DNA of 64,000 nt from a virus, in the IMG/VR virus record IMGVR_UViG_3300012346_000689, positions 15,318 to 79,317 of that record; one strand, 5' to 3'. The first letter of the stretch is position 1. Each line of letters begins with the position of its first letter. Shown here in pieces: positions 1 through 64,000 of the stretch. Both the position numbers and the translations under genes were made by a program. The notes under the pieces were generated by a model. It was not told the DNA's origin and ran no database searches. It worked only from the letters and a program-made list of their open reading frames with translations.

Positions 1-1225
1 GGAAGTCCCGTTCCTTTTTTCCCCAATAGAATACCGCGCTAGGGAAAGGCGCGGAACTCGTGTTCCCTTCACCATCAAACTTTAACCGACCTCTGATCAG
101 ACAAAAAGCAGTGCAGCTTTGGGCAACCTTTTGAAACCATGCCGTATCAGTGCGGGAAGGCACTAAGGCGATCGCTTCAACGGCATTCCCGTTAAGCAGT
201 TCCGAGTTTAGCTTCTCAAGCCAGTCTGAAGTCTCAGAATAGGGAGGATTGATATAAACCCGTTTAGCCCATGATTGAGCTAACCCGTCCTCATTGATAG
301 TATAATGAGCCTTCGCTGGTATTTGAGGCTCGTCCAAAGAGTTGGAACACGGGTCCAAGTCAATCTCACCGAGAACACTGACCACCGCCTCTATTATTTT
401 CTGCGGGGTGTAGTGTTCATCAGAGTTTGACGTAAAACACGCTTGTTTCTGACCTAATGGGGGTTCTTTCGCTAATAGAATATCTTTAGTGTCGGCACTT
501 ATAGATCGCTCATCTCCCTTGAGGACAACCCGTCCATTAGGAAAGACTTCCTCGACCTCATAAGTTTCTCCACGATAATCAACCTTACGACCCTCTTCTA
601 TCTCAGGGACTAAATTCTTGACTCGTTCAGTCGTCATTGACCCGTCATCCCATCGCACTACACAGGATTGGTCGTATGCTTCCTCGATCACCCCATCTTT
701 TACACGGTCTCCACTATGGAACGAGTGACTTCTTTTCTCTCTGACAGGCTCTTCCGTGGTCTCCTCTTGCTCCTTCGCTCCACGAATGCGATCACGCACC
801 TCTGCGATCGGCACGGGGCGGGACTTCCCTATAGAGAGAATCTCTTCTCTCACTTCCGACGGCACGGTAGCCCCCGACAGCATCTTGATGGCGGACACAC
901 CTAATAGTCCAAAGTCTGGACGGTCTCCAAAGGTCTCATAGACTGAGATCAGCGAGTAGGCATGACTGCGAGACCAGTCAAACTCTAATTTTAACCACTC
1001 GTCAAAACTACATCCTTGCTCGCGGAGTAACTCGCGCACCTCTGACAAAGCTTTTCCTATCTCTATCAGCCCTTGGGTAATTCGTGCTGACTTCTCGCGG
1101 ATCTTCTCCGCCTTGGCTTTGACTTCAACTCTTACCTCTACCTCAAGGGTTGAGTAATCAAATAAGGTTAATTGAGTTGGTACAAATTGTACCGCTTTGT
1201 GTTTCTCACTTGTTGCTGCTAACAT
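1..1225 (-). CDS. DUF3102-like N-terminal domain fused to phage DNA N6-adenine methyltransferase (runs off the window, 3' end missing)
   Basis: Translated by hand; not in the ORF track because it has no stop in the window. MLAATSEKHKAVQFVPTQLTLFDYSTLE...EWLKLEFDWSRSHAY, then SDEHYTPQKIIEAV, IDLDPCS, YINPPYS (NPPY), LVPSRTDTAWFQ, GRLKF, SAPFPSAVFYWG. Confidence 0.85.
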   Translation of the reverse strand, partial: MLAATSEKHKAVQFVPTQLTLFDYSTLEVEVRVEVKAKAEKIREKSARITQGLIEIGKALSEVRELLREQGCSFDEWLKLEFDWSRSHAYSLISVYETFGDRPDFGLLGVSAIKMLSGATVPSEVREEILSIGKSRPVPIAEVRDRIRGAKEQEETTEEPVREKRSHSFHSGDRVKDGVIEEAYDQSCVVRWDDGSMTTERVKNLVPEIEEGRKVDYRGETYEVEEVFPNGRVVLKGDERSISADTKDILLAKEPPLGQKQACFTSNSDEHYTPQKIIEAVVSVLGEIDLDPCSNSLDEPQIPAKAHYTINEDGLAQSWAKRVYINPPYSETSDWLEKLNSELLNGNAVEAIALVPSRTDTAWFQKVAQSCTAFCLIRGRLKFDGEGNTSSAPFPSAVFYWGKKERDF

Positions 1226-1616
1226 TTTCTAGTTCCTCCATAGTTGTACTCCATTCACCGCGACTGAATACGCGGTGAACGCCTTGGAGCGCTTTGGCTG
1301 CTCTTATCGTGTCTTGAAAACGTGATGAGTAGGTTTCGTCAAACCAATCAATAGGCAAGAACAACCCCAACATTATCAGGTCAAGGACTTGTAAGCGATC
1401 GCCTTGGTAGCCGTCCTTGAAGAAGTCCGCAATCAATTTAATAGTGTCGGTATCAAGGTCAGCCGAATCCAAGAGAAATACAGGGCTCTGCATCCGTTGA
1501 CTAAAAACCGCTCTAGGGTTCTGTAAAGGCACAAACCCATCAGGGAATATGCTACGGAAAGAGGAGTCGGACTTAAGTAGTCCGCAAACGTCATAGGGGA
1601 TCATAGGCTTCTCCAT
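1206..1616 (-). CDS. hypothetical protein
   Basis: 136-aa ORF, overlap-coupled to its neighbours in a leftward operon. Confidence 0.6.
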   Translation of the reverse strand: MEKPMIPYDVCGLLKSDSSFRSIFPDGFVPLQNPRAVFSQRMQSPVFLLDSADLDTDTIKLIADFFKDGYQGDRLQVLDLIMLGLFLPIDWFDETYSSRFQDTIRAAKALQGVHRVFSRGEWSTTMEELENVSSNK

Positions 1617-1822
1617 TCTTCTCTTGTTAATGTTCGCCCGTACATATAGGTTTCTTTAAAGTGGTCGTCAGGTACTGTCAGCCCGTGCCGGAACAGAGAG
1701 AGAACTCGGTCTCTGGGCTCTTCGGGGTACTGCTCACAGTAGATGTTTACCATGAGCGTGGTTTGCTCATCGGTTAGTTTTTCGATGTCAACGGTAAACA
1801 GCCACTGCTTACCTTCGCTCAT
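1601..1822 (-). CDS. hypothetical protein (start reassigned to MSEGKQ)
   Basis: The ATG at 1822 overlaps the TGA of the upstream ORF (ATGA coupling). Confidence 0.55.
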   Translation of the reverse strand: MSEGKQWLFTVDIEKLTDEQTTLMVNIYCEQYPEEPRDRVLSLFRHGLTVPDDHFKETYMYGRTLTREEWRSL

Positions 1823-2313
1823 AGCTCTATCACCCTGCTGAGAATCGCTATCTCCCCGTAAGGGACTAGCAGTCCTTCTGCATATCCTTGGGAGTGGGGT
1901 ATCTTTTGGGTGGGCGCATTCTCCCACTGGAAAGCCACAGCGGTCTTGAGTACCTCTGAAGATATTTGCAATACTTTGCTGTCCGTATATATCAGTACAA
2001 ACTCTGCGCTGGTATCTACAGCCCACCCCTTACGAATGGGAACGGTTTCCCACGTCTCAAGGTAAATTTGATTGCCACGATTGAGAACCAAATAAACCTC
2101 ATATTTTTCCTTTGTCCTGTTACTGGTAAAACAGAAATTGACAAACTTCTGCTTTTGATAGGTAAGAGCAGGGGTGGTGATATGGAAGTCTTTCGAGAAA
2201 TGGCCAATCACTCTAGCCATGATCTCCACTTCCTTTTCAAAATTGACTAAGACCTGCTCTTGCTCGGTCTTCAATCGTGGTTTTTTTGGTCTAAATAACC
2301 TTGCTTTGTCCAT
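1819..2313 (-). CDS. hypothetical protein
   Basis: 164-aa ORF with an upstream GAGG, part of the operon. Confidence 0.6.
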   Translation of the reverse strand: MDKARLFRPKKPRLKTEQEQVLVNFEKEVEIMARVIGHFSKDFHITTPALTYQKQKFVNFCFTSNRTKEKYEVYLVLNRGNQIYLETWETVPIRKGWAVDTSAEFVLIYTDSKVLQISSEVLKTAVAFQWENAPTQKIPHSQGYAEGLLVPYGEIAILSRVIEL

Positions 2314-2418
2314 TCTTCCTCTATGGTTTTAAAGTTGTCTCTGCTGTTGTTTGGATCTGAGTGGAGGCACTCGCGGCATACCTTCTCGCCACGGAATAGG
2401 CTAAAGAAGTGCCAGCAC

Positions 2419-2712
2419 TTAGGACACGATTCTTTTTTGCCATCCCCTTTTTGGGTTGGGGACTTTCTGCCACTCCTCACAGTTGACCTCATAGACGTTA
2501 CTTGCGGGATTGATCCGCCAGTGGACACCCCTTTTGTATGGCGAGTCTGACTCCTCAGACTCTTTGATCCGTCGCCTTAAAGTGTTGGTGTGGACCCCAA
2601 AGAACTTACTCGCTTCCAAGATTGTCCTCCACTGTATCGCTTGAGATTCAAGGGCTACAAGCCTTGCTCTTAGCTCTTGAATCTCAAGATCAAGCCTTTC
2701 TAACTTTGTCAT
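2419..2712 (-). CDS. small HTH protein, excisionase/Cro-like
   Basis: EASKFFGVHTNTLRRRI winged-HTH signature, divergent from the integrase. Confidence 0.6.
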   Translation of the reverse strand: MTKLERLDLEIQELRARLVALESQAIQWRTILEASKFFGVHTNTLRRRIKESEESDSPYKRGVHWRINPASNVYEVNCEEWQKVPNPKRGWQKRIVS

Positions 2713-2822
2713 TTATTACTACCTTAGTAGAAATATTCTACTAGAATAATAGCAAAAAGAGATAAACTTGTCAAGTAGAGTTAACACCTGTTGACATTTC
2801 TTAATACTTAGGTAGTAATAAA
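2712..2822. promoter_or_regulatory. divergent promoter/operator region between the xis-like gene and the integrase
   Basis: Inverted repeat TTTATTACTACCT (2712-2724) / AGGTAGTAATAAA (2810-2822), palindrome TAGTAGAA-ATA-TTCTACTA (2725-2743), TTGACA at 2791. Confidence 0.55.
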
Positions 2823-2847
2823 AATATAAGATAGAAGGTTAAAAAAA

Positions 2848-3948
2848 ATGAATAAATTAAGCTTGTCACAATTACTAGAGATTCAGGTACAGAAATACGG
2901 GTCAATGTCTGAGTTAGCCCGTCAGATCGGGATCAAGGTGGGCACGTTCCACAAGTACATAAGGGGTGAGTCGTTCCCTTCTAATGAGAACCTAGAGAAA
3001 ATCTCTGTGTTTTTAGATATTCCCACTAAATTAGATATAGGTTCTCCCGAAGCTTTGAGGATAGCCTTCTCTAAAGCACAGAGATTAGAGTCTGATTTGA
3101 ACCTAGAGAGGTTTGACTGGTCTGATTGGGGCGGCACAGCCTCAGCAACCCGCAGCAAATCAATAGGGGACGCGATTGCCTTATTTGAGAACGATTATTG
3201 GAATCGGAAGCAAAAGACTAAGAACCGTCAAGAGACTTACAAAATAGACTATACGCGCCCATTCTCCTTCTTGCCTGAAGAGTCTGAGTTGACCGGCTCG
3301 ATGTTGCTGAAGTGCTTATGTGAGTTTGACCCCGCTAGTCGTGACAGGTTGAGGGCATATACTGCCTATGGTTCTTTGGCTAGGTTTGCCGGGATAGAAC
3401 TACCACTTCATTGGAAGGACTATCGTGGTGAGTATAAGCCAAGTAAGAATCGTTACATCCCTAAAGATGCTGAGGTCATTCAAGTTAGAGAGAGTATTAA
3501 AAACCCTGAGTGGCAGTGGGTTTACAGTGTTCTTGCAGCTTACGGAATCAGACCGCACGAACTATTCTTTTTAGAATGGGATCTGTTCCCTAAACTGTAT
3601 ATATTTAAAGGAAAGACTCATGAAAGAATAGCCCGTCCGCTCTTAAAAGATTGGGCCATGGATTGGGCTTTAGACGACATAAAAATGCCCCCGTTTGAAG
3701 GCGTTGAGGAGGCAACACACAAACAACTAGGGGCTAAAGTCACTAAGGGATTTATTCGTCAGATAAAACAATGCTGGACTAATCCTATTGTGCCCTATTC
3801 CCTCCGCGATCGCTATGCCATACGGTGCGCCGAGCAGGGCATACGGGAATCGATGGCGGCTAAATTAATGGGACACTCAGTCAAGATCCATTGTGAGCAT
3901 TATCAGAAATGGATTGATGATATTGACATGGACAAGATTCTCGATTAG
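2848..3948 (+). CDS. int: tyrosine recombinase (phage integrase) with N-terminal XRE-type HTH
   Basis: YGIRPHELF (Arg), YSLRDRYAIR, MGHSVKIHCEHY (His/Tyr) motifs; FDWSDW motif of cyanobacterial integrases; N-terminal SELARQIGIKVGTFHKYIRGESFPS. Confidence 0.9.
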   Translation: MNKLSLSQLLEIQVQKYGSMSELARQIGIKVGTFHKYIRGESFPSNENLEKISVFLDIPTKLDIGSPEALRIAFSKAQRLESDLNLERFDWSDWGGTASATRSKSIGDAIALFENDYWNRKQKTKNRQETYKIDYTRPFSFLPEESELTGSMLLKCLCEFDPASRDRLRAYTAYGSLARFAGIELPLHWKDYRGEYKPSKNRYIPKDAEVIQVRESIKNPEWQWVYSVLAAYGIRPHELFFLEWDLFPKLYIFKGKTHERIARPLLKDWAMDWALDDIKMPPFEGVEEATHKQLGAKVTKGFIRQIKQCWTNPIVPYSLRDRYAIRCAEQGIRESMAAKLMGHSVKIHCEHYQKWIDDIDMDKILD

Positions 3949-4021
3949 GGCAAAAATAGGTCAGAGGTTTTTAGCGTGGTTGAAACCCTTAATGGGAAAC
4001 GGGTTTAGATGATGATAACTT

Positions 4022-4076
4022 GGACTTAAAATCCGTTGACCGCAAGGTCGTGAGAGTTCAAGTCTCTCCGCCCCCA
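4022..4076 (+). mobile_element. attP core: 3' half of tRNA-Leu(UAA)
   Basis: GGACTTAAAATCC anticodon loop, long variable arm, GAGAGTTCAAGTCTCTC T-arm, CGCCCCCA end; no D-arm or 5' acceptor upstream; 73 bp after the integrase stop. Confidence 0.85.
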
Positions 4077-4109
4077 TTGAATCCTAGCCTATTAAAGAGA
4101 GAAATTACC

Positions 4110-4313
4110 TTAACCTTTTTGACCACTTTGGGCGATTTTCTTAGGGCAGAAATAGGTCGGGTTTTCTAATAGGTGGATCATAGCTTTAACCTCTGTTAAT
4201 TCTGTCTGTAGCCTATGGATTGACTCCTCTAGAGACAACTGCCTGATCCTTAATTCCTCTAGAGTTCCTTGGTGGTTAGACACGGTGCGACCCCCTACTA
4301 GTGAAACTGCCAC
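4110..4313 (-). CDS. hypothetical coiled-coil protein
   Basis: ORF in a leftward operon. Confidence 0.4.
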   Translation of the reverse strand: MAVSLVGGRTVSNHQGTLEELRIRQLSLEESIHRLQTELTEVKAMIHLLENPTYFCPKKIAQSGQKG

Positions 4314-4464
4314 GATAAAGGACTATCTGTTTATCGCCTTGCACGACCTCTAGTCCGTCGTTAGACTGAGAAACTCTAGCGATTTGATTCTGAATTGATT
4401 TTTTGAGTTTTGCTAATTCTTGTGTGTAAGTCATTGTCTTTCTGTCCACAATTTGGACGATCAT
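4276..4464 (-). CDS. hypothetical protein
   Basis: ORF in the operon, overlap-coupled. Confidence 0.4.
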   Translation of the reverse strand: MIVQIVDRKTMTYTQELAKLKKSIQNQIARVSQSNDGLEVVQGDKQIVLYRGSFTSRGSHRV

Positions 4465-4871
4465 GCAACTCTAACTATATGCTCATAGACTGTTATCTTA
4501 GCAGACTCTAAAATTCCGAGAGCTTCATTGTAGGGGACATAAATAGGGGTTTCCATTTGATAGGTAGCATCAGCTAGTCCATTTATCAAAGTCTCGACAA
4601 CCGTAGGGAAGACCCCGCTTTTGTCCCAATTCTTGAGATGGATCTCCCAATCTCGTCTCTTGGTGGTAGCGTAAAGCGCGTTCTTTGTTCTAATCTTAGG
4701 TTTGATAATCACCACTTCAATACCCGTCACAACCCAATTAGACGGCGGGTAGTCATACCCATAATCTAGGTGAGGTAATACAGCGATCGCGGGTAGAGTG
4801 CTATTGTACTTACCTAGATAATCGTCAAAGCAGTTAAGTATTAGGCTTTTAAGTTCGGTAGTGGTGATCAT
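4461..4871 (-). CDS. putative tail completion/terminator-like protein
   Basis: Size and pattern (LPAIAV...GIEVVI...WEIHLKNWD) resemble virion tail-completion proteins; weak call. Confidence 0.35.
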   Translation of the reverse strand: MITTTELKSLILNCFDDYLGKYNSTLPAIAVLPHLDYGYDYPPSNWVVTGIEVVIIKPKIRTKNALYATTKRRDWEIHLKNWDKSGVFPTVVETLINGLADATYQMETPIYVPYNEALGILESAKITVYEHIVRVA

Positions 4872-5386
4872 GAGTTTCTTGGTTGCACCTCACGGAAAAG
4901 TAGTTTGATTGTTCCCCATTTAATCCCCTGTTCTATTGTGGCACTAGGATTAGTGTAAAGGTCTGATGGGATGGATTGAATCCCTTTAGGCGACCAATCA
5001 AGGGAGATGATCTTCCCTGATCTAACTGAGTAGCCGTTGCTAATGTCAAGAGGTTCAACACTGATGGCATCGTACACAGTTACTAACGCCTCTGACTCGA
5101 CTAAAGCAGCAAGTGCGGCGTGGTGATAATGAGGATATAGAGTCTCTTCCCTAGAAGAGTCAAACTCAAATCCCCTGACCATCTTTCTCTTCTCCACATA
5201 GACAGAGTTAACCCCAAAAAATAGGGCGTTTACGTCCGCACTCCCATCAACCGAGTTGTTCTCTCTAGCGTATTGAGAAGGTTTACAACTAAACCGTAAG
5301 CGATCGCTCTCGACAAGGCTTAAATAACTCCCAAAGGAACTAACAATAGAAGGGGTTAATTGAATATCAAAATAAGAATAAAGCAT
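4868..5386 (-). CDS. hypothetical protein, possibly virion tail component
   Basis: 172-aa beta-rich ORF coupled to the preceding gene. Confidence 0.35.
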   Translation of the reverse strand: MLYSYFDIQLTPSIVSSFGSYLSLVESDRLRFSCKPSQYARENNSVDGSADVNALFFGVNSVYVEKRKMVRGFEFDSSREETLYPHYHHAALAALVESEALVTVYDAISVEPLDISNGYSVRSGKIISLDWSPKGIQSIPSDLYTNPSATIEQGIKWGTIKLLFREVQPRNS

Positions 5387-5458
5387 AGGTTTCTTTGTTA
5401 CTTAATTAATATTATATGCTTACTACAACGTATTAAGTAGGTGGTGGCTTGTTCGTGC

Positions 5459-5482
5459 TGTGACGTTTTGCGGATTGTCACA
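5459..5482 (+). promoter_or_regulatory. 24-bp palindrome TGTGA-N14-TCACA, copy 1 of 7
   Basis: TGTGACGTTTTGCGGATTGTCACA, 64 nt before the ATG at 5546. Confidence 0.65.
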
Positions 5483-5545
5483 ATCTTGCACACGGGAGCG
5501 GTGTTTAGGTAATAATAGTAATTGTAAAGAGACAAGGAGTAAATT

Positions 5546-5839
5546 ATGGTTGAACATATTACTTATGAAGAATTGACGCGGTTAATCGCGAATAATCAGC
5601 AAGTTAGACTTGTATTTGAACCAGTAGAATGTCAGTTGTATATTTATTTTTACAACAAAGAGCAAGGCGACCTATTAGAGTGTGAATTGTCTAAATTGAG
5701 AAAGCTTGGTTGTGGTTACTCGACACAAATGAGTGATCACTATATGTGGACTATTAGAGGTTATGAGAAAAGCGTTATCAATGCCATGATTGATTACATA
5801 AGAGGTGCTTTGGCAAATGCTGGCATCCCTTTTGTGTGA
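5546..5839 (+). CDS. hypothetical protein
   Basis: AAGGAG RBS, 97 aa. Confidence 0.6.
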   Translation: MVEHITYEELTRLIANNQQVRLVFEPVECQLYIYFYNKEQGDLLECELSKLRKLGCGYSTQMSDHYMWTIRGYEKSVINAMIDYIRGALANAGIPFV

Positions 5840-6048
5840 GCCTACCAAAAGTTAATCAACGAGCTAATCAAATATTAAGGAACAATTCAGAGATTGACAT
5901 TGATCAAGCCCTGAAGATCGTCAATAGTGGGAAACCATATTGCCCAAGATGCGGATCTTTTGAAGTGGTTATGCGCGGAAATGTACGTGGTAGGCAGCGT
6001 TATTCCTGTAAGAAGAAGGAATGCAAGAGAACATTCTATTTTGAATAA
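5836..6048 (+). CDS. small Zn-ribbon protein (IS1 InsA-like finger)
   Basis: CPRCGS...GRQRYSCKKKECKRTF. Confidence 0.65.
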   Translation: MSLPKVNQRANQILRNNSEIDIDQALKIVNSGKPYCPRCGSFEVVMRGNVRGRQRYSCKKKECKRTFYFE

Positions 6049-6050
6049 GA

Positions 6051-6078
6051 ATTAAACCCCTAACAATAGGGGTTTAAT
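6051..6078. terminator. stem-loop, probable intrinsic terminator
   Basis: ATTAAACCCCTA-ACAA-TAGGGGTTTAAT. Confidence 0.5.
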
Positions 6079-6113
6079 AATAGTACAATTGACAATAAAG
6101 CCTTGAGGAAGTT

Positions 6114-6809
6114 ATGGATGTCATAGAAAGAGAGGGATTTTTAGCTTATAGCACGCTACCTAGTTTTAATCGTAAAGTTGACAAGGCTAAAGCGATAATT
6201 AAAGAAGCGATCGCTATTGCTCCGTCTTATGTAGCGGTGAGTTGGGGAAAAGATTCGACGGTATTGCTGCATTTGTGCCAGCAAATAAAGCCTGATATAT
6301 TAGCTATTTACCATGGACATATAGAGCGAGATTTAATATCTAATTATAGTGAAACAATTGATAATTATTGTCAGAAATTTTCAACTAATTTATTAATGTT
6401 AGAAACAGACGACGCTGATGAAAATATGGCAGTAAAAGCCCCTTATCAGCAATATCCAGTATGTTTTTTAGGTATTAGAGGAGAGGAAAATAAAAGAAGA
6501 AAAATAGCTTTAACTAAGTATGGATTAATTCATCAATACCAATCAGGTAAATTGATAGGAAACTGGAGAATAGCCCCGATCGGGTGGTGGACGTGGCAAG
6601 ATGTGTGGAGTTATATCGTCGCTAATGACATTCCGTATTTAAAGGCATATGATGACTCGATAAGAGGTTGGGAATTGTCGAGGACGACTGATCACGTCTC
6701 CAAAAAATTAAACAGACCGTTACATTTTCAGAGATTAGAGGAGTTTAAGCAGACCAATCATGTATATTATGATTATCTAAGAACACATTACCCAGAGGTT
6801 TTTTTATGA
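6114..6809 (+). CDS. CysH/PAPS-reductase-like PP-loop protein (type IV-B-associated kind)
   Basis: YVAVSWGKDSTVLLHL PP-loop, FLGIRGEENKRR, PIGWWTWQDVWSYIVANDIPY; close to the csf operon. Confidence 0.85.
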   Translation: MDVIEREGFLAYSTLPSFNRKVDKAKAIIKEAIAIAPSYVAVSWGKDSTVLLHLCQQIKPDILAIYHGHIERDLISNYSETIDNYCQKFSTNLLMLETDDADENMAVKAPYQQYPVCFLGIRGEENKRRKIALTKYGLIHQYQSGKLIGNWRIAPIGWWTWQDVWSYIVANDIPYLKAYDDSIRGWELSRTTDHVSKKLNRPLHFQRLEEFKQTNHVYYDYLRTHYPEVFL

Positions 6810-7423
6810 CACTGACAGATACTAAATGGGATTTATTTTCAATGGTAAGAATCGGAAAAGTACAAGAGAATGATGGCAGAATTTGTCCCTTTTTAACTCA
6901 GGCAATTGAATCATTACCATCTACAACGCAAGAGTTTATGATGGTTATGAGAGATTTTTATGAGTCTCAAGAAGGTATTTTGTCAGAAACTAATCAGCTG
7001 TATGTTGACGCTTTAAAAGGAAATTTTGATGATGGTACGTTAGGCAAATCTTTACAGGATTTTTATAGTGAGCATACTTTCCCTATGATAGGAAAGTTAG
7101 GAGCTTTTCCTGCTAAGTATATTTTGATCCATGATGCTCATCACATCCTAATTAATGTAGAGACTGATGAACAGGGAGAAATTGATACGATCGCTTTTGA
7201 AGGTGCTTTAATTAACCCTTTGAGTAGTCGTGGAATTGTGCCATTATTATCTCAAATTCGAGCATTTGAGAATACTAATTTTGACGTTATTCGAGTCGCT
7301 AAAGCTTGGGAAGTAGGTTGTAATGTTCGAGGTGATTTATTAGAAACTTGGGATATTTTGGCAGATTTGAACAGTTCTATTTCTAGTTTACAGCAAAAGT
7401 ATAATATTACACCAGTTCTCTAA
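6806..7423 (+). CDS. Coq4-like protein (HDxxH-x11-E motif)
   Basis: GTLGKSLQDF...IHDAHHILINVETDEQGEIDTIAFE; ATGA-coupled to the cysH-like gene. Confidence 0.6.
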   Translation: MTLTDTKWDLFSMVRIGKVQENDGRICPFLTQAIESLPSTTQEFMMVMRDFYESQEGILSETNQLYVDALKGNFDDGTLGKSLQDFYSEHTFPMIGKLGAFPAKYILIHDAHHILINVETDEQGEIDTIAFEGALINPLSSRGIVPLLSQIRAFENTNFDVIRVAKAWEVGCNVRGDLLETWDILADLNSSISSLQQKYNITPVL

Positions 7424-7432
7424 TTAATAGTA

Positions 7433-7455
7433 AAAGCCACCGTAAAGGTGGCTTT
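7433..7455. terminator. bidirectional intrinsic terminator
   Basis: AAAGCCACC-GTAAA-GGTGGCTTT between convergent genes. Confidence 0.7.
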
Positions 7456-7460
7456 GTTGG

Positions 7461-7961
7461 TTATCTTTCTAAAATTAATTCCTTCTTGGTGAGAAAGTTT
7501 TCAACCTTTCCGACATGAGGATCAGATAAAATAGCTTTCGCATTTTCTACCCAAAAATCAGGGTTTTGATTGTTTCTGTACCGTTTTAATCCTCGCCATT
7601 TATGCTCATACATAGGGTAGCGACCAGCATCGGTTTCACCATACATTTTAATTAAATCTTGATAATCGTTAGGCTGATATTTCTGCCACAATTCTCCATT
7701 TGTTAAATTTGAATGACAGAGAATACTACACTCATCATCGTCTGTAGCATCATCATAAAAAAGATTGCCCGTATGATTTTGCAACCATTGCGCTAATTGT
7801 TCAATCATGATTTGTTCCTCAATTAATAAATCAATAGAATTAGATTGGTTTTTTTGTTGATCTAACCACTCGATAGAAGTAGCAGTTAGAGAGAAATTTT
7901 TTCGCCCTGCTTTAGTGCGTGGCTTGCCTAGATTGGCAAGCGATTTGGGGTTATACGGCAT
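7461..7961 (-). CDS. hypothetical protein, N-terminus like small ribbon-helix-helix DNA binders
   Basis: MPYNPKSLANL...NFSLTATSIEWLDQQKNQSNSIDLLIEE. Confidence 0.5.
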   Translation of the reverse strand: MPYNPKSLANLGKPRTKAGRKNFSLTATSIEWLDQQKNQSNSIDLLIEEQIMIEQLAQWLQNHTGNLFYDDATDDDECSILCHSNLTNGELWQKYQPNDYQDLIKMYGETDAGRYPMYEHKWRGLKRYRNNQNPDFWVENAKAILSDPHVGKVENFLTKKELILER

Positions 7962-8286
7962 TAGCTAAATACTTTTCTAAATCTTCTTTGAGAGACTCAA
8001 AAGATTGGTATGTTTGAGACCGTTTTGTTTTTCCTGTTTCAGTTGACAGTTCAATTGAACAAATAATATTTTTCTGCCAACGGAATTGGGATTCCCTTTC
8101 CCCAGTGTGAACAGCGTAATGAATAGAACTATAGTATCGATTTTTGTTGTATTGCCAGCGACTAATTGACACACTAGCGCGATTACATAATTCTAGGATT
8201 TCTGTATAAATTTTTCGAGATTCCCCTTGCAACCGACTTGGAATAATCAATTCGTAATTTTCCGATTCAACTAAAATAGTAGTCAT
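7951..8286 (-). CDS. hypothetical protein
   Basis: GAGG RBS, 111 aa. Confidence 0.55.
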   Translation of the reverse strand: MTTILVESENYELIIPSRLQGESRKIYTEILELCNRASVSISRWQYNKNRYYSSIHYAVHTGERESQFRWQKNIICSIELSTETGKTKRSQTYQSFESLKEDLEKYLANAV

Positions 8287-8348
8287 GGTTTTATCCTCTT
8301 TGTTTTACAATGTTTGATACACAGCCTAAAACTATACCTATAAAAAAT

Positions 8349-8900
8349 CTATAGAGCGTGTCTGAATAACCGGTATTGCCATTTGAAAGCAAGACTTTCG
8401 TTGTAGTATTCTAATTTTTCTGGTGAAGCATCGGAAAATAGAGAATACAGATCGATAAACTCATATAAATTAGGTAGGCTTAGATTTCCATATTTACGGT
8501 TTTCAATTAAATATTTAGCAGACGTACAAGTAATGATCGCATTTTTGATTAGGTTTGCCATTGTAATCCGTTTTGTGAGTTTTGGAAGTCTTTTTTGTTG
8601 GAAATCACTAAGGCAGTCCAACTTTACTAATTTATCGACATCTTTTTGTAATTTGGCAATAGTTTCAGATAATGTTTTTAACATTTCCGCTTTAATGTCT
8701 TCAGCCCATGCGATTTGTTTTTCAGAGCCTTCTAATTTAAGAGATTCTAAGTTTACCTGAAATCTTTCGATCGCAGATTCTAGCCTGTTAATTTGAAATA
8801 TAACGGTGACTATCACAGTACGACTAAAATATTTAGCATTAGCAATCATGTGGTTAAGTTTAGCGTTTAACTGTTGTAATCGTTTTTCTAATCGAGTCAT
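8349..8900 (-). CDS. hypothetical protein with GSEKQIAWAEDI motif (start reassigned to MTRLEK)
   Basis: GAGG RBS upstream; consensus-like TTGACA-18-TATAAT promoter on the minus strand at 8932-8961. Confidence 0.6.
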   Translation of the reverse strand: MTRLEKRLQQLNAKLNHMIANAKYFSRTVIVTVIFQINRLESAIERFQVNLESLKLEGSEKQIAWAEDIKAEMLKTLSETIAKLQKDVDKLVKLDCLSDFQQKRLPKLTKRITMANLIKNAIITCTSAKYLIENRKYGNLSLPNLYEFIDLYSLFSDASPEKLEYYNESLAFKWQYRLFRHAL

Positions 8901-8980
8901 GGGTTTAACCTCTCTACCTGTGTATATTCTAATTATACACACGATTAGAATCATTTGTCAACCCCTAAAATGAAAAAAAA

Positions 8981-9706
8981 ATGAAAAATTCTTGTATTCA
9001 AGTCACAGCAAAGCTTTCAAGCCATTTGTGTGTCAGTAATGATTGGACTCCGATGTTAGAGTCTATTCTGGAGTCAGTCTGGTTAGATGATCGTGGTTTA
9101 TCCGCGCGTAACCCGTTAAAAATAGAAGACACTATAGAGATCCCTATCCCATTGCGATCGCAGTCTGTCAAATCGACTAAATTCTATTCCGCTTCATCTC
9201 CTTTATATATAATTAAAAATGAGAGTGTGACTTACATTCGCTACCGGTGGGATTACCAGGAACATCATTGCGATTGGGGAAAAAAGAAAGCGCAGGTTTT
9301 TACTCAAGGATTTCATACTAAATACAAAAATACTCCATTACGTCTAGTCGAAACGGATCAAATAGACTGGTTTTGCGTAGGGGATAAAAATCAATTAATT
9401 GATATGTTGAACAAATGTACTCATGTTGGTGGTCATAGGGCTAGAGGTTATGGACAAGTCGATGAATGGATAGTTAACAAGATTGATGATGACTGGAGTT
9501 TGTGGCAGGGTGATCGATTAATGCGTCCGTTCCCCGTGCGATTGTTACCAGAAGGTATTGATGTTAGTACAGCAACTAAATTATTTTGGGGATGGAAAAC
9601 ACCAATTAGATGCCCAGAAAATAGAGAAGAATGTGTTATGCCATCTAACACTATTCATAAGGATAAAATAAATTTACACAATATTGATTATTTTGACGCT
9701 GTATAA
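8981..9706 (+). CDS. csf3: type IV CRISPR Cas5-family RAMP (Csf3), divergent paralogue A
   Basis: RWDYQEHHCDWGKKKA, IDWFCVGDK, Gly-rich loop HVGGHRARGYGQVDEW, LMRPFP; clearly paralogous to 12328-13005. Confidence 0.8.
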   Translation: MKNSCIQVTAKLSSHLCVSNDWTPMLESILESVWLDDRGLSARNPLKIEDTIEIPIPLRSQSVKSTKFYSASSPLYIIKNESVTYIRYRWDYQEHHCDWGKKKAQVFTQGFHTKYKNTPLRLVETDQIDWFCVGDKNQLIDMLNKCTHVGGHRARGYGQVDEWIVNKIDDDWSLWQGDRLMRPFPVRLLPEGIDVSTATKLFWGWKTPIRCPENREECVMPSNTIHKDKINLHNIDYFDAV

Positions 9707-9708
9707 TT

Positions 9709-10482
9709 ATGAATTACTGTTACATTTGCGGGGACAAAAATGCCTCAAAACCATTAGCTTTAAAAGACTCATTTACTGATCACAGTTTGTGCCAAGCTCC
9801 TCAGTCAAAAAATCTATGCGATCGCTGTTACGATTGCCTAGACGGAAAATATAAACAGTGCTGGTATCAAAAAGCTGATGGCAAAGTGAGTAAATTGTGG
9901 GGAAGAAATTGGTCTTGGTTGGTATCTGAAAAGGAGTCTTATCCACAATTTCAAGAGGGGAAAGACGGGTTATTAGAAGTGTTCAATTTACCAACTAGAG
10001 AACTAACTAGAAAGTGGATTGTAAACCCTCCTGCGCCACCTTTTACAATTTGTATAGCGGTGTCAGGGCAAAGGCATACCTATCCTTTTAGTCAGGTTAG
10101 TTATTCTCAAAAATTAATACCAATTACTTTCGAGAAAACTCTTATCAACTGGCGAAAAGATGATCAGTTTTACCTTAATCTCTTTGAAGAGTTTATGAGT
10201 TTAGGATTCTCAAAAACTGAGATAGTATCGGGTGATTATAGCCCAAATAAACTTACCTTGATCGATGTTGATGATTTCTTAGCTAAAGATAAGTATTTAG
10301 CTATTCTTAGAAATACCTCATTGATGGATTTATTGAGTTATATAGCTATAAAACCAGATGTGTTACCTGAAACTCAAGAGATTAATCCTGAACCGATAAA
10401 ACAACCTGCTAAAGTAGAGGTTGAAGACAAAAAGGAATCAGCTTTTACTATTGAATCAAATGGACAATTATCACTTTTTTAA
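9709..10482 (+). CDS. csf1: type IV Cas8-like large subunit (Csf1)
   Basis: CYICG...DSFTDH...LCDRC Zn ribbon, WIVNPPAPPFTICIAVSGQRHTYP, SQKLIPITFE. Confidence 0.8.
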   Translation: MNYCYICGDKNASKPLALKDSFTDHSLCQAPQSKNLCDRCYDCLDGKYKQCWYQKADGKVSKLWGRNWSWLVSEKESYPQFQEGKDGLLEVFNLPTRELTRKWIVNPPAPPFTICIAVSGQRHTYPFSQVSYSQKLIPITFEKTLINWRKDDQFYLNLFEEFMSLGFSKTEIVSGDYSPNKLTLIDVDDFLAKDKYLAILRNTSLMDLLSYIAIKPDVLPETQEINPEPIKQPAKVEVEDKKESAFTIESNGQLSLF

Positions 10483-10484
10483 TT

Positions 10485-10991
10485 ATGTACGGAATTAAAT
10501 CAACTGACCCTAAAATATCGTTAGCAACTGCTCTAACTTATTGGTGTTTTAAATGCCGTAAGCGTAACCCTCCAGTTGTTAAACCTGTAGATACTTGGAA
10601 TTATCTAAAAAGCAGCATTGCTAACGCTGCGACTCCATCAAAAAACCTTAACGATTACATAGAAAACCTCGGTAAAAAGTTACTTGTGCCATCTTTAAGA
10701 CCGGTAGAATGGACTCGAATTATTAGACCTAAGATTACTATTCAAAGAGTAGTTAAAGAAGATGGTAGAATCCTTGAACTATATGAGGATCAAGAAAATG
10801 AAGAGCTACTTTTCTATTCATGGGAAGACATTCTTATAGAGTTGGCTCCTCTAGGAATAACTGAACGACATATCCTCAAGACTTGCCTTAAGTACCCGTC
10901 TGTTATCTGTGCTTTTGCTAGAGTACGTTATGAAGATGACAAAGCGATCGGGCAAGAAATTGAGTTAGAATCTGAAACAATTGACGTTTAA
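10485..10991 (+). CDS. putative Cas11 small subunit of type IV-B
   Basis: Helical 168-aa protein between csf1 and csf2 (WNYLKSSIANAA...LNDYIENLGKKL); mainly a positional call. Confidence 0.6.
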   Translation: MYGIKSTDPKISLATALTYWCFKCRKRNPPVVKPVDTWNYLKSSIANAATPSKNLNDYIENLGKKLLVPSLRPVEWTRIIRPKITIQRVVKEDGRILELYEDQENEELLFYSWEDILIELAPLGITERHILKTCLKYPSVICAFARVRYEDDKAIGQEIELESETIDV

Positions 10992-11009
10992 AATTAAAAG
11001 AGGTATTGT

Positions 11010-12224
11010 ATGTTTGAAAATTATGATGTAAATGACCGTCATCAAATAAGATTTGATGTAGTAATTGAAACCCTGTCACCATTAAGCCATATTGGGGAAA
11101 GTATAGGTAATCAAAGCAATTTAAAAACTTTAGATATTACCGACCTGACAGGTGAATCTAATCCTGTTTTTGTGTACTCTTCTAATAGTTTAAGAAACGG
11201 TTTGTTCAGGCGAAAAGGTACGTTATCAATGTTAGATGACCTTGATTTAACTGTTAATCCTACAACTCACCAAACGTTATTTGCGGGTGGTTTTATTGAA
11301 GGTGGCACAGCAGTAGATTTAGAATTAGATGCCAAAGTTCGGAAGTTTTTGCCATCAATATCGGTGCTAGGAACAGCTAAACCACCAGGGCTATTTAATA
11401 GTAATAATAGTCAAATGATTGGTGGCAGAATTAATATAGGAGGTGCTTATTTAGTATGTTTAGAAACTGCTGAATACATCTATAAAAGTTTTCCCCCTTT
11501 ATTGCCTTATTCAGTGCTTTCGTTTGTAAAAGAATTGGTAGAAGCAAAGCAATCTTTATTTAATGATAGAGTGAATGCTTGGCTTTATCAAAAACAAATT
11601 TCTGGTATTCAAGAAAAGGTAAGAAATTATCAAGAGTTATTGTTAGAATATATGCCACTATTAGAAGATAAATTAAGGAGTTATACGCAGTGGCTAACCT
11701 ATAATCAAAAGGTCAGAATGGATAGTTTAAAAGACCCACATTTAGCACAATATATTAACAGTAATCATCAAATAGGAGGGCAACAAACAAGCTTACTGAG
11801 TGAATCAAAGCCAGATAAAAAGAAGGGTAAATCTTCTGATGAAAAGCACTCTCAACAGATGATTATGGGCGACTGGCTGTTACAGCCGGGTGCGACTTTA
11901 TATTCTCGTTGGGATGGAAATATCACTGATGTTGAAGAGGGAATGCTCGCAGCCGCACTACTAAAATTCGCTGAATCACCGTACTTAGGAGGTAAATGTG
12001 GAACAGGGTGCGGACTTGTTTCTTTTGATATTTATTATCGATCGGGTCAAGAAGCGGGCAAGTGGCTGACTATAGCTCCAGACTCTCAAATATTGTCAGA
12101 AAGATGTCAGGAAAACTATCAAAGATATATGCAACATTTAGAGCAATTTAAAGGATATATTGCTTCAGCAAAACAGGATATAACTAAGTTTCTAAGTGAA
12201 CGTTCTGGGAGTCGCACCCAGTAG
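11010..12224 (+). CDS. csf2: type IV Cas7 backbone RAMP (Csf2)
   Basis: IETLSPLSHIGES, PVFVYSSNSLRNGLFRR, LFAGG, FLPSISVLG, IGGRINIG, YLGGKCGTGCGLV Gly loop. Confidence 0.88.
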   Translation: MFENYDVNDRHQIRFDVVIETLSPLSHIGESIGNQSNLKTLDITDLTGESNPVFVYSSNSLRNGLFRRKGTLSMLDDLDLTVNPTTHQTLFAGGFIEGGTAVDLELDAKVRKFLPSISVLGTAKPPGLFNSNNSQMIGGRINIGGAYLVCLETAEYIYKSFPPLLPYSVLSFVKELVEAKQSLFNDRVNAWLYQKQISGIQEKVRNYQELLLEYMPLLEDKLRSYTQWLTYNQKVRMDSLKDPHLAQYINSNHQIGGQQTSLLSESKPDKKKGKSSDEKHSQQMIMGDWLLQPGATLYSRWDGNITDVEEGMLAAALLKFAESPYLGGKCGTGCGLVSFDIYYRSGQEAGKWLTIAPDSQILSERCQENYQRYMQHLEQFKGYIASAKQDITKFLSERSGSRTQ

Positions 12225-12306
12225 CCGAGTTCAGTTCCTTTTTTCATGATAATTCGGGACTCGGCAAGTGTACAAACTCTTCTGAATACTGTTTCAGCCA
12301 ACGTTC
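12198..12306. ncRNA. candidate tRNA-like cloverleaf RNA between csf2 and the second csf3
   Basis: 7-bp closing stem GAACGTT/AACGTTC; hairpins CTGGG/CCCAG (loop reads TGCGACT on the minus strand, T-arm geometry), GCCGAGTTC/GGACTCGGC and CTGAA/TTCAG. Confidence 0.5.
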
Positions 12307-12327
12307 TCTATCAATATATCATAAATA

Positions 12328-13005
12328 ATGGATAACTTACAAGTAACGGCTTATCTATCAACTCCACTCTCTACTGACCTATTTAGCCCTAATCTAGACG
12401 CGCTATTGTATCGATTATGGCTAGAAGAAAAAGGTCTTTATAATCCTAACGTAAAACGGACTGAGGATGTTATAAAAGCAGATGTTCCTATCAAATTGAT
12501 AGAAGAAAAAGGGTATCAATATTACTCTGTATCTGCGCCTCATTTTATCATCCTAAACGAACAAAACACCCGCTATCGGAGGCGTTGGGATTATCAAGAG
12601 CATCATTGTGACTTTGGCAAAAAGAAGGCTAAAGTCGATACGCAACAAGGCAATACTAAAAGCTGCGATCTGCCACTGAGACTGATAGAAACTAATAGGA
12701 TAGACTGGTTTTGTAACGGGGACAAATCAGAAATTGATCGTCTATTGTCTTCTGTAACAAATATCGGTAAAAAAATCTCTCAAGGTTTTGGGCAAGTTTT
12801 TCGTTGGCAGTCTCAAGTGGTAGAGGATGATTTTAGCGTCTGGCAAGATAAGCGATTAATGCGGATTTTGCCAGCAGAACTCATCCCTGAACATTTAAAA
12901 GAAAGGTATCCTCTGCGAGCGTGGACGTATCATCCCCCGTACTTTTTGCCTGAAAACAAAGCACTCTGCGCTATGCCTGCCAATACAAGAAGCGCATTAA
13001 ACTAA
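12328..13005 (+). CDS. csf3: type IV Cas5-family RAMP (Csf3), canonical paralogue B
   Basis: MDNLQVTAYLSTPL...PNLDALLY, YSVSAP, DTQQGNTKSCDLP, IDWFCNGD, NIGKKISQGFGQVFRW, YHPPYF. Confidence 0.85.
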   Translation: MDNLQVTAYLSTPLSTDLFSPNLDALLYRLWLEEKGLYNPNVKRTEDVIKADVPIKLIEEKGYQYYSVSAPHFIILNEQNTRYRRRWDYQEHHCDFGKKKAKVDTQQGNTKSCDLPLRLIETNRIDWFCNGDKSEIDRLLSSVTNIGKKISQGFGQVFRWQSQVVEDDFSVWQDKRLMRILPAELIPEHLKERYPLRAWTYHPPYFLPENKALCAMPANTRSALN

Positions 13006-13010
13006 CAGAA

Positions 13011-13034
13011 AAAACGGCTAAACTTAGCCGTTTT
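13011..13034. terminator. bidirectional terminator closing the csf operon
   Basis: AAAACGGCTA-AACT-TAGCCGTTTT. Confidence 0.7.
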
Positions 13035-13049
13035 AAAGTGTGATCGCTG

Positions 13050-13382
13050 TTAACTACTTCTTTTGGCTATTAAAGCGGATAAAAGAGCCTTTATCCTGCC
13101 TCTCTCTTCTGCAAATGCAGCAAAGCTCCCCTTTAGCTCATCCCAAAAATAGTCATAGAATAATGCCCCCAATTGGTTTATTATGCTGATTCGCTCAGGG
13201 GTTGTTGATCGGGGTACTTGAAATAACAACCCTGCCACAAAAGTTTTATCTTGTAGCATACTCGTATTTGAACAGTTCAAAACTTCGCGACTGAAGTTAG
13301 TCCAGTCGGATTCTGTATAATAGCTTTGAACAAACAGTTCTGCGAATCTTAATAGGTGAGATTTTTGTTTGACTTGATCCAT
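13050..13382 (-). CDS. hypothetical protein
   Basis: GGAG RBS, 110 aa. Confidence 0.55.
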   Translation of the reverse strand: MDQVKQKSHLLRFAELFVQSYYTESDWTNFSREVLNCSNTSMLQDKTFVAGLLFQVPRSTTPERISIINQLGALFYDYFWDELKGSFAAFAEERGRIKALLSALIAKRSS

Positions 13383-13446
13383 TTTTCTCCTTTTAATATA
13401 TTAAGACAGTGTTAGGGGTTCTCGTTAGTTAGAACCCCTAAAGTAT

Positions 13447-13704
13447 TTATTCTTCTTCAATATGAGAGAAGACCGCTAGATACTCGTTACTAGGATCAGC
13501 GAAAACATTTTTTAAAACGTTTTTTATCAGGTCAGAATTACGATGAAAAACATCGTAGCCTCCATGATATTTTTCCGCGTTTTCTTGTGTTTCAAAGCTA
13601 TATATATCCCATCCGTGGGCATATTCCGCCACCGGAGTGCATTTACCTACAGTAGTTAAAACTAGTTCTTGCCCTTGTTGTGTAATCGCTCTAATAGAAA
13701 TCAT
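13447..13704 (-). CDS. hypothetical protein
   Basis: GAGG RBS, downstream of palindrome copy 2. Confidence 0.55.
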   Translation of the reverse strand: MISIRAITQQGQELVLTTVGKCTPVAEYAHGWDIYSFETQENAEKYHGGYDVFHRNSDLIKNVLKNVFADPSNEYLAVFSHIEEE

Positions 13705-13777
13705 AATTACCTCTTTCTTGTTACTTTGTTTTCTATACTTCCAATATAATCAATTCTAATTATCCCGTGCGTTCAAT

Positions 13778-13801
13778 TGTGCCACTTTCTCAACTGTCAC
13801 A
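13778..13801 (-). promoter_or_regulatory. 24-bp palindrome, copy 2 of 7
   Basis: TGTGCCACTTTCTCAACTGTCACA. Confidence 0.65.
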
Positions 13802-14015
13802 ATGGCGTACCTATATGCTGCTTGTGTGGGTTACATTAGTAATATGTGCCATTTATCCATTGTAATAACGAGATTTTTGTTATTATGAGTTAAAAACTTG
13901 CGGACAGGTTAGAGCGATCGCAAGTTTTTTTTATTTTAAGCACCGCGATCACAATCAAGTCAAAACTTTTAATATAAAATAGTGTATATGATTATTATAG
14001 TTTATCTATTTAATT

Positions 14016-14231
14016 ATGAGTAAATTAGAGAGGATGAATTTGCTATTAAAAGAATTATTGACGGCGAGATGGGATGATTATAATGACGATATGTATATAG
14101 ATTACAGACCTTTTGACTGTTACTATATCTGTTGGGAATGGGATAGATATATAGGGGATGAAGGAGAATTTATAGGACGTAATTATAAAGAAGCAAGAGA
14201 AAGTTTATTTTATTACTATAATGACGATTAG
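14016..14231 (+). CDS. hypothetical acidic, Tyr-rich protein
   Basis: 71-aa ORF. Confidence 0.5.
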   Translation: MSKLERMNLLLKELLTARWDDYNDDMYIDYRPFDCYYICWEWDRYIGDEGEFIGRNYKEARESLFYYYNDD

Positions 14232-14325
14232 TGTGATAATATAAAGGTAGGTAGTAAACCTACCTAAAATAAACGTCAAAACACCTTTAAAAGGTCTGTT
14301 ATCAACTTAATAGTAAACCATTACA

Positions 14326-15264
14326 ATGTCAATTAGTACAATGAAACACATAGTTATGTTTTCTGGTGGAGTTGCGTCGTGGTGTGCTGCTAAATTAGTA
14401 AGCGATCGCTACGGGATAGACAATTTAATATTACTTTTTGCTGATACTTTAATAGAGGATCAGGACTGTTATCGATTTATTTTAGAGGGTGCGGCTAACA
14501 TATTCAATATGAGACTTAACCCTAGATATATAGAAAAAGGGTTTTTAAATATTCCTGAGATAGGGGATATAAACCGTAATACTGTTTTATGGAGAATAGC
14601 AAACGAGTCTAGAGTAATTAGGGCTAATTTAGATAATGGTTTAGTCTGGTTGCAAGAAGGAAATGATGTTTGGGATGTGTTTTTTGAAGACAAATTCCTA
14701 AATCATTATGTTAGTAATTGCTCCAAGAAACTTAAACAAAAACCATGTAAAGGCTGGTTAAATTGGGGATTAGAGTCACAAGAGCCAACGGTAGCAAAAT
14801 ACTTAAATAACCCTGAAAATGTGACAATTTATTTAGGTATAGATATGAACGAGATTGAAAGAGCAGAGAAGATAATAGAAGGATATAAACCGTTTAAGGT
14901 AGATTTTCCTTTGCTTTGGGATAATTGGTTAGATAGAAAAGGGCAATTTGACCTATTAGAATCAGTTAATATTCAGCCACCGAGACTTTATAAATATGGT
15001 TTTTCTCATAACAATTGTGGAGGTTTTTGTGTTAAGGCGGGTAAGAAACAATTTGCACAATTACTAGATACTTTTCCTGATAGATATAATTACCACGCTC
15101 AACAAGAAAAAGCTTTCCAAAAGCATATAAAACAAGAGATTACTATATTAAGAGAGCAACATAATAACGAGAAAACAAGGCTTAGTTTGGCAGAGTTTAA
15201 AGAGCGTCCTAAGCAGTTGTCATTGTTTGATGCGATGGGTGGCTGCGGGTGTTTTATTGACTAA
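14326..15264 (+). CDS. phage PAPS-reductase-like PP-loop protein with Cys clusters
   Basis: HIVMFSGGVASW, LFADTLIEDQD, CSKKLK, YLGID, GFSHNNCGGFCVKAG, C-terminal GGCGCF. Confidence 0.75.
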   Translation: MSISTMKHIVMFSGGVASWCAAKLVSDRYGIDNLILLFADTLIEDQDCYRFILEGAANIFNMRLNPRYIEKGFLNIPEIGDINRNTVLWRIANESRVIRANLDNGLVWLQEGNDVWDVFFEDKFLNHYVSNCSKKLKQKPCKGWLNWGLESQEPTVAKYLNNPENVTIYLGIDMNEIERAEKIIEGYKPFKVDFPLLWDNWLDRKGQFDLLESVNIQPPRLYKYGFSHNNCGGFCVKAGKKQFAQLLDTFPDRYNYHAQQEKAFQKHIKQEITILREQHNNEKTRLSLAEFKERPKQLSLFDAMGGCGCFID

Positions 15265-15336
15265 TCCAAGATGCAGGAGTTGAACCTGCCTAGTACAAAT
15301 TATGAGTTTGTTGCCTAACCGATCGGCCAATCTTGG
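15265..15336 (-). tRNA. tRNA with CAT anticodon, Ile2 (lysidine) type
   Basis: CCAAGAT/ATCTTGG acceptor, D-arm GGCCGATCGGTTAGGC, ACAAA-CTCATAA-TTTGT, GCAGG-TTCAACT-CCTGC, discriminator A; resembles cyanobacterial tRNA-Ile2, but Met cannot be excluded. Confidence 0.85.
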
Positions 15337-15380
15337 TTATTTGTTATTATATATTAAGTTATAGACAAGAGGTGTTTACT

Positions 15381-15677
15381 ATGTTAAAAGGTAGTTGTTT
15401 GTTGGTTGAAATTACTTTGCCAAACAAGAAAAAGGTTTTTACCAATAAGTGTTCTTTGGTAGAAGAATATGCTAGACAAAAAGGTTATGATGTTAAATAT
15501 AGTAGTATTTATCGTACTAGCTATTATTGCGTAGAGCCACAACCTTGCTCTATTTCTTTTGATCTTGATTCTTTAAATTATGCAAAATATTTTTATGAAA
15601 ATGGAAAGGAAATAATGCGTGATGAAGTAGCGTCAGACGAAGAAATGGATCAATGGTTAAAATGTTATAAGGATTAA
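15381..15677 (+). CDS. hypothetical protein (start at MLKGS)
   Basis: GAGGT RBS before the ATG at 15381. Confidence 0.55.
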   Translation: MLKGSCLLVEITLPNKKKVFTNKCSLVEEYARQKGYDVKYSSIYRTSYYCVEPQPCSISFDLDSLNYAKYFYENGKEIMRDEVASDEEMDQWLKCYKD

Positions 15678-15679
15678 TT

Positions 15680-16021
15680 ATGATCAGCACAAAACTTCCC
15701 TTAACTTTTTCGTCTTTATTGAAACAATCTAAAGACGATAATCACTACTTAACTGAGGTGATATTATCTCGTCATCCGTGGGCTGAAATTGGTTTCTATA
15801 AAGCTAATAATTGCATTGTAGCGTTAGTGGTAGATCAACCACCTGACGGGTATGAATACGTTTATACGCTTGAGAATAATGTTATCAAAGACTATTATTA
15901 TGATAGCGAATTTTGTTATTCCGATAACGAGACAATATCTATTTATAAGCTCTTGGGAATAGCCAATGATATTGTAAGATTTAAATCTAAAACAGCTAAT
16001 CTTGGTGATTTGTTATTGTAG
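15680..16021 (+). CDS. hypothetical protein
   Basis: 113-aa ORF. Confidence 0.5.
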   Translation: MISTKLPLTFSSLLKQSKDDNHYLTEVILSRHPWAEIGFYKANNCIVALVVDQPPDGYEYVYTLENNVIKDYYYDSEFCYSDNETISIYKLLGIANDIVRFKSKTANLGDLLL

Positions 16022-16270
16022 TGGATATATCCCGCATAAAGCAAGATATTGCATAATTTCTATATCTTGTAATATAGTATTTAACTCAGTTCTAGCAAAG
16101 CCTAATAATTTATCACTTGCTAAGTATTTCTTAGCTAATTTCACAGATTCTAAAAAACGACCTGATTTATAATAAATTGACACGGCACTAACGACATAGA
16201 TACTAATTGTTCGCTTTTTAGTATTGTTTAAGTTCTTAAGTGTTTTTAGTTCAGTTTCTAGGTAGTTCAT
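16013..16270 (-). CDS. hypothetical protein
   Basis: 85-aa ORF. Confidence 0.4.
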   Translation of the reverse strand: MNYLETELKTLKNLNNTKKRTISIYVVSAVSIYYKSGRFLESVKLAKKYLASDKLLGFARTELNTILQDIEIMQYLALCGIYPLQ

Positions 16271-16396
16271 TTGTTTAATATGATTAGATGTTAGTATTTT
16301 AGCAAGATTAATTACTATCTTAATCCATAAATTGAGGTGACATTGTAAGATTTAAGCCTAGAACAATCAGATCACAGATAAAATGTCTAATCATGT

Positions 16397-16420
16397 TGTG
16401 CTACTTTACAAACTGTCACA
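16397..16420 (+). promoter_or_regulatory. 24-bp palindrome, copy 3 of 7
   Basis: TGTGCTACTTTACAAACTGTCACA, 64 nt before the ATG at 16484. Confidence 0.65.
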
Positions 16421-16483
16421 CCCATGTGCGTTGTGTGCAGTTCTGTCGGTTAGTATAAAAATGTAAGCAAACAAGAGGTAAGT

Positions 16484-17487
16484 ATGAAATTCGTAGTAAC
16501 AACTCGCCGAGAAGTTTTAGAAGACCTGAAACAAGAAGGATGGTATCTAATAGGGGTTGACGGTACAGTCCCCAATTCTCATGGTCTGTATGATGAATTG
16601 TATGATCATCATCGTCCCAACGGTGCGGATATTCAGCTGGACGAGATGACAGAATATTCTCAAAGCAGGGAGTGTTTTGGTACTTATGGAAAGCCGATCG
16701 CAGTTATCACAACATCGGTCGACGCGGATGCCATTGTCTCGGCATACCGTCTAATGGACGAATATGCGCACTTAGACCAAGAACAGATTAATTTGTTAAG
16801 AGCGATCGCTTATGACTGCGATCACTTAGCCGTTCCTGCAGATTTGTCTAAATACGCAGATCAAGCGGCTCAGGTAGTCGCGGCTTTAAAAGAAGAAGCA
16901 AATCGTTTGGCTAAAAAGCTAAACTTACCCGTCGATCGCCGTCGTCAATGGAATGTCGAGGATAAAGAAAAATTCGGGTCTCTTGCCTTTGAAGAAGGAG
17001 TGAAGCTCATTTCTAAACTACTTCGTGGGGAATGGGAATATCGATGGACGGCCAATAAATATTGGCAAGGAGTGAAAAAAATAACGCAACAAATTAAAGC
17101 CGAAAAACGAATCAGTCGGTATCGAAACCATTTGATGGTCGTGGGATCAGTGGATATGTAGATCCACGCTGCTTTTACAGAAACTTAACAAGTGAGGACT
17201 CGGAGAAGGTTAATCCGATCGCTCTATTTGTCTTCGATCACCCTCTTGGTGGTCAAAAATACACTATAGGTGTTATTCCCTTGCATAAAGACCGGTGCTG
17301 TGTGGATTTAACTAAGTCAGTTTTTCCTGCTTTAAACAAGGCAGAGAAACTAATTAACCCCGATTCACAAGATTGGGGAGGTCGTGCCACGGTTGGTGGC
17401 AGTCCGTTTAACAATCCGTCAATGTTAATAACTCCAGAGCAAGTCATTGATATTATCAAATTCCCATCCGAGTATAATGATAAATGA
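16484..17487 (+). pseudogene. DHH-superfamily phosphoesterase-like gene, frameshifted near 17130
   Basis: GVDGT, LYDHH, VDADAIVSA; the -1 frame continues FDGRGISGYVDPRCFY...WGGRATVGGSPF to 17487. Confidence 0.55.
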
Positions 17488-17557
17488 ACAGTTTCTATCA
17501 ACTGAATGAGTGATTTAATTTAAGGTTGTTGAGAGCTAGTTTCCTAGCTCTTTTCTG

Positions 17558-18118
17558 TTATTCAAAGCTCTCTACCGGGATAATTCTAAGAGATAATATG
17601 GACGGGCTTAAAGGCACTGCCACTTCCACAAAAGCGTTAGATTCGGGGATAGTTTGAGTGAGGTTTGATGTGGGAAGATTGTCCCCTAGATAGATTTTGT
17701 TCTCAGAGCTAGGAAGCCAATTCCATAGAATGTTACTCACGTCGCCCCCGGTCTTAACGGTTACATATTCGTCAACGTTACCAAAGCTTAGGAGGATACC
17801 GATTATATCCCGTCTATCTTCGTTATTTATGTCCCCTAAATAGACTTTATTGTTAATTAGACAAACGGTTTTATAAACGTCGTCTGAGGTGGTATTTTCT
17901 CCTAACTGTAAGGATTGCTCTAACATATCTCCTATCCTATTTATTACTACCGATTCTAATAAACAATAGACAGAATCAGGGACTATATTCGTGGTTACAC
18001 TAGGAACACTGACACTACTTTCTATGGGCAATAAAGTAACGGTTGAGGAGACTGCGGGAGTCTCAACTACTGACTCTGATTCATGGGGTGTTAAATCGCT
18101 GGTAACGCTACAGGTCAT
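17558..18118 (-). CDS. hypothetical protein (possibly virion)
   Basis: 186 aa, ATGA-coupled to the BppU-like gene. Confidence 0.5.
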   Translation of the reverse strand: MTCSVTSDLTPHESESVVETPAVSSTVTLLPIESSVSVPSVTTNIVPDSVYCLLESVVINRIGDMLEQSLQLGENTTSDDVYKTVCLINNKVYLGDINNEDRRDIIGILLSFGNVDEYVTVKTGGDVSNILWNWLPSSENKIYLGDNLPTSNLTQTIPESNAFVEVAVPLSPSILSLRIIPVESFE

Positions 18119-18519
18119 GGTCTTAAGGTACTCCTTCCCCGAATATTGGCTCTAAATCTCGCTACTACCTTCTCTGAAGTGCCATCAGTTATCAAGAGGT
18201 CTCCATAAATAGTTTTACCTATGGTCAAATTAGCGGTTTGGGCCGCGGTAATTTCTATTAGGTAGCTCACATCATAGTTACCGGCTCTCTCAGTAGGGAC
18301 TATATTATTAATGGCTAGTGCGGGTATTTTGTTATCGTCAGTGATTACCGCGCGATCCCACGATACATTTAACCAGTGACAATAACCCGTGAATGTGGTA
18401 AAATCCATCTCCTCAGTAGAGTCCGTGACATGAACCACCATAGCGCGATCGCAGCCTATGATGATTTCTATGTCGTGGGTTTGGGTATCAATGCCGTAAA
18501 GTGCAGCTAGATTTGTCAT
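18115..18519 (-). CDS. BppU-like baseplate/tail Ig-like protein
   Basis: DIEIIIGCDRAMVV...IEITAAQTANL...YGDLLITDG...RFRANI pattern. Confidence 0.45.
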   Translation of the reverse strand: MTNLAALYGIDTQTHDIEIIIGCDRAMVVHVTDSTEEMDFTTFTGYCHWLNVSWDRAVITDDNKIPALAINNIVPTERAGNYDVSYLIEITAAQTANLTIGKTIYGDLLITDGTSEKVVARFRANIRGRSTLRP

Positions 18520-18590
18520 CGCTTATCAATGAATTTGGCAATAATATAATATTATTACACACTTCACAATAAAATAAAGAGGAGATTGTG

Positions 18591-18758
18591 ATGACAAAAT
18601 TAACAGTAGAACAACAATTTAGTTTAAAAACATTTGAGATAGAGGTTCAACAAATGAGTAGGGAACAGGCTCAAGAAATGCTCGTGAATCTGTATCAAAA
18701 TATAATAATTCAAGAGAATGCTTATAAAAAGATTATTAAGGAGCGATGGGGACTTTGA
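18591..18758 (+). CDS. nblA: phycobilisome degradation protein NblA
   Basis: Translated by hand (55 aa, below the ORF-track cutoff): MTKLTVEQQFSLKTFEIEVQQMSREQAQEMLVNLYQNIIIQENAYKKIIKERWGL; GAGGAG RBS. Confidence 0.9.
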   Translation: MTKLTVEQQFSLKTFEIEVQQMSREQAQEMLVNLYQNIIIQENAYKKIIKERWGL

Positions 18759-18787
18759 TATAATTAAATAAAACTACTTTGAAGATT

Positions 18788-18940
18788 ATGCCTATTACAC
18801 CTAGTGACCCGGATTACAGCGAGATCATGAAACAACAATCAGAAGCGGCTAAAACAGCGCGTAAACAGCGCAAGAAAAAGGAGCGGTTTAGCCGTGTTGT
18901 TAACAACTATGGCACAATAAGAAAAGGATCGTGTGAATAG
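18788..18940 (+). CDS. small basic hypothetical protein (50 aa)
   Basis: MPITPSDPDYSEIMKQQSEAAKTARKQRKKKERF... Confidence 0.4.
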   Translation: MPITPSDPDYSEIMKQQSEAAKTARKQRKKKERFSRVVNNYGTIRKGSCE

Positions 18941-19009
18941 TAGGTTTAGGTTGGGGACTATTGTCCCCTGTCCAAAATATGGACAACATAGTTAGCAACA
19001 GGAAAGATT

Positions 19010-22000
19010 ATGGTTAGTTGTATTTACGCTTCGCAAGTTGAACAAATATCAGATAGTTTAATATCTTTAACGGTTGGCAGTGGTGGGACTACCACTGCAT
19101 CAAGTAATTATTATTATTGGTTTCAAGGTTTAACAAGGGGTGGGCTAAATAAACAAACTGCATTAGGTCAAAAGTCGGTAGGAATAGGGCAAAAACTGAC
19201 TTTTAGTTTAAACAGTGCTTTACCTAACGGTTGCGATACGTTAGCTCTTGTATTATCTGCTAACAGTAGTAATACAGCTACTACGGCGCGGGTAGTGGCA
19301 ATCCTTTTTCTAACTGATGATAACCAAGAGACGAGGAGGACTTTGCCCGTATCAATAGAATTGAGTAGTGATGCCCACTTCTCGCTGAGTGGTACTGTAG
19401 CGACTGCGGGCGCACTAAGTGCTGTCAGTGGGATAACAGGGACTCAAAGACTTGTGACGGGTGAATCTGCTTATTATCTCTACGATGCAGAGGGCTGGTT
19501 TCCTCAGAGTGGTGGGAGTGCCGGCTGGTTTAAGGTTAATGGGGTACAAGTATATCAAGCAGATACTACTACACCAAGGCAATCGGGGTATTTATTTGGC
19601 GGCAGTGATACTCCCGTGGTGAGTGTTGCTGCTGATAGTGCCGTCCCTGCACCATTGGGATGGCTAGGCACGGGCGACGATTCCCCTACCATTAAACTAT
19701 GGCTAATCAACGGATTGACAGAGGATTTAGGGACAATCCTAACAGCAGGGACTGAACTGCTATTTATCCCCTCAGTTGACAATTCTACTAACTTAGGGGC
19801 TTCCCTACTTAGTGAAAAAACAGAGATTACCCCCACCAATAAGATTAGAAGGTCAAGTGGTACAATTAGTACCGCTTTGTCGGGTGCAGCAATATTGTAC
19901 AGTGCTGGAGTAAGTTTTTATTCGTTGTCTGATAGTTTGAATAGGGGTTATGCGTTAGAATTTGAGGTGGTGACAAGTGCGGTAATAGGGAATGGTCAAG
20001 AGATAAGTGTTTATATCTTGAATTATGGGAATATAGGGACTTACGATGTCAATGACTTTATGGGGTCAGCCATATTCCCTGAGAACTCCACAACGCCCGC
20101 TCTCTCTAAATTAGCGAGGATATTACCTAACGATGTAGGATTAAAAAGGTTAGAGGGAATAGGTAGAATTGACCTACAGAATAAGCTAGGTGGTTATACT
20201 TTCGCTCAACCTAGTTATCAATCATTTTCTGATGGATTGCTAAGTGATACGGTCGATCAAATAGTAGCTATAAATGGGCTACAAAACGGTTTTTGTCGTG
20301 TTATTCAGAGCTTAGGGGATCTATCTATAAATGAGGCAGTGAGGGCTATAGTCTCCACTGCTGCGGGCTATCAGTACGCTTCGGGGTGGAGTAACACCAT
20401 AACAGTGAGTGCCAATGCGCAAATATCCCTAGTCTTTAACCATCCTTCACAAATAAGGGGTGATTACCCTGATGTTATTGCGGGCGTGAGTGACGGTGTA
20501 TTTCAGGTAGATGGGATTGTGGTAGAACTGCTTAAGGACGGGGTGACAACCTATGTTTATCCTGATGTGCTGCCTAGTACAGACCCTCAAACAATCCTAC
20601 TGAGTAACACCACCGGTACAAGTGGTACATCCCCTACGGTAGAAAGTGCGCCTGATTTCGGGTTGTGGGGATATGAAACTCTTGCTATCACTGAGAATGC
20701 GGGTGCTGGTTCGTTGGCTGCGGGGTCGTATAAGGTAAGAGTTTATTATCGTTATGCCGGTACGGCTATATCTTCTATATCTCACTCAGTGACTGACGGT
20801 TGCATCCCTGAATTTACCCAAACCTTGTCAGACTTGTCAGCGATCGCTGGTTATTGGGGTGAGCCTGTAGCGTTAAAGTCAGATTTAGCCCTATTAGAGC
20901 CTTTGACTCAACAAGCGCGGCTATGTCGTGAGAATTGGGGTGTTTACATCTATGATCCAACTAATATTAATAATCTTGCTACTAATAATGATTCCGTTAT
21001 CGCTGCGGGAACAGGACGATGGATTCTGGTTACTAGCCTCTATTTTCGTAGCCCTGTTACTAATAAAGCTGCACTGAAGGCTTTACCGGTAGCGTCTCTC
21101 AAAGAAGGTGAATTAAGAATCTGTTTAGAGAATAACGCACCTTATATATATCGATTAGTTCTACCTTCTCCAGATGATAACGACCTCTACCTAGAGAGTG
21201 CGGACGGTACTGTAGAAGGTTGGGTTAAAGCAAGTGGGTCAGGTAGTGGTTCAGGTTTAGGAGAAACGGCATCCGAGACCACTTTGAAAGCGATCGCATC
21301 TACGACCTTAATAGATAATCAATTGATACAAGTTCAGTCTCAGAACGCTATCTACCAATACTATGACGGTGCTACATTAGTAGAGAACGCGCCGATTATA
21401 TATAGACCTAATGATTATAGTAGCTATAACGGTGTCTGGATACGTCATTCGATTATCAATAGTAGCGGTGGATTAGTAATAGATTCAGATGACATTGGTG
21501 AGGGGTCGGTTAACAAATTTTTAAGCGTTTCGGATCAAGCAAAAATAGATAATGTGCCTAGTAACACGGTATCAGAATTAGCAGGTAAAGCAGCTACAAG
21601 CCACACTCACGTTACGACTAAGGGTTCTTTACTAACAGGAAATAATACTGCTCAAGTAGAGTTGGCTGTAGGAACAAACAATCAGGTTTTAACTGTTGAT
21701 TCAGGTCAAGCGAGCGGGCTAACTTGGACAACCCCTGCACAAGCCGGGGTAACAACTACAACCGCTAATTATACCCAACCTGCTATTAATGCAGTGGTAA
21801 ATGTTGCGGTTGGGAATAGCAGTTTATTTGTAGAAGGTGGTTATGTAAGAATTGATAATGGTGGCGATTATTTAATATCATCTATACCTGATAGTACCCA
21901 TCTAACCCTTGAGAATTTAGGAGGAACAAATAGCGCACCAAGTGTAGTTATAGGCACAGGTGCGATAGTCGTATCTACTGGTAAACCTGGTGAAGATGGG

Positions 22001-23086
22001 AATAGTTCTGTAACCACAAGTACAGCGTCTTTTACGGTTCCTAATGTGGGTAATACTGTTAATATTTCAGTTGCTAACTCTACAATCTTTAATAATGATG
22101 TAATCGTTCATATAGCTACGGCTGGTTATTACAAAATAACGGCTAAACCTGACACTACGACTATAACAGCGCAAAACTTAGGTTACGACGACAACGCTGC
22201 GCCAGCATCAATTATTACATCTAATAAACAAATAGTTGTAGCTGGTGTTAAAGGTCAAGATGGTGTCAATTCTTTTACTGATACTACCGATAGTTTTACC
22301 GTCCCTAGTGTTAATAGTAACGTCAATGTGGTTGTAGCTAATTCAGGTGTTTTTAGTGATTTAGTTACTATTTTCATAGAAGATGCTGGTTACTATCAAG
22401 TAATTAATACAGTTGATGCTAATAATATCACAGCTAAAAACTTAGGATATGCTGGTAACGCCGCTCCCTCAACTTTAATAGCGTCAGGAAAACAAATATC
22501 TTTAGCCGGGGTCATAGGTGCTACGGGTGATCCTGGACCTGCTGGTAGTCCAGGATCCGCCGGTGCGGATGGTGCTGATGGATGGAACGCATATTTCACA
22601 TCCTCAGAAGCGATCGCAATACCATCAGTAGGGAATACTGTAAGCATTAATTTTAATCTTGGTACTTCTGATGGTATGTTAGCCGGTCAAGAGTGGCAGC
22701 TAACCGACGGGACTCTGAAAGTCTTTTTTGTTGTTGATAGTGTCACTGATAGTAATACAGTAGTATTTGAAAACCCAACGGGTAAGGGTAATCCTAGTGG
22801 CACTCTTAATAGTGGAGCGAGCGTCAATGGTATTGTGGGTATATCAGGTGGTAAGGGTGACGCGGGAGCTACAGGTGCGGCTGGCGCTGCCGGTGCTACG
22901 GGTGCAACAGGATCTATAGGTCAATTTGCTCGCACGGATACAGTAACGACCGTAACGGCTGGTAACGCAGCTCTACGGGTAAAATCTACTAGTGATAAGA
23001 TATATTTAGATTTAGAAACTAAGCAAGAAAAAATCACTTTAGATTCAGATAAACCACAAATATTAAAACTTTGGTTATGGGGATAA
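19010..23086 (+). CDS. tail fibre-like protein with tandem beta-domains and collagen-like triplets
   Basis: Four ~88-aa repeats (FTVPxVxxxVNVxVANS...GYY...NLG) linked by Gly-X-Y runs; Thr/Gly/Ser rich. Confidence 0.7.
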   Translation: MVSCIYASQVEQISDSLISLTVGSGGTTTASSNYYYWFQGLTRGGLNKQTALGQKSVGIGQKLTFSLNSALPNGCDTLALVLSANSSNTATTARVVAILFLTDDNQETRRTLPVSIELSSDAHFSLSGTVATAGALSAVSGITGTQRLVTGESAYYLYDAEGWFPQSGGSAGWFKVNGVQVYQADTTTPRQSGYLFGGSDTPVVSVAADSAVPAPLGWLGTGDDSPTIKLWLINGLTEDLGTILTAGTELLFIPSVDNSTNLGASLLSEKTEITPTNKIRRSSGTISTALSGAAILYSAGVSFYSLSDSLNRGYALEFEVVTSAVIGNGQEISVYILNYGNIGTYDVNDFMGSAIFPENSTTPALSKLARILPNDVGLKRLEGIGRIDLQNKLGGYTFAQPSYQSFSDGLLSDTVDQIVAINGLQNGFCRVIQSLGDLSINEAVRAIVSTAAGYQYASGWSNTITVSANAQISLVFNHPSQIRGDYPDVIAGVSDGVFQVDGIVVELLKDGVTTYVYPDVLPSTDPQTILLSNTTGTSGTSPTVESAPDFGLWGYETLAITENAGAGSLAAGSYKVRVYYRYAGTAISSISHSVTDGCIPEFTQTLSDLSAIAGYWGEPVALKSDLALLEPLTQQARLCRENWGVYIYDPTNINNLATNNDSVIAAGTGRWILVTSLYFRSPVTNKAALKALPVASLKEGELRICLENNAPYIYRLVLPSPDDNDLYLESADGTVEGWVKASGSGSGSGLGETASETTLKAIASTTLIDNQLIQVQSQNAIYQYYDGATLVENAPIIYRPNDYSSYNGVWIRHSIINSSGGLVIDSDDIGEGSVNKFLSVSDQAKIDNVPSNTVSELAGKAATSHTHVTTKGSLLTGNNTAQVELAVGTNNQVLTVDSGQASGLTWTTPAQAGVTTTTANYTQPAINAVVNVAVGNSSLFVEGGYVRIDNGGDYLISSIPDSTHLTLENLGGTNSAPSVVIGTGAIVVSTGKPGEDGNSSVTTSTASFTVPNVGNTVNISVANSTIFNNDVIVHIATAGYYKITAKPDTTTITAQNLGYDDNAAPASIITSNKQIVVAGVKGQDGVNSFTDTTDSFTVPSVNSNVNVVVANSGVFSDLVTIFIEDAGYYQVINTVDANNITAKNLGYAGNAAPSTLIASGKQISLAGVIGATGDPGPAGSPGSAGADGADGWNAYFTSSEAIAIPSVGNTVSINFNLGTSDGMLAGQEWQLTDGTLKVFFVVDSVTDSNTVVFENPTGKGNPSGTLNSGASVNGIVGISGGKGDAGATGAAGAAGATGATGSIGQFARTDTVTTVTAGNAALRVKSTSDKIYLDLETKQEKITLDSDKPQILKLWLWG

Positions 23087-23089
23087 AAA

Positions 23090-23446
23090 ATGGCAGAAAC
23101 ACCTAAGACTGTAGCGGTTAATTTAACAACAAGTTCAGAAACTGATTTACTAGATATTTCTGGTGAAGCGGCCGGCTCTTGGGCAAGGATAATTTCTATC
23201 ACAATTAGTAACGGAACAACGGCGGGGACTCTCACATTGAGACAGTATCAAACTGCTTATACTTCTAGTTCTGTTGTGTTTGCAAACGCTTTACCAATAG
23301 TGGCTAGTGGTAGCATGACACCCGCTACTATACCAAGAATATTTGATCTTCTCCTAATAAGAGAAACTTCAAGTAAAATAACAGGTCAAGCAGCAACCTC
23401 TACGGGAATAGCTGTTAAAATTGATTATATGCTTTACACACCATAA
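23090..23446 (+). CDS. small virion protein (fibre-associated)
   Basis: Beta-rich 118 aa directly after the fibre gene. Confidence 0.5.
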   Translation: MAETPKTVAVNLTTSSETDLLDISGEAAGSWARIISITISNGTTAGTLTLRQYQTAYTSSSVVFANALPIVASGSMTPATIPRIFDLLLIRETSSKITGQAATSTGIAVKIDYMLYTP

Positions 23447-23451
23447 CAACT

Positions 23452-23757
23452 ATGCAGTTAACAACAATTGACGAGAATTTATCTAACTATGTTTTACTCT
23501 TTCCTGAAGGCTTGGGTAATGTAGCTTTGATTACTACAGATCCTAGTATTACTCCAGATGCTAACAATGTTTTAACAGGAAAAATAGCTAATTACTATGT
23601 GATAACTCCTGGTGGGATTAAACCTTATTCAAGACCTTTATCTAGTTTGATAGGATTAGAAATAGTGTTAACAATTGATCTTTTAATTAACTATGTAGAA
23701 TCTTTAAAACCGATTAAGCAAAATCAATTTATTAGCAATAGTTTTGAGGCGTTGTAA
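23452..23757 (+). CDS. hypothetical protein
   Basis: Operon position. Confidence 0.5.
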   Translation: MQLTTIDENLSNYVLLFPEGLGNVALITTDPSITPDANNVLTGKIANYYVITPGGIKPYSRPLSSLIGLEIVLTIDLLINYVESLKPIKQNQFISNSFEAL

Positions 23758-24287
23758 TGTTTTATCGTAGCAATTCTAACCAAAGGTTTAGACCTGCTTT
23801 TGGTGTATATGATGTTCCTACAACAACGACTCCTAGTAGGAACACTTCATTGTTTAATACGTTAACTTATACTCCTACTGCATCTTATAGTTATACCTAC
23901 AATAGCACTTATGTTTTGTCACTAATAAATGACGACAATTTATCTGCCGGAGTTATTAAGACAGGCGGTGGAGTCGGAGCGGAATTACAATTTACAGTTA
24001 CTTTTTCTAGTTCTGTTTTTATTAATCGTGTTGGCATAAGAACAGGGCAGTTTAATGGTAATTTTAACGGGTTCTATGAATTAGAATTATGGGATAGTAC
24101 ATTTTCAACTTTACTTTATTATATAAAGGCGGCTGCTTTTGGAACATGGTACACCTATACAAATATAGATACAACTGCTGATGCTGATTTAGATACAGCT
24201 AGAACTGTATATGGCGTTAAATTTAAAAACGCTACGCCACCTAATGTTTCTTGTCGAGAATTAGACTTTTTTGGACATATTGCTTAA
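23757..24287 (+). CDS. putative discoidin/galactose-binding-like domain protein
   Basis: LQFTVTFSSSVFINRVGIRTGQFNG...ELELWDS...CRELDFFG jelly-roll pattern. Confidence 0.45.
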   Translation: MFYRSNSNQRFRPAFGVYDVPTTTTPSRNTSLFNTLTYTPTASYSYTYNSTYVLSLINDDNLSAGVIKTGGGVGAELQFTVTFSSSVFINRVGIRTGQFNGNFNGFYELELWDSTFSTLLYYIKAAAFGTWYTYTNIDTTADADLDTARTVYGVKFKNATPPNVSCRELDFFGHIA

Positions 24288-24307
24288 AAATTATTACAAG
24301 GATAAAA

Positions 24308-24475
24308 ATGCAACAAGAACCACAAAACTTACTTAACCAATTAACTTATCATTTAAAGTGTAATAACACCCTTTGCCGTACAAAATACACTACCAAAAAC
24401 ATAAATAAAAATGGTGTAGCTTGTCCAAAATGTTCGATAGGAATACTACAATGTATCAAGATAAACGAAAATTAG
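24308..24475 (+). CDS. small Zn-finger protein
   Basis: CNNTLC...CPKC. Confidence 0.5.
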   Translation: MQQEPQNLLNQLTYHLKCNNTLCRTKYTTKNINKNGVACPKCSIGILQCIKINEN

Positions 24476-24607
24476 ATATTTAAAACCTCTATTTGAGTTA
24501 GTGGGAAATGTTAAAATAAAAGAATAAATTTTTGAATAAAAAAGGAGACTCTTAAGACTCTTGTTTATAGTATTACGATAGTATTAAAGCACCTTTTTAG
24601 GTGCTTT

Positions 24608-27415
24608 TTAAGCGTAGGTAGTAGCGTAAATAATAGGCTCATCATCAGATAATTTAAGTTGAGTAGTAGTAATATTTTGCTGCCTAACTAACTTATTGTT
24701 AATGAGTTTGTAGTGATCAATATAATGCTTTTTATTAGTCTTATTATATTCATTAATTGCTTGAGAGATATAGATATTTTTATCCTGTAAAGATATTTGT
24801 TTGTTATCCTGTTCAAGATAAGCTAACATCATGTTTAAAGTGTTAGAAGATGAGTATAGCCATGAGTTACCATTCTCGCCAAGGATATTGAATCCACAAT
24901 GGAAGTTAACCTTTTGTTTTCGAGAAAAAGTGATATTTAAATAATTAAAATGCTGAGTGATTGTTTCTTCTGAACTAAAATTCGGACCAAAAACGTTAAT
25001 CCTAAGCACTGAATAAGTAGAGACAGAATTAATAACTCCGTGATAAATATAATCAATACCGTCTTCATTTTGATACAAATAGATGGGCATCCCTACTAAT
25101 AAATCCCAAGTAGGATCATAAGGTAAATAAGTAGTGGTTGAAACTGAGTAGATATAAGGTAATAAATCTAAATTAATCCAATCAATAGTAACAGTTTCAT
25201 TATCAGGTCTAGCATAGAAATCATAGCTATCGAAGCCTATATCCGTGCTAGAAAAAGAGTAAGACGTATTGTAATAATTATGTAAACCAATCTTGAAACT
25301 ATCATAATCAGATGGGGTAACATCTAAAGTAATAGGAAAAGTAGCACCAATTAAGTCAAGAGAGCGATCGCATTCTACCCATAAAGAATTACTATCAATC
25401 GCAATATCAACATTACTAGAGTTCTTGAGCCAATAACCTGTATTAATTGGTGGTGAATATCTCGAAACCGTTAGGCTTTTTAATTCAGATAATAACTGAT
25501 GCGAGACTTTATTACAACCATATTTAAGAGGTTTGTATAAGAAGTCATTTAGGTTAGCTTCTGTATAATCCCCATAAGTATAGGCAATTCCTAAAGCCTG
25601 TAATTCCCCTAGTCCTATTGTTCTGATAACTCTTTCTTCTATAGATTGATAACTTAAACTGTACTCTAATTCTGACTTAACTTTAGTCCATAAAGAACCT
25701 GTATTAGAAGTTAACAGAACTGATGGTTTAACTTCAGTCAAGTCTTTAGTTATAGTGTATTCAATAGTAGTATTAAAAGTTAAGTGAGTGTTCCAAACCG
25801 CGTTAATAGCAGATGTGCCAAAAGTAGTATATGGGTAGTAAATATAAGCGTGAATAGCTTCATCCCAACTATTAACAGTCAAAGGGTAAATCTTATTAGT
25901 AGAGTAGTCTAAATTGACTAACTCAACTGAGATGTTAAACGTTACATTGTAAGTATTATCTAATTCCCATTCACTAAATAAATCTTTGTAAATTAAGACA
26001 TTCACCCCGTCATGATATTTATGATAAGAACAAGGATGAGTACCTGTTCTAGTAACCAAAAAACTAGCACTTATAGATTCATTTTTACCCCAAACTTGAG
26101 AGTAAACAGAAGCAAATATCTTTGACCAAGAAGGATCTAAGCCATTATTATCATGAATAAATAATATAGTGCTATCTAAACTTATTGCATGAGTATATAT
26201 AGATGAGGTAGTAGAATCTTCTATTAATTGTCCCGTAGATTGATAGTTATGCCATGTACTAAGTATCTCAGTTACTTTGTTTCTTGTAGTAGAATACTCT
26301 TTGCTTCCGTTAATAGTAGCAAGGTAATTGTAAGTATAGTTTGCTGGACTATCCACATAGTTATAAAAGTCTTGACTAAAGCCAAAATCAACAGGAATAC
26401 TAACACTATTACTACCTATTATTGTGTGAGTTTCTGTTGACAAATCATCAGTAATAGTCCATGTGTAATATTGATAAGGTACGGTATAAGAATAGTGGTC
26501 AAATAACGTTTTATCGTAGTTAGAAGCGATTCTATAACGGTTGTATGATGATGCGCCGTTATTAATAAAATACTGAGTAATATAGTCAGGTTCATAACCA
26601 TAAGGATTGTTAATATATTCACTTGTTATAGGGAATGTAGTAATACTTTCAGAGTAATAATTTAGCGGAAAAGGAATGGATCTTAATCCCCAAATAAGAG
26701 GCAAATCTGTAGTAGAACTTAGATAATAATCAGCGTATCCTTGAAACGGGCATGACCTAATATAAAGCCTATCCAATAACCGATTAATAGCAGGATTAAG
26801 AGTCTTTGACCATATTACAAAACCACTATTATTAATCTTTTGATATATAAACTCATCATCATTTAAAGCTAAAAAACTACCGTCTCGAATACCTGCACTT
26901 TCTCTACTTGACTCGATTAAACCGACAATATCTCCACACCAACTCAAGACAAAATTATCTATATACTGAGAGCCATAATAACTATCATTGATCACCAAAC
27001 TTTCAGGAAGTAAAACCCATCTTGTAGAGGTGCTTGTGATAGCGATCGCACCTTGCCACTTTTTATTAGGCAGTGCTTGAATAAAACAGTCTATAGTCTC
27101 AGTGCTAGGGTTAAACGTATAGATTTGAGACTTAGGCTTAAAAGCGCCTATATAAATAGCGTCTAAAAAAGAGAATATTGATTTGACATATAAAACTTTA
27201 GTAGAGGTAACAGGGTTAATATTACGGCTAATCCGAGATGACGAACGTTTAATTAGGTGACTATTGCCCGTTACTTCAATAACGCCGTCACGACGGTAAG
27301 CTATACCTTCTCCCGTTGATATATCAGAGATTGCTTGAGCTTGATAGGTTCTTTTCCCGTCCGAGATTGTAACAATATCTCCTGATTTACAGAGAGGGAC
27401 TCTAACAATTTTCAT
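24608..27415 (-). CDS. large Tyr/Ser/Thr-rich protein, probable tail/baseplate component
   Basis: 935-aa AT-rich ORF, beta-rich composition. Confidence 0.5.
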   Translation of the reverse strand: MKIVRVPLCKSGDIVTISDGKRTYQAQAISDISTGEGIAYRRDGVIEVTGNSHLIKRSSSRISRNINPVTSTKVLYVKSIFSFLDAIYIGAFKPKSQIYTFNPSTETIDCFIQALPNKKWQGAIAITSTSTRWVLLPESLVINDSYYGSQYIDNFVLSWCGDIVGLIESSRESAGIRDGSFLALNDDEFIYQKINNSGFVIWSKTLNPAINRLLDRLYIRSCPFQGYADYYLSSTTDLPLIWGLRSIPFPLNYYSESITTFPITSEYINNPYGYEPDYITQYFINNGASSYNRYRIASNYDKTLFDHYSYTVPYQYYTWTITDDLSTETHTIIGSNSVSIPVDFGFSQDFYNYVDSPANYTYNYLATINGSKEYSTTRNKVTEILSTWHNYQSTGQLIEDSTTSSIYTHAISLDSTILFIHDNNGLDPSWSKIFASVYSQVWGKNESISASFLVTRTGTHPCSYHKYHDGVNVLIYKDLFSEWELDNTYNVTFNISVELVNLDYSTNKIYPLTVNSWDEAIHAYIYYPYTTFGTSAINAVWNTHLTFNTTIEYTITKDLTEVKPSVLLTSNTGSLWTKVKSELEYSLSYQSIEERVIRTIGLGELQALGIAYTYGDYTEANLNDFLYKPLKYGCNKVSHQLLSELKSLTVSRYSPPINTGYWLKNSSNVDIAIDSNSLWVECDRSLDLIGATFPITLDVTPSDYDSFKIGLHNYYNTSYSFSSTDIGFDSYDFYARPDNETVTIDWINLDLLPYIYSVSTTTYLPYDPTWDLLVGMPIYLYQNEDGIDYIYHGVINSVSTYSVLRINVFGPNFSSEETITQHFNYLNITFSRKQKVNFHCGFNILGENGNSWLYSSSNTLNMMLAYLEQDNKQISLQDKNIYISQAINEYNKTNKKHYIDHYKLINNKLVRQQNITTTQLKLSDDEPIIYATTYA

Positions 27416-27519
27416 AGACTTATTGTGTTAGATTATTTAATAACAGGATAGCACTTATCTTGTCATTAACTCCTTAAACTTAGGATGATTTTCTCTATTT
27501 AAAAACTTATGATGAAGGT

Positions 27520-28098
27520 ATGAAAAGGACATTATTTGTAGGAACATTATTAATCATGTTGGCCAGTTATACTCCTAAAGCCCAAGCTCAAAATTCTAAA
27601 GCGTTTGAGAGTCTATTCTATCCGATTGTGGTTGGTGTGGGGATTACAATACTTACTGTTTGTGGGACAAACATAATAAGCCTAATTAGTGTAGGTAATC
27701 AAACAAAAACAATGGGCAAAATTAGAGAGATGCTTAAAAGCGATCTTTCTTCTCTTCAAGAGCAAATAGCTGGGTCGAATCAACAGATGATGACCATGAC
27801 GGAAAAACTCTCTGAAGCAATTAATCGATTAGCGGAACAAATCACTATTTTAGACCAAAGAATAGATGAGCAAAACCTTAAAAGCGCTACCGTTGAGGCT
27901 CAAGTTTTCAAGTTAACCGAAGAAGTCAAGATTCAGAGAGAATTGATTACTGCCGAGAACAAATCTATGATCTACGGATGGAACAATAGGATTGAGGGAA
28001 GAATAACTCAAGTAGAGGGTAAGGTTGATCTACTGGCGCAGCGTGTAGGCACAAACGAGAAAACTATAGATAAAGCAGTGAGCAAGCTTGACGTTTAG
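27520..28098 (+). CDS. membrane-anchored coiled-coil protein
   Basis: Signal-like N-terminus, second hydrophobic segment, long heptad C-terminus. Confidence 0.55.
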   Translation: MKRTLFVGTLLIMLASYTPKAQAQNSKAFESLFYPIVVGVGITILTVCGTNIISLISVGNQTKTMGKIREMLKSDLSSLQEQIAGSNQQMMTMTEKLSEAINRLAEQITILDQRIDEQNLKSATVEAQVFKLTEEVKIQRELITAENKSMIYGWNNRIEGRITQVEGKVDLLAQRVGTNEKTIDKAVSKLDV

Positions 28099-28188
28099 TG
28101 TGCTAATCCGCCTTAAAATGGGTAAAAACGCGCTTTTGATTATCACTTCTTTCGCTTCATAATAGAGGTGTAATCTTGAGGAATTAGT

Positions 28189-28488
28189 ATGTTATCCCTA
28201 TTGTTAGCCTTAACTCTAAGCGACGGTAAAGTAGTTGACATGACCCTGACCGACTGGTTTGCCGAGGTTTACTCTAACTCTTACTGTATCTACGCACGTC
28301 AGGGATATGATTACTATTCCGCGTCACACAAGGCTCTTACTTGGACATTGGTTAGGGCAGAGCGATCGCTGTCATCTGATGACTACATGACATTGGTCAA
28401 ATCGATGCAGTTGCCTTATTATTATGAACACACCATGAGTCAATCAGACAGTTTGATCATGGAGAAGTGCAGAGACCAGATCCGATAG
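28189..28488 (+). CDS. hypothetical secreted protein
   Basis: Hydrophobic N-terminus, GAGG RBS. Confidence 0.5.
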   Translation: MLSLLLALTLSDGKVVDMTLTDWFAEVYSNSYCIYARQGYDYYSASHKALTWTLVRAERSLSSDDYMTLVKSMQLPYYYEHTMSQSDSLIMEKCRDQIR

Positions 28489-28548
28489 GTACAATTTGTA
28501 CCGTTTTCTTGATAGTATAGAATAAAAATATATTCACAGGATAAGATT

Positions 28549-29079
28549 ATGATTAGGAAAGAGAAAGAGTTAAGTGAGGCTCACAAGAGGTTTTGCCGTC
28601 TGTATGCAGTGTGCGAGAATGGGACGGCAGCTTATCAGCACGTTTTCCCCGCGTCGAGTACAGCTACAGCTAAAAAACAAGCGAGCAAGCTAAACGCTAG
28701 GGAAGACATCAAGGCTTATGTTGAAGAGTGCAGGGATTTAATGAGTGCGCGCCGTAATATTGCGGTGCATGAGCTAATAGAGGAAAGGTTGAACAATGTT
28801 AGATCAGGGTATGCCTTGGCTGAAGAGATGAAAAGCGCGTGTTATCTGAAGATGAGAAACGCGCGTATTTACGACGACAAGAACCGAGTGGTAGGGCATA
28901 AACTGACCAATCCAGATATCACAGCGATCGCTAAGGGGATTGTGGCAGCGACTACAGTTTCTAGGCAAGCGACAGAGGAGTTAGTATCAATTACAGGGTT
29001 AGATGTCTTAGAGCAAGAACTTGTGTCTAGGATCAAGGCAGGGGAGTTTAGGGACTTTAGTATAGCGGCACTGAACTAA
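28549..29079 (+). CDS. terS: terminase small subunit
   Basis: LSEAHKRFCRLY...NGTAAYQHVF...AKKQASKL...IKAYVEE; directly precedes terL. Confidence 0.85.
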   Translation: MIRKEKELSEAHKRFCRLYAVCENGTAAYQHVFPASSTATAKKQASKLNAREDIKAYVEECRDLMSARRNIAVHELIEERLNNVRSGYALAEEMKSACYLKMRNARIYDDKNRVVGHKLTNPDITAIAKGIVAATTVSRQATEELVSITGLDVLEQELVSRIKAGEFRDFSIAALN

Positions 29080-30887
29080 TGATAGGACGTTCTATAGGAA
29101 GGGCTCTAAAACAAAGGGAATCGGTTAAAAAGAGCCGGGCTGAGTTTGTGCTTGAGAATTGTCAGACTCCACAAGGGGAGCGATTGACCTTGAAGCCTTG
29201 GCATTACGACTATTGGCAGTGGCTGATGTCAGACCAGATAAGCTGGCGCGTGGTGTCAGGATGCGCCCAAATAGGAAAGACCTTGTTTGTGTATCTCTCT
29301 ACCTACGAGAATTTCATAATTAGAAATTACTCGCTATTGTGGGCATATCCTACCCAAAACGATAGAGACACTTTAGTTAAGGAGCATCATAAAAGGCTAA
29401 AGGAGCAGTTCTCCTTTGATAGTGCAAGGATTAAAAGCGACACATTAGAACTGTTTCAATATGAAAGAACCTCTATAAACTTTGTATTTGTGCGATCGCC
29501 TGAAAGGAATCAATCAGGTGCGACGGCGAAGAGGGTAGGGGTAACAGCAGACAAGCTGATCATAGAGGAGACGAGTAAGCACAACTTGAGTGAACTTGAG
29601 ACTGTATTTAATAGACAGGATGCAAGTAAGATCCCGTCTAATCCTAAGATATTGCTAGGAACACCGGGGTCAGGTGGTGGGATTGAAGTTTATATCAACC
29701 GGTGTGACCATCAGTTTTACCCCCATGCGGTCTGCACTTCATGCGGTGAGGAGTTCCCCTTAAATCCTAAAGGCTGCTTACTGAGAGACTTTGAGAAGGT
29801 TGGGGGTGATGGGCACACCATCAAGGCCTATTTGAGTGAATCGGGGAAGCCCGTGCAGTGGTGGCATAAGGACGAATTGGACGCGGTTGAGACTGCTTAT
29901 TTTGGCTGTCCACATTGTGGACAGGAGATTGAGCCGGCAGCGCGCATTGATAAGGCTTATTTTAGATGTAAGAAGACAGGATTATTGCTGAGGGACTACC
30001 TAGAATCTATTCAAGGGAAAACCATAGAGTCTAAGACTAGTTCTATAGAACTATCGCCACTATTAAGAGACACGGGTTACAATTTAGCCTCTAAAATTAT
30101 CAAAGACGGGCTTTTCACTGCCAATCCTGACAACTGGCAGCAACAGAGCCTCGGATTGCCTTCCGAAACGACCACCACACAATTAAGCCCGTCATTAATA
30201 AAAAGAGCGATCGCGGCACCTAAACCAGAGGGTGAACCTAGCTTTACCTTGGCAGGCATTGATCAGGGGCGCTCGGAGCATTGGTTGACGATAGTAGATT
30301 TTTACTTAGCAGATGATTGGACTACGAAGAGCTACTCAGACTTGTGTGAGACGACTATCAGGGTTGTGAGGTGGTGTGGTGGGATTCAAAAAGGAGAGAT
30401 AAGAGAACAACTTGATAACTATCGAGTTGCGTTTGGGATTGTGGACAACGAACCGGATAGGGCGGACGCTTCAAGGCTTTGTGAGTGGACGGGAGTGCTA
30501 GAGATGGCAGACCAGCAACCAGGAGCATTAGACGACTATAAACAGGGAAGGGTGAGAGATGGTGGTGACGAGTTCCCCTGCTGGAAGATACGCTCTGAAA
30601 AGTTCATGAAACAAGTGCTTTACGGCTTTACCTTATCTCATCAGGGCTACCCTCTCTATCGTTGTCCTGAGTCGTGGGAACAATGGCTGCACAATCCTAA
30701 CGAGCGATCGCCTATCAAACATCTTTGCTCACCTTCTTATAATCCAGAGACGGGGTTATGGGTGCGGGCTGCCGATCATGTTGACGATATATTCTACGCT
30801 TTTCACTTCTGTGAGGCAGCCTTTGCCATATTTTTGAGAGACCATACTTCCAAAGTGTTGAGCGATCGCGCGTTTGGTTTGTATTAG
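29079..30887 (+). CDS. terL: terminase large subunit with Zn-binding insert
   Basis: Walker A GCAQIGKT, Walker B LIIEE, LLGTP, CxxC pairs, nuclease AGIDQG and VDDIFYA. Confidence 0.85.
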   Translation: MIGRSIGRALKQRESVKKSRAEFVLENCQTPQGERLTLKPWHYDYWQWLMSDQISWRVVSGCAQIGKTLFVYLSTYENFIIRNYSLLWAYPTQNDRDTLVKEHHKRLKEQFSFDSARIKSDTLELFQYERTSINFVFVRSPERNQSGATAKRVGVTADKLIIEETSKHNLSELETVFNRQDASKIPSNPKILLGTPGSGGGIEVYINRCDHQFYPHAVCTSCGEEFPLNPKGCLLRDFEKVGGDGHTIKAYLSESGKPVQWWHKDELDAVETAYFGCPHCGQEIEPAARIDKAYFRCKKTGLLLRDYLESIQGKTIESKTSSIELSPLLRDTGYNLASKIIKDGLFTANPDNWQQQSLGLPSETTTTQLSPSLIKRAIAAPKPEGEPSFTLAGIDQGRSEHWLTIVDFYLADDWTTKSYSDLCETTIRVVRWCGGIQKGEIREQLDNYRVAFGIVDNEPDRADASRLCEWTGVLEMADQQPGALDDYKQGRVRDGGDEFPCWKIRSEKFMKQVLYGFTLSHQGYPLYRCPESWEQWLHNPNERSPIKHLCSPSYNPETGLWVRAADHVDDIFYAFHFCEAAFAIFLRDHTSKVLSDRAFGLY

Positions 30888-31189
30888 GAGTATTTAAAGA
30901 GGGACCGTAGGAAGGGTATCCTACGGTTTGTAGATGCTCGAGGTAGTATATCTATACAATAGCATAGAAAAACCCCTGACGGGGCTTAAGACTAGAAGGA
31001 TGAGTAAATTAGCTGTCTAGAGGGAGAATCACCCCGTGCAAGCCATTCCCCAGAATATCACAGTCGCTAAATACCCCTTCTTTCTCTGCTAGGGAAGGGA
31101 ACACTTTTAACATTTCCTCTACACTACTAAAAGCTCGCATGGGCTTAAATTCGCTACGAAGCTGTCGGTAAACAAGGCAAACTTGTTGG

Positions 31190-31576
31190 GTGTTACTATT
31201 AGTATTAGATTCTTTAGTTTTGGAGGCTTTTGTGGACACTTCTGACATGGTTTTAATTGATAAGATTTTCCCTGATCTTACCACGGAAGAGGTTCTTTCT
31301 CAACTAGCAGAAAGACTCGTCGAAAGTGATAATCAATGGACTTTGTATGATGAGAATAAGCGTCACATCTTAGGAGTTTTCCCCACTCGGAAAGATGCTA
31401 TTGCCTACGAGTTGAAGCGTAAAAACACTCAGGTTAAATCTGAATCTAACCCTAAATTACAGGTAACAGGAAAGGTTATTAGTTTGAGTGAATATGAACA
31501 AGAGTTATCTATTGAAGAGTTGAAAGAATTGGATGAGGTTTTGAATTATGCTCAGGCTGATAGTCGCGGGTTCTAG
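31190..31576 (+). CDS. hypothetical protein
   Basis: ORF in a rightward operon. Confidence 0.5.
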   Translation: MLLLVLDSLVLEAFVDTSDMVLIDKIFPDLTTEEVLSQLAERLVESDNQWTLYDENKRHILGVFPTRKDAIAYELKRKNTQVKSESNPKLQVTGKVISLSEYEQELSIEELKELDEVLNYAQADSRGF

Positions 31577-31916
31577 AGTGTTTTCTGATTATGAATTGCT
31601 TAAACAAAGGCTTGATTATTATCTCAAGAATCAACTTGATGTCACTATTCTTTCAGGCACTGCCCAAGGTGCTGACCGACTAGGAGAAATCTATGCCCGT
31701 GAGCGTGGCTATAAACTGGAGCAGTATCCCGCTAATTGGGAGCAGTACGGTAAATCAGCAGGGTACAAGCGTAATGAACAAATGGCGCAATTAGCTACTC
31801 ACTTAGTAGCCTTTTGGGATGGGGAATCTAAAGGCACTAAGCACATGATCGATCTTGCTGCTAAATATCAATTAAATACAAGGGTAGTAATATGCAAACC
31901 ACAGATAAAGCAGTAG
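31548..31916 (+). CDS. SLOG/YspA-like (DUF2493) protein
   Basis: LIVAGSRVFSDY, SGTAQGADRLGE, ANWEQYGKSAGYKRNEQMA, AFWDGESKGTKHMI. Confidence 0.85.
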   Translation: MLRLIVAGSRVFSDYELLKQRLDYYLKNQLDVTILSGTAQGADRLGEIYARERGYKLEQYPANWEQYGKSAGYKRNEQMAQLATHLVAFWDGESKGTKHMIDLAAKYQLNTRVVICKPQIKQ

Positions 31917-32521
31917 ATTATCGTACCCTCAACTGGGATGAAAAGGACAAGGCGTGGCGTTACCGGTCAGGTCGTAAGGTCTCACAGCGTGGTATGAAGG
32001 CTATTATTGACCAGCAAACGGCTAACATGAAATCTAATCAAGGCTGGTCATTGTGGCAACTCAAGGAAGGAAAAATGACCTTCGAGGAGTTTCAACAGTT
32101 CAACGCTAAGATGATTAGAGATCACCATGTCTTCATGGCACGCATGGGTAAAGGTGGCAGCACTAATATGAGCGACGCGGATTATTTGGCGGTTCAGCAA
32201 GAACTTAAACAGAATCAACTCAACCGATTTGAACGCTTTATGAACGGGGTCAAAGAAGGTCAATACAGCGATCGCTACATAGCAGACCGATTGAGTAAAT
32301 ATGCAGACGGGACAAAAGTATCCTATGAAACCGCACGACTTAAAGCTTATGGGGAAGGTCACGAAGGATTAAGGCAGTTGGGCAATTGTAAGAACCATTG
32401 TGACCCCTGCATCCACTACGCTTCTTTGGGCTGGCTTCCTCTTAATTTAGTAGTACCACCCGGCAAAGCCTGCCGTTGTGGCGCTCGTTGCTGTTGTAGT
32501 GTGACGGTGAGAAAGAGATGA
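31892..32521 (+). CDS. head morphogenesis/minor capsid protein (MuF, SPP1 gp7-like)
   Basis: C-terminal HCDPCIHYA...PPG..CRCGARCCC motif. Confidence 0.6.
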   Translation: MQTTDKAVDYRTLNWDEKDKAWRYRSGRKVSQRGMKAIIDQQTANMKSNQGWSLWQLKEGKMTFEEFQQFNAKMIRDHHVFMARMGKGGSTNMSDADYLAVQQELKQNQLNRFERFMNGVKEGQYSDRYIADRLSKYADGTKVSYETARLKAYGEGHEGLRQLGNCKNHCDPCIHYASLGWLPLNLVVPPGKACRCGARCCCSVTVRKR

Positions 32522-33468
32522 TAACATTAGGCGCGATCGGTGGTGGCATTGGCGGGGGTACACTCGGCGCGCGGATGTGTAACATCATCCCCCTATGGAA
32601 TATTGACCTTGACCCACAAAAACAAGCGGATTCCCGTAAAATTGGCGAATATTACCGAATTAATTGCGGAGGGGACGTAATAGCCTTATCTGTGCAAGAT
32701 GTGGCGTATTTACTCGAAAATGATGAGATTGACTTGCCTTTTGTAGATTTCCTGCTAGTTACTTGGAGTTGCGCCAATTTCTCAGTAGCTAAAGTGGGGA
32801 ACTATGAAATGGATGCGGATATATTAGGCGCGATCGCTATAAGCAAAATCATTCGTCACTTGCAACCACGGGGAATAGTATTCGAGAATGTGTCCAAGTG
32901 GCAATATTCTAATAGTTGGCTGAACTATATCAAACCGTCACTGGAGCGTGATAATTATTCGGTTGAATGCGGGGTTTTGAATGCCCATAACTTTGGTGTT
33001 CCTCAATCTCGGAAAAGGTTTATCGCTAGATGCTTAAAGGGACAGATCAAACCATTGAAGGAAGCGAAAGGACAGGATTGTTATCAATCGATCGCTGATT
33101 TAATCCCTAGTTTAAATGCGAGTAGTCCATCAATATCTCAGATGAGGTTATTTGACGGGATGGTGACGGACTTCTGTGTGCTGAGTCGGGTTGGTCATTA
33201 TGGATTGCCCACGGTACGGTTTAAAGGTGAGCCTATGTTTACCGTGCGGGCTATATTAGCTGATGATGGTAAAGGTGGCACGAGGCGTAAATTTATAACC
33301 ATATTTTATCAAGGGCGTTGGTACGATGCCGATATTAACTGCTTGAAGAGATGGCAGTCTTTCCCTGATTCTTTTATTGTTCCTGATGATTTGAAACTGG
33401 CCGTGAGAGCGATCGGGAACGCCTTGCCTCCGATGCTCTCATATCACATCTTTTATTCTCTGAGTTGA
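32518..33468 (+). CDS. DNA cytosine-5 methyltransferase, atypical motifs
   Basis: GGGIGGG motif I, WSCANFS motif IV, FENV, FGVPQSRKRFI, QSFPDSF, IGNALPP. Confidence 0.8.
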   Translation: MITLGAIGGGIGGGTLGARMCNIIPLWNIDLDPQKQADSRKIGEYYRINCGGDVIALSVQDVAYLLENDEIDLPFVDFLLVTWSCANFSVAKVGNYEMDADILGAIAISKIIRHLQPRGIVFENVSKWQYSNSWLNYIKPSLERDNYSVECGVLNAHNFGVPQSRKRFIARCLKGQIKPLKEAKGQDCYQSIADLIPSLNASSPSISQMRLFDGMVTDFCVLSRVGHYGLPTVRFKGEPMFTVRAILADDGKGGTRRKFITIFYQGRWYDADINCLKRWQSFPDSFIVPDDLKLAVRAIGNALPPMLSYHIFYSLS

Positions 33469-34557
33469 ACGGGCATAATTAAATATACGAGCTTGTAATC
33501 ATCGGTAGAGGTTTCGATGACCATAGGGCTATTTGAGTCGTTATATTTTAAATCAATTTGTTCTTGAGGTATGATTTTAATCCCTTCCAGTAGGTATTTC
33601 AGATTAAAATAGATTGTTATTTCAGGCAATTCTAAAGAGTCTAAAGGTAAAGTCTCAGACGCTTTGCCCAAGTCCTTAGACTCACTTTCTAAGACTAGGG
33701 TTTGTTTGTTGATTTGCCACTGCACTAAATTCCCTTTGTCCGCAAAGATAGCCATCCGGTTCAAGCCACTAATTAAAGTTTTTTTGCCTACCGATAGCTG
33801 GTGTTGAAATGTAGGTGGTATTAACTGTAAATAAGCAGGGTAGGTGTCTGATAGGATTCTCGACGCTATAGTTATATTGCCTATTTTAAAGGTTATTAAC
33901 TCATTGTTATATTCGATTGTCACGTCATCATCTTGCAAAATCTTAGCAACCTCTTCTAATCCACGAGCAGGAATAGTTAAATCAAACTTTTGTCCTGTGG
34001 TCATATTGCTAGTGAAAACCGTTAGCCTATGCCCATCCGTAGAGGCAATGGTTAAGTTCTGCCCATTGTCACTAATATTGATACCTGTTAAAACTTTCTT
34101 TGTTTCGTCCTTAGATACTGACGAGAAACAAGATCTCAATCCTTCTCTTAAAATACTTGCGGGAATATCAATTGATTGACTATCTTCAGGATTGAATAAG
34201 GACGGGTATTCGGAAGCATCCGTGCCACTGAGTTTATAATAGGAGGAGTTTGTCGTAATGTGAATCTCTGTACTCTTTGCGCATATGATATTCTCTACAG
34301 ATAGGCTCATTTTCTAGCTTTGAGATTATGCCCAAGAGCAATTGACTAGGCACAGTAAAAGCTCCTTTTCCTATCACCACGGCAGGAAAACTTAACTTTG
34401 TCCCTAAACTTAAATCAAATCCTGTTAAAGTGATAGCCTCGCTTTCTGCTACTACTAACACTTGAGAAAGTATAGGATGTGTATTACGTTTTTGAATGAC
34501 TCGATTTACTATGCTAAGATTGAAACTTAGCTCTTTTGCCGAACAGGTAAATTGCAT
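33453..34557 (-). pseudogene. dnaN: DNA polymerase III beta clamp, split by a frameshift near 34300
   Basis: MQFTC...HPILSQVL...GFDLSLG in one frame; DASEYP, ASTDGHRL, GTYP-like DTYPAY, FNLKYLLEGI, YLIMPVQLR in the +1 frame. Confidence 0.85.
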
Positions 34558-34591
34558 TTTCTTCTTTGGTTGTTTCTCAATATTATATCTT

Positions 34592-35014
34592 ATGAAAATC
34601 GTTAAATTCTTTGATGATGCCATCACTCCATCTTATGCTCATCCAAGCGATTCGGGGTTAGATTTGTACGCGATCGCTGACGAGATTATTCTACCGGGTG
34701 AGTCTAGGCTAATTGGTACGGGAATATCAATTCAGTTAGATAAGGGTACTGAAGCGCAAATACGTCCTAGAAGTGGTTTAGCGTTAAAGCATCAAGTCAC
34801 CGTCTTAAATACTCCAGGGACTATTGATGAAGGGTATAGAGGTGAAATAGGGGTGATTCTGATTAATCATGGTAAATCCCCTTTCCGTGTGGAGAAGGGG
34901 ATGAGAATAGCTCAAATGGTTATAGCTCCTGTTATTCGGGTAATCGTTGAGGAAGTGGTTAGTCTTAGTGAGAGCCAAAGGGGTTTAGGTGGTTTTGGCT
35001 CTACAGGGCTCTAG
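34592..35014 (+). CDS. dut: dUTPase (start at MKIVK)
   Basis: [42 protein letters not shown]. Confidence 0.95.
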
Positions 35015-35718
35015 AAGGGGATATCATCCCACGGGATAACAGGGTAATAAGGGTCATTGCTGTATTGAATGGCTCTTGATTTACACCATCTTAGGTATTG
35101 TTCCCACCAATTGTCACGGTAGATCAATCGTCGCCCGTTGGTGGGGTCTATTAATCGATTATTGATAAATAAGTTGTAAAGCTCCTTAGTGATCTGCACA
35201 TCATTTAAGCAATAACGGATCACCTCTTCACATCTTCCTTGCTGCCACATTACCGGGGCTAATTCCCCTGATGCAGACTTATTATAATTGAGGTTAACCC
35301 GTGCTAAATCCTTTAATGCGTATCCTTTGCGAGTACGACCTTTGACGTAGCGAGGAGGTTGATGAGAGGCAATCCTTACCTCTCTCAACAAGTCAAAGTG
35401 AGTCCGAATCGGGATTGATAGATTTTCGTTGACAAGGTTGTCGTCAAAAGAGATCGAGTTAAACCCTACAATCCAATCTGCTTGATTTATCAAATGCAGT
35501 AACTTCTCTCTTGACTCTGCCCTTTGACGGGTAAACCCTTTACCTATTACTAAATAGTTATAACGGGGTCGTAGCCAAGAAGCGTAATACCCTATCACGC
35601 TTACCCCCATACCTTGGAAATCTTGCCATCCTTGGCAGTATTCAATTCCTGTTACGGTATCCCCAAAATAATCAGGAATTGCCCTCAAAATCTCGCAATC
35701 ATAAATCAATGTTTTCAT
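35011..35718 (-). CDS. DEDD 3'-5' exonuclease (RNase H-like)
   Basis: [30 protein letters not shown]. Confidence 0.8.
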
Positions 35719-35752
35719 GTTTAAAAGCGGTACAAATTGTACCGCTATAAAG

Positions 35753-36280
35753 TTATTTCATGGTTAGGGAAAATCCGTCTTGAACCAAGCAGGCAAAATC
35801 AGAGGTTCGCTCCGGTAACTGTTCTAAATGTTTTTTAATAGCACTTAGATCGGGTTCGGTCTTTACCCTGACAAACTCTTCGGGTAGGTCTTCAGGACAG
35901 CAAACTAACTCAACCCGTGCGGGCTTTTTTCTGAGTGATAGTTTACCGTTAGCCGTCTCTACTTTATGGCAGCTATTGGCTACCATGTGAGAGATTAAAT
36001 ACTCTTTGATTGATTTAGCACGGTTTTCATTGGCACGCGCTAATTCTGTTAGAGATTTAGCCTTTTCTCTTTGTGCTTTGCCCAAAACCTCTAATTTGTT
36101 AATGTAGTAGGCGATCGCGTCAACCTTCTCGATAAAGGCTGATTGACAATTCATGAAGGCTTCGAGATACTCTTGTACCTCTTGATCTTTGACCTCATCA
36201 GAGAGATCATCCTCAAGGATCTCATCAATGAAATCCTCTAGATCGTGCATTTCGTTTGACAATTCCCACAACTTAGGCAT
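35753..36280 (-). CDS. Siphovirus Gp157-family protein (start at MPKLWE)
   Basis: KLWELSNEM...KVDAIAYYI...SIKEYL...LSLRK...LPEEFVRVKTEPDLSAIK. Confidence 0.85.
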   Translation of the reverse strand: MPKLWELSNEMHDLEDFIDEILEDDLSDEVKDQEVQEYLEAFMNCQSAFIEKVDAIAYYINKLEVLGKAQREKAKSLTELARANENRAKSIKEYLISHMVANSCHKVETANGKLSLRKKPARVELVCCPEDLPEEFVRVKTEPDLSAIKKHLEQLPERTSDFACLVQDGFSLTMK

Positions 36281-36388
36281 TTTTGACCTCCTTGGTTGAA
36301 TCCTAATCAACAAAAAAATGATAGTGTTAGTTGCGTCGCTGTTTTCTCTTGATATCTTTTGATGTCTCAATCTGTCTCTTTTTCTGGT

Positions 36389-36868
36389 TTAGGCATTTTT
36401 GACCTCCTTGCTTGCTTGAATCTTGAGCCAATCTTCCCTAGTTAGTTGCCCTTTGGGGACGGGTTGAACGAACTGATTTTGTTGTCTTTGCCCCTTCTCT
36501 TTTCTCCACAGCGATCGCGCCAGTCCGAACTTGGCACAACAACGCCTTAAGGCCATAGCCTCGGCATTGCTTGATGGGTCTCCGTAGGACTGAAGATCCG
36601 TGTCTTCCGTGCCGGTCGCCATCATAGTCAGGCTGCGATCGCTCCCTATCAAGGTGAGAACCCCTGTTAAATGCAAACGGTTTCCTACTTGAGTCAGATC
36701 CCTTACTTCCCATGACCAGCCACCGATACCGGCTCTCTCATCTAATAGATCGCAGTAATCGTACCACGATATAAAATTGATTCGTGTCCCTCCCTTGGTT
36801 TTCTGTTTGATTTTAGAAGGTGGCACCGGCTCTCTCAAATCCGTCAATATTTCTTCTAATGTTTTCAT
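36389..36868 (-). CDS. Rad52/Rad22-family single-strand annealing protein
   Basis: GGTRINFISW...LDERAGIGGWSWEV...ATGTE...NAEAMALRRCCAKFGLARSLW. Confidence 0.8.
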   Translation of the reverse strand: MKTLEEILTDLREPVPPSKIKQKTKGGTRINFISWYDYCDLLDERAGIGGWSWEVRDLTQVGNRLHLTGVLTLIGSDRSLTMMATGTEDTDLQSYGDPSSNAEAMALRRCCAKFGLARSLWRKEKGQRQQNQFVQPVPKGQLTREDWLKIQASKEVKNA

Positions 36869-36904
36869 TGCTTTAGTGCGGAGGTGAACCCTCCGCTTGA
36901 TGGT

Positions 36905-37159
36905 TTAATATTGGTGATTAGCGGTTTCACGGTATATCTTGCGATACTGCTGCCAATAGACTTCCCGGTCGGGATGTATTGAAAAGTCGCTAGGAGATCC
37001 CGCTACTCCCTTGATAGCATCTCTTTGGGCTACCAAGAGAGCTAACTGTTCTCTTAACCGTTGTACGTTTTCTTCAAATACCTCGTCATCGTCAAGAAAG
37101 TCAGGGCACTCATGGAGTTGATATTTTTGGTGAATGTCAAGTAATATTTCTGTATACAT
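36905..37159 (-). CDS. hypothetical protein
   Basis: AAGGAG RBS, 84 aa. Confidence 0.55.
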   Translation of the reverse strand: MYTEILLDIHQKYQLHECPDFLDDDEVFEENVQRLREQLALLVAQRDAIKGVAGSPSDFSIHPDREVYWQQYRKIYRETANHQY

Positions 37160-37515
37160 AATTATCTCCTTGGTTTTTATGTTCCGGTTAGCTGCAACTA
37201 ACCGGGCTAGAATTTGAACAATTGAAAACTATTTGAGCAGTGGAGATCACCATTGGGCGATCGCTTTGACACTTGTTCTTTAGGTAGCAGGGCATCCCTT
37301 GATACACAAGGGAATTGATTCTTATCACAGGGTTCATAAGACTTCTTAATCTCTACTCTTTCAATATAACTTGGATACTAAGATATGTCAAGGGGTCTTA
37401 TGATTATTTTTTCTGATGGTTCGCATCGCACATTATCAGTTATCTGTATACTAATATACGGTTATATCTCGGTATCTAAGTTATAATGAAGACGTAGAGT
37501 TCAGAGGATAAAGCA

Positions 37516-38018
37516 ATGACAGTTAAAGTTGATCGTTATCAGCCTACCGCGTTAGAAGTTAAGATTTACTCAGAATCACGTGCCGCGCGTATTCTCAATA
37601 TTAAGAAGTGTGAATTGATTTTGTGGTAGCTATAGACGAGAATGAGTGCTTGGTGGGGTTGTTTAACAAGAGCGTGCGGTTGTCTAAATCTCAGTTCATA
37701 GGGATTATGGTGGGCGATCGCAATGCGCGGGCTAAATATTTAGAAGTCACGAAGCAGATGGGTAAAGTGGATATGTTTACCGTGAAAAATGAAACAAGCG
37801 AGTCTGTTTATCAAGTAAAAGCGGGTGTAGATCATTTAGAGTGTGAATGCAAAGATTTTCAGTATTTATCTGAGGACTTTGGTACTCAAAAAGTCGCTTG
37901 CAAGCACGTCTTTGCCGTGTTGGGGCATCTCAACTTTGACAGTTTAAAGGATTACATTAAATATAACGAGGAGTATTACGAAGAGAGAAGGGATTATAAT
38001 TTGATGGCTCATGCTTAG
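37516..38018 (+). pseudogene. SWIM zinc-finger protein, apparent frameshift near 37615
   Basis: MTVKVDRYQP...YSESRAARILNIKKC stops at TAG; the -1 frame continues DFVVAID...CECKDF...ACKHVFAV. Confidence 0.65.
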
Positions 38019-38104
38019 GTTTTTAAAGGGGATTTAATCCCCTTATGTTTAAAAAAACAATCATCTGTGTTAAAGTCGGGAGTTTTCTTGCCGGCTTTAA
38101 ATTG

Positions 38105-38218
38105 TTATTTGATAACATGAAAACGGATAAGAGTCGCCTCGGTAACTTGTCCGAACCCGTTACAAGTCGGGCATTTGCGGCTTTTTCCTTGACAATCAGG
38201 ACATTTAGTGAGATTCAT
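38105..38218 (-). CDS. 37-aa DnaJ-like Zn-finger micro-protein
   Basis: MNLTKCPDCQGKSRKCPTCNGFGQV...; coupled to the upstream ORF. Confidence 0.5.
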   Translation of the reverse strand: MNLTKCPDCQGKSRKCPTCNGFGQVTEATLIRFHVIK

Positions 38219-38558
38219 AAATAAAACCTTCCTTTTCCATCTTTTCTCTAATTGCGGTCACTAATAGAGATCGCGTCCACGTCATGCGCCCTGCCTTATC
38301 TTGTTCGTCCCATTGAGATAAAAACGCTTCACAATCTACCGGCAATTTAAAAGCAAAGCTTTTTCTTCCGAGTGGCAGAGTGCCCGGAAAAGTCCCTATC
38401 TGCTTTGGCAACTTGCTTCTATATTCCTCTGTCTGGATCGGGGAAGGGTTGCCCAATTTCCCGTGTGGCTTGTGGGAGTGAGTTTTGACTCCTCTGTTAG
38501 CCTTGTTTTTTTGCTCCATAAAACCTCCTTGGATATCTCCATCATATCTTAGTATCAT
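38205..38558 (-). CDS. hypothetical small DNA-binding-like protein
   Basis: GNPSPIQTEEYRSK...FAFKLP...WTRSLLVTAI. Confidence 0.5.
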   Translation of the reverse strand: MILRYDGDIQGGFMEQKNKANRGVKTHSHKPHGKLGNPSPIQTEEYRSKLPKQIGTFPGTLPLGRKSFAFKLPVDCEAFLSQWDEQDKAGRMTWTRSLLVTAIREKMEKEGFIYESH

Positions 38559-40027
38559 GTCACACTGTCCAAAATTTGGACACCATCAAGGAGTTGATCT
38601 AAAGTATCTGCTAAGTGAGATATAGGCTCAATAGGCTCAGACTCTAGAGTGATGCGAGTTCCACCATAAGCAGCACCCCCAAAGACGCTATTACGGATCT
38701 CCGAACCGGTTAGGATCGGTGATAGTCCTAGCGATCGCCTATTGGCTTCTGAATTAATGATAATGCTATCCATCTCCACAAAGTGCCTGATGGTGCGGGC
38801 TTGAATTTCTTCTACCTCTGCCTTCTCTTTAGGGCTATCTTCCCAGATTGGATGCCACTGCCATTCCCAGTCATCTATCTCATGCCCTTGAGAGAGTAGG
38901 TAGTATTCAAGTAAGGTATTGAGATTAGCGTCCCATCTACGGCGCTCGCTTTCTACTAGTTGAGCCACTACAGAGCGCTCGCCTTCATTGAGACTGCCTA
39001 GATTGCCACCAAAGTTATCTCCCAAAAGGAACTTAGGTAGCCCTGTGGCAGCACAAGCCATATTCCAGAGAAACTCAAGGTTTTCTTTGACCCCCGCAAA
39101 TTTTAACTCAAGGTTTTCTACGGTCTCTCTATCCTTATCGGTGATCACCACATTAAGGTTAGAGTAAGCTGTGGCTAGGTTTTCCGCACGCTCCCTGACT
39201 TTGGTTTCGTAACTATCCGTGCTGCTGGCAGCATAAACATTAGAACGGGACTGAGAAGCGCTTGCGCCTAACCCCTTGACAAGATCCTGCATCTGTAGCA
39301 TTATCACGGCAAAACGTTGCAACTTATCTGCTACTGATAACTTAGAAGCTTCTAGTGTGATCACTTCGGAGAACAGTTTGCGGATAACGCTATCACCACG
39401 CCAACCAGAGGACAGATTAAAAATATCGTTTAGTGGGAGCGGATCTCCGTAAAAGGGTAAAACCCGGCTATTGTGAATAAGACTAGTTGTTTGATTGGTA
39501 CCGTAAAAGCGATAGTAGTCAGGTTCAAGTTTCCCTGTGTTGTAGTCCCCTTGCCAGTCAGGCACTACCTGCCATCTATCAAACAACCTTAACTCTGCGA
39601 TCACAGATCCTTGTTTAACGGGGATGTTCCAGTCGCCATCGTCAAAACAGATTAGTATGGCTGCACCACCCGTGCGGTTAGCTGCCTGTTGCGCCAACTT
39701 GAAGAACTCGGAGATTCTGAGAGATTGTCCTGTCCGCTTATTTGCACAAACTTGAGAGTTAACCTCTTTGATGATGTCCGTGTTCGCTTCACCACCTAAT
39801 GTAAATGTACCGCCGTTATTGGTGGCTAGGTCAGGGATAAGATCACAAACGCGCCGTATTAGCCAAAATTGACTGTATAACGCCTCAATTTCGTATTGAG
39901 ATAGTTGACATGGTCTAACTATCTGAGTGGCAGCGATCGCGTCTCGGTTGCTACCTAAACGAGTATTAGGGTTAAACAATCGAGAAAAGGTAGAGGTCAA
40001 AGAAGAAAAAGTATCAGCAATGTTCAT
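38555..40027 (-). CDS. portal protein (DUF1073 family)
   Basis: LYSQFWLIRRVCDLIPDLAT, GGAAILI, IHNSRVL, WRGDSVI, CAATGLPKFLLG, WHPIWE..PKEKAEV. Confidence 0.85.
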   Translation of the reverse strand: MNIADTFSSLTSTFSRLFNPNTRLGSNRDAIAATQIVRPCQLSQYEIEALYSQFWLIRRVCDLIPDLATNNGGTFTLGGEANTDIIKEVNSQVCANKRTGQSLRISEFFKLAQQAANRTGGAAILICFDDGDWNIPVKQGSVIAELRLFDRWQVVPDWQGDYNTGKLEPDYYRFYGTNQTTSLIHNSRVLPFYGDPLPLNDIFNLSSGWRGDSVIRKLFSEVITLEASKLSVADKLQRFAVIMLQMQDLVKGLGASASQSRSNVYAASSTDSYETKVRERAENLATAYSNLNVVITDKDRETVENLELKFAGVKENLEFLWNMACAATGLPKFLLGDNFGGNLGSLNEGERSVVAQLVESERRRWDANLNTLLEYYLLSQGHEIDDWEWQWHPIWEDSPKEKAEVEEIQARTIRHFVEMDSIIINSEANRRSLGLSPILTGSEIRNSVFGGAAYGGTRITLESEPIEPISHLADTLDQLLDGVQILDSVT

Positions 40028-40227
40028 AGTCCTAAAATATCCTTCGGGTCGCTATTTGTGGCTAGACAAAACTTCCTAAACGTTTCTAGTTGTTTAGGGA
40101 GTCCCTTCCCTTTTTCCCATGCGGAAATGGTGTTGTGCCTCACCTCGATTTTATCACCTAACCTCTCTTGAGATAGGTTAGATTTAAGCCTTGCCTCTTT
40201 CAATTTAGCTTTAATACTCATTGTCAT
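40024..40227 (-). CDS. XRE-family HTH regulator, coupled to the portal gene
   Basis: LKEARLKSNLSQERLGDKIEVRHNTISAWEKG; its stop overlaps the portal ATG. Confidence 0.75.
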   Translation of the reverse strand: MTMSIKAKLKEARLKSNLSQERLGDKIEVRHNTISAWEKGKGLPKQLETFRKFCLATNSDPKDILGL

Positions 40228-40315
40228 ATAATTGTTAAATGATTTCATGACAATTATAACAGAAACAATAAGCGAGCAAATAATAATTGAAATAGCCTTT
40301 TTGATTGTTTTTAAG

Positions 40316-41596
40316 ATGCAAGTTGTCAAAGTTGTTGATTTCATACCGTCACCCGTTCTGACTATCGATGATGCAGGCATTGCTCATGGATACGCTCGGA
40401 TTGCGCGGGCGGGGGTTTATCGGTATCACGTCAACGAACTGCGTCAGGGTGGGGTATCAGTTCCTGATGATTTACAAGGGTTTATCGGGGTATTCAGACC
40501 GCCTGATAAAGTTGCTGATAGTGCTTCACTATTCGCGGATTGCCCTGTAATACTGAATCATCAATGGCTGTACCCTGAAAACAAGGAGAAATTGATCAAG
40601 GGCTGGTCAGGTCTAGTTGATTACGTCAACGGCTGGCTAGAGAGTCCTATTACCCTATTCGCTGATGATGCCATCAACGCGGCTCAAACTACCCACAAGG
40701 GTTTTAGCAATGGTTACGGTGCCAGCTTTGAATATGCACCGGGTCAATGGGTTGACGAGGACGGACTTCAAGGAGAAAAGGGTGCAGTTTATGATTATTT
40801 GTATATTCAAGTGCCCGTCTCGAAGAATCACATAGCTCTTGTTGAGAATGGTAAGGCAAGAGCGGGTGAGGGAACAGGGTTTGTTACTGATTCTATATTG
40901 TTTATAGAGGAAGATATGAAAGTAAAAGATATGATTCCCCTATCCATGGGTGAATTTGAGTTTGAGTTACCGCCTGACCTCAAAGGTTATTTTGGGGATA
41001 TGTTCAGCGCATTTGATGCTATGTGCAAGGACATGAAAATGACTGACACCATGAAGGTATCTATGTGCGATGAAGCCTACTTGCTGCCTAGTTCAGTTCA
41101 GGAGGCGATCGCAGGATTTAAGCAATTGCTTGAGTCTCAAGGGAAGCAAAGCGTTACCGACTCTTGTGATTATGTTTCTGCCGAGACTTACAAGACGGTA
41201 GAACAGAAATACAAAGATACTAAAGCTTCTTTAACGGCTTTAGAGGTTCAGGTACAGACATTAAGTGCACGGGTACAAGATGCTACCAACCCCGAAGCGT
41301 TGAACGAGTTACTTAAGTCTCGTCATGAAGCGTTTAAGGGTGCGTGCAAGGTGATTGATGCTGAGTTTGACCCGGCGGTATCTGCTGAGGAGTGGAAGAA
41401 ACGCGCATTAGTTAAATCTGGGTTGCCGAGTGAAGTTTGCGATGGTTACTCACCGTCTGAGATTAACTCAGCTTTTGAAGTATTAGTTAGTCTTAATCTT
41501 CCGAAGCCAACGGTAACGGACAAGATCGTGAGTTTACAACCAGAGCGTAAACTTGCTTTGAAACAAGGCATTTTGCCACAGGATAGAGTTATTTAG
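40316..41596 (+). CDS. head maturation protease/scaffold (DUF2213-like), start at MQVVK
   Basis: IARAGVY.Y, FADCPVILNH, GFSNGY, NHIALVENGKARAG; coiled C-terminus. Confidence 0.85.
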   Translation: MQVVKVVDFIPSPVLTIDDAGIAHGYARIARAGVYRYHVNELRQGGVSVPDDLQGFIGVFRPPDKVADSASLFADCPVILNHQWLYPENKEKLIKGWSGLVDYVNGWLESPITLFADDAINAAQTTHKGFSNGYGASFEYAPGQWVDEDGLQGEKGAVYDYLYIQVPVSKNHIALVENGKARAGEGTGFVTDSILFIEEDMKVKDMIPLSMGEFEFELPPDLKGYFGDMFSAFDAMCKDMKMTDTMKVSMCDEAYLLPSSVQEAIAGFKQLLESQGKQSVTDSCDYVSAETYKTVEQKYKDTKASLTALEVQVQTLSARVQDATNPEALNELLKSRHEAFKGACKVIDAEFDPAVSAEEWKKRALVKSGLPSEVCDGYSPSEINSAFEVLVSLNLPKPTVTDKIVSLQPERKLALKQGILPQDRVI

Positions 41597-41608
41597 GAGG
41601 TGATCATC

Positions 41609-42469
41609 ATGGTTTCTGTTTTAGGTCAATTAGGTACTTTTCAGACTAATTACTACTCTCAGCAAAAAGGGGAGCGAGTAGGTTCTTTTGTCCACCCTAT
41701 CCAGGTGGGCAGTTACATCAATGTAGGTGGCGATGTAGTCAAGATCGCTACTCTTGCATTGAGTACCAGTTCGGGGAATCAAACCATCACTATTGAAGGT
41801 GTGACTATGATCATCCCTTACAATACGAGTGATGCTCAAACGGCTACTGATATAGCTGCTGCTATTAACGGTAATTACACTGCCTCTACGGGTGCTAATC
41901 CTGGCAATGGCTACAATGTCAATAGTTTAGTGAGTGCTACCGTCAGCACCGCTACGGTAATCATTACGGGGTTGTTTCCCGGCCTAGACTTCACTATTTC
42001 TTATAGTGGCACCGGTGGGACTCTAGTACAGGATGGCACTGGTTCTAGTCAACTAGCTGCTGAGTCTAGCTTTATTCCCCATGGTCGTGCTGTGGGCTTT
42101 AACGCGGGTGATGACGCGAATGGGTTCGCCGTACCTTGTCGCCTGCCTAATGGCTCAGGTACTCGCATTATTGGGGTATCGGGTGGTACTTTTGCTAGTC
42201 TCTACAATACTCAGAGCCGTTACGGTGCGTCACGAGGTGAGATGGTTGCTGTACTAGAGGGTGGCATCGTCGTTGTGGAGCTAGATACTAGCCTCACTAT
42301 TGAGTATGGGGAGGCAGCTTACTACCGCCATACGGCTAACGGGGCACTCAGTAAGATCGGTTCTTTCTCGAATGCGTCAGGTACGGGTAAAACTGCTTTG
42401 ACGGGTGCCAAGTTTGTGGGCACTGCCTACACCCTTGATGGAATTCCCTTAGCCAAAGTTCAATTATAG
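41609..42469 (+). CDS. head decoration/cement protein
   Basis: Between protease and capsid; IPHGRAV, VAVLEGGIVVV, C-terminal AKVQL. Confidence 0.65.
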   Translation: MVSVLGQLGTFQTNYYSQQKGERVGSFVHPIQVGSYINVGGDVVKIATLALSTSSGNQTITIEGVTMIIPYNTSDAQTATDIAAAINGNYTASTGANPGNGYNVNSLVSATVSTATVIITGLFPGLDFTISYSGTGGTLVQDGTGSSQLAAESSFIPHGRAVGFNAGDDANGFAVPCRLPNGSGTRIIGVSGGTFASLYNTQSRYGASRGEMVAVLEGGIVVVELDTSLTIEYGEAAYYRHTANGALSKIGSFSNASGTGKTALTGAKFVGTAYTLDGIPLAKVQL

Positions 42470-42472
42470 GAG

Positions 42473-43519
42473 GTGAATATGACTGTTTTTACTGTTGAGT
42501 CTCGCGCCGGGGAAGCGATCGCGCTATATAATTCCTTGGTGGACGGGGTGAATAATGGGGTGATACCGGGTCAGGTGATGGATACTTATGGACTACCTGA
42601 AGGGATAGAACAGAAGATCATGCGACCTATCTATGAGCAGTTCCCTAACTGTTATTGGTCTAATTACATCCCTGTATCGCCTGAGTCTGTTGGTGGTGGT
42701 GCTGCAAAGATCACCTATCCTCGTATTTCTTATTATGGTGGGTTAGGATTGGCTGCGATCGGGTCTAATGTGCGCCGTGAGGTGAATATCGGACTTGAGA
42801 ATATTAGCTTTGATGTCTATCCTTATAAGTCCTATTTCCGTATTGATAGAGACGAGGAAAGACGGCTTAACAATGCTATGCAGGCTAAAGATTTCATGGG
42901 TGCTATTAACCTGTTATCTGAGAAGCAGAAGGCAACCGAACAAGACGCGGCCCTGGTTAGGGATGAGTTATTGTGCCGTGGTCAATTGAACAACGGAATC
43001 ATCGGGTTTGTCAATTCCCCCGATGTACTCAGGTTGACACTTACAGAAGCTTTTCCTTCCACTACGGCAGCAGATAACATCAGAGTCTTTGCTCAAGCTC
43101 AGTCCATGATCGTCTCTGAGACGGCTGGTAAATATAAAGGCACGACCTTAGTATTACCTCCTATGGACTATCAAACCTTAGCGGTACAATCTCGCTCTAG
43201 TACCTCAGATTCTGATACAACCACCTTGACCTATTTCAAGAACACCCAGAATCAGGTGATGTTTGAGAATGGTCGCATGGGTGAGTTTGAGATTGCGGAA
43301 AGCTCTCAACTAGAGAATTGTCGTGGTGCTGGACTTCATGCTGCGGTGATGTATGTCCGCACTTCTGAGTGTGTCTCTCAGGTTGTACCCTTCCCATTAC
43401 AGATGTTCCCACCCATCTCAACCATGGAAGGGTACACCGTATCTGTAGATGCTGAGTATTGCGGGGCGCATATCAAGCATCCTTACACCGTGGTAATTAT
43501 TGAATACGCAAGGAGTTAA
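42473..43519 (+). CDS. major capsid protein (DUF2184-like, HK97 fold)
   Basis: IPVSPE...GQLNNGIIGFVNSP, TTLVLPP, AVMY, HPYTVVIIE; position after the decoration gene. Confidence 0.85.
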   Translation: MNMTVFTVESRAGEAIALYNSLVDGVNNGVIPGQVMDTYGLPEGIEQKIMRPIYEQFPNCYWSNYIPVSPESVGGGAAKITYPRISYYGGLGLAAIGSNVRREVNIGLENISFDVYPYKSYFRIDRDEERRLNNAMQAKDFMGAINLLSEKQKATEQDAALVRDELLCRGQLNNGIIGFVNSPDVLRLTLTEAFPSTTAADNIRVFAQAQSMIVSETAGKYKGTTLVLPPMDYQTLAVQSRSSTSDSDTTTLTYFKNTQNQVMFENGRMGEFEIAESSQLENCRGAGLHAAVMYVRTSECVSQVVPFPLQMFPPISTMEGYTVSVDAEYCGAHIKHPYTVVIIEYARS

Positions 43520-43943
43520 CATGGCAGTCGCTGTCAAAGTCAAGTTTCTAACGCTGATTTACAGTCCATCTAAAAATCCTACGGTAGTATCTCACCCGTC
43601 CCCTAGTAATAAACCCGTAGGTAGTCTCTTTATCCCTATCAGCAACAATGAGCGAGCTATTAGCTGCTTAGTGCTGAAATCTGGTCTAAATCCCGATGTT
43701 TCTTCTGATTCGTGGGATTTAGTCAAGGATTTTCCCTGTATCGCCACTAAGGTAGTACAAGGTGAAATTATCGTTATTCAACAGAAAGAAAAGCTCAACC
43801 CTGTTGATGCCCTCAGTTCCTATGGTGACGAGGTTCTTGCCCTGATCATTGATAATGCTGACCGCGATCGCTTAAATGAGTGGAGTAAATCCTGTAAATC
43901 GTCTTTAGCTGCCAACCTGATTAAGCATAAGTTGAGGTCATAA
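43500..43943 (+). CDS. hypothetical head-associated protein
   Basis: Operon position. Confidence 0.5.
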   Translation: MNTQGVNMAVAVKVKFLTLIYSPSKNPTVVSHPSPSNKPVGSLFIPISNNERAISCLVLKSGLNPDVSSDSWDLVKDFPCIATKVVQGEIIVIQQKEKLNPVDALSSYGDEVLALIIDNADRDRLNEWSKSCKSSLAANLIKHKLRS

Positions 43944-44335
43944 TGTTTTCCGTGAGTGACCGAGTATCTGCCCAAAGACACCTGAACCTGCCACCATCTG
44001 AGATTGGGGAAGGTAGCATCCTCTATCAAAGGATGACCGCACTAGAACAGATGGATGCTACTTATGGTTCTGACTTAGTGGATGCGATACAATTTGTACT
44101 GCTTCAGTTAGACACATTGGAAAATGAGATTGACTCGGCACGGGCTACCAGTGATCAAGGGGTTAAGAGTTATCGTGTTGATGGGCAATACTCGGTAGAT
44201 TACGGCAACAATGCGGACGGTGGCTTAACAGGTAAAATCAATCAATATAACAAGTATTTGGCTGATTTACAGCGTGATTTAGGGTTTACTCCCTCTAGCT
44301 ATCCTGATGATCAGGTGGGAGTGTTAGTCGTATGA
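43943..44335 (+). CDS. putative head-tail adaptor
   Basis: Position, size, VKSYRVDGQYSVDY. Confidence 0.5.
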   Translation: MFSVSDRVSAQRHLNLPPSEIGEGSILYQRMTALEQMDATYGSDLVDAIQFVLLQLDTLENEIDSARATSDQGVKSYRVDGQYSVDYGNNADGGLTGKINQYNKYLADLQRDLGFTPSSYPDDQVGVLVV

Positions 44336-44730
44336 TTCCTAATCTTCCTACCCATCTATCTGCATTGATGCGAGAACCTCTCTCGGAGAACGTTAACGCT
44401 ACCCTAACCTTTGACGTGGTTTCTACTGCTAGTGGTCAAGATGAAGATGGCAATCCTATCACTATTACTGAGGTGCTATCTTTTGATGCGATTATCCATC
44501 CTAATAATATTAAAGACGCTTATTTTGAAGGCAGCGATCGCAAAGTATTGTTAGTGAGAGGGCGGCTTGTCAACCCCTTAGTTTTCCCTAGTTCTATCGC
44601 TCATCTGAGTAGGGGAACTGCGGTTATTGGTGGTAAATCAGGTAGTTTTACTTTACATCTGCTGTCAGTTAATCCCTATGAGCAAGCACAACTAGGACAA
44701 GAGTTTGAGGGAGTTTTCAATGAAAATTAA
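44332..44730 (+). CDS. putative head closure protein
   Basis: Position and size. Confidence 0.45.
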   Translation: MIPNLPTHLSALMREPLSENVNATLTFDVVSTASGQDEDGNPITITEVLSFDAIIHPNNIKDAYFEGSDRKVLLVRGRLVNPLVFPSSIAHLSRGTAVIGGKSGSFTLHLLSVNPYEQAQLGQEFEGVFNEN

Positions 44731-45112
44731 TCTTGATTCTGTCATTAAAGAGATTAAGGAGTCATGGGGACAAGTAATAGCGGAGGTAAATGAGGAGTTT
44801 GACGCGGTAATTGAGGATGAGATGGCATTCTCAGATTTAGGGTTCAACGGTCAGGATATAATCGATTCTGGACGTTTATTAAATTCTAAAGTAGTAGATA
44901 TTAATGAGGACAAAGCAGAGTTTTCATGGAACCCTAAATCACCTGAAAACGGGTATCCCTACGCGCCGGGCGTGCGGGCTGGTTTTTGGGCTTACGGAAA
45001 GAAATATATACCCGGACGTGATTGGCCGGGGCGAGCAATTGAGAGGGTAAACCCTGTTAATTCTCTAGCGCAAAAGTTAAAGGAAAAAGGTTTTTCAGTC
45101 AAAGTTAAATAG
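44720..45112 (+). CDS. HK97 gp10-like neck protein
   Basis: IIDSGRLLNS, YPYAPGVRAG, PGRDWPGRAIE. Confidence 0.55.
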   Translation: MKINLDSVIKEIKESWGQVIAEVNEEFDAVIEDEMAFSDLGFNGQDIIDSGRLLNSKVVDINEDKAEFSWNPKSPENGYPYAPGVRAGFWAYGKKYIPGRDWPGRAIERVNPVNSLAQKLKEKGFSVKVK

Positions 45113-45120
45113 GAGGTTTT

Positions 45121-46029
45121 ATGGCTAAAAATTCAGTGGCTGGCGCGGGTAATATTATCCGCCTTTACGTGGGTGCTTTACCCCGTGGTTCTCGCACCAA
45201 GCCAGTTGTTAACACTTTGGAAGCGGATGCCGCGATCGCTACTATTACCACAACCACGGCATTTAGTGCGGAAGCTGGCACTTTGGCAGTATCTGCTTTA
45301 GCAGTGGGCTTGGCTGCCGGCGATCAATTGCTGTTCAGTAATGGGTGTTTAGTCCAAGTCACTGCCACGGCTGCGGCTGCTGCTACTAGTGTGAGTATTA
45401 AGGTGCTGAGAATGCCACCGAACTATAACGATACCCTTGTACCGATTCCATCAGGTTCTACATCAAAGGTCATCCTTTTGACTGCGGGTGTAACCAATCC
45501 TATCGGTGCGGGTACACCTATCCTGTGGAGTGGTGGATCTTTAGTACGGGTAGGTGGTGATGTAGTAGCAGGGAGTCTGATCCTGAGCATTATCCCGCCA
45601 ACCACAGGCTATACCGTGGCGGTAGCTTTAGGTGAAACGGGCACTTATACAGCATTGGAGCGCATTGAAGGCTCAACTGACGCTCCGTTGAACTTAACCC
45701 CGAATCGTTCTGATTTCGTGCTACATCGTGACCCGCTAGGTTATCGAGAAGGTACTATTACTTCTCAGACTGGCTCAATCGCGGTGACTGCTAACCTCCT
45801 TGATGATGACATGGCTCGCCTGATCGTGGAGTATGTGTCAACTTACTCAATTGAGGGACGGGAACTCTATTGTGTAGCGGATTACAAGGATGACCATTAC
45901 GAGTTTATTGGTCAGGTAAGTGACTATCAAAGACCGTCTCCTGCTGATGGTATTTTGACAGTAACATTCACACTGAATATGCAGGGCGCGCCATTAGTCC
46001 ATTCTTCCAAGAAAGTATCGGTAGGGTAA
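45121..46029 (+). CDS. major tail tube protein
   Basis: FIGQVSDYQRPSPADGILTVTFTLNMQG C-terminus; precedes chaperone and TMP. Confidence 0.7.
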   Translation: MAKNSVAGAGNIIRLYVGALPRGSRTKPVVNTLEADAAIATITTTTAFSAEAGTLAVSALAVGLAAGDQLLFSNGCLVQVTATAAAAATSVSIKVLRMPPNYNDTLVPIPSGSTSKVILLTAGVTNPIGAGTPILWSGGSLVRVGGDVVAGSLILSIIPPTTGYTVAVALGETGTYTALERIEGSTDAPLNLTPNRSDFVLHRDPLGYREGTITSQTGSIAVTANLLDDDMARLIVEYVSTYSIEGRELYCVADYKDDHYEFIGQVSDYQRPSPADGILTVTFTLNMQGAPLVHSSKKVSVG

Positions 46030-46067
46030 GATATAGGGGTTAGCAATCTAACCCCAAGGAGATATTT

Positions 46068-46703
46068 ATGATTCCGTATAAAACTAAACCTAAAGCCAAG
46101 CTAATAACTGTTGGGAACAAGGAAATAGGAACGTTAGAGTTTGAGAGAAAGCTCGGACTGACTAGAAGCGAGAAGCATTTCATTGAAACAAATGGGATGA
46201 CTTCTATCAAGATTCAGAAGGAATTGGCCGAAAAATCATTGTCAATCTTTTCTCAACATAATGACAAGGTTTTATCTCAAATTAAACAATTTAGGGAAGA
46301 ACTCAAGAAGGCTACTAATGAAATTGATATCCAATCTTTAGAGACTGAAATCATCTCTTTAGAAGGTCAAAGAGTTAGTCAGTCTGAGATATTCGAGTCT
46401 TTATCATCGGGGGGTTATGCGTCATTGATGGACAAGAATCTGGATATTGTAGCTTTGATTTCTATGTCAGGGGAAATTGACCAAGAGATTAAGGATAAGC
46501 GTGATTACGCTTATGTTGCTGCGGTCATGCAACGACTAGAGTCATCTTTCACCGTTTTAGACGCTAAAGATTTCCATGGGGAAAACCCGTCCCTGTTCCA
46601 AGAGGTGTTAGAGTTTGCCCTAAGAGAAGAATCGGGTCGTGAGGCGTGGGAAGCCTTTGAGAAGAGAGAGGCAAGCGACGAAGACTTTAAAAGCGCTGCT
46701 TGA
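46068..46703 (+). CDS. tail assembly chaperone
   Basis: Position between tube and TMP. Confidence 0.55.
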   Translation: MIPYKTKPKAKLITVGNKEIGTLEFERKLGLTRSEKHFIETNGMTSIKIQKELAEKSLSIFSQHNDKVLSQIKQFREELKKATNEIDIQSLETEIISLEGQRVSQSEIFESLSSGGYASLMDKNLDIVALISMSGEIDQEIKDKRDYAYVAAVMQRLESSFTVLDAKDFHGENPSLFQEVLEFALREESGREAWEAFEKREASDEDFKSAA

Positions 46704-47334
46704 GTATGAGGAACCAGACTGGTCCTTAATCTTCTGGTCTTTGCAGTCCTGGTTTCCCTCTGACTATCGCTTTAACTGCGACAACTATGGAGACCAAACC
46801 GAGGCATTGATATTAGCAGCTTATAAGTCGGGGTCGCAAATAGAGAAGGAACGGCATTATCGAGCAGAACTGCCGATCGCGTCTCTCCATGCTACCTATT
46901 ACAATTCTCATAGGGACCCTGACAAGTCTAAACCGATTAAGGTACAAGACCTTTGCTACTTCAAGAGTGATGAGCAGTCCCGCATTCCTACTATTGTTGG
47001 TGATACCTTCTTCTCTCTGATTCGAGATAAAGTGATGCCACAATGGGCTTTAGCGATCGCACCGCTAGAGGAACTAAGGACTTTAAAGAGAGGGCTTGCT
47101 GTTAGTTATCCTCGCGCTTTGATAGGTAAGGGAATAATAATTTTCAACCCTAGAATTAATGAGGATACGGTAGAGGGTAGCTATGCTCTAATAGTTGAGG
47201 GAGTGGAGTCTGATTGTTTGAGTGACCCCGACAATTCCTCTACTTATTTAAGGGTTAAAATAGACTATGAGGATAAGTGGCAGTGCTTACGTATTGTTGA
47301 ACCAGAGTTGAGGATTGATCATGAATGGCGTTAA
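46639..47334 (+). CDS. second tail assembly chaperone ORF (possible frameshift partner)
   Basis: Overlaps the first chaperone in the +1 frame. Confidence 0.5.
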   Translation: MRRGKPLRRERQATKTLKALLEYEEPDWSLIFWSLQSWFPSDYRFNCDNYGDQTEALILAAYKSGSQIEKERHYRAELPIASLHATYYNSHRDPDKSKPIKVQDLCYFKSDEQSRIPTIVGDTFFSLIRDKVMPQWALAIAPLEELRTLKRGLAVSYPRALIGKGIIIFNPRINEDTVEGSYALIVEGVESDCLSDPDNSSTYLRVKIDYEDKWQCLRIVEPELRIDHEWR

Positions 47335-50300
47335 CGTTTTTGTATCGCTTGAATTAGATCACAAGAAATTAGATAAGGCTATTGATGATTTACAGAGAGA
47401 AAAACTCTTTGTGCCCGTCACTTTTGATGTAGATAGAAAGTCTTTTGACAGCAGAGTTAAGTGGCTAAAGTCTGAGAGGATTGCTATACCTGTAACCTTT
47501 GAGGTTGACAGGAAAGGCTTAGACTCTGAACTAAAGGCACTCAAGGGTGAGCGCATATTTATTCCCGTCGAGTTTGATATAGACAAAAGTCAATTGAGTG
47601 ATCTATCCAAGGGGATAAGCGTTGACGTAGGACTAGATTTTGACGAGAATGATATATCTGATTTTGAAAGAGGTAGTTCAGTTGTCCTTGAAACTAGTCT
47701 TGATTTTAGCCCTGCCAAGCAACAAATAGATGAGTTCAAGCGTTCTTTATCTGTTAACAGCAGCATCTCCGTTAATGGTGGTGAGCAAGGTTCGGGAATG
47801 TGTTGTGGAGCTATTGTTAACGCGATAGATAAGCTTCACGGCAGTATAAAGATTGGTTTACAGCAAGGTTCGGAGAAAACCGTACGAGATGCCAATCCTC
47901 AAGGTCTATTAAATACCGTGACTTCGCCATTGCGTAGTGTGATGAGGGGAGCCTTTGAAGGGGTTGGGCAAAACCTCAGTCGTTCGTTCGCGACTCAAAC
48001 AGCCGTGGCGCTAGAGAGAGATTTAAACGTATCCATGACGAAAATGGGATCGCGTTTTGGGGAAGTCTCCGCCAAATTTCTTAATAACACTTTCTTTCGT
48101 GGAGTAAAACGACAGCAGGAAACTGCTATTGAACCACAACAAAGGCAACTTGCTGCCGGTACAGCCAGACCTCAAATTGAATCAGCAACAGATTGGAAGG
48201 GTCGAGTACGGGCTATCGGTCCATCTAAGATGTTCTTTCAGATGTCTGCATCTAGTGCAAAAGAGATCGCTCTTGGCTTTCAGTCTCAGGAGTCTGCCGT
48301 TAAAGAGTCTGTGCTTCGCTTGGGGAATGCAGCTGAAGATGCAGCGAGAACCAGTTTTGGGTCGATTGGATATAATATTGTTGAGGAATTAAAGAAGGGA
48401 GTAAGCAAATATCTCGGAAAGGATATTCAGGGACTAGGCTCACAAATAGGCTTAGACCTAGTTACTGGTGTAAAACGGGTACTAGGTATTAAGTCACATT
48501 CAAGGGTTTTTAAGGCAATAGGAAAAGATATTGTTGCCGGGCTAAGGGATGGGCTTGTTGACTTTGAGGGGACTCTTGAAGACCAAGAGCGTTTTTTGAA
48601 TGTTTATGTAAAGTCTATTATTGAGACAGTATCGGAAATTAAGCCATTTCATGGTGGCAAACCAGCTACCCCGGCACAATACTTGAAGAAAATGTTTACC
48701 GAGGTCGGGAAAACGGGGGTAGCCACACCTCAACAAGTTGAGTCAATCAAAAGATTAATCCCTCAAGTGCAGAAGGTGGGTAACTTAGGTGCTTTTGGAG
48801 GTGGTTATTATCCTTCCTCCAACCAAATAAAAATAAAAGCGCCTAAACTCCAAAATCGTCCCAAGGGCGTTGACCCCAAGGATTACGAGGACATTGCAAT
48901 CGCGAGGATTGTCATACATGAATTTACCCACGCGATGCAGGCAGGATTTAAGAGTTGGCAATTACCGTTTGCCGGCGCGTCTAGTGAGCCCAAAAAAGCA
49001 AAGATAGGGAGGTGGTTAGATGTCAAAAGATGGCAGAGAGGCGTAGCTGGAAGCTCTGGCAAGCACAAGAACGAAAAAACAGTTGTCGCTGCCGAGAAAG
49101 AAGCTTACGCAATGGATTCTTATATTTCTAAGAAATTATCAGAACGAGGTTTTTTCCTCGCGGAGGCCGAGGATGTACGCGAGGCAGATAAAACGTTTGG
49201 AAGACAATCTCTATTGCACCCCTATCGAAGACGCTTTGTCTCAAGCGATAACCGCATGGTAAGCGGTGCCCCTGTTGCAAGAATAGCAAAAATGAAGGCG
49301 GAAGAAAATATATTACTTGACAGAATTAAGCGGATGGAATCGGTGATTGCGCAAAGAGAAGCTAAATTACGATCTCTAGCAACATCGGGAGGGACTGGAC
49401 TAGAGAGAATGGAGTCGCGGATTTTAAATAGTGGGAAAAGGCTTGTCGATTATGAAAGGCAATTGAGAGATCTACAACAGAGGATGGACGCTCTCTACCG
49501 TAAATATACTCCCACCAATAAAGCTTTACCCTATGCTCCTGAAAGGATGGCTTTACCTTATACTCCTGAGAGGGCAGCCTTGCCTTATGGTGTAAGAAGA
49601 AAAGATTTGCCTTATGTCCCTGGGAGAAAGGCTTTGTCGGGCAGAGAGAGGACTATTACAATCGAAGCGGTTGAGATCAAGAGGGAATCGGGAAATATCC
49701 TCTCGAATGTTGTCGCTGGCTTGAGGCAGGGATTAGGGCAATGGTCTAACCAGATATTAGGGCTAGGGAAGCGGATAGGGTCAGGGTTGTTGACAGGAAT
49801 CAAAAAGGTTCTGCGGATTCAGTCTCCTTCAGAGGAGGCCCGGCAGGTGATGTTAAACGTCATTAAAGGATTGATTAATGGAGGAAGGGAAGTAGGTCCT
49901 TTTTTGCAAGGGTTTGTCGGGAAATTTCAGTCCGCGCTAGATAAACTCAAGCGACTATCCTCTAACCCACGACCATCTCAGAGCAGTCCTACCACTGGAG
50001 GTGCGGGGGGTAGCTCGCCTGGCGTTGGTGGGTTTGATCATGATGCACTTGAATCAATATTTTCTTCCCTGACGATGGCAGCGTCGCCATTGATTATAAC
50101 TTTCTTGGGATTGAATAACGTGCTTAATCCGCTCATCAGGAAAGTGGCAGACACACTGATGTTTATTGAGCCGGTACGAAGACGGTTTGAGGTAGGAGCC
50201 GGTTCTGTTGAGGCTGGTCGCGCTCGTATGGGCGAAATAGAAGATTTATCGTCTCGGTATCGTGTGCCTATCGAAACCGCTTTGACCGAGTATTCTAAGT

Positions 50301-53300
50301 TTCAGATAGCGGTATCTGGTACTCCATTAAGGGGTAGTAAAGCAGACGATTTCTTTGAATCCCTGACTATTGCTATTAAGGGATTGGGGATGAGTTCTGA
50401 AGAGGCAGGACGGGTATTCCTAGCGTTTAATCAGATCATCCAGAAGGGTCGGTTAAGCGCTGAGGAAATCAGGCAGCAGTTGGCAGAGACGGGATTTCCT
50501 GTTATCGAGTTTGCCAAAGCATTAAATATGAGCGTGACAGAATTTAACGAGTTGTTAGATCGGGGAGCATTTACTGCTGAGGAGGTGTTCCCTAAATTAG
50601 CTAAACAGTTGCGCAAGGATTTTGGAGACGCAGCTAAACAAGCAACAGGCGACTTCCTTAGTGGGATGATACGAGTCCAAAATGCCGTGTTCTCCATGAG
50701 TAAAGCCATAGGGGATATGTTTGGGAGTGTGTTCGCAGGAATTTCTCACGGGATGGCCTCTGCCCTTGAGTTTGTGGTTGAGAAGATGAAATTTATTGTT
50801 ACAGTAGGGTCAACCTTCTTGATCGGGTTTGGAGTTCAAGCATTCATAGGATTGCGTTCTGCTTTGTCTGGAATGCTTTCTGGAAGCGGTGCATTGATGG
50901 AAATGTTCACGTCTAGGCAGGCTCTTTTAGCTAAAGCTATTACCCACGGATTGCAGATGATGAGACCATTCTTGGTAGTGGCAATAGCCAGCCTTTTAGA
51001 TGAAGTATTTGGGACTAAATACAGTGTCTTTGAGAATCTGGGCGCATTCTTTAAGAACCTGATTATCAACCTTGTTTATATGGTTGACAATATCATGTCC
51101 GCATTGAAAAGCAACCAAGGGTTAATAGGATTCGCTAATGGGTTTGTTTTGTTGGGCAAAGCGATCGCCTCTGCTTTTCAATCTATTCCGTCGGGTGTTG
51201 TGGAATTAACCGCTCTGATGTTTATCCTGATTCAGATTAATATGCTATTGAAGTTGTATATTATAGATGCGGTCAGGACTTTTACTGCCACGCTATGGAA
51301 ACTAATCTCTGCTATGTGGTCAGCAGTGGCATCAGGTAAGGGGCTGAGTGCAATTTGGGGTACTTTAGCTGGTGGGATGAAGTTGGCTATGGTAGGAGCA
51401 CACGCTTTACTGGCTGTATTTGTCTTTCTATTGGCCAAAAGCGACTTCCTTAACGATTTATGGCAGCCACTTAAAGATACTACCAAAGACCTAACCTTTG
51501 CTATTCAAGGGATGAAGAACGCTTTAGACCAAGTGGGTGCTAGTGGCGAGGGCGCAGCAAAACGGATCGGTGGTCTGAAGTCGAAGGGGGTTGAATTGAA
51601 CCTGAAGTATGCTTTAGGGTTTGGAGGAGACAGTGTTAAATCAGATGATGCCGCGATCGCCCACAGGAACAAAATATATGACCGGTTGAAGGAACAGGGT
51701 CGGCATATATCTACTGTTAAGGCAGTGTACGACAAGGCTTTTGTAAAAGAGTTAGACGACTTGGGACTGAGTGAGTCCATAGGTGCTTATCGTGCTAGTT
51801 TTATGACGATAGCAGAGGAGAACCTCTATAAAAATACCAAAAAACAGAAAGAGATGGCTGATACGCTAACTAAGGATCTAGGTGCTATGGGTTTATCTCC
51901 TAATTCTAAGATTTCCTTCGAGCCACGGACGGTCTTATCTGCTCAGTCCCAGGACTATTTAAGAGTGCTGTTCAAGAATGAGGGTGTGAAGGTTGATTCT
52001 GATGGCGTTACTGCGGAGGTAGATTCACTCAAGGCTGTTGCAGCTATTGATAAAGCAATCAATGAGAAGAGGAAAGAACGCCAAGATTTAGGACTTATTG
52101 ACACGGCTGAAGCTAAGAAACAAATAGGCGAGATAGATATTGAGATTCAGAAACTACAAGAGGAAAGGGTTCTGGTTGTCAAGCCCGTGGTAGATATTGT
52201 TAACTATTTAGGTGATAGTAAAAAGGCTGTTGAGTCTTATATTGATACTATTAATCAGAGTGCTGATTATTCTCCCGCCGTCAAACGTCGCCTGATTGAG
52301 ACCGTACAGCCAGCACTTGATGGCATCGCCCAAGCATCTAAAATATTAGAAGAACGGGGTTACATTGATGCCGTTGACAACATTAGCTCTGTGTGGAAAG
52401 ACGTAACCAATAGCTTAACTGATGCGACAAAAGCATACGAAAAGTGGCAACGGCTCAATGAAATTTCTACTACGGGAATTAAGGCAGAGTTGGTGGGTAA
52501 AAACCTACCTGAGCCAGAGAAGTCTCGGCAGTTAGGGGAGTTGGAACTTAAGGATTTGTCATCACAACTATCTAAACTTGAGGCTATGCAAACCAAGAGA
52601 AGGGAGTCCCTCGCCCAACTGCTTAGTATTGAAGGGTCATTACAAAGTGAGAAAAAACAAGAGCTTGAGGAACTCAGAAAAGAGACTGCTCAGGGTGATA
52701 TTGAACTAGCTAAGAAACGGTTAGAAGTGGCTGAAAAGTCCGCTTCTGAACGATTAGCGATAGAAGAGTACACCCTGCAAAAGATAAGAGAACTTAATGA
52801 CGTTACCAATGCTCAGATAACTATCGCTTCTCAGGGCATGATTGAACGTATCCTCAAGAGTCAATCCCTTGCCCAATTGAGTCCTGAGCGTGCGGACTTC
52901 TTGAAGGGGCAAGCCCAAAGAGACGCTACAAGGAAGCAGATTGTATCTGAAATAAACACTAATAAGCGACTCTTGGCAGAGATACGGGCTACCTCTCAGA
53001 AGCGATTGGCTGAAGCTAGTGAGCCGGGTAAATTGTCCATGCCTGAATATAGTGCAGTCGTTCGCTACGAGAGTAAACGGATTGCGGATGCTAAGGCTGC
53101 CCTTGCTACGGCTAAAGTTAAGCTTCTTGACGAGGAACTCGCGGCAAGGAAAGAGGTCTCTTCTGAACGATTGCGAATTAACGAGTACAACCTCTATAGA
53201 GGACAAGAGACAATAGGACTGACCTCTAAGGAAAATGCTAACCTTGCTGAGATGCAGATAATCTTGACCGCGATCGCTAAAACTCAGAAGGATTTGAAAG

Positions 53301-54811
53301 TGATCGGCAACGACCCGGTTAAGGCAAGAGAATTGACAAGGACTCTGAGAGAACAGGAAGAGTCTCTGATTGCGATCTTATCCACTCAACGGAAATTTAC
53401 TATTGAGAGAGAGAAAACTGCTCGCCTTGACCAAGTTAACCGTCTCAAACTGTCGGGCATGGATGAACTAGCTAACCTTGAGAGGATAAAAGCAGAGACG
53501 GATTACACCAAACTGCTTATCGGACAAAAACAAGCAGAATTGAGGGAATATGATAAATTGAACCTGTCTAAGGCATTCTCTGACCGTCAATATGCAGAAA
53601 AGAGACGGGGTTTAATTCAAGAGATAGATAGCCTAACAAGTCAATCTATTAGCTATCAAATTGAGATGATTGAGGCTCAAACTACCGCCTTAAACAAGGG
53701 TTTAGACATTGAGGTGGAGTACCGCGAGAAACTGCGGGGGATGCTCGACTCTGAACGAGAACAAAGGAAACAACTATTGTCCGCTACTAAGGAACAAGCA
53801 CGGGCTAACTCTACCCTCAAAACCCAACGATTAGAAGGTAAAATCGGTCTTTTAGGGGATATTATCTCTTCTAATGACGATGAGAAACAGAAGAAAAGGA
53901 TAGAGGATTATAACAAGAAAGAATCCCAAAATAAGGTCAAACGCTTTGCTTCTTTATTAGGTGTCTCCACTACTGACCCGGTAGCCCTGCTCATCAAACA
54001 AAGTGATCTAGAACAAAAGCTCGCTAATGAAAAACTCAAGGCCTTAAAAGAGGAGCAACGCTTGGCTAAAGAGCTACTCTTATTAGAACAAGAGCAAACT
54101 CTTGAGAGTAAGAGGCAAGCCATTGAACAAGCGAAGATTAACGAGCTTAAGGCTGAACAATCTTTACTACAATCAGAGTTAGCCCTTTTACAAGCTAAAA
54201 CTCCTCAAGATGTACTTATCGCTCAAAAAGGTATGGCGATCGCGGAAAGGGGTTTAGAACTTGCTAGGCAACAGGTCATCTCGACTGATAACGCTTTACG
54301 CTCTCAGATAGAAATATTCAATAAACAGAGGATAACTGCTGAAAAAGAGCAGACCTCTACCTTACGCTCTCAATCTCTCGATTCTGTTCGCTCTAACTAT
54401 AAATCTCTCCCGAATGTCAACCCCTTTACTGTCAAATCGGAGAGAATCCCCTTAATCGGGGGCAATCAGGAGAAAAATCCCACAGATTTGAGGATTCCTC
54501 AGTCTCTATCTGATTTGAATAGCTTTTACGCTCCTAAGTTTAATCTAGGAGATTTTACCCCTATCGCTCAATCCATAGAAGACCTAAACCGTATTTATGA
54601 CCCTAAACGACAACCGACCCCACCACCTACCGTGCAACAACTATCTCCCTTTGAAAAGGCTATCCTTGAGAAGCTGAACAAGCCTAGCATTGAAAGGTTA
54701 GAGTTTAACAACACCTTTGAGAGCCAAGATCAGGAGGCTTTGCTGCGTAGGGTGAGGACTCAGGTTGTCACTGATATTAATCAGGTGATCAATAGCTCAA
54801 CTAGCCTATAG
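47321..54811 (+). CDS. tape measure protein (~2500 aa) with internal HExxH domain
   Basis: Two G/RI.S.S motifs, tape-measure domain (SEEAGRVFLAFNQIIQKGRLSAEEIRQQLAE), hydrophobic centre, long coiled coil. Confidence 0.9.
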   Translation: MNGVNVFVSLELDHKKLDKAIDDLQREKLFVPVTFDVDRKSFDSRVKWLKSERIAIPVTFEVDRKGLDSELKALKGERIFIPVEFDIDKSQLSDLSKGISVDVGLDFDENDISDFERGSSVVLETSLDFSPAKQQIDEFKRSLSVNSSISVNGGEQGSGMCCGAIVNAIDKLHGSIKIGLQQGSEKTVRDANPQGLLNTVTSPLRSVMRGAFEGVGQNLSRSFATQTAVALERDLNVSMTKMGSRFGEVSAKFLNNTFFRGVKRQQETAIEPQQRQLAAGTARPQIESATDWKGRVRAIGPSKMFFQMSASSAKEIALGFQSQESAVKESVLRLGNAAEDAARTSFGSIGYNIVEELKKGVSKYLGKDIQGLGSQIGLDLVTGVKRVLGIKSHSRVFKAIGKDIVAGLRDGLVDFEGTLEDQERFLNVYVKSIIETVSEIKPFHGGKPATPAQYLKKMFTEVGKTGVATPQQVESIKRLIPQVQKVGNLGAFGGGYYPSSNQIKIKAPKLQNRPKGVDPKDYEDIAIARIVIHEFTHAMQAGFKSWQLPFAGASSEPKKAKIGRWLDVKRWQRGVAGSSGKHKNEKTVVAAEKEAYAMDSYISKKLSERGFFLAEAEDVREADKTFGRQSLLHPYRRRFVSSDNRMVSGAPVARIAKMKAEENILLDRIKRMESVIAQREAKLRSLATSGGTGLERMESRILNSGKRLVDYERQLRDLQQRMDALYRKYTPTNKALPYAPERMALPYTPERAALPYGVRRKDLPYVPGRKALSGRERTITIEAVEIKRESGNILSNVVAGLRQGLGQWSNQILGLGKRIGSGLLTGIKKVLRIQSPSEEARQVMLNVIKGLINGGREVGPFLQGFVGKFQSALDKLKRLSSNPRPSQSSPTTGGAGGSSPGVGGFDHDALESIFSSLTMAASPLIITFLGLNNVLNPLIRKVADTLMFIEPVRRRFEVGAGSVEAGRARMGEIEDLSSRYRVPIETALTEYSKFQIAVSGTPLRGSKADDFFESLTIAIKGLGMSSEEAGRVFLAFNQIIQKGRLSAEEIRQQLAETGFPVIEFAKALNMSVTEFNELLDRGAFTAEEVFPKLAKQLRKDFGDAAKQATGDFLSGMIRVQNAVFSMSKAIGDMFGSVFAGISHGMASALEFVVEKMKFIVTVGSTFLIGFGVQAFIGLRSALSGMLSGSGALMEMFTSRQALLAKAITHGLQMMRPFLVVAIASLLDEVFGTKYSVFENLGAFFKNLIINLVYMVDNIMSALKSNQGLIGFANGFVLLGKAIASAFQSIPSGVVELTALMFILIQINMLLKLYIIDAVRTFTATLWKLISAMWSAVASGKGLSAIWGTLAGGMKLAMVGAHALLAVFVFLLAKSDFLNDLWQPLKDTTKDLTFAIQGMKNALDQVGASGEGAAKRIGGLKSKGVELNLKYALGFGGDSVKSDDAAIAHRNKIYDRLKEQGRHISTVKAVYDKAFVKELDDLGLSESIGAYRASFMTIAEENLYKNTKKQKEMADTLTKDLGAMGLSPNSKISFEPRTVLSAQSQDYLRVLFKNEGVKVDSDGVTAEVDSLKAVAAIDKAINEKRKERQDLGLIDTAEAKKQIGEIDIEIQKLQEERVLVVKPVVDIVNYLGDSKKAVESYIDTINQSADYSPAVKRRLIETVQPALDGIAQASKILEERGYIDAVDNISSVWKDVTNSLTDATKAYEKWQRLNEISTTGIKAELVGKNLPEPEKSRQLGELELKDLSSQLSKLEAMQTKRRESLAQLLSIEGSLQSEKKQELEELRKETAQGDIELAKKRLEVAEKSASERLAIEEYTLQKIRELNDVTNAQITIASQGMIERILKSQSLAQLSPERADFLKGQAQRDATRKQIVSEINTNKRLLAEIRATSQKRLAEASEPGKLSMPEYSAVVRYESKRIADAKAALATAKVKLLDEELAARKEVSSERLRINEYNLYRGQETIGLTSKENANLAEMQIILTAIAKTQKDLKVIGNDPVKARELTRTLREQEESLIAILSTQRKFTIEREKTARLDQVNRLKLSGMDELANLERIKAETDYTKLLIGQKQAELREYDKLNLSKAFSDRQYAEKRRGLIQEIDSLTSQSISYQIEMIEAQTTALNKGLDIEVEYREKLRGMLDSEREQRKQLLSATKEQARANSTLKTQRLEGKIGLLGDIISSNDDEKQKKRIEDYNKKESQNKVKRFASLLGVSTTDPVALLIKQSDLEQKLANEKLKALKEEQRLAKELLLLEQEQTLESKRQAIEQAKINELKAEQSLLQSELALLQAKTPQDVLIAQKGMAIAERGLELARQQVISTDNALRSQIEIFNKQRITAEKEQTSTLRSQSLDSVRSNYKSLPNVNPFTVKSERIPLIGGNQEKNPTDLRIPQSLSDLNSFYAPKFNLGDFTPIAQSIEDLNRIYDPKRQPTPPPTVQQLSPFEKAILEKLNKPSIERLEFNNTFESQDQEALLRRVRTQVVTDINQVINSSTSL

Positions 54812-54879
54812 ATTGAGTTGGTTTGTATGGGAAAAACTGCTATTCATCATAGCAGTTAAAGAGTTTTATCTTGTTATAC

Positions 54880-55185
54880 TTAGTTGTACCAACCCGCTTG
54901 AAAAACCTTGTTTTTAATAGTTTTCCCTGATTTGTCCTCAAATTGCATATCGGGTGTTAAAGTGACGGTACAATAATCTTTCATTGAAGTTTGCCTATGA
55001 TTCCACAGGCAAACTTTCGCTTCTATCGACTTATTTGTTTTTCCATCTATTTCTCGCGGAGTAATAGTTTCTCTATAATAAGCTTTGATAATTCTAAACT
55101 CAATCCCACTCTTGTTAAATATAAAAGCATTTTTAAGAGCGTTTACGTTAACTGTTTCTGAAGCAATAGGTTTCATGGTTTGCAC
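54880..55185 (-). CDS. hypothetical protein
   Basis: Downstream of palindrome copy 4; GAGG RBS. Confidence 0.5.
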   Translation of the reverse strand: MQTMKPIASETVNVNALKNAFIFNKSGIEFRIIKAYYRETITPREIDGKTNKSIEAKVCLWNHRQTSMKDYCTVTLTPDMQFEDKSGKTIKNKVFQAGWYN

Positions 55186-55243
55186 CTCTTGTTTTTTTCT
55201 ATATCTTTATACTAGCCAACTCTAATTCCCTTGTGCGCAAGAC

Positions 55244-55267
55244 TGTGACAGTTTGCAAACTGCCACA
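55244..55267 (-). promoter_or_regulatory. 24-bp palindrome, copy 4 of 7
   Basis: TGTGACAGTTTGCAAACTGCCACA. Confidence 0.65.
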
Positions 55268-55328
55268 GTACCCAACGAGATTTCAGTAGTTTTAAAGATT
55301 GAATGCGATCGCAGATTGATGATATTGA

Positions 55329-55976
55329 TTAGGTGTCAATCTGACTCATTTGATCAGAGACTAGGCGCTTCACTAAGGCTGCCTTAGTCCCCGTGTCGGG
55401 GAGTCCCTGTTCTTGACACAAGGCCTTTAGCTCTTTCAGGGTAAACCCGCTATAAAACTCTTTTGCGTAAGCAATTTTATCCTCTTCCGTTAATTCTGTA
55501 TCTGCCTCTGATATATCTTCTACCTCCTTAATCATCGTACCTATATCAACATGATTGCTTTTATGCCCGTTTCCATTCCCGTTACCGTTAACTTCATCTC
55601 GGATCATTTGAGATATTAAACTAGCGTCAACTTCTATAGTATCGCTATTCTCTACATTATCTAAATCCGATTCATCTGGCGCGGTTTCCTCTAGTTGAGG
55701 ATAAACTGTCAGTGTATCTTTCAAGACTTCTAATTGTGCCCAAAAATCTGTTAACAGGTCTTGATTATCCCCTACCGTAGCTAGGGATAAGAAATTCTGA
55801 ATCTGGTCTAGTGCTGATTGACCGGCACCGATCAAGGTGAGTTTAGCTTGTTGCTCTGTTTCTAGAACTTTGCGATCTTCCCTGAGTTGCTTCAATTGTA
55901 ATTCTAACTCTTGAATCTGAGATGACAAGTTAGCGATCGCGTTATTAAAATTGTCAATAGTAGTTTGTCCAAACAT
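55329..55976 (-). CDS. coiled-coil protein with C-terminal SAP domain
   Basis: FTLKELKALCQEQGLPDTGTKAALVKRL. Confidence 0.75.
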   Translation of the reverse strand: MFGQTTIDNFNNAIANLSSQIQELELQLKQLREDRKVLETEQQAKLTLIGAGQSALDQIQNFLSLATVGDNQDLLTDFWAQLEVLKDTLTVYPQLEETAPDESDLDNVENSDTIEVDASLISQMIRDEVNGNGNGNGHKSNHVDIGTMIKEVEDISEADTELTEEDKIAYAKEFYSGFTLKELKALCQEQGLPDTGTKAALVKRLVSDQMSQIDT

Positions 55977-56012
55977 GGTATAGATCCTCTTGTATAGTTG
56001 TGTAAATTGATT

Positions 56013-56077
56013 TTTCCCTATTTAGGGAATGCGAACGCAAAGGATTCGATCCTCACCTCTCGGATAATGCGATCGCT
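56013..56077 (-). ncRNA. T-loop minihelix leader element, copy A
   Basis: Minus strand: GCGATCGCA...GAGG-ATCGAAT-CCTT-TGCGTTCGC, then the TTCCCTAAATAGGGAA hairpin. Confidence 0.5.
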
Positions 56078-56086
56078 GTTTATTAA

Positions 56087-56395
56087 TTAATCTTCGTCAT
56101 CTTCATATATTATTTGATCATCAAAATCCTCTATTGACAACGACGAATCTATATAGATTTTGCTCAAAAACGCATTTAATCCTGAATCCCAACAAATACC
56201 ATCCCAAGGATTTTTGCATAGGCTGGTTATCAATAAGTAGTTTACTGTTTCCCATGGAGCATCGCTCGCAGGGTAATAAGTATCAACACCAACACCATTC
56301 AATTGAGCAACAGTAAACTTTTGTTTGTGCCTGTCTAACGCACGTGGAAAAACCATGTTTTTTAAAAGTAAGATTGACTCTTTATTTAGTAGCAT
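56087..56395 (-). CDS. hypothetical protein
   Basis: AAGGT RBS, 102 aa. Confidence 0.55.
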   Translation of the reverse strand: MLLNKESILLLKNMVFPRALDRHKQKFTVAQLNGVGVDTYYPASDAPWETVNYLLITSLCKNPWDGICWDSGLNAFLSKIYIDSSLSIEDFDDQIIYEDDED

Positions 56396-56416
56396 AATTA
56401 CCTTTTTGATAGTGTA

Positions 56417-56480
56417 TTTCCCTATTTAGGGAATGCGACATCAGAGAATCGAACTCTGTCTAGGCAACCATGCGATCGCT
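56417..56480 (-). ncRNA. T-loop minihelix leader element, copy B
   Basis: Minus strand: GCGATCGCAT...CAGAG-TTCGATT-CTCTG-ATGTCGC, then the TTCCCTAAATAGGGAA hairpin. Confidence 0.5.
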
Positions 56481-56502
56481 TACCGTACTGCTCAGTCGCT
56501 GT

Positions 56503-56673
56503 TTATTCGACCAAGAAAGCCATAGGTATGTAATCTATTTCTTCTTGGCAGCATTCAGCCAAAGATTCCAACCAATTTTGTTCAGGCGCTTCCTCTGCTA
56601 TATCTACCATCCCCATCGCTACACAAAAATCATTTAATCTGGAATCAATCTCGTTAATGTCGTCAGTCATCAT
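56503..56673 (-). CDS. small acidic hypothetical protein (56 aa)
   Basis: Translated by hand: MMTDDINEIDSRLNDFCVAMG...; below the ORF-track cutoff. Confidence 0.5.
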   Translation of the reverse strand: MMTDDINEIDSRLNDFCVAMGMVDIAEEAPEQNWLESLAECCQEEIDYIPMAFLVE

Positions 56674-56743
56674 TGCCCTGTCCCCTTGTTTTTAACCTTA
56701 CTCCTCTACAATAGCCAACCACTAGCCACCTTGTGCATACTAT

Positions 56744-56767
56744 TGTGACACTTTCTCAACTGTCACA
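56744..56767 (-). promoter_or_regulatory. 24-bp palindrome, copy 5 of 7
   Basis: TGTGACACTTTCTCAACTGTCACA. Confidence 0.65.
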
Positions 56768-56830
56768 ATAGGCTACGAGTTCTCGGCAGATTCGGGGCTC
56801 AAGCACTTCATGAAACGGTACAAATTGTAC

Positions 56831-59128
56831 CTATTCGATTTTTCTGGATTGGACGGTTTCTTCCTGTTCTAGTCCTATTGCGAGATTGATTGAATCGAGC
56901 GTGATAACCCCTGCGATCTTCCACTGTTCGGACATGGAGAAGACTCGATATATTTGACCGCTAACGATAACCCTTTGGCCTATAACTAGATTTATAGGGT
57001 ATTTGAGGGAAATATCCCCTGATACCTCATTCTGGCTATTGAGGATCTCATATTGAGTCTGTACACCTGTCTCCGCATCTGAGAGTTCGGTTATGTCAGG
57101 AAAGCTTACCGACCCGTTCTCTATATTATCTGAGAGCATTGAGTTGTCGGTAGAGATAAGCCACCGCTTGCTATTGACATCCTCGTCATTCTCGGTGTTA
57201 GGTGCGGTTTTGTTTAGCTTCTCGATACGGGAAGCTTGCCCCGGCACCCCGTTCTGTTCCTCTTCGGTTTGACTGTAAGCTGATTGCTTAATGACCTTTT
57301 CCTCTTGGCGCATTACGTTATTAATCACCTTGTATCGCTGCGGAAAGGTTGATGTGATCAGGGTCTGTTGTTGCTCTCTTTGTAAAGTGCTGAGGATAAT
57401 ATCCGATTTAGGGTCATCTTCGCTAGAGTCAGGGTCAGGGTAATTCAAAAACACACCCTCTTGCTTGAGGTATTCCTTGGAGTAAAAGGGTTTAACGTTA
57501 TCCTCTTCTACCCCAGTTTTAGCTAGTTTGGGGTAGTATTTGATTAAATCTTCAAGGGTGAAGTTTTCCTGATATGGGTACTCAATCCAGAAGAACTCGG
57601 AATAAGCTGCCTGACTCTTTTCAAGGTTAGCGATCGCTTCCTCGTCGGTTTCTTGGTCAATCTGGTATTGATAGATAATAGATTCTTTTTCTTGTTCCTG
57701 TTTAAGTCGTCTCAATTCTTTTACCTTGCCGGACACTTTAACTAAATAGCCGTAATTGTCGAAGTCGTAAAGGAAAGTCTTGATAGTCTCTTTGACCTTC
57801 TGCCATGTGGCATTAACGGCAGCCTCACTAGGGCTAAATATGTAATGAGGGACTCCATTGTTATCTAGGTAGTAGGTGTGAGTATCCACGGACGTATAGA
57901 CGTAACCCCACTCTTCCTCTATGATCTCTAAGTCCTCGCCATTAAGTTGAGTAGTTATGGTGTGGATGGTTTTCTCTGTTGTTATATCAAAGCACCATGA
58001 GGCAGTCTGTAGGTTGTTTATATCAAAGGCTTCGTAATATCCCTGTTTTAGGGTTCTAGGTGCTTGGAAATAGTCGCTGCGCCCTGTCTCTACCGTGCTA
58101 TATTTATCCCCTTCATTGTTCACTACATTATCTATAGATAAGACCGCATTGGTGACTTTAGATTTGAATCCGTAGGTTAAAGTTCTTGGTGGTATCCAAT
58201 CGGTTATGACGGTATAAGGTAAATTTGCCCACGTCCTCAGTCTGATCTTATTTGGGGATTCCCAGTCTATGATTTTTCCGTCAGGGTAAAATCTCTCGTT
58301 AGTTAGCAGTTCCCTGAGTTTTACCGCACTACCAGGGGAAATCGGACTAGAAACCCTTATCTTCCTTGAATTGCTCGATATTGCTACACCTACCCTCCGC
58401 GCTACCATGTTCGCTGTGTAGTAATACCCGTCACTGTCTTTAGACACTAAATCCCTAATTGATACCGGCTCATCTAAGGGGTTATCAATAGTGTCGCCTA
58501 ACGCTTCCCATATCCCCTGAAATGCTATTAGGACGGTTATCTTCCCTGTTAAATCTTCTATGGTAAAGCTGACATTGTTGACTCTAAAGCCTAAACTTTT
58601 AATATTGAATTGTCTTCCTATCTCAAAGAAATTGAGGATAGTTTGCTTCTTGCTAACGTCGTCTATTATGGTTAAATTTGCACTAGGTGAACCTTGGAAC
58701 TGTCTCTGGATAGTAAACTCACCTGTTATATTGTATTGAGAGAAAAAGTTAGGGATAAGATTATCCCCAACTTTTAAACCTATTAAGTTACTTTGTTCTG
58801 GATATGAATATAACACGGACAATCCTGAAGCATTAAAACTGGTATTGATAATGATTTGTTGCTGACTGTAATCATAGTAATATTGCCCTGTTTGTGGAGT
58901 GCTATTATTGGTCGGAGCAAATACTACCCCATTCACTTCTAAACGGTCAATTCCCTCTGGAGACTCTGTTAATGGGACTGTGACCTCACTTCCTGAATAG
59001 GTGGGTATGGTGTCCATATTTTGGACACTGTTATCAGGTTTTAATATTGTTGCTGTACTGGCGGATTGTAAGGGAGAACTGTAAACAGACCCGCTAAACC
59101 TATTCAATTCATTTGTTGCTACTAGCAT
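56831..59128 (-). CDS. probable tail/baseplate hub-type protein
   Basis: 765 aa; FNIKSLGFRV..., VARRVGVAI, C-terminal LVIGQRVIVSGQIYRVFS pattern of hub-like proteins. Confidence 0.5.
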   Translation of the reverse strand: MLVATNELNRFSGSVYSSPLQSASTATILKPDNSVQNMDTIPTYSGSEVTVPLTESPEGIDRLEVNGVVFAPTNNSTPQTGQYYYDYSQQQIIINTSFNASGLSVLYSYPEQSNLIGLKVGDNLIPNFFSQYNITGEFTIQRQFQGSPSANLTIIDDVSKKQTILNFFEIGRQFNIKSLGFRVNNVSFTIEDLTGKITVLIAFQGIWEALGDTIDNPLDEPVSIRDLVSKDSDGYYYTANMVARRVGVAISSNSRKIRVSSPISPGSAVKLRELLTNERFYPDGKIIDWESPNKIRLRTWANLPYTVITDWIPPRTLTYGFKSKVTNAVLSIDNVVNNEGDKYSTVETGRSDYFQAPRTLKQGYYEAFDINNLQTASWCFDITTEKTIHTITTQLNGEDLEIIEEEWGYVYTSVDTHTYYLDNNGVPHYIFSPSEAAVNATWQKVKETIKTFLYDFDNYGYLVKVSGKVKELRRLKQEQEKESIIYQYQIDQETDEEAIANLEKSQAAYSEFFWIEYPYQENFTLEDLIKYYPKLAKTGVEEDNVKPFYSKEYLKQEGVFLNYPDPDSSEDDPKSDIILSTLQREQQQTLITSTFPQRYKVINNVMRQEEKVIKQSAYSQTEEEQNGVPGQASRIEKLNKTAPNTENDEDVNSKRWLISTDNSMLSDNIENGSVSFPDITELSDAETGVQTQYEILNSQNEVSGDISLKYPINLVIGQRVIVSGQIYRVFSMSEQWKIAGVITLDSINLAIGLEQEETVQSRKIE

Positions 59129-59548
59129 TTTATTAGATGTGAGTATATGTAATTATTATAAGCAAAAACCACCGCTAGGTGGCTCTTAAAATGTAAACGC
59201 TTGAGGCAGTGCTACTAAGAGGGTTTTTCGTAGCATAGAACAATTATATCGCTTGAACCTATTAGTTTACGATTAAGCTTATTGCTCCCAAAATAATAGC
59301 TAAAATTATTGATTAAGAGAAAGTGATCTGATTGAGTGAAGGGAAAACCAATGTTAACCCGTAGTTAAAAAGCAACATGATCACAAATGCTCCCAACGCA
59401 AGTCCTAGACCACAAATTAATAGCAATAAAGAAATCATTGCTACTTTCTCGATAATAGATAACTGGTTAAATGATGACAGTTTTTTTCATAGTACCTCTA
59501 CATTTATTGATATTATATAATAATTATAAAATACAATCATAATCAACT

Positions 59549-60487
59549 ATGGACAATCAAATCTTTTTATCTGACTGCTTTGATATTATGCGCAATCTTC
59601 CTGATAATAGTATTGATGCGATTATAACTGATCCGCCGTACCTTTATTTAAAGCATAAATTAGACGCTGATTATGATGAGCAAATGTTTATAGATGAGGT
59701 TTTCCGTATATTAAAAAAAGATAGTATATTAGGCTTTTTTGGCAGAGGTCAAAGCTTTTATAAATTGAACCATTTAGCATCTCAAAAAGGGTTTAAATTT
59801 AAAGAAGAGATTGTATGGGACAAGGTGAGAATATCAAGTCCAGTGCTTAGAATAGGAAGATGTCATGAAACATTTGTTATATATGGTAAAGGAAATAAAA
59901 CCATTAATAAGATAAAAATAGATAGGATTGATAATGTTGCTGCTATTGATAGCCATAGATTGATAAATGATATAAAAAGAATCTTATCTACTATCAATTC
60001 AATTAAAACAACAGAGGATTTAATTGCTTTTAAAAATAATAAGTATAATATTCGAGAACCTCAACTAAAGCACTGCTTAACTGTTCATGCTGATTTGCCT
60101 AACTTTGACCGTGGATACAGTGCTTACAAAGCGTTAACAGAAGGATGTTTAATGCCTTCAGTAGTTAGATTTTCTACTGATCATTATAACTATCAACATC
60201 CTACCCAAAAACCTCTAGAATTGATGAAAAGATTGATAGAACTATTAACACCTGAAAACGGGTTAGTATTAGACCCATTTGCCGGCTCATTTACAACCGC
60301 GATCGCTTGTCTAGAAACGGGTAGAAGGTACATTTGTATTGAGAAAGAAGAGGAGTATTTCAACATAGGAAAAGAGAGGATTAAAAGATGGCACAACGAG
60401 CAAAGAGATAGGACGGGAACTTATGAATTACCACCTGATATTGAGAGAATAAAAGAGGATAAATACGGGCAATTAAGCTTGTTTTAA
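59549..60487 (+). CDS. DNA N4/N6 methyltransferase (beta class)
   Basis: IDAIITDPPY, HPTQKPLELMKRLI, VLDPFAGSFTT. Confidence 0.92.
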   Translation: MDNQIFLSDCFDIMRNLPDNSIDAIITDPPYLYLKHKLDADYDEQMFIDEVFRILKKDSILGFFGRGQSFYKLNHLASQKGFKFKEEIVWDKVRISSPVLRIGRCHETFVIYGKGNKTINKIKIDRIDNVAAIDSHRLINDIKRILSTINSIKTTEDLIAFKNNKYNIREPQLKHCLTVHADLPNFDRGYSAYKALTEGCLMPSVVRFSTDHYNYQHPTQKPLELMKRLIELLTPENGLVLDPFAGSFTTAIACLETGRRYICIEKEEEYFNIGKERIKRWHNEQRDRTGTYELPPDIERIKEDKYGQLSLF

Positions 60488-60568
60488 ATATGCTACAATA
60501 AAAGAACTCCCTCACAGTTAAGGGAGTAATAAATGTTTAAAACACAATCACTATAAGGAAGTGAAATT

Positions 60569-61396
60569 ATGTCTAATCATCAAAGTAGTTTTAGTTTAGC
60601 TCTTGCACAAGAGTACATTAGTTCTGGTGAAGATTTTCCAGTTGATTTTGAGGACGCTTGGCAGTGGCTAGATTACTCAAACAAGGGAAACGCCAAGAGA
60701 TCCTTTGAAAAGTCTGGATTCCTTACAGGAGTTGACTTTTGCTCATTTATCAGAACTGAGAAGCGAGAAGTAGGAGCAACTCAAAAGGAAGTTATTAAGC
60801 TTTCTGTTGAGTGTTTTAAAACTTGGGCGATGCTTAGTCAGACCGAGAAAGGAAAACAAGTCAGACTTTATTTTCTTGAGTGCGAAAAGATAGCCAAAAA
60901 ACAGGTACAATTGCCTCAAAACTATCTAGAAGCTCTCAAAGCACTTGTAGCTAGTGAAGAGGAGAAACAACTGCTAGATGCGCAAAAACAGCAACTAGAG
61001 GCAACAATCAAAGAGAACGCTCCTCTGGTAGAGTACGCCCAAAAGATTCAGTTCTCGGAAGACGCGATAGAGTTAGGGGAATACGCACGGCTACTTAAAA
61101 CGGGTCGTAACCGGCTAACTTTTAAAATGCGAGAGCTTAATATCTTAATGAGAAAGTCAGCTATTCCCTATCAAAAATACTTTGACGCGGGATATTTTGA
61201 ACTATCACAAGAGATTGTGGAGTACACCAATAAAAACGGTGAGCCAGCCACGAGAATCATCCCTTTCGCGTTAATCACGGGCAAGGGACAGCTATGGCTC
61301 TACAACAAGCTAAGACACTTAGAATCGATTGAGAAAAGGGCGATCGCAGGTATAAGTGACGGTGTAGTACAATTATCTTGTTTTGTTGGCAAGTAG
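60569..61396 (+). CDS. phage antirepressor (AntA-like N-terminus, KilAC C-terminus)
   Basis: FPVDFEDAWQWLDYS, KQVRLYFLECEK, PYQKYFDAGYF, ITGKGQLWL. Confidence 0.85.
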   Translation: MSNHQSSFSLALAQEYISSGEDFPVDFEDAWQWLDYSNKGNAKRSFEKSGFLTGVDFCSFIRTEKREVGATQKEVIKLSVECFKTWAMLSQTEKGKQVRLYFLECEKIAKKQVQLPQNYLEALKALVASEEEKQLLDAQKQQLEATIKENAPLVEYAQKIQFSEDAIELGEYARLLKTGRNRLTFKMRELNILMRKSAIPYQKYFDAGYFELSQEIVEYTNKNGEPATRIIPFALITGKGQLWLYNKLRHLESIEKRAIAGISDGVVQLSCFVGK

Positions 61397-61431
61397 CTAC
61401 TCTGTTGCAAAGCAGATCGCAATTAAACCTT

Positions 61432-61455
61432 TGTGACAGTTAAGAAACTGTCACA
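61432..61455 (+). promoter_or_regulatory. 24-bp palindrome, copy 6 of 7
   Basis: TGTGACAGTTAAGAAACTGTCACA (perfect 10-bp arms). Confidence 0.7.
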
Positions 61456-61530
61456 AAGGAATACATGATCGTAGTTGGTGGGTGGCTATTATAAAAGAAT
61501 AAGACTATAGCAAAAAAAAGGGGCAAAGCA

Positions 61531-62106
61531 ATGACATTTATCGAAAAAGCGGAAGCACGTTTCATTGAGTGGTTATTAGATAATTATGGGATAGAAAAAG
61601 ATCAAGCATCTTTACTAAGTTTTATCGCGACAAAGAAATTTAAGGGGTGTTTCATGTGTTTGAAGCACGACGCTATTAATCCCGAAATCACTGGAGCGTG
61701 GCTCAACAAATCACGCTGGAACAAGATATTGTATCGTCGGTTTAATTCCACGATGGAATTGAAAACATTTCACGACGATCAAGCCTACGAGGTCCAAACA
61801 TACGAAATCTATGTTCAAGATTTTTTGGATAATATCGAATGGTACGATAGAGAGCTCCAATCGTACACCGAAGGGCTAGAACAAGAGTATCAGTATCACG
61901 GGCAAGGAGAATCAGTGGCGGAGAATGATCTGGAAAATGCTTATCAGTGGGCCGATAGCGCGGATTTTGAAGGGTCTCCCAAGCAAATAAATTGGGCGCG
62001 TGATATAGCCACCAAAAATTGTGAATATATAGTAAGTCTCTGGGAAGCAGGAGAAGAGCCTACTCTCTCTGCTAAATGGTGGATAGACAATCGGCAAAAT
62101 CTTTAA
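61531..62106 (+). CDS. hypothetical protein with GSPKQINWARDI motif
   Basis: 191 aa; motif shared with 8349-8900. Confidence 0.6.
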   Translation: MTFIEKAEARFIEWLLDNYGIEKDQASLLSFIATKKFKGCFMCLKHDAINPEITGAWLNKSRWNKILYRRFNSTMELKTFHDDQAYEVQTYEIYVQDFLDNIEWYDRELQSYTEGLEQEYQYHGQGESVAENDLENAYQWADSADFEGSPKQINWARDIATKNCEYIVSLWEAGEEPTLSAKWWIDNRQNL

Positions 62107-62151
62107 GCGGTAGTGCGCAATCCACAAAACTACTAAAAACTCGTGACCTGT

Positions 62152-62175
62152 TGTGACAGTTAAGAAAGTGTCACA
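62152..62175 (+). promoter_or_regulatory. 24-bp palindrome, copy 7 of 7
   Basis: TGTGACAGTTAAGAAAGTGTCACA. Confidence 0.7.
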
Positions 62176-62267
62176 CGGTTATACATAAAGGCATTTAGAG
62201 TAGTTATCATAAAAAATAAGGAGAGATTTCATTGATGCTGAAATCATGAAATCAAAAAAGGCAGTAG

Positions 62268-62546
62268 GTGGCTAGTATGGCTATGACAATTAAGGAATTT
62301 ACCGACTATATCAATGATCACGCAACTATAGACGAGGTTGTCGTTGAAAAAGAAATAGAACTATGGCAACAAGCCAAATTCGGTGGGGTTGAATTGACCC
62401 AAAAATTGGCGGAGGAAATTGTCCAAAGCTGGAACAGCCAAGAAGAGGACAATTTTGAGGATTCCTATGAAATCTTGGGGATTATCGAATTGCTAGAGGA
62501 GATGAGGTTCTTTGATCAATACTACGATCACTTGTGGCCAACGTAA
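62268..62546 (+). CDS. acidic hypothetical protein
   Basis: 92-aa ORF followed by a terminator-like hairpin. Confidence 0.55.
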   Translation: MASMAMTIKEFTDYINDHATIDEVVVEKEIELWQQAKFGGVELTQKLAEEIVQSWNSQEEDNFEDSYEILGIIELLEEMRFFDQYYDHLWPT

Positions 62547-62630
62547 GGATTCTCAACAAATCAAAAACCACCTAAGTGATTAGGTGGTTTAACTCTTTAA
62601 TAGCGTGTTAGATACAAAGCAATATTTTAA

Positions 62631-63182
62631 TTATACAAGAGTCTGTTTCCGTTCTAAATAACGTTTGTCACACTTAATTGTTTTAGGAGCAAATAACGCG
62701 CGAATATCGTCACAAATAGCCTGAATATGAACAGGGATTCTTTTTGTTCTGAATGCGCTAGAATCAGGTATAATATCACTTAAATGACGATTACCTATAT
62801 CTTTGCTTAAAGTCTCTTTGTAGAGAGCTAATTGCTTTTCAAAACAACGCTTTTCGCATTGTAAATAGGTTTCTGCATCTCGTTTTAACAAGTCTAAATC
62901 AAAGTACAAATGCGAGATAATATTATGTTGATGAGTACAACTATAATAACAAAGCGTTTCAGAAGATTGATTGGGTTTTAAAGTAACGTGCTGTTTAAAA
63001 GAAGTAATCTGTTTGTTCCCGTCATTGTCGCAATATTCTACCTGAATAGACTGTCGTTTTCCTGATACTTTAACAATCGCGCCATAACAAATATAAATAT
63101 CTTGATAGGGTAAATATTGCTGATAGAAACCGACTATATCAGAAGACAAATAACTGTCTAATTGGTCAAATAAAAATTCCAT
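62631..63182 (-). CDS. hypothetical protein
   Basis: GAGG RBS, 183 aa. Confidence 0.55.
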   Translation of the reverse strand: MEFLFDQLDSYLSSDIVGFYQQYLPYQDIYICYGAIVKVSGKRQSIQVEYCDNDGNKQITSFKQHVTLKPNQSSETLCYYSCTHQHNIISHLYFDLDLLKRDAETYLQCEKRCFEKQLALYKETLSKDIGNRHLSDIIPDSSAFRTKRIPVHIQAICDDIRALFAPKTIKCDKRYLERKQTLV

Positions 63183-63572
63183 AATTAATACCTCAAGTGT
63201 TCATTCTATTATAACAAAAAAACAGCTAATTTCTATCTGTTTCCATCTATGGATATTAAAAGCACACAAGCCTAAATCAGAAACTACTTTCTTAATTTAG
63301 GAACACAATAATCGAGCAATGGTACAATTAATTGAACTTGTACATTATTAATAATACCATGGGATATAAAATCTTTGATGCTAGTTTCTATAAGTACACA
63401 ATCTTTATTGAATGGGATGCAAAAGTTTATCATTTTCCATCTATAGTTTTCTCTGTTGATATTAATAGAGAATACCCCGCTATACACTTTCAATTAAATT
63501 GCTGCCACTACAGCGTATCTATATGGTATAGCCAGGGTTATGTAGAAGAGTATGAGATTTTTATGAATGATT

Positions 63573-63992
63573 TTAATCCTCACTCTTAGCGACCTCATTT
63601 TCTAGCTCATCAGCCAATCTAATAGCTTTAGCCATTAGTATTTCTAGATTATTAGGATTCTTTTCGCCCGTAATAAGTGCAGAGTAAATCATAAAAACCT
63701 TGTCTGATTTGCTCATAACGCATTGACTTGTTTCACTGTGTTTCATGTTTAGCATATCAAATAAAATTAGTTCTCGGTCTCTTTTTTCAATACGTTTAAG
63801 AGCGTTGAAAACATCTAGTAATCTAGACTCGTAATCATAAGCGATCGGGTCGGTAAGAACTACTACTTTTTTCTGATTAGAGTTTTGATAATATTGATAA
63901 TTAGGGAAATCAGGGCTAAGAGATGGTATATTTTCCCAACCGTTAGCTATCAGATATTTAATAGCTAGTTTATGATTAATAACTTGGCACAA
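63573..63992 (-). CDS. hypothetical protein
   Basis: 139-aa ORF at the window edge. Confidence 0.45.
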   Translation of the reverse strand: MCQVINHKLAIKYLIANGWENIPSLSPDFPNYQYYQNSNQKKVVVLTDPIAYDYESRLLDVFNALKRIEKRDRELILFDMLNMKHSETSQCVMSKSDKVFMIYSALITGEKNPNNLEILMAKAIRLADELENEVAKSED

Positions 63993-64000
63993 TTTTTTAG

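Follow-up and report, generated by a model that had tools for sequence, protein, structure and literature searches.

The window analysed here is a 64,000-nt stretch of an 84,261-bp IMG/VR virus record that has a terminal overlap of 55 bp. Two repeated elements, referred to below as A and B, lie on its minus strand in consecutive gaps between three co-oriented genes, within a gene string that converges on the tape-measure gene. The first of the three genes (56503..56673, minus strand) encodes a 56-aa protein with no family match and ends with a stop codon 23 nt before element B. Between B and A lies a gene for a 102-aa orphan (56087..56395, minus strand) whose sole database match is itself, and downstream of A follows a gene for a 215-aa protein (55329..55976, minus strand) that combines an N-terminal coiled-coil-like domain with a C-terminal SAP domain (Pfam SAP, E=7.6e-11). 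Ahead of all three, a promoter-like site at 56737..56766 on the minus strand (GTGACA, 16 or 18 nt, then AATAGT or TAGTAT) overlaps copy 5 of a palindrome and is the probable start of a three-gene transcript. Neither a promoter-like nor a terminator-like site is predicted on the minus strand between the three genes, and the proposal of a first-pass annotation of this DNA that the operon is driven from palindrome copy 5 agrees with this layout. Two copies of this dispersed palindrome (TGTGACA...TGTCACA), at 55229-55292 and 56729-56792, resemble each other over ~64 nt at 70% identity, including a downstream CACAAGG...GGCTAGT, and both overlap a promoter-like site ahead of a minus-strand gene, an arrangement consistent with an operator-promoter module.

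With 50 occurrences in the window where 0.34 would be expected, the octamer HIP1, GCGATCGC, is in such excess that the host can be identified as a cyanobacterium. The exact octamer is found in both A and B. It also stands alone at the operon end, where GCGAUCGCAU (55303..55313, minus strand) comes right after the stop codon of the SAP gene with neither a T-arm nor a hairpin.

Element A occupies 56014..56077 and element B 56418..56480. The 21-mer TTCCCTATTTAGGGAATGCGA is present in exactly two copies in the window, at 56014 and 56418, where shuffled sequences lead one to expect 0, and ATGCGATCGCT is found at 56067-56077 and 56470-56480; the spacing of the elements is 404 bp. Read along the minus strand, both share one order of parts, namely AGCGAUCGCA, a 12-nt linker, a T-arm, the 3' strand of an acceptor-like stem, an unpaired A and UUCCCUAAAUAGGGAA. 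In element B, AGCGATCGCA (56480-56471), whose HIP1 forms the acceptor 5' strand, is followed by the linker UGGUUGCCUAGA, the T-arm CAGAG-UUCGAUU-CUCUG, the acceptor 3' strand AUGUCGC, the discriminator A at 56434 and the hairpin UUCCCUAAAUAGGGAA at 56433-56418. In element A, AGCGATCGCA (56077-56068) and a linker lead into the T-arm (U)GAGG-AUCGAAU-CCUU(U), the acceptor 3' strand UGCGUUCGC, the discriminator A at 56030 and the same hairpin at 56029-56014. The strand complementary to GCGAUCG(CA) abuts the T-stem with zero gap in both, such that the 3' strand of the T-arm continues directly into the strand pairing with GCGATCGC(A). The acceptor of A extends over nine positions, one U.U among them, and gives a stack of 13 bp as against 12, while that of B is weak, with five pairs (one of them G.U) followed by two mismatches and hence 5/7 positions paired. 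Unaided, RNAfold gives the acceptor/T-arm/hairpin fold for both elements. Outside the T-loop the cores of A and B agree at 6/25 positions, which is the chance level, whereas their flanks are 100% identical. The distance from the end of the hairpin, TTCCCTAAATAGGGAA, to the next ATG is 37 nt for A and 22 nt for B, and a ribosome-binding site lies in that stretch. Loops of the form [AT]TCGA[AT]T on a stem of at least 4 bp number three in the whole 84-kb phage genome, both strands included: A, B and a weak relative at the genome junction.

Much of this had been noticed in the first-pass annotation, which described two elements 404 bp apart with shared flanks and different cores, minus-strand T-arms (GAGG-ATCGAAT-CCTT in A, CAGAG-TTCGATT-CTCTG in B) stacked on a HIP1-paired stem, and a fixed hairpin before the next start. 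Exact matches and the chance-level identity of the cores bear out the first of these observations, the sequence and RNAfold the second, and the distances to the ATG the third.

Element B differs from A by a 5' extension (56484..56507, minus strand) in which AAUAAACAGCGA, comprising the stop codon of the 56-aa gene and common to A, precedes a 20-nt insert with a second AGCGA at its end. The insert (56484-56502, minus strand) is thereby bounded by repeated AGCGA and offers an alternative 5' strand, GCGAC, whose perfect pairing with GUCGC is better than that of HIP1; element B may possibly have two alternative acceptor registers. The weak relative is a candidate third copy outside the window, at the circular junction of the genome (plus strand, L172:84-131, identical with G000:84-131), where the stop codon of a 176-aa gene lies 37 nt upstream. 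Its parts are, in order, AGCGATCGCA, a linker, GGGC-ATCGAAT-GCCC and then UGCGGUC, which pairs with GAUCGCA; an adjacent hairpin is missing, and C53-G61 takes the place of G53-C61. Scored with the two covariance models described below, it reaches 13.9 bits by R1 and goes undetected by R2, and it is possibly a degenerate third element.

Direct similarity searches returned nothing related. The hairpin flank had no exact or near-exact DNA match in viral or genome collections, blastn of the A/B region found none in phages or plasmids, and single-protein searches with the 102-aa, SAP and 765-aa proteins found no related loci in viral contigs; for the 765-aa protein, those relatives with DNA to inspect lie on short contigs, and their downstream context differs. 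An exhaustive search with the SAP protein led to a family defined by its N-terminal domain, one member of which (TARA scaffold L006) is preceded by the same architecture in a different sequence: the stop codon of RecT, UAAGCGAUCGCA, a 15-nt linker, UCCGG-AUCGAAU-CCGGG, CAAUCGC, C, a hairpin UCCCUC...GAGGGA, a ribosome-binding site and ATG. A pattern derived from the three copies A, B and L006 was run over JGI metagenomes and IMG/VR and returned members with T-stems of 5-6 bp amid many chance matches with unpaired stems. Covariance model R1 recovered copies absent from its training, including a second copy in contig L168, twins 407 nt apart in L197 and L198, and the serial array and the PaV-LD pair described below, and a final pattern scan added 15 IMG/VR contigs. 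Element A scores 61.1 bits with R1 and 50.7 bits with R2, and element B 68.1 and 61.8 bits. Several sets of matches were discarded: those of the first strict patterns (L003, L007) fell by chance inside coding regions; a looser pattern on a collection of genome contigs gave 113 matches beyond the known elements, only two with a T-stem of at least 4 bp, the chance rate; scanning the phage genome for any acceptor plus T-arm lacked specificity, since shuffles alone lead one to expect 8.4 matches; and L145, L147, L163 and L142 scored 15-29 bits but have unpaired T-stems.

As identified by the covariance models and tallied with R2, the family comprises 38 copies, 24 of them distinct, in ~25 phage or metagenome contigs (IMG/VR, JGI, TARA and PaV-LD), most of its members having been found by patterns that demand HIP1 or the hairpin, which biases its composition. 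One contig, IMGVR_UViG_2830687482_000004 (32.9 kb), has at least eight elements in series between ~13150 and 21350 on the minus strand (L196, L213, L235), where they separate small genes. Several acceptor stems in this contig are not HIP1-based, one element bears an extra hairpin in its linker, and at least one upstream open frame continues into the element that follows it. The family also occurs in the cultured Planktothrix phage PaV-LD (NC_016564), with elements at 14801-14855 and 15093-15147 (L200:1501-1555 and 1793-1847) flanking ORF025R. Both copies fall in unannotated gaps of the RefSeq record NC_016564.1, which has no RNA feature there. In the second, which may be decaying, the T-loop is changed to AGUCGAA and the 3' half of the hairpin is gone. 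No proteins are detectably shared between the window phage and PaV-LD in the element region, and the window phage represents a second cyanophage lineage with the element, besides PaV-LD.

The first-pass annotation had proposed a covariance-model search among cyanobacterial prophages. The copies recovered all belong to the phage and metagenome contigs counted above, whereas scans of two samples of 151 cyanobacterial genomes produced only HIP1...HIP1 pairs and true tRNA-Met genes, from which we conclude that the element is not found in the host chromosomes searched. The host tRNA-Met(CAU) genes on cyanobacterial chromosomes (L173, L176, L194, L220) score 30-39 bits with the models, because the 3' part of the element is similar to their T-arm, their acceptor end GCGCA and the bases with which their trailer begins (TTCC, TTTCC). 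This likeness is possibly a hint to the ancestry of the element.

Across the family the architecture is compact, at 42-49 nt: a 7-bp acceptor-like stem on a 5-bp T-stem with a canonical T-loop, a linker of only 12-15 nt between the acceptor 5' strand and the T-stem, no D or anticodon arm, no encoded CCA, and a stable hairpin straight after the discriminator. The fold is kept by compensatory change in homologues. In a MAFFT alignment of 12 members made independently of the models, 88% of stem cells pair against 36-56% in slid controls, all five T-stem pairs change on both sides, and the covariation score is reached in 0/500 shuffles. Across the 24 distinct sequences, pairing is seen in 95.4% of stem cells, compared with 25-54% once partners are slid; 8/12 pairs show compensatory change and again 0/500 shuffles reach the covariation score. 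These figures overstate independence, since the alignment behind them was fitted to the model and is biased in its favour and since many of its rows are closely related. T-stems as different as CAGAG/CUCUG, CACGG/CCGUG, CUGGG/CCCAG, CCCCG/CGGGG and GGGGG/CCCCC take each other's place, while the G53-C61 pair is invariant in 24/24 distinct sequences, the loop conforms to (U/A)UCGA(N)U, and the T-loop residues U55, C56, G57 and A58 are kept. On the sense strand G.U outnumbers A.C by 11 to 3 (one-sided p=0.03, counted among close relatives that are not independent). The earlier impression, gained from A and B alone, that different stem sequences preserve one shape is thus confirmed by compensatory changes in homologues.

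The same comparison revises the role ascribed to HIP1. The first-pass annotation had HIP1 serve as a strand of the stem, and this holds for A and B. It is dispensable for the family, some members of which lack it or carry mutated forms (GCGACCGC, GTGATCGC, GUGAUCGC), with pairing kept or improved in the case of GCGACCGC and GUGAUCGC. In several members without HIP1 the acceptor strands covary, for example ACCCGC/GCGGGU, GCCUA/UAGGC and UACCGCAG/CUGC-U-GGUA, which identifies HIP1 as a frequent solution for the 5' strand and not a requirement.

The hairpin that follows the discriminator also covaries, with stems such as UUCCCU/AGGGAA, UCCCUC/GAGGGA, UCCGG/CCGGA and UCCUC/GGGGA and with loops that are often GAAA or UUCG. 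In A and B it reads at the DNA level as a perfect 16-bp palindrome, TTCCCTA-N2-TAGGGAA, in two copies upstream of two genes, and one could take it for the operator of a dimeric regulator with the rest of the element incidental. We regard this as very improbable: the palindrome is present nowhere else in the genome and has no promoter-like site predicted beside it, and homologues change both stem sequence and loop length while keeping the pairing, as fits an RNA hairpin. Intrinsic termination was rejected as well, since no terminator-like site is predicted on the minus strand in 54700-59600, where the hairpins of A and B continue into AAAUC or AUACA.

Known RNA classes do not accommodate the elements. 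Rfam (E up to 10 at A and B) and ARAGORN gave no match at A, B or any relative, an Rfam scan having been among the checks that the first-pass annotation suggested. Neither A, B nor any relative has the cloverleaf with D-arm and anticodon arm of a tRNA gene (RF00005), the tRNA-like module of tmRNA or Y RNA is likewise absent (no tmRNA by ARAGORN, none by Rfam), and no ribozyme family was found in the element loci. What the family does possess is the acceptor-like stem continuous with a T-stem and the conserved T-loop residues that characterise t-elements and minihelices, and, as judged from the ORF layout, its members lie in sense within an mRNA precursor beside coding regions. It had also been suggested that A and B share a class with a cloverleaf in the csf operon (12198-12307); neither covariance model detects that structure, R1 having been run at E up to 10, and the suggestion finds no support in these scans. 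Integron attC sites were rejected, RYYYAAC and GTTRRRY being absent at the element ends as read from the sequence, and CRISPR-like repeat-spacer units, the template/variable repeat of a DGR and an attP relic were considered and rejected as readings of A and B.

Resemblance to tRNA raises the question of decay, namely whether the elements are the remains of tRNA genes, as pseudogenes or att-site leftovers, with no present function. Phages do carry tRNA genes, including a tRNA-Met at 15265-15336 here, and both the weak junction copy missed by R2 and the second PaV-LD copy, with its damaged T-loop and lost hairpin, could be read as signs of erosion. Compensatory changes nevertheless preserve one minimal architecture across 24 distinct sequences, none of them has kept a D or anticodon arm, position and orientation are fixed, and the present pairing counts already speak against neutral substitution, all of which makes decay highly unlikely.

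The position of the elements is regular. Ahead of 36/38 copies, only a few nt away, lies the end of a same-strand ORF of at least 40 codons, its stop codon sometimes overlapping the first bases of the element, and a same-strand ORF starts ~30 nt past the model end in 32/38; the sense orientation holds for 36/38 members. The flanking genes themselves vary from phage to phage, which argues that the element is tied to no single protein. A link to the SAP-domain gene in particular, raised when A and B were first described, is not sustained, since most SAP-gene homologues are without the element, those in cyanobacterial genomes stand behind their own promoters with the element absent, and most elements flank unrelated genes.

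The SAP protein itself is one of a family whose members share a conserved N-terminal coiled-coil-like domain and are represented in cyanobacterial genome loci, some of which are possibly prophages, and in metagenome contigs (L131, L132, L137, L005, L008, L010). Among loci that extend far enough upstream, the gene for this protein often comes first, preceded either by a promoter-like region in which short motifs recur (L131, L132, L137) or by a strong consensus promoter (L005). Leaders in this family share a C/A-rich motif resembling CACUACAC ahead of the ribosome-binding site.

Comparison of related phages indicates that the elements coincide with the limits of mobile gene units. Where contig L156 has one element (3121-3175), its relatives L197 (1145-1606) and L198 (5610-6071) have an element, a gene and another element, the extra small gene being bounded exactly by conserved element parts. 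The twins E1 and E2 of L168 have identical flanks of up to 46 nt, ribosome-binding site included, around different cores. From such sequence comparisons the element ends appear to coincide with the boundaries of single-gene cassettes gained or lost between related phages, and the elements appear to behave as cassette joints; the 102-aa gene bracketed by B and A is a candidate for such a cassette. One might go further and posit that the elements are mainly DNA-level recombination joints that shuffle single-gene cassettes, similar to the promoter-stem-loop cassettes (PeSLs) of T4-type phages, with the tRNA-like fold a by-product or relic. The exactly bounded extra gene of L197 and L198, the twins with identical flanks and differing cores (A/B as well as E1/E2) and the orphan status of the gene between A and B would all be expected of such joints. 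A recombination joint requires shared sequence, however, and not kept G53, U55, C56, A58 and C61 or compensatory stem changes, nor would it account for G.U pairs favouring one strand, for the sense orientation of 36/38 copies or for hairpins bearing GAAA and UUCG tetraloops of RNA type. We consider it unlikely as the main explanation. A role as cassette joint is compatible with an RNA role and does not exclude it, but taken alone it leaves the conserved T-loop unexplained. A strictly PeSL-type cassette was rejected for A and B, whose gaps contain no promoter-like site, even though cassette gain and loss is still seen in relatives.

Evidence from fold, covariation, strand and position together supports the initial view of A and B as tRNA-mimic RNA structures in consecutive leaders on the transcribed strand. 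RNase P, RNase Z and the CCA-adding enzyme recognise in tRNA the portion made up of a 7-bp acceptor stem stacked on a 5-bp T-stem that carries a proper T-loop. The lack of an encoded CCA past the discriminator suits RNase Z. In plant mitochondria, t-elements made of an acceptor stem and T-arm direct cleavage of mRNAs by RNase P and RNase Z and so define 5' and 3' ends (PMC1920247), and cyanobacteria possess RNase P, a single RNase Z, RNase E and RNase J (PMC10989914). By analogy, we posit with moderate confidence that A and B belong to a conserved family of intercistronic tRNA-like t-elements at which host RNase P and RNase Z cut the polycistronic mRNA, leaving a 5' hairpin on the downstream part. 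Of the functions proposed in the first-pass annotation, processing or stability fits best on this comparison, whereas nothing suggests antitermination.

Under this processing model, the element would be transcribed within the polycistronic mRNA, and host RNase P would then cleave 5' of the acceptor stem, a few nt past the upstream stop codon, and host RNase Z after the discriminator. The cistrons would be separated and a mini-tRNA freed, and the downstream mRNA would begin with the hairpin, its ribosome-binding site following 20-35 nt on. As a 5'-terminal structure, the hairpin could shield that mRNA from 5'-end-dependent decay by RNase E or RNase J. Structure, conservation with covariation, sense orientation and the fixed place between stop and start codons are directly established; that the transcript runs through the element, that RNase P and RNase Z cleave it there and that the hairpin stabilises the downstream message are inferred. 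Counted against the processing model are the weak acceptor stem of B, the 13-bp stack of A and the occurrence of identical flanks with differing cores within one genome, a pattern which also fits a DNA-level recombination role.

The mini-tRNA, freed or still embedded, invites a different emphasis, in which it is itself the product and cutting is not the purpose: it might act in trans as a decoy or titrant of a host tRNA-binding factor (a tRNA-targeting defence nuclease, the CCA-adding enzyme, TruB or TrmA), or cap and protect the 3' end of the upstream mRNA. Proteins that bind tRNA recognise exactly such features as the T-loop consensus and the 12-bp acceptor/T stack, phages carry several copies (at least eight in one contig), and excised t-elements of plant mitochondria carry non-encoded 3' C residues (PMC1920247). 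A molecule without an anticodon arm cannot, on the other hand, decoy anticodon nucleases, and the strict layout of stop codon, element, hairpin, ribosome-binding site and start points to a cis role at gene junctions; we think it improbable that the mini-tRNA is the main point of the elements.

Extending the preferred processing model, cyanophages including PaV-LD might routinely punctuate their accessory operons with minimal tRNA mimics, dicing by RNase P and RNase Z into hairpin-capped single-gene mRNAs, with the modules serving as portable joints that move single genes together with their own processing signal and ribosome-binding site, and with excised, CCA-tailed mini-tRNAs perhaps acting in trans against tRNA-directed defences. 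We offer this broader scenario as a speculation in which our confidence is low. If true, it would represent a viral counterpart of mitochondrial tRNA punctuation. Should the processing model be correct, bacterial viruses would be using the host tRNA-maturation machinery on mRNAs, a strategy documented until now in organelles and for a small number of eukaryotic long non-coding RNAs, and the individual expression and tuning of long strings of tiny phage genes would be explained. The family adds a structured RNA that is absent from Rfam and has been missed by tRNA finders and genome annotation, and its presence in a cultured phage-host pair makes the idea directly testable. The compact module (~47 nt plus hairpin) could also serve as a host-enzyme-driven processing signal in synthetic operons of cyanobacteria.

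The literature searched contained no description of such elements in phages or cyanobacteria, and a large survey of candidate structured RNAs in viruses mentions tRNA-like candidates in general terms only (PMC10690425). New here are the second lineage beside PaV-LD, the members without HIP1, the serial arrays of at least eight elements, the behaviour at cassette boundaries and the copies in cultured PaV-LD. The closest parallel is with the t-elements of plant mitochondria (Forner et al. 2007, PMC1920247), where a non-canonical tRNA-like structure likewise combines an acceptor-like stem with a conserved T-arm (GGTTCRANYCC motif in plants) and is located in mRNA precursors beside coding regions. 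In plants, RNase P and RNase Z generate mRNA ends that match the ends of the t-elements (PMC1920247), whereas for the cyanophage elements cleavage is predicted. The latter further differ in belonging to dsDNA phages, in their compact 42-49 nt without D or anticodon arm, in a 5' strand that is often HIP1, in the obligatory hairpin after the discriminator and in their serial occurrence between small genes. Mitochondrial tRNA punctuation and mascRNA, from MALAT1, share with the phage elements the principle, predicted for the latter, of a tRNA-shaped cut signal for RNase P and RNase Z within a longer transcript, although these are full cloverleaves of eukaryotes and the phage elements only the minihelix half, in a bacterial virus.

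Bacterial systems offer further parallels. We know of no conserved T-arm/acceptor family at the intercistronic RNase P sites of E. coli, in contrast to the dedicated and conserved tRNA mimic of the phages, and RNase P reportedly cuts within the intercistronic regions of bacterial polycistronic mRNAs and so alters the relative stability of cistrons, as Li and Altman are said to have found in 2003. Hammerhead ribozymes are said to flank genes in prophages, reportedly described by Perreault et al. in 2011; these and the phage elements would both be RNA cutting signals between small phage genes, as predicted for the elements, with the difference that hammerheads cleave themselves while the elements would need host enzymes. 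The PeSLs of T4-type phages are repeated intergenic stem-loop modules that flank small ORFs and combine an early promoter with a plain stem-loop, and cassettes are gained and lost there. The elements described here are alike in being repeated intergenic stem-loops associated with cassette gain and loss, yet they have no promoter-like site and adopt a tRNA-like fold.
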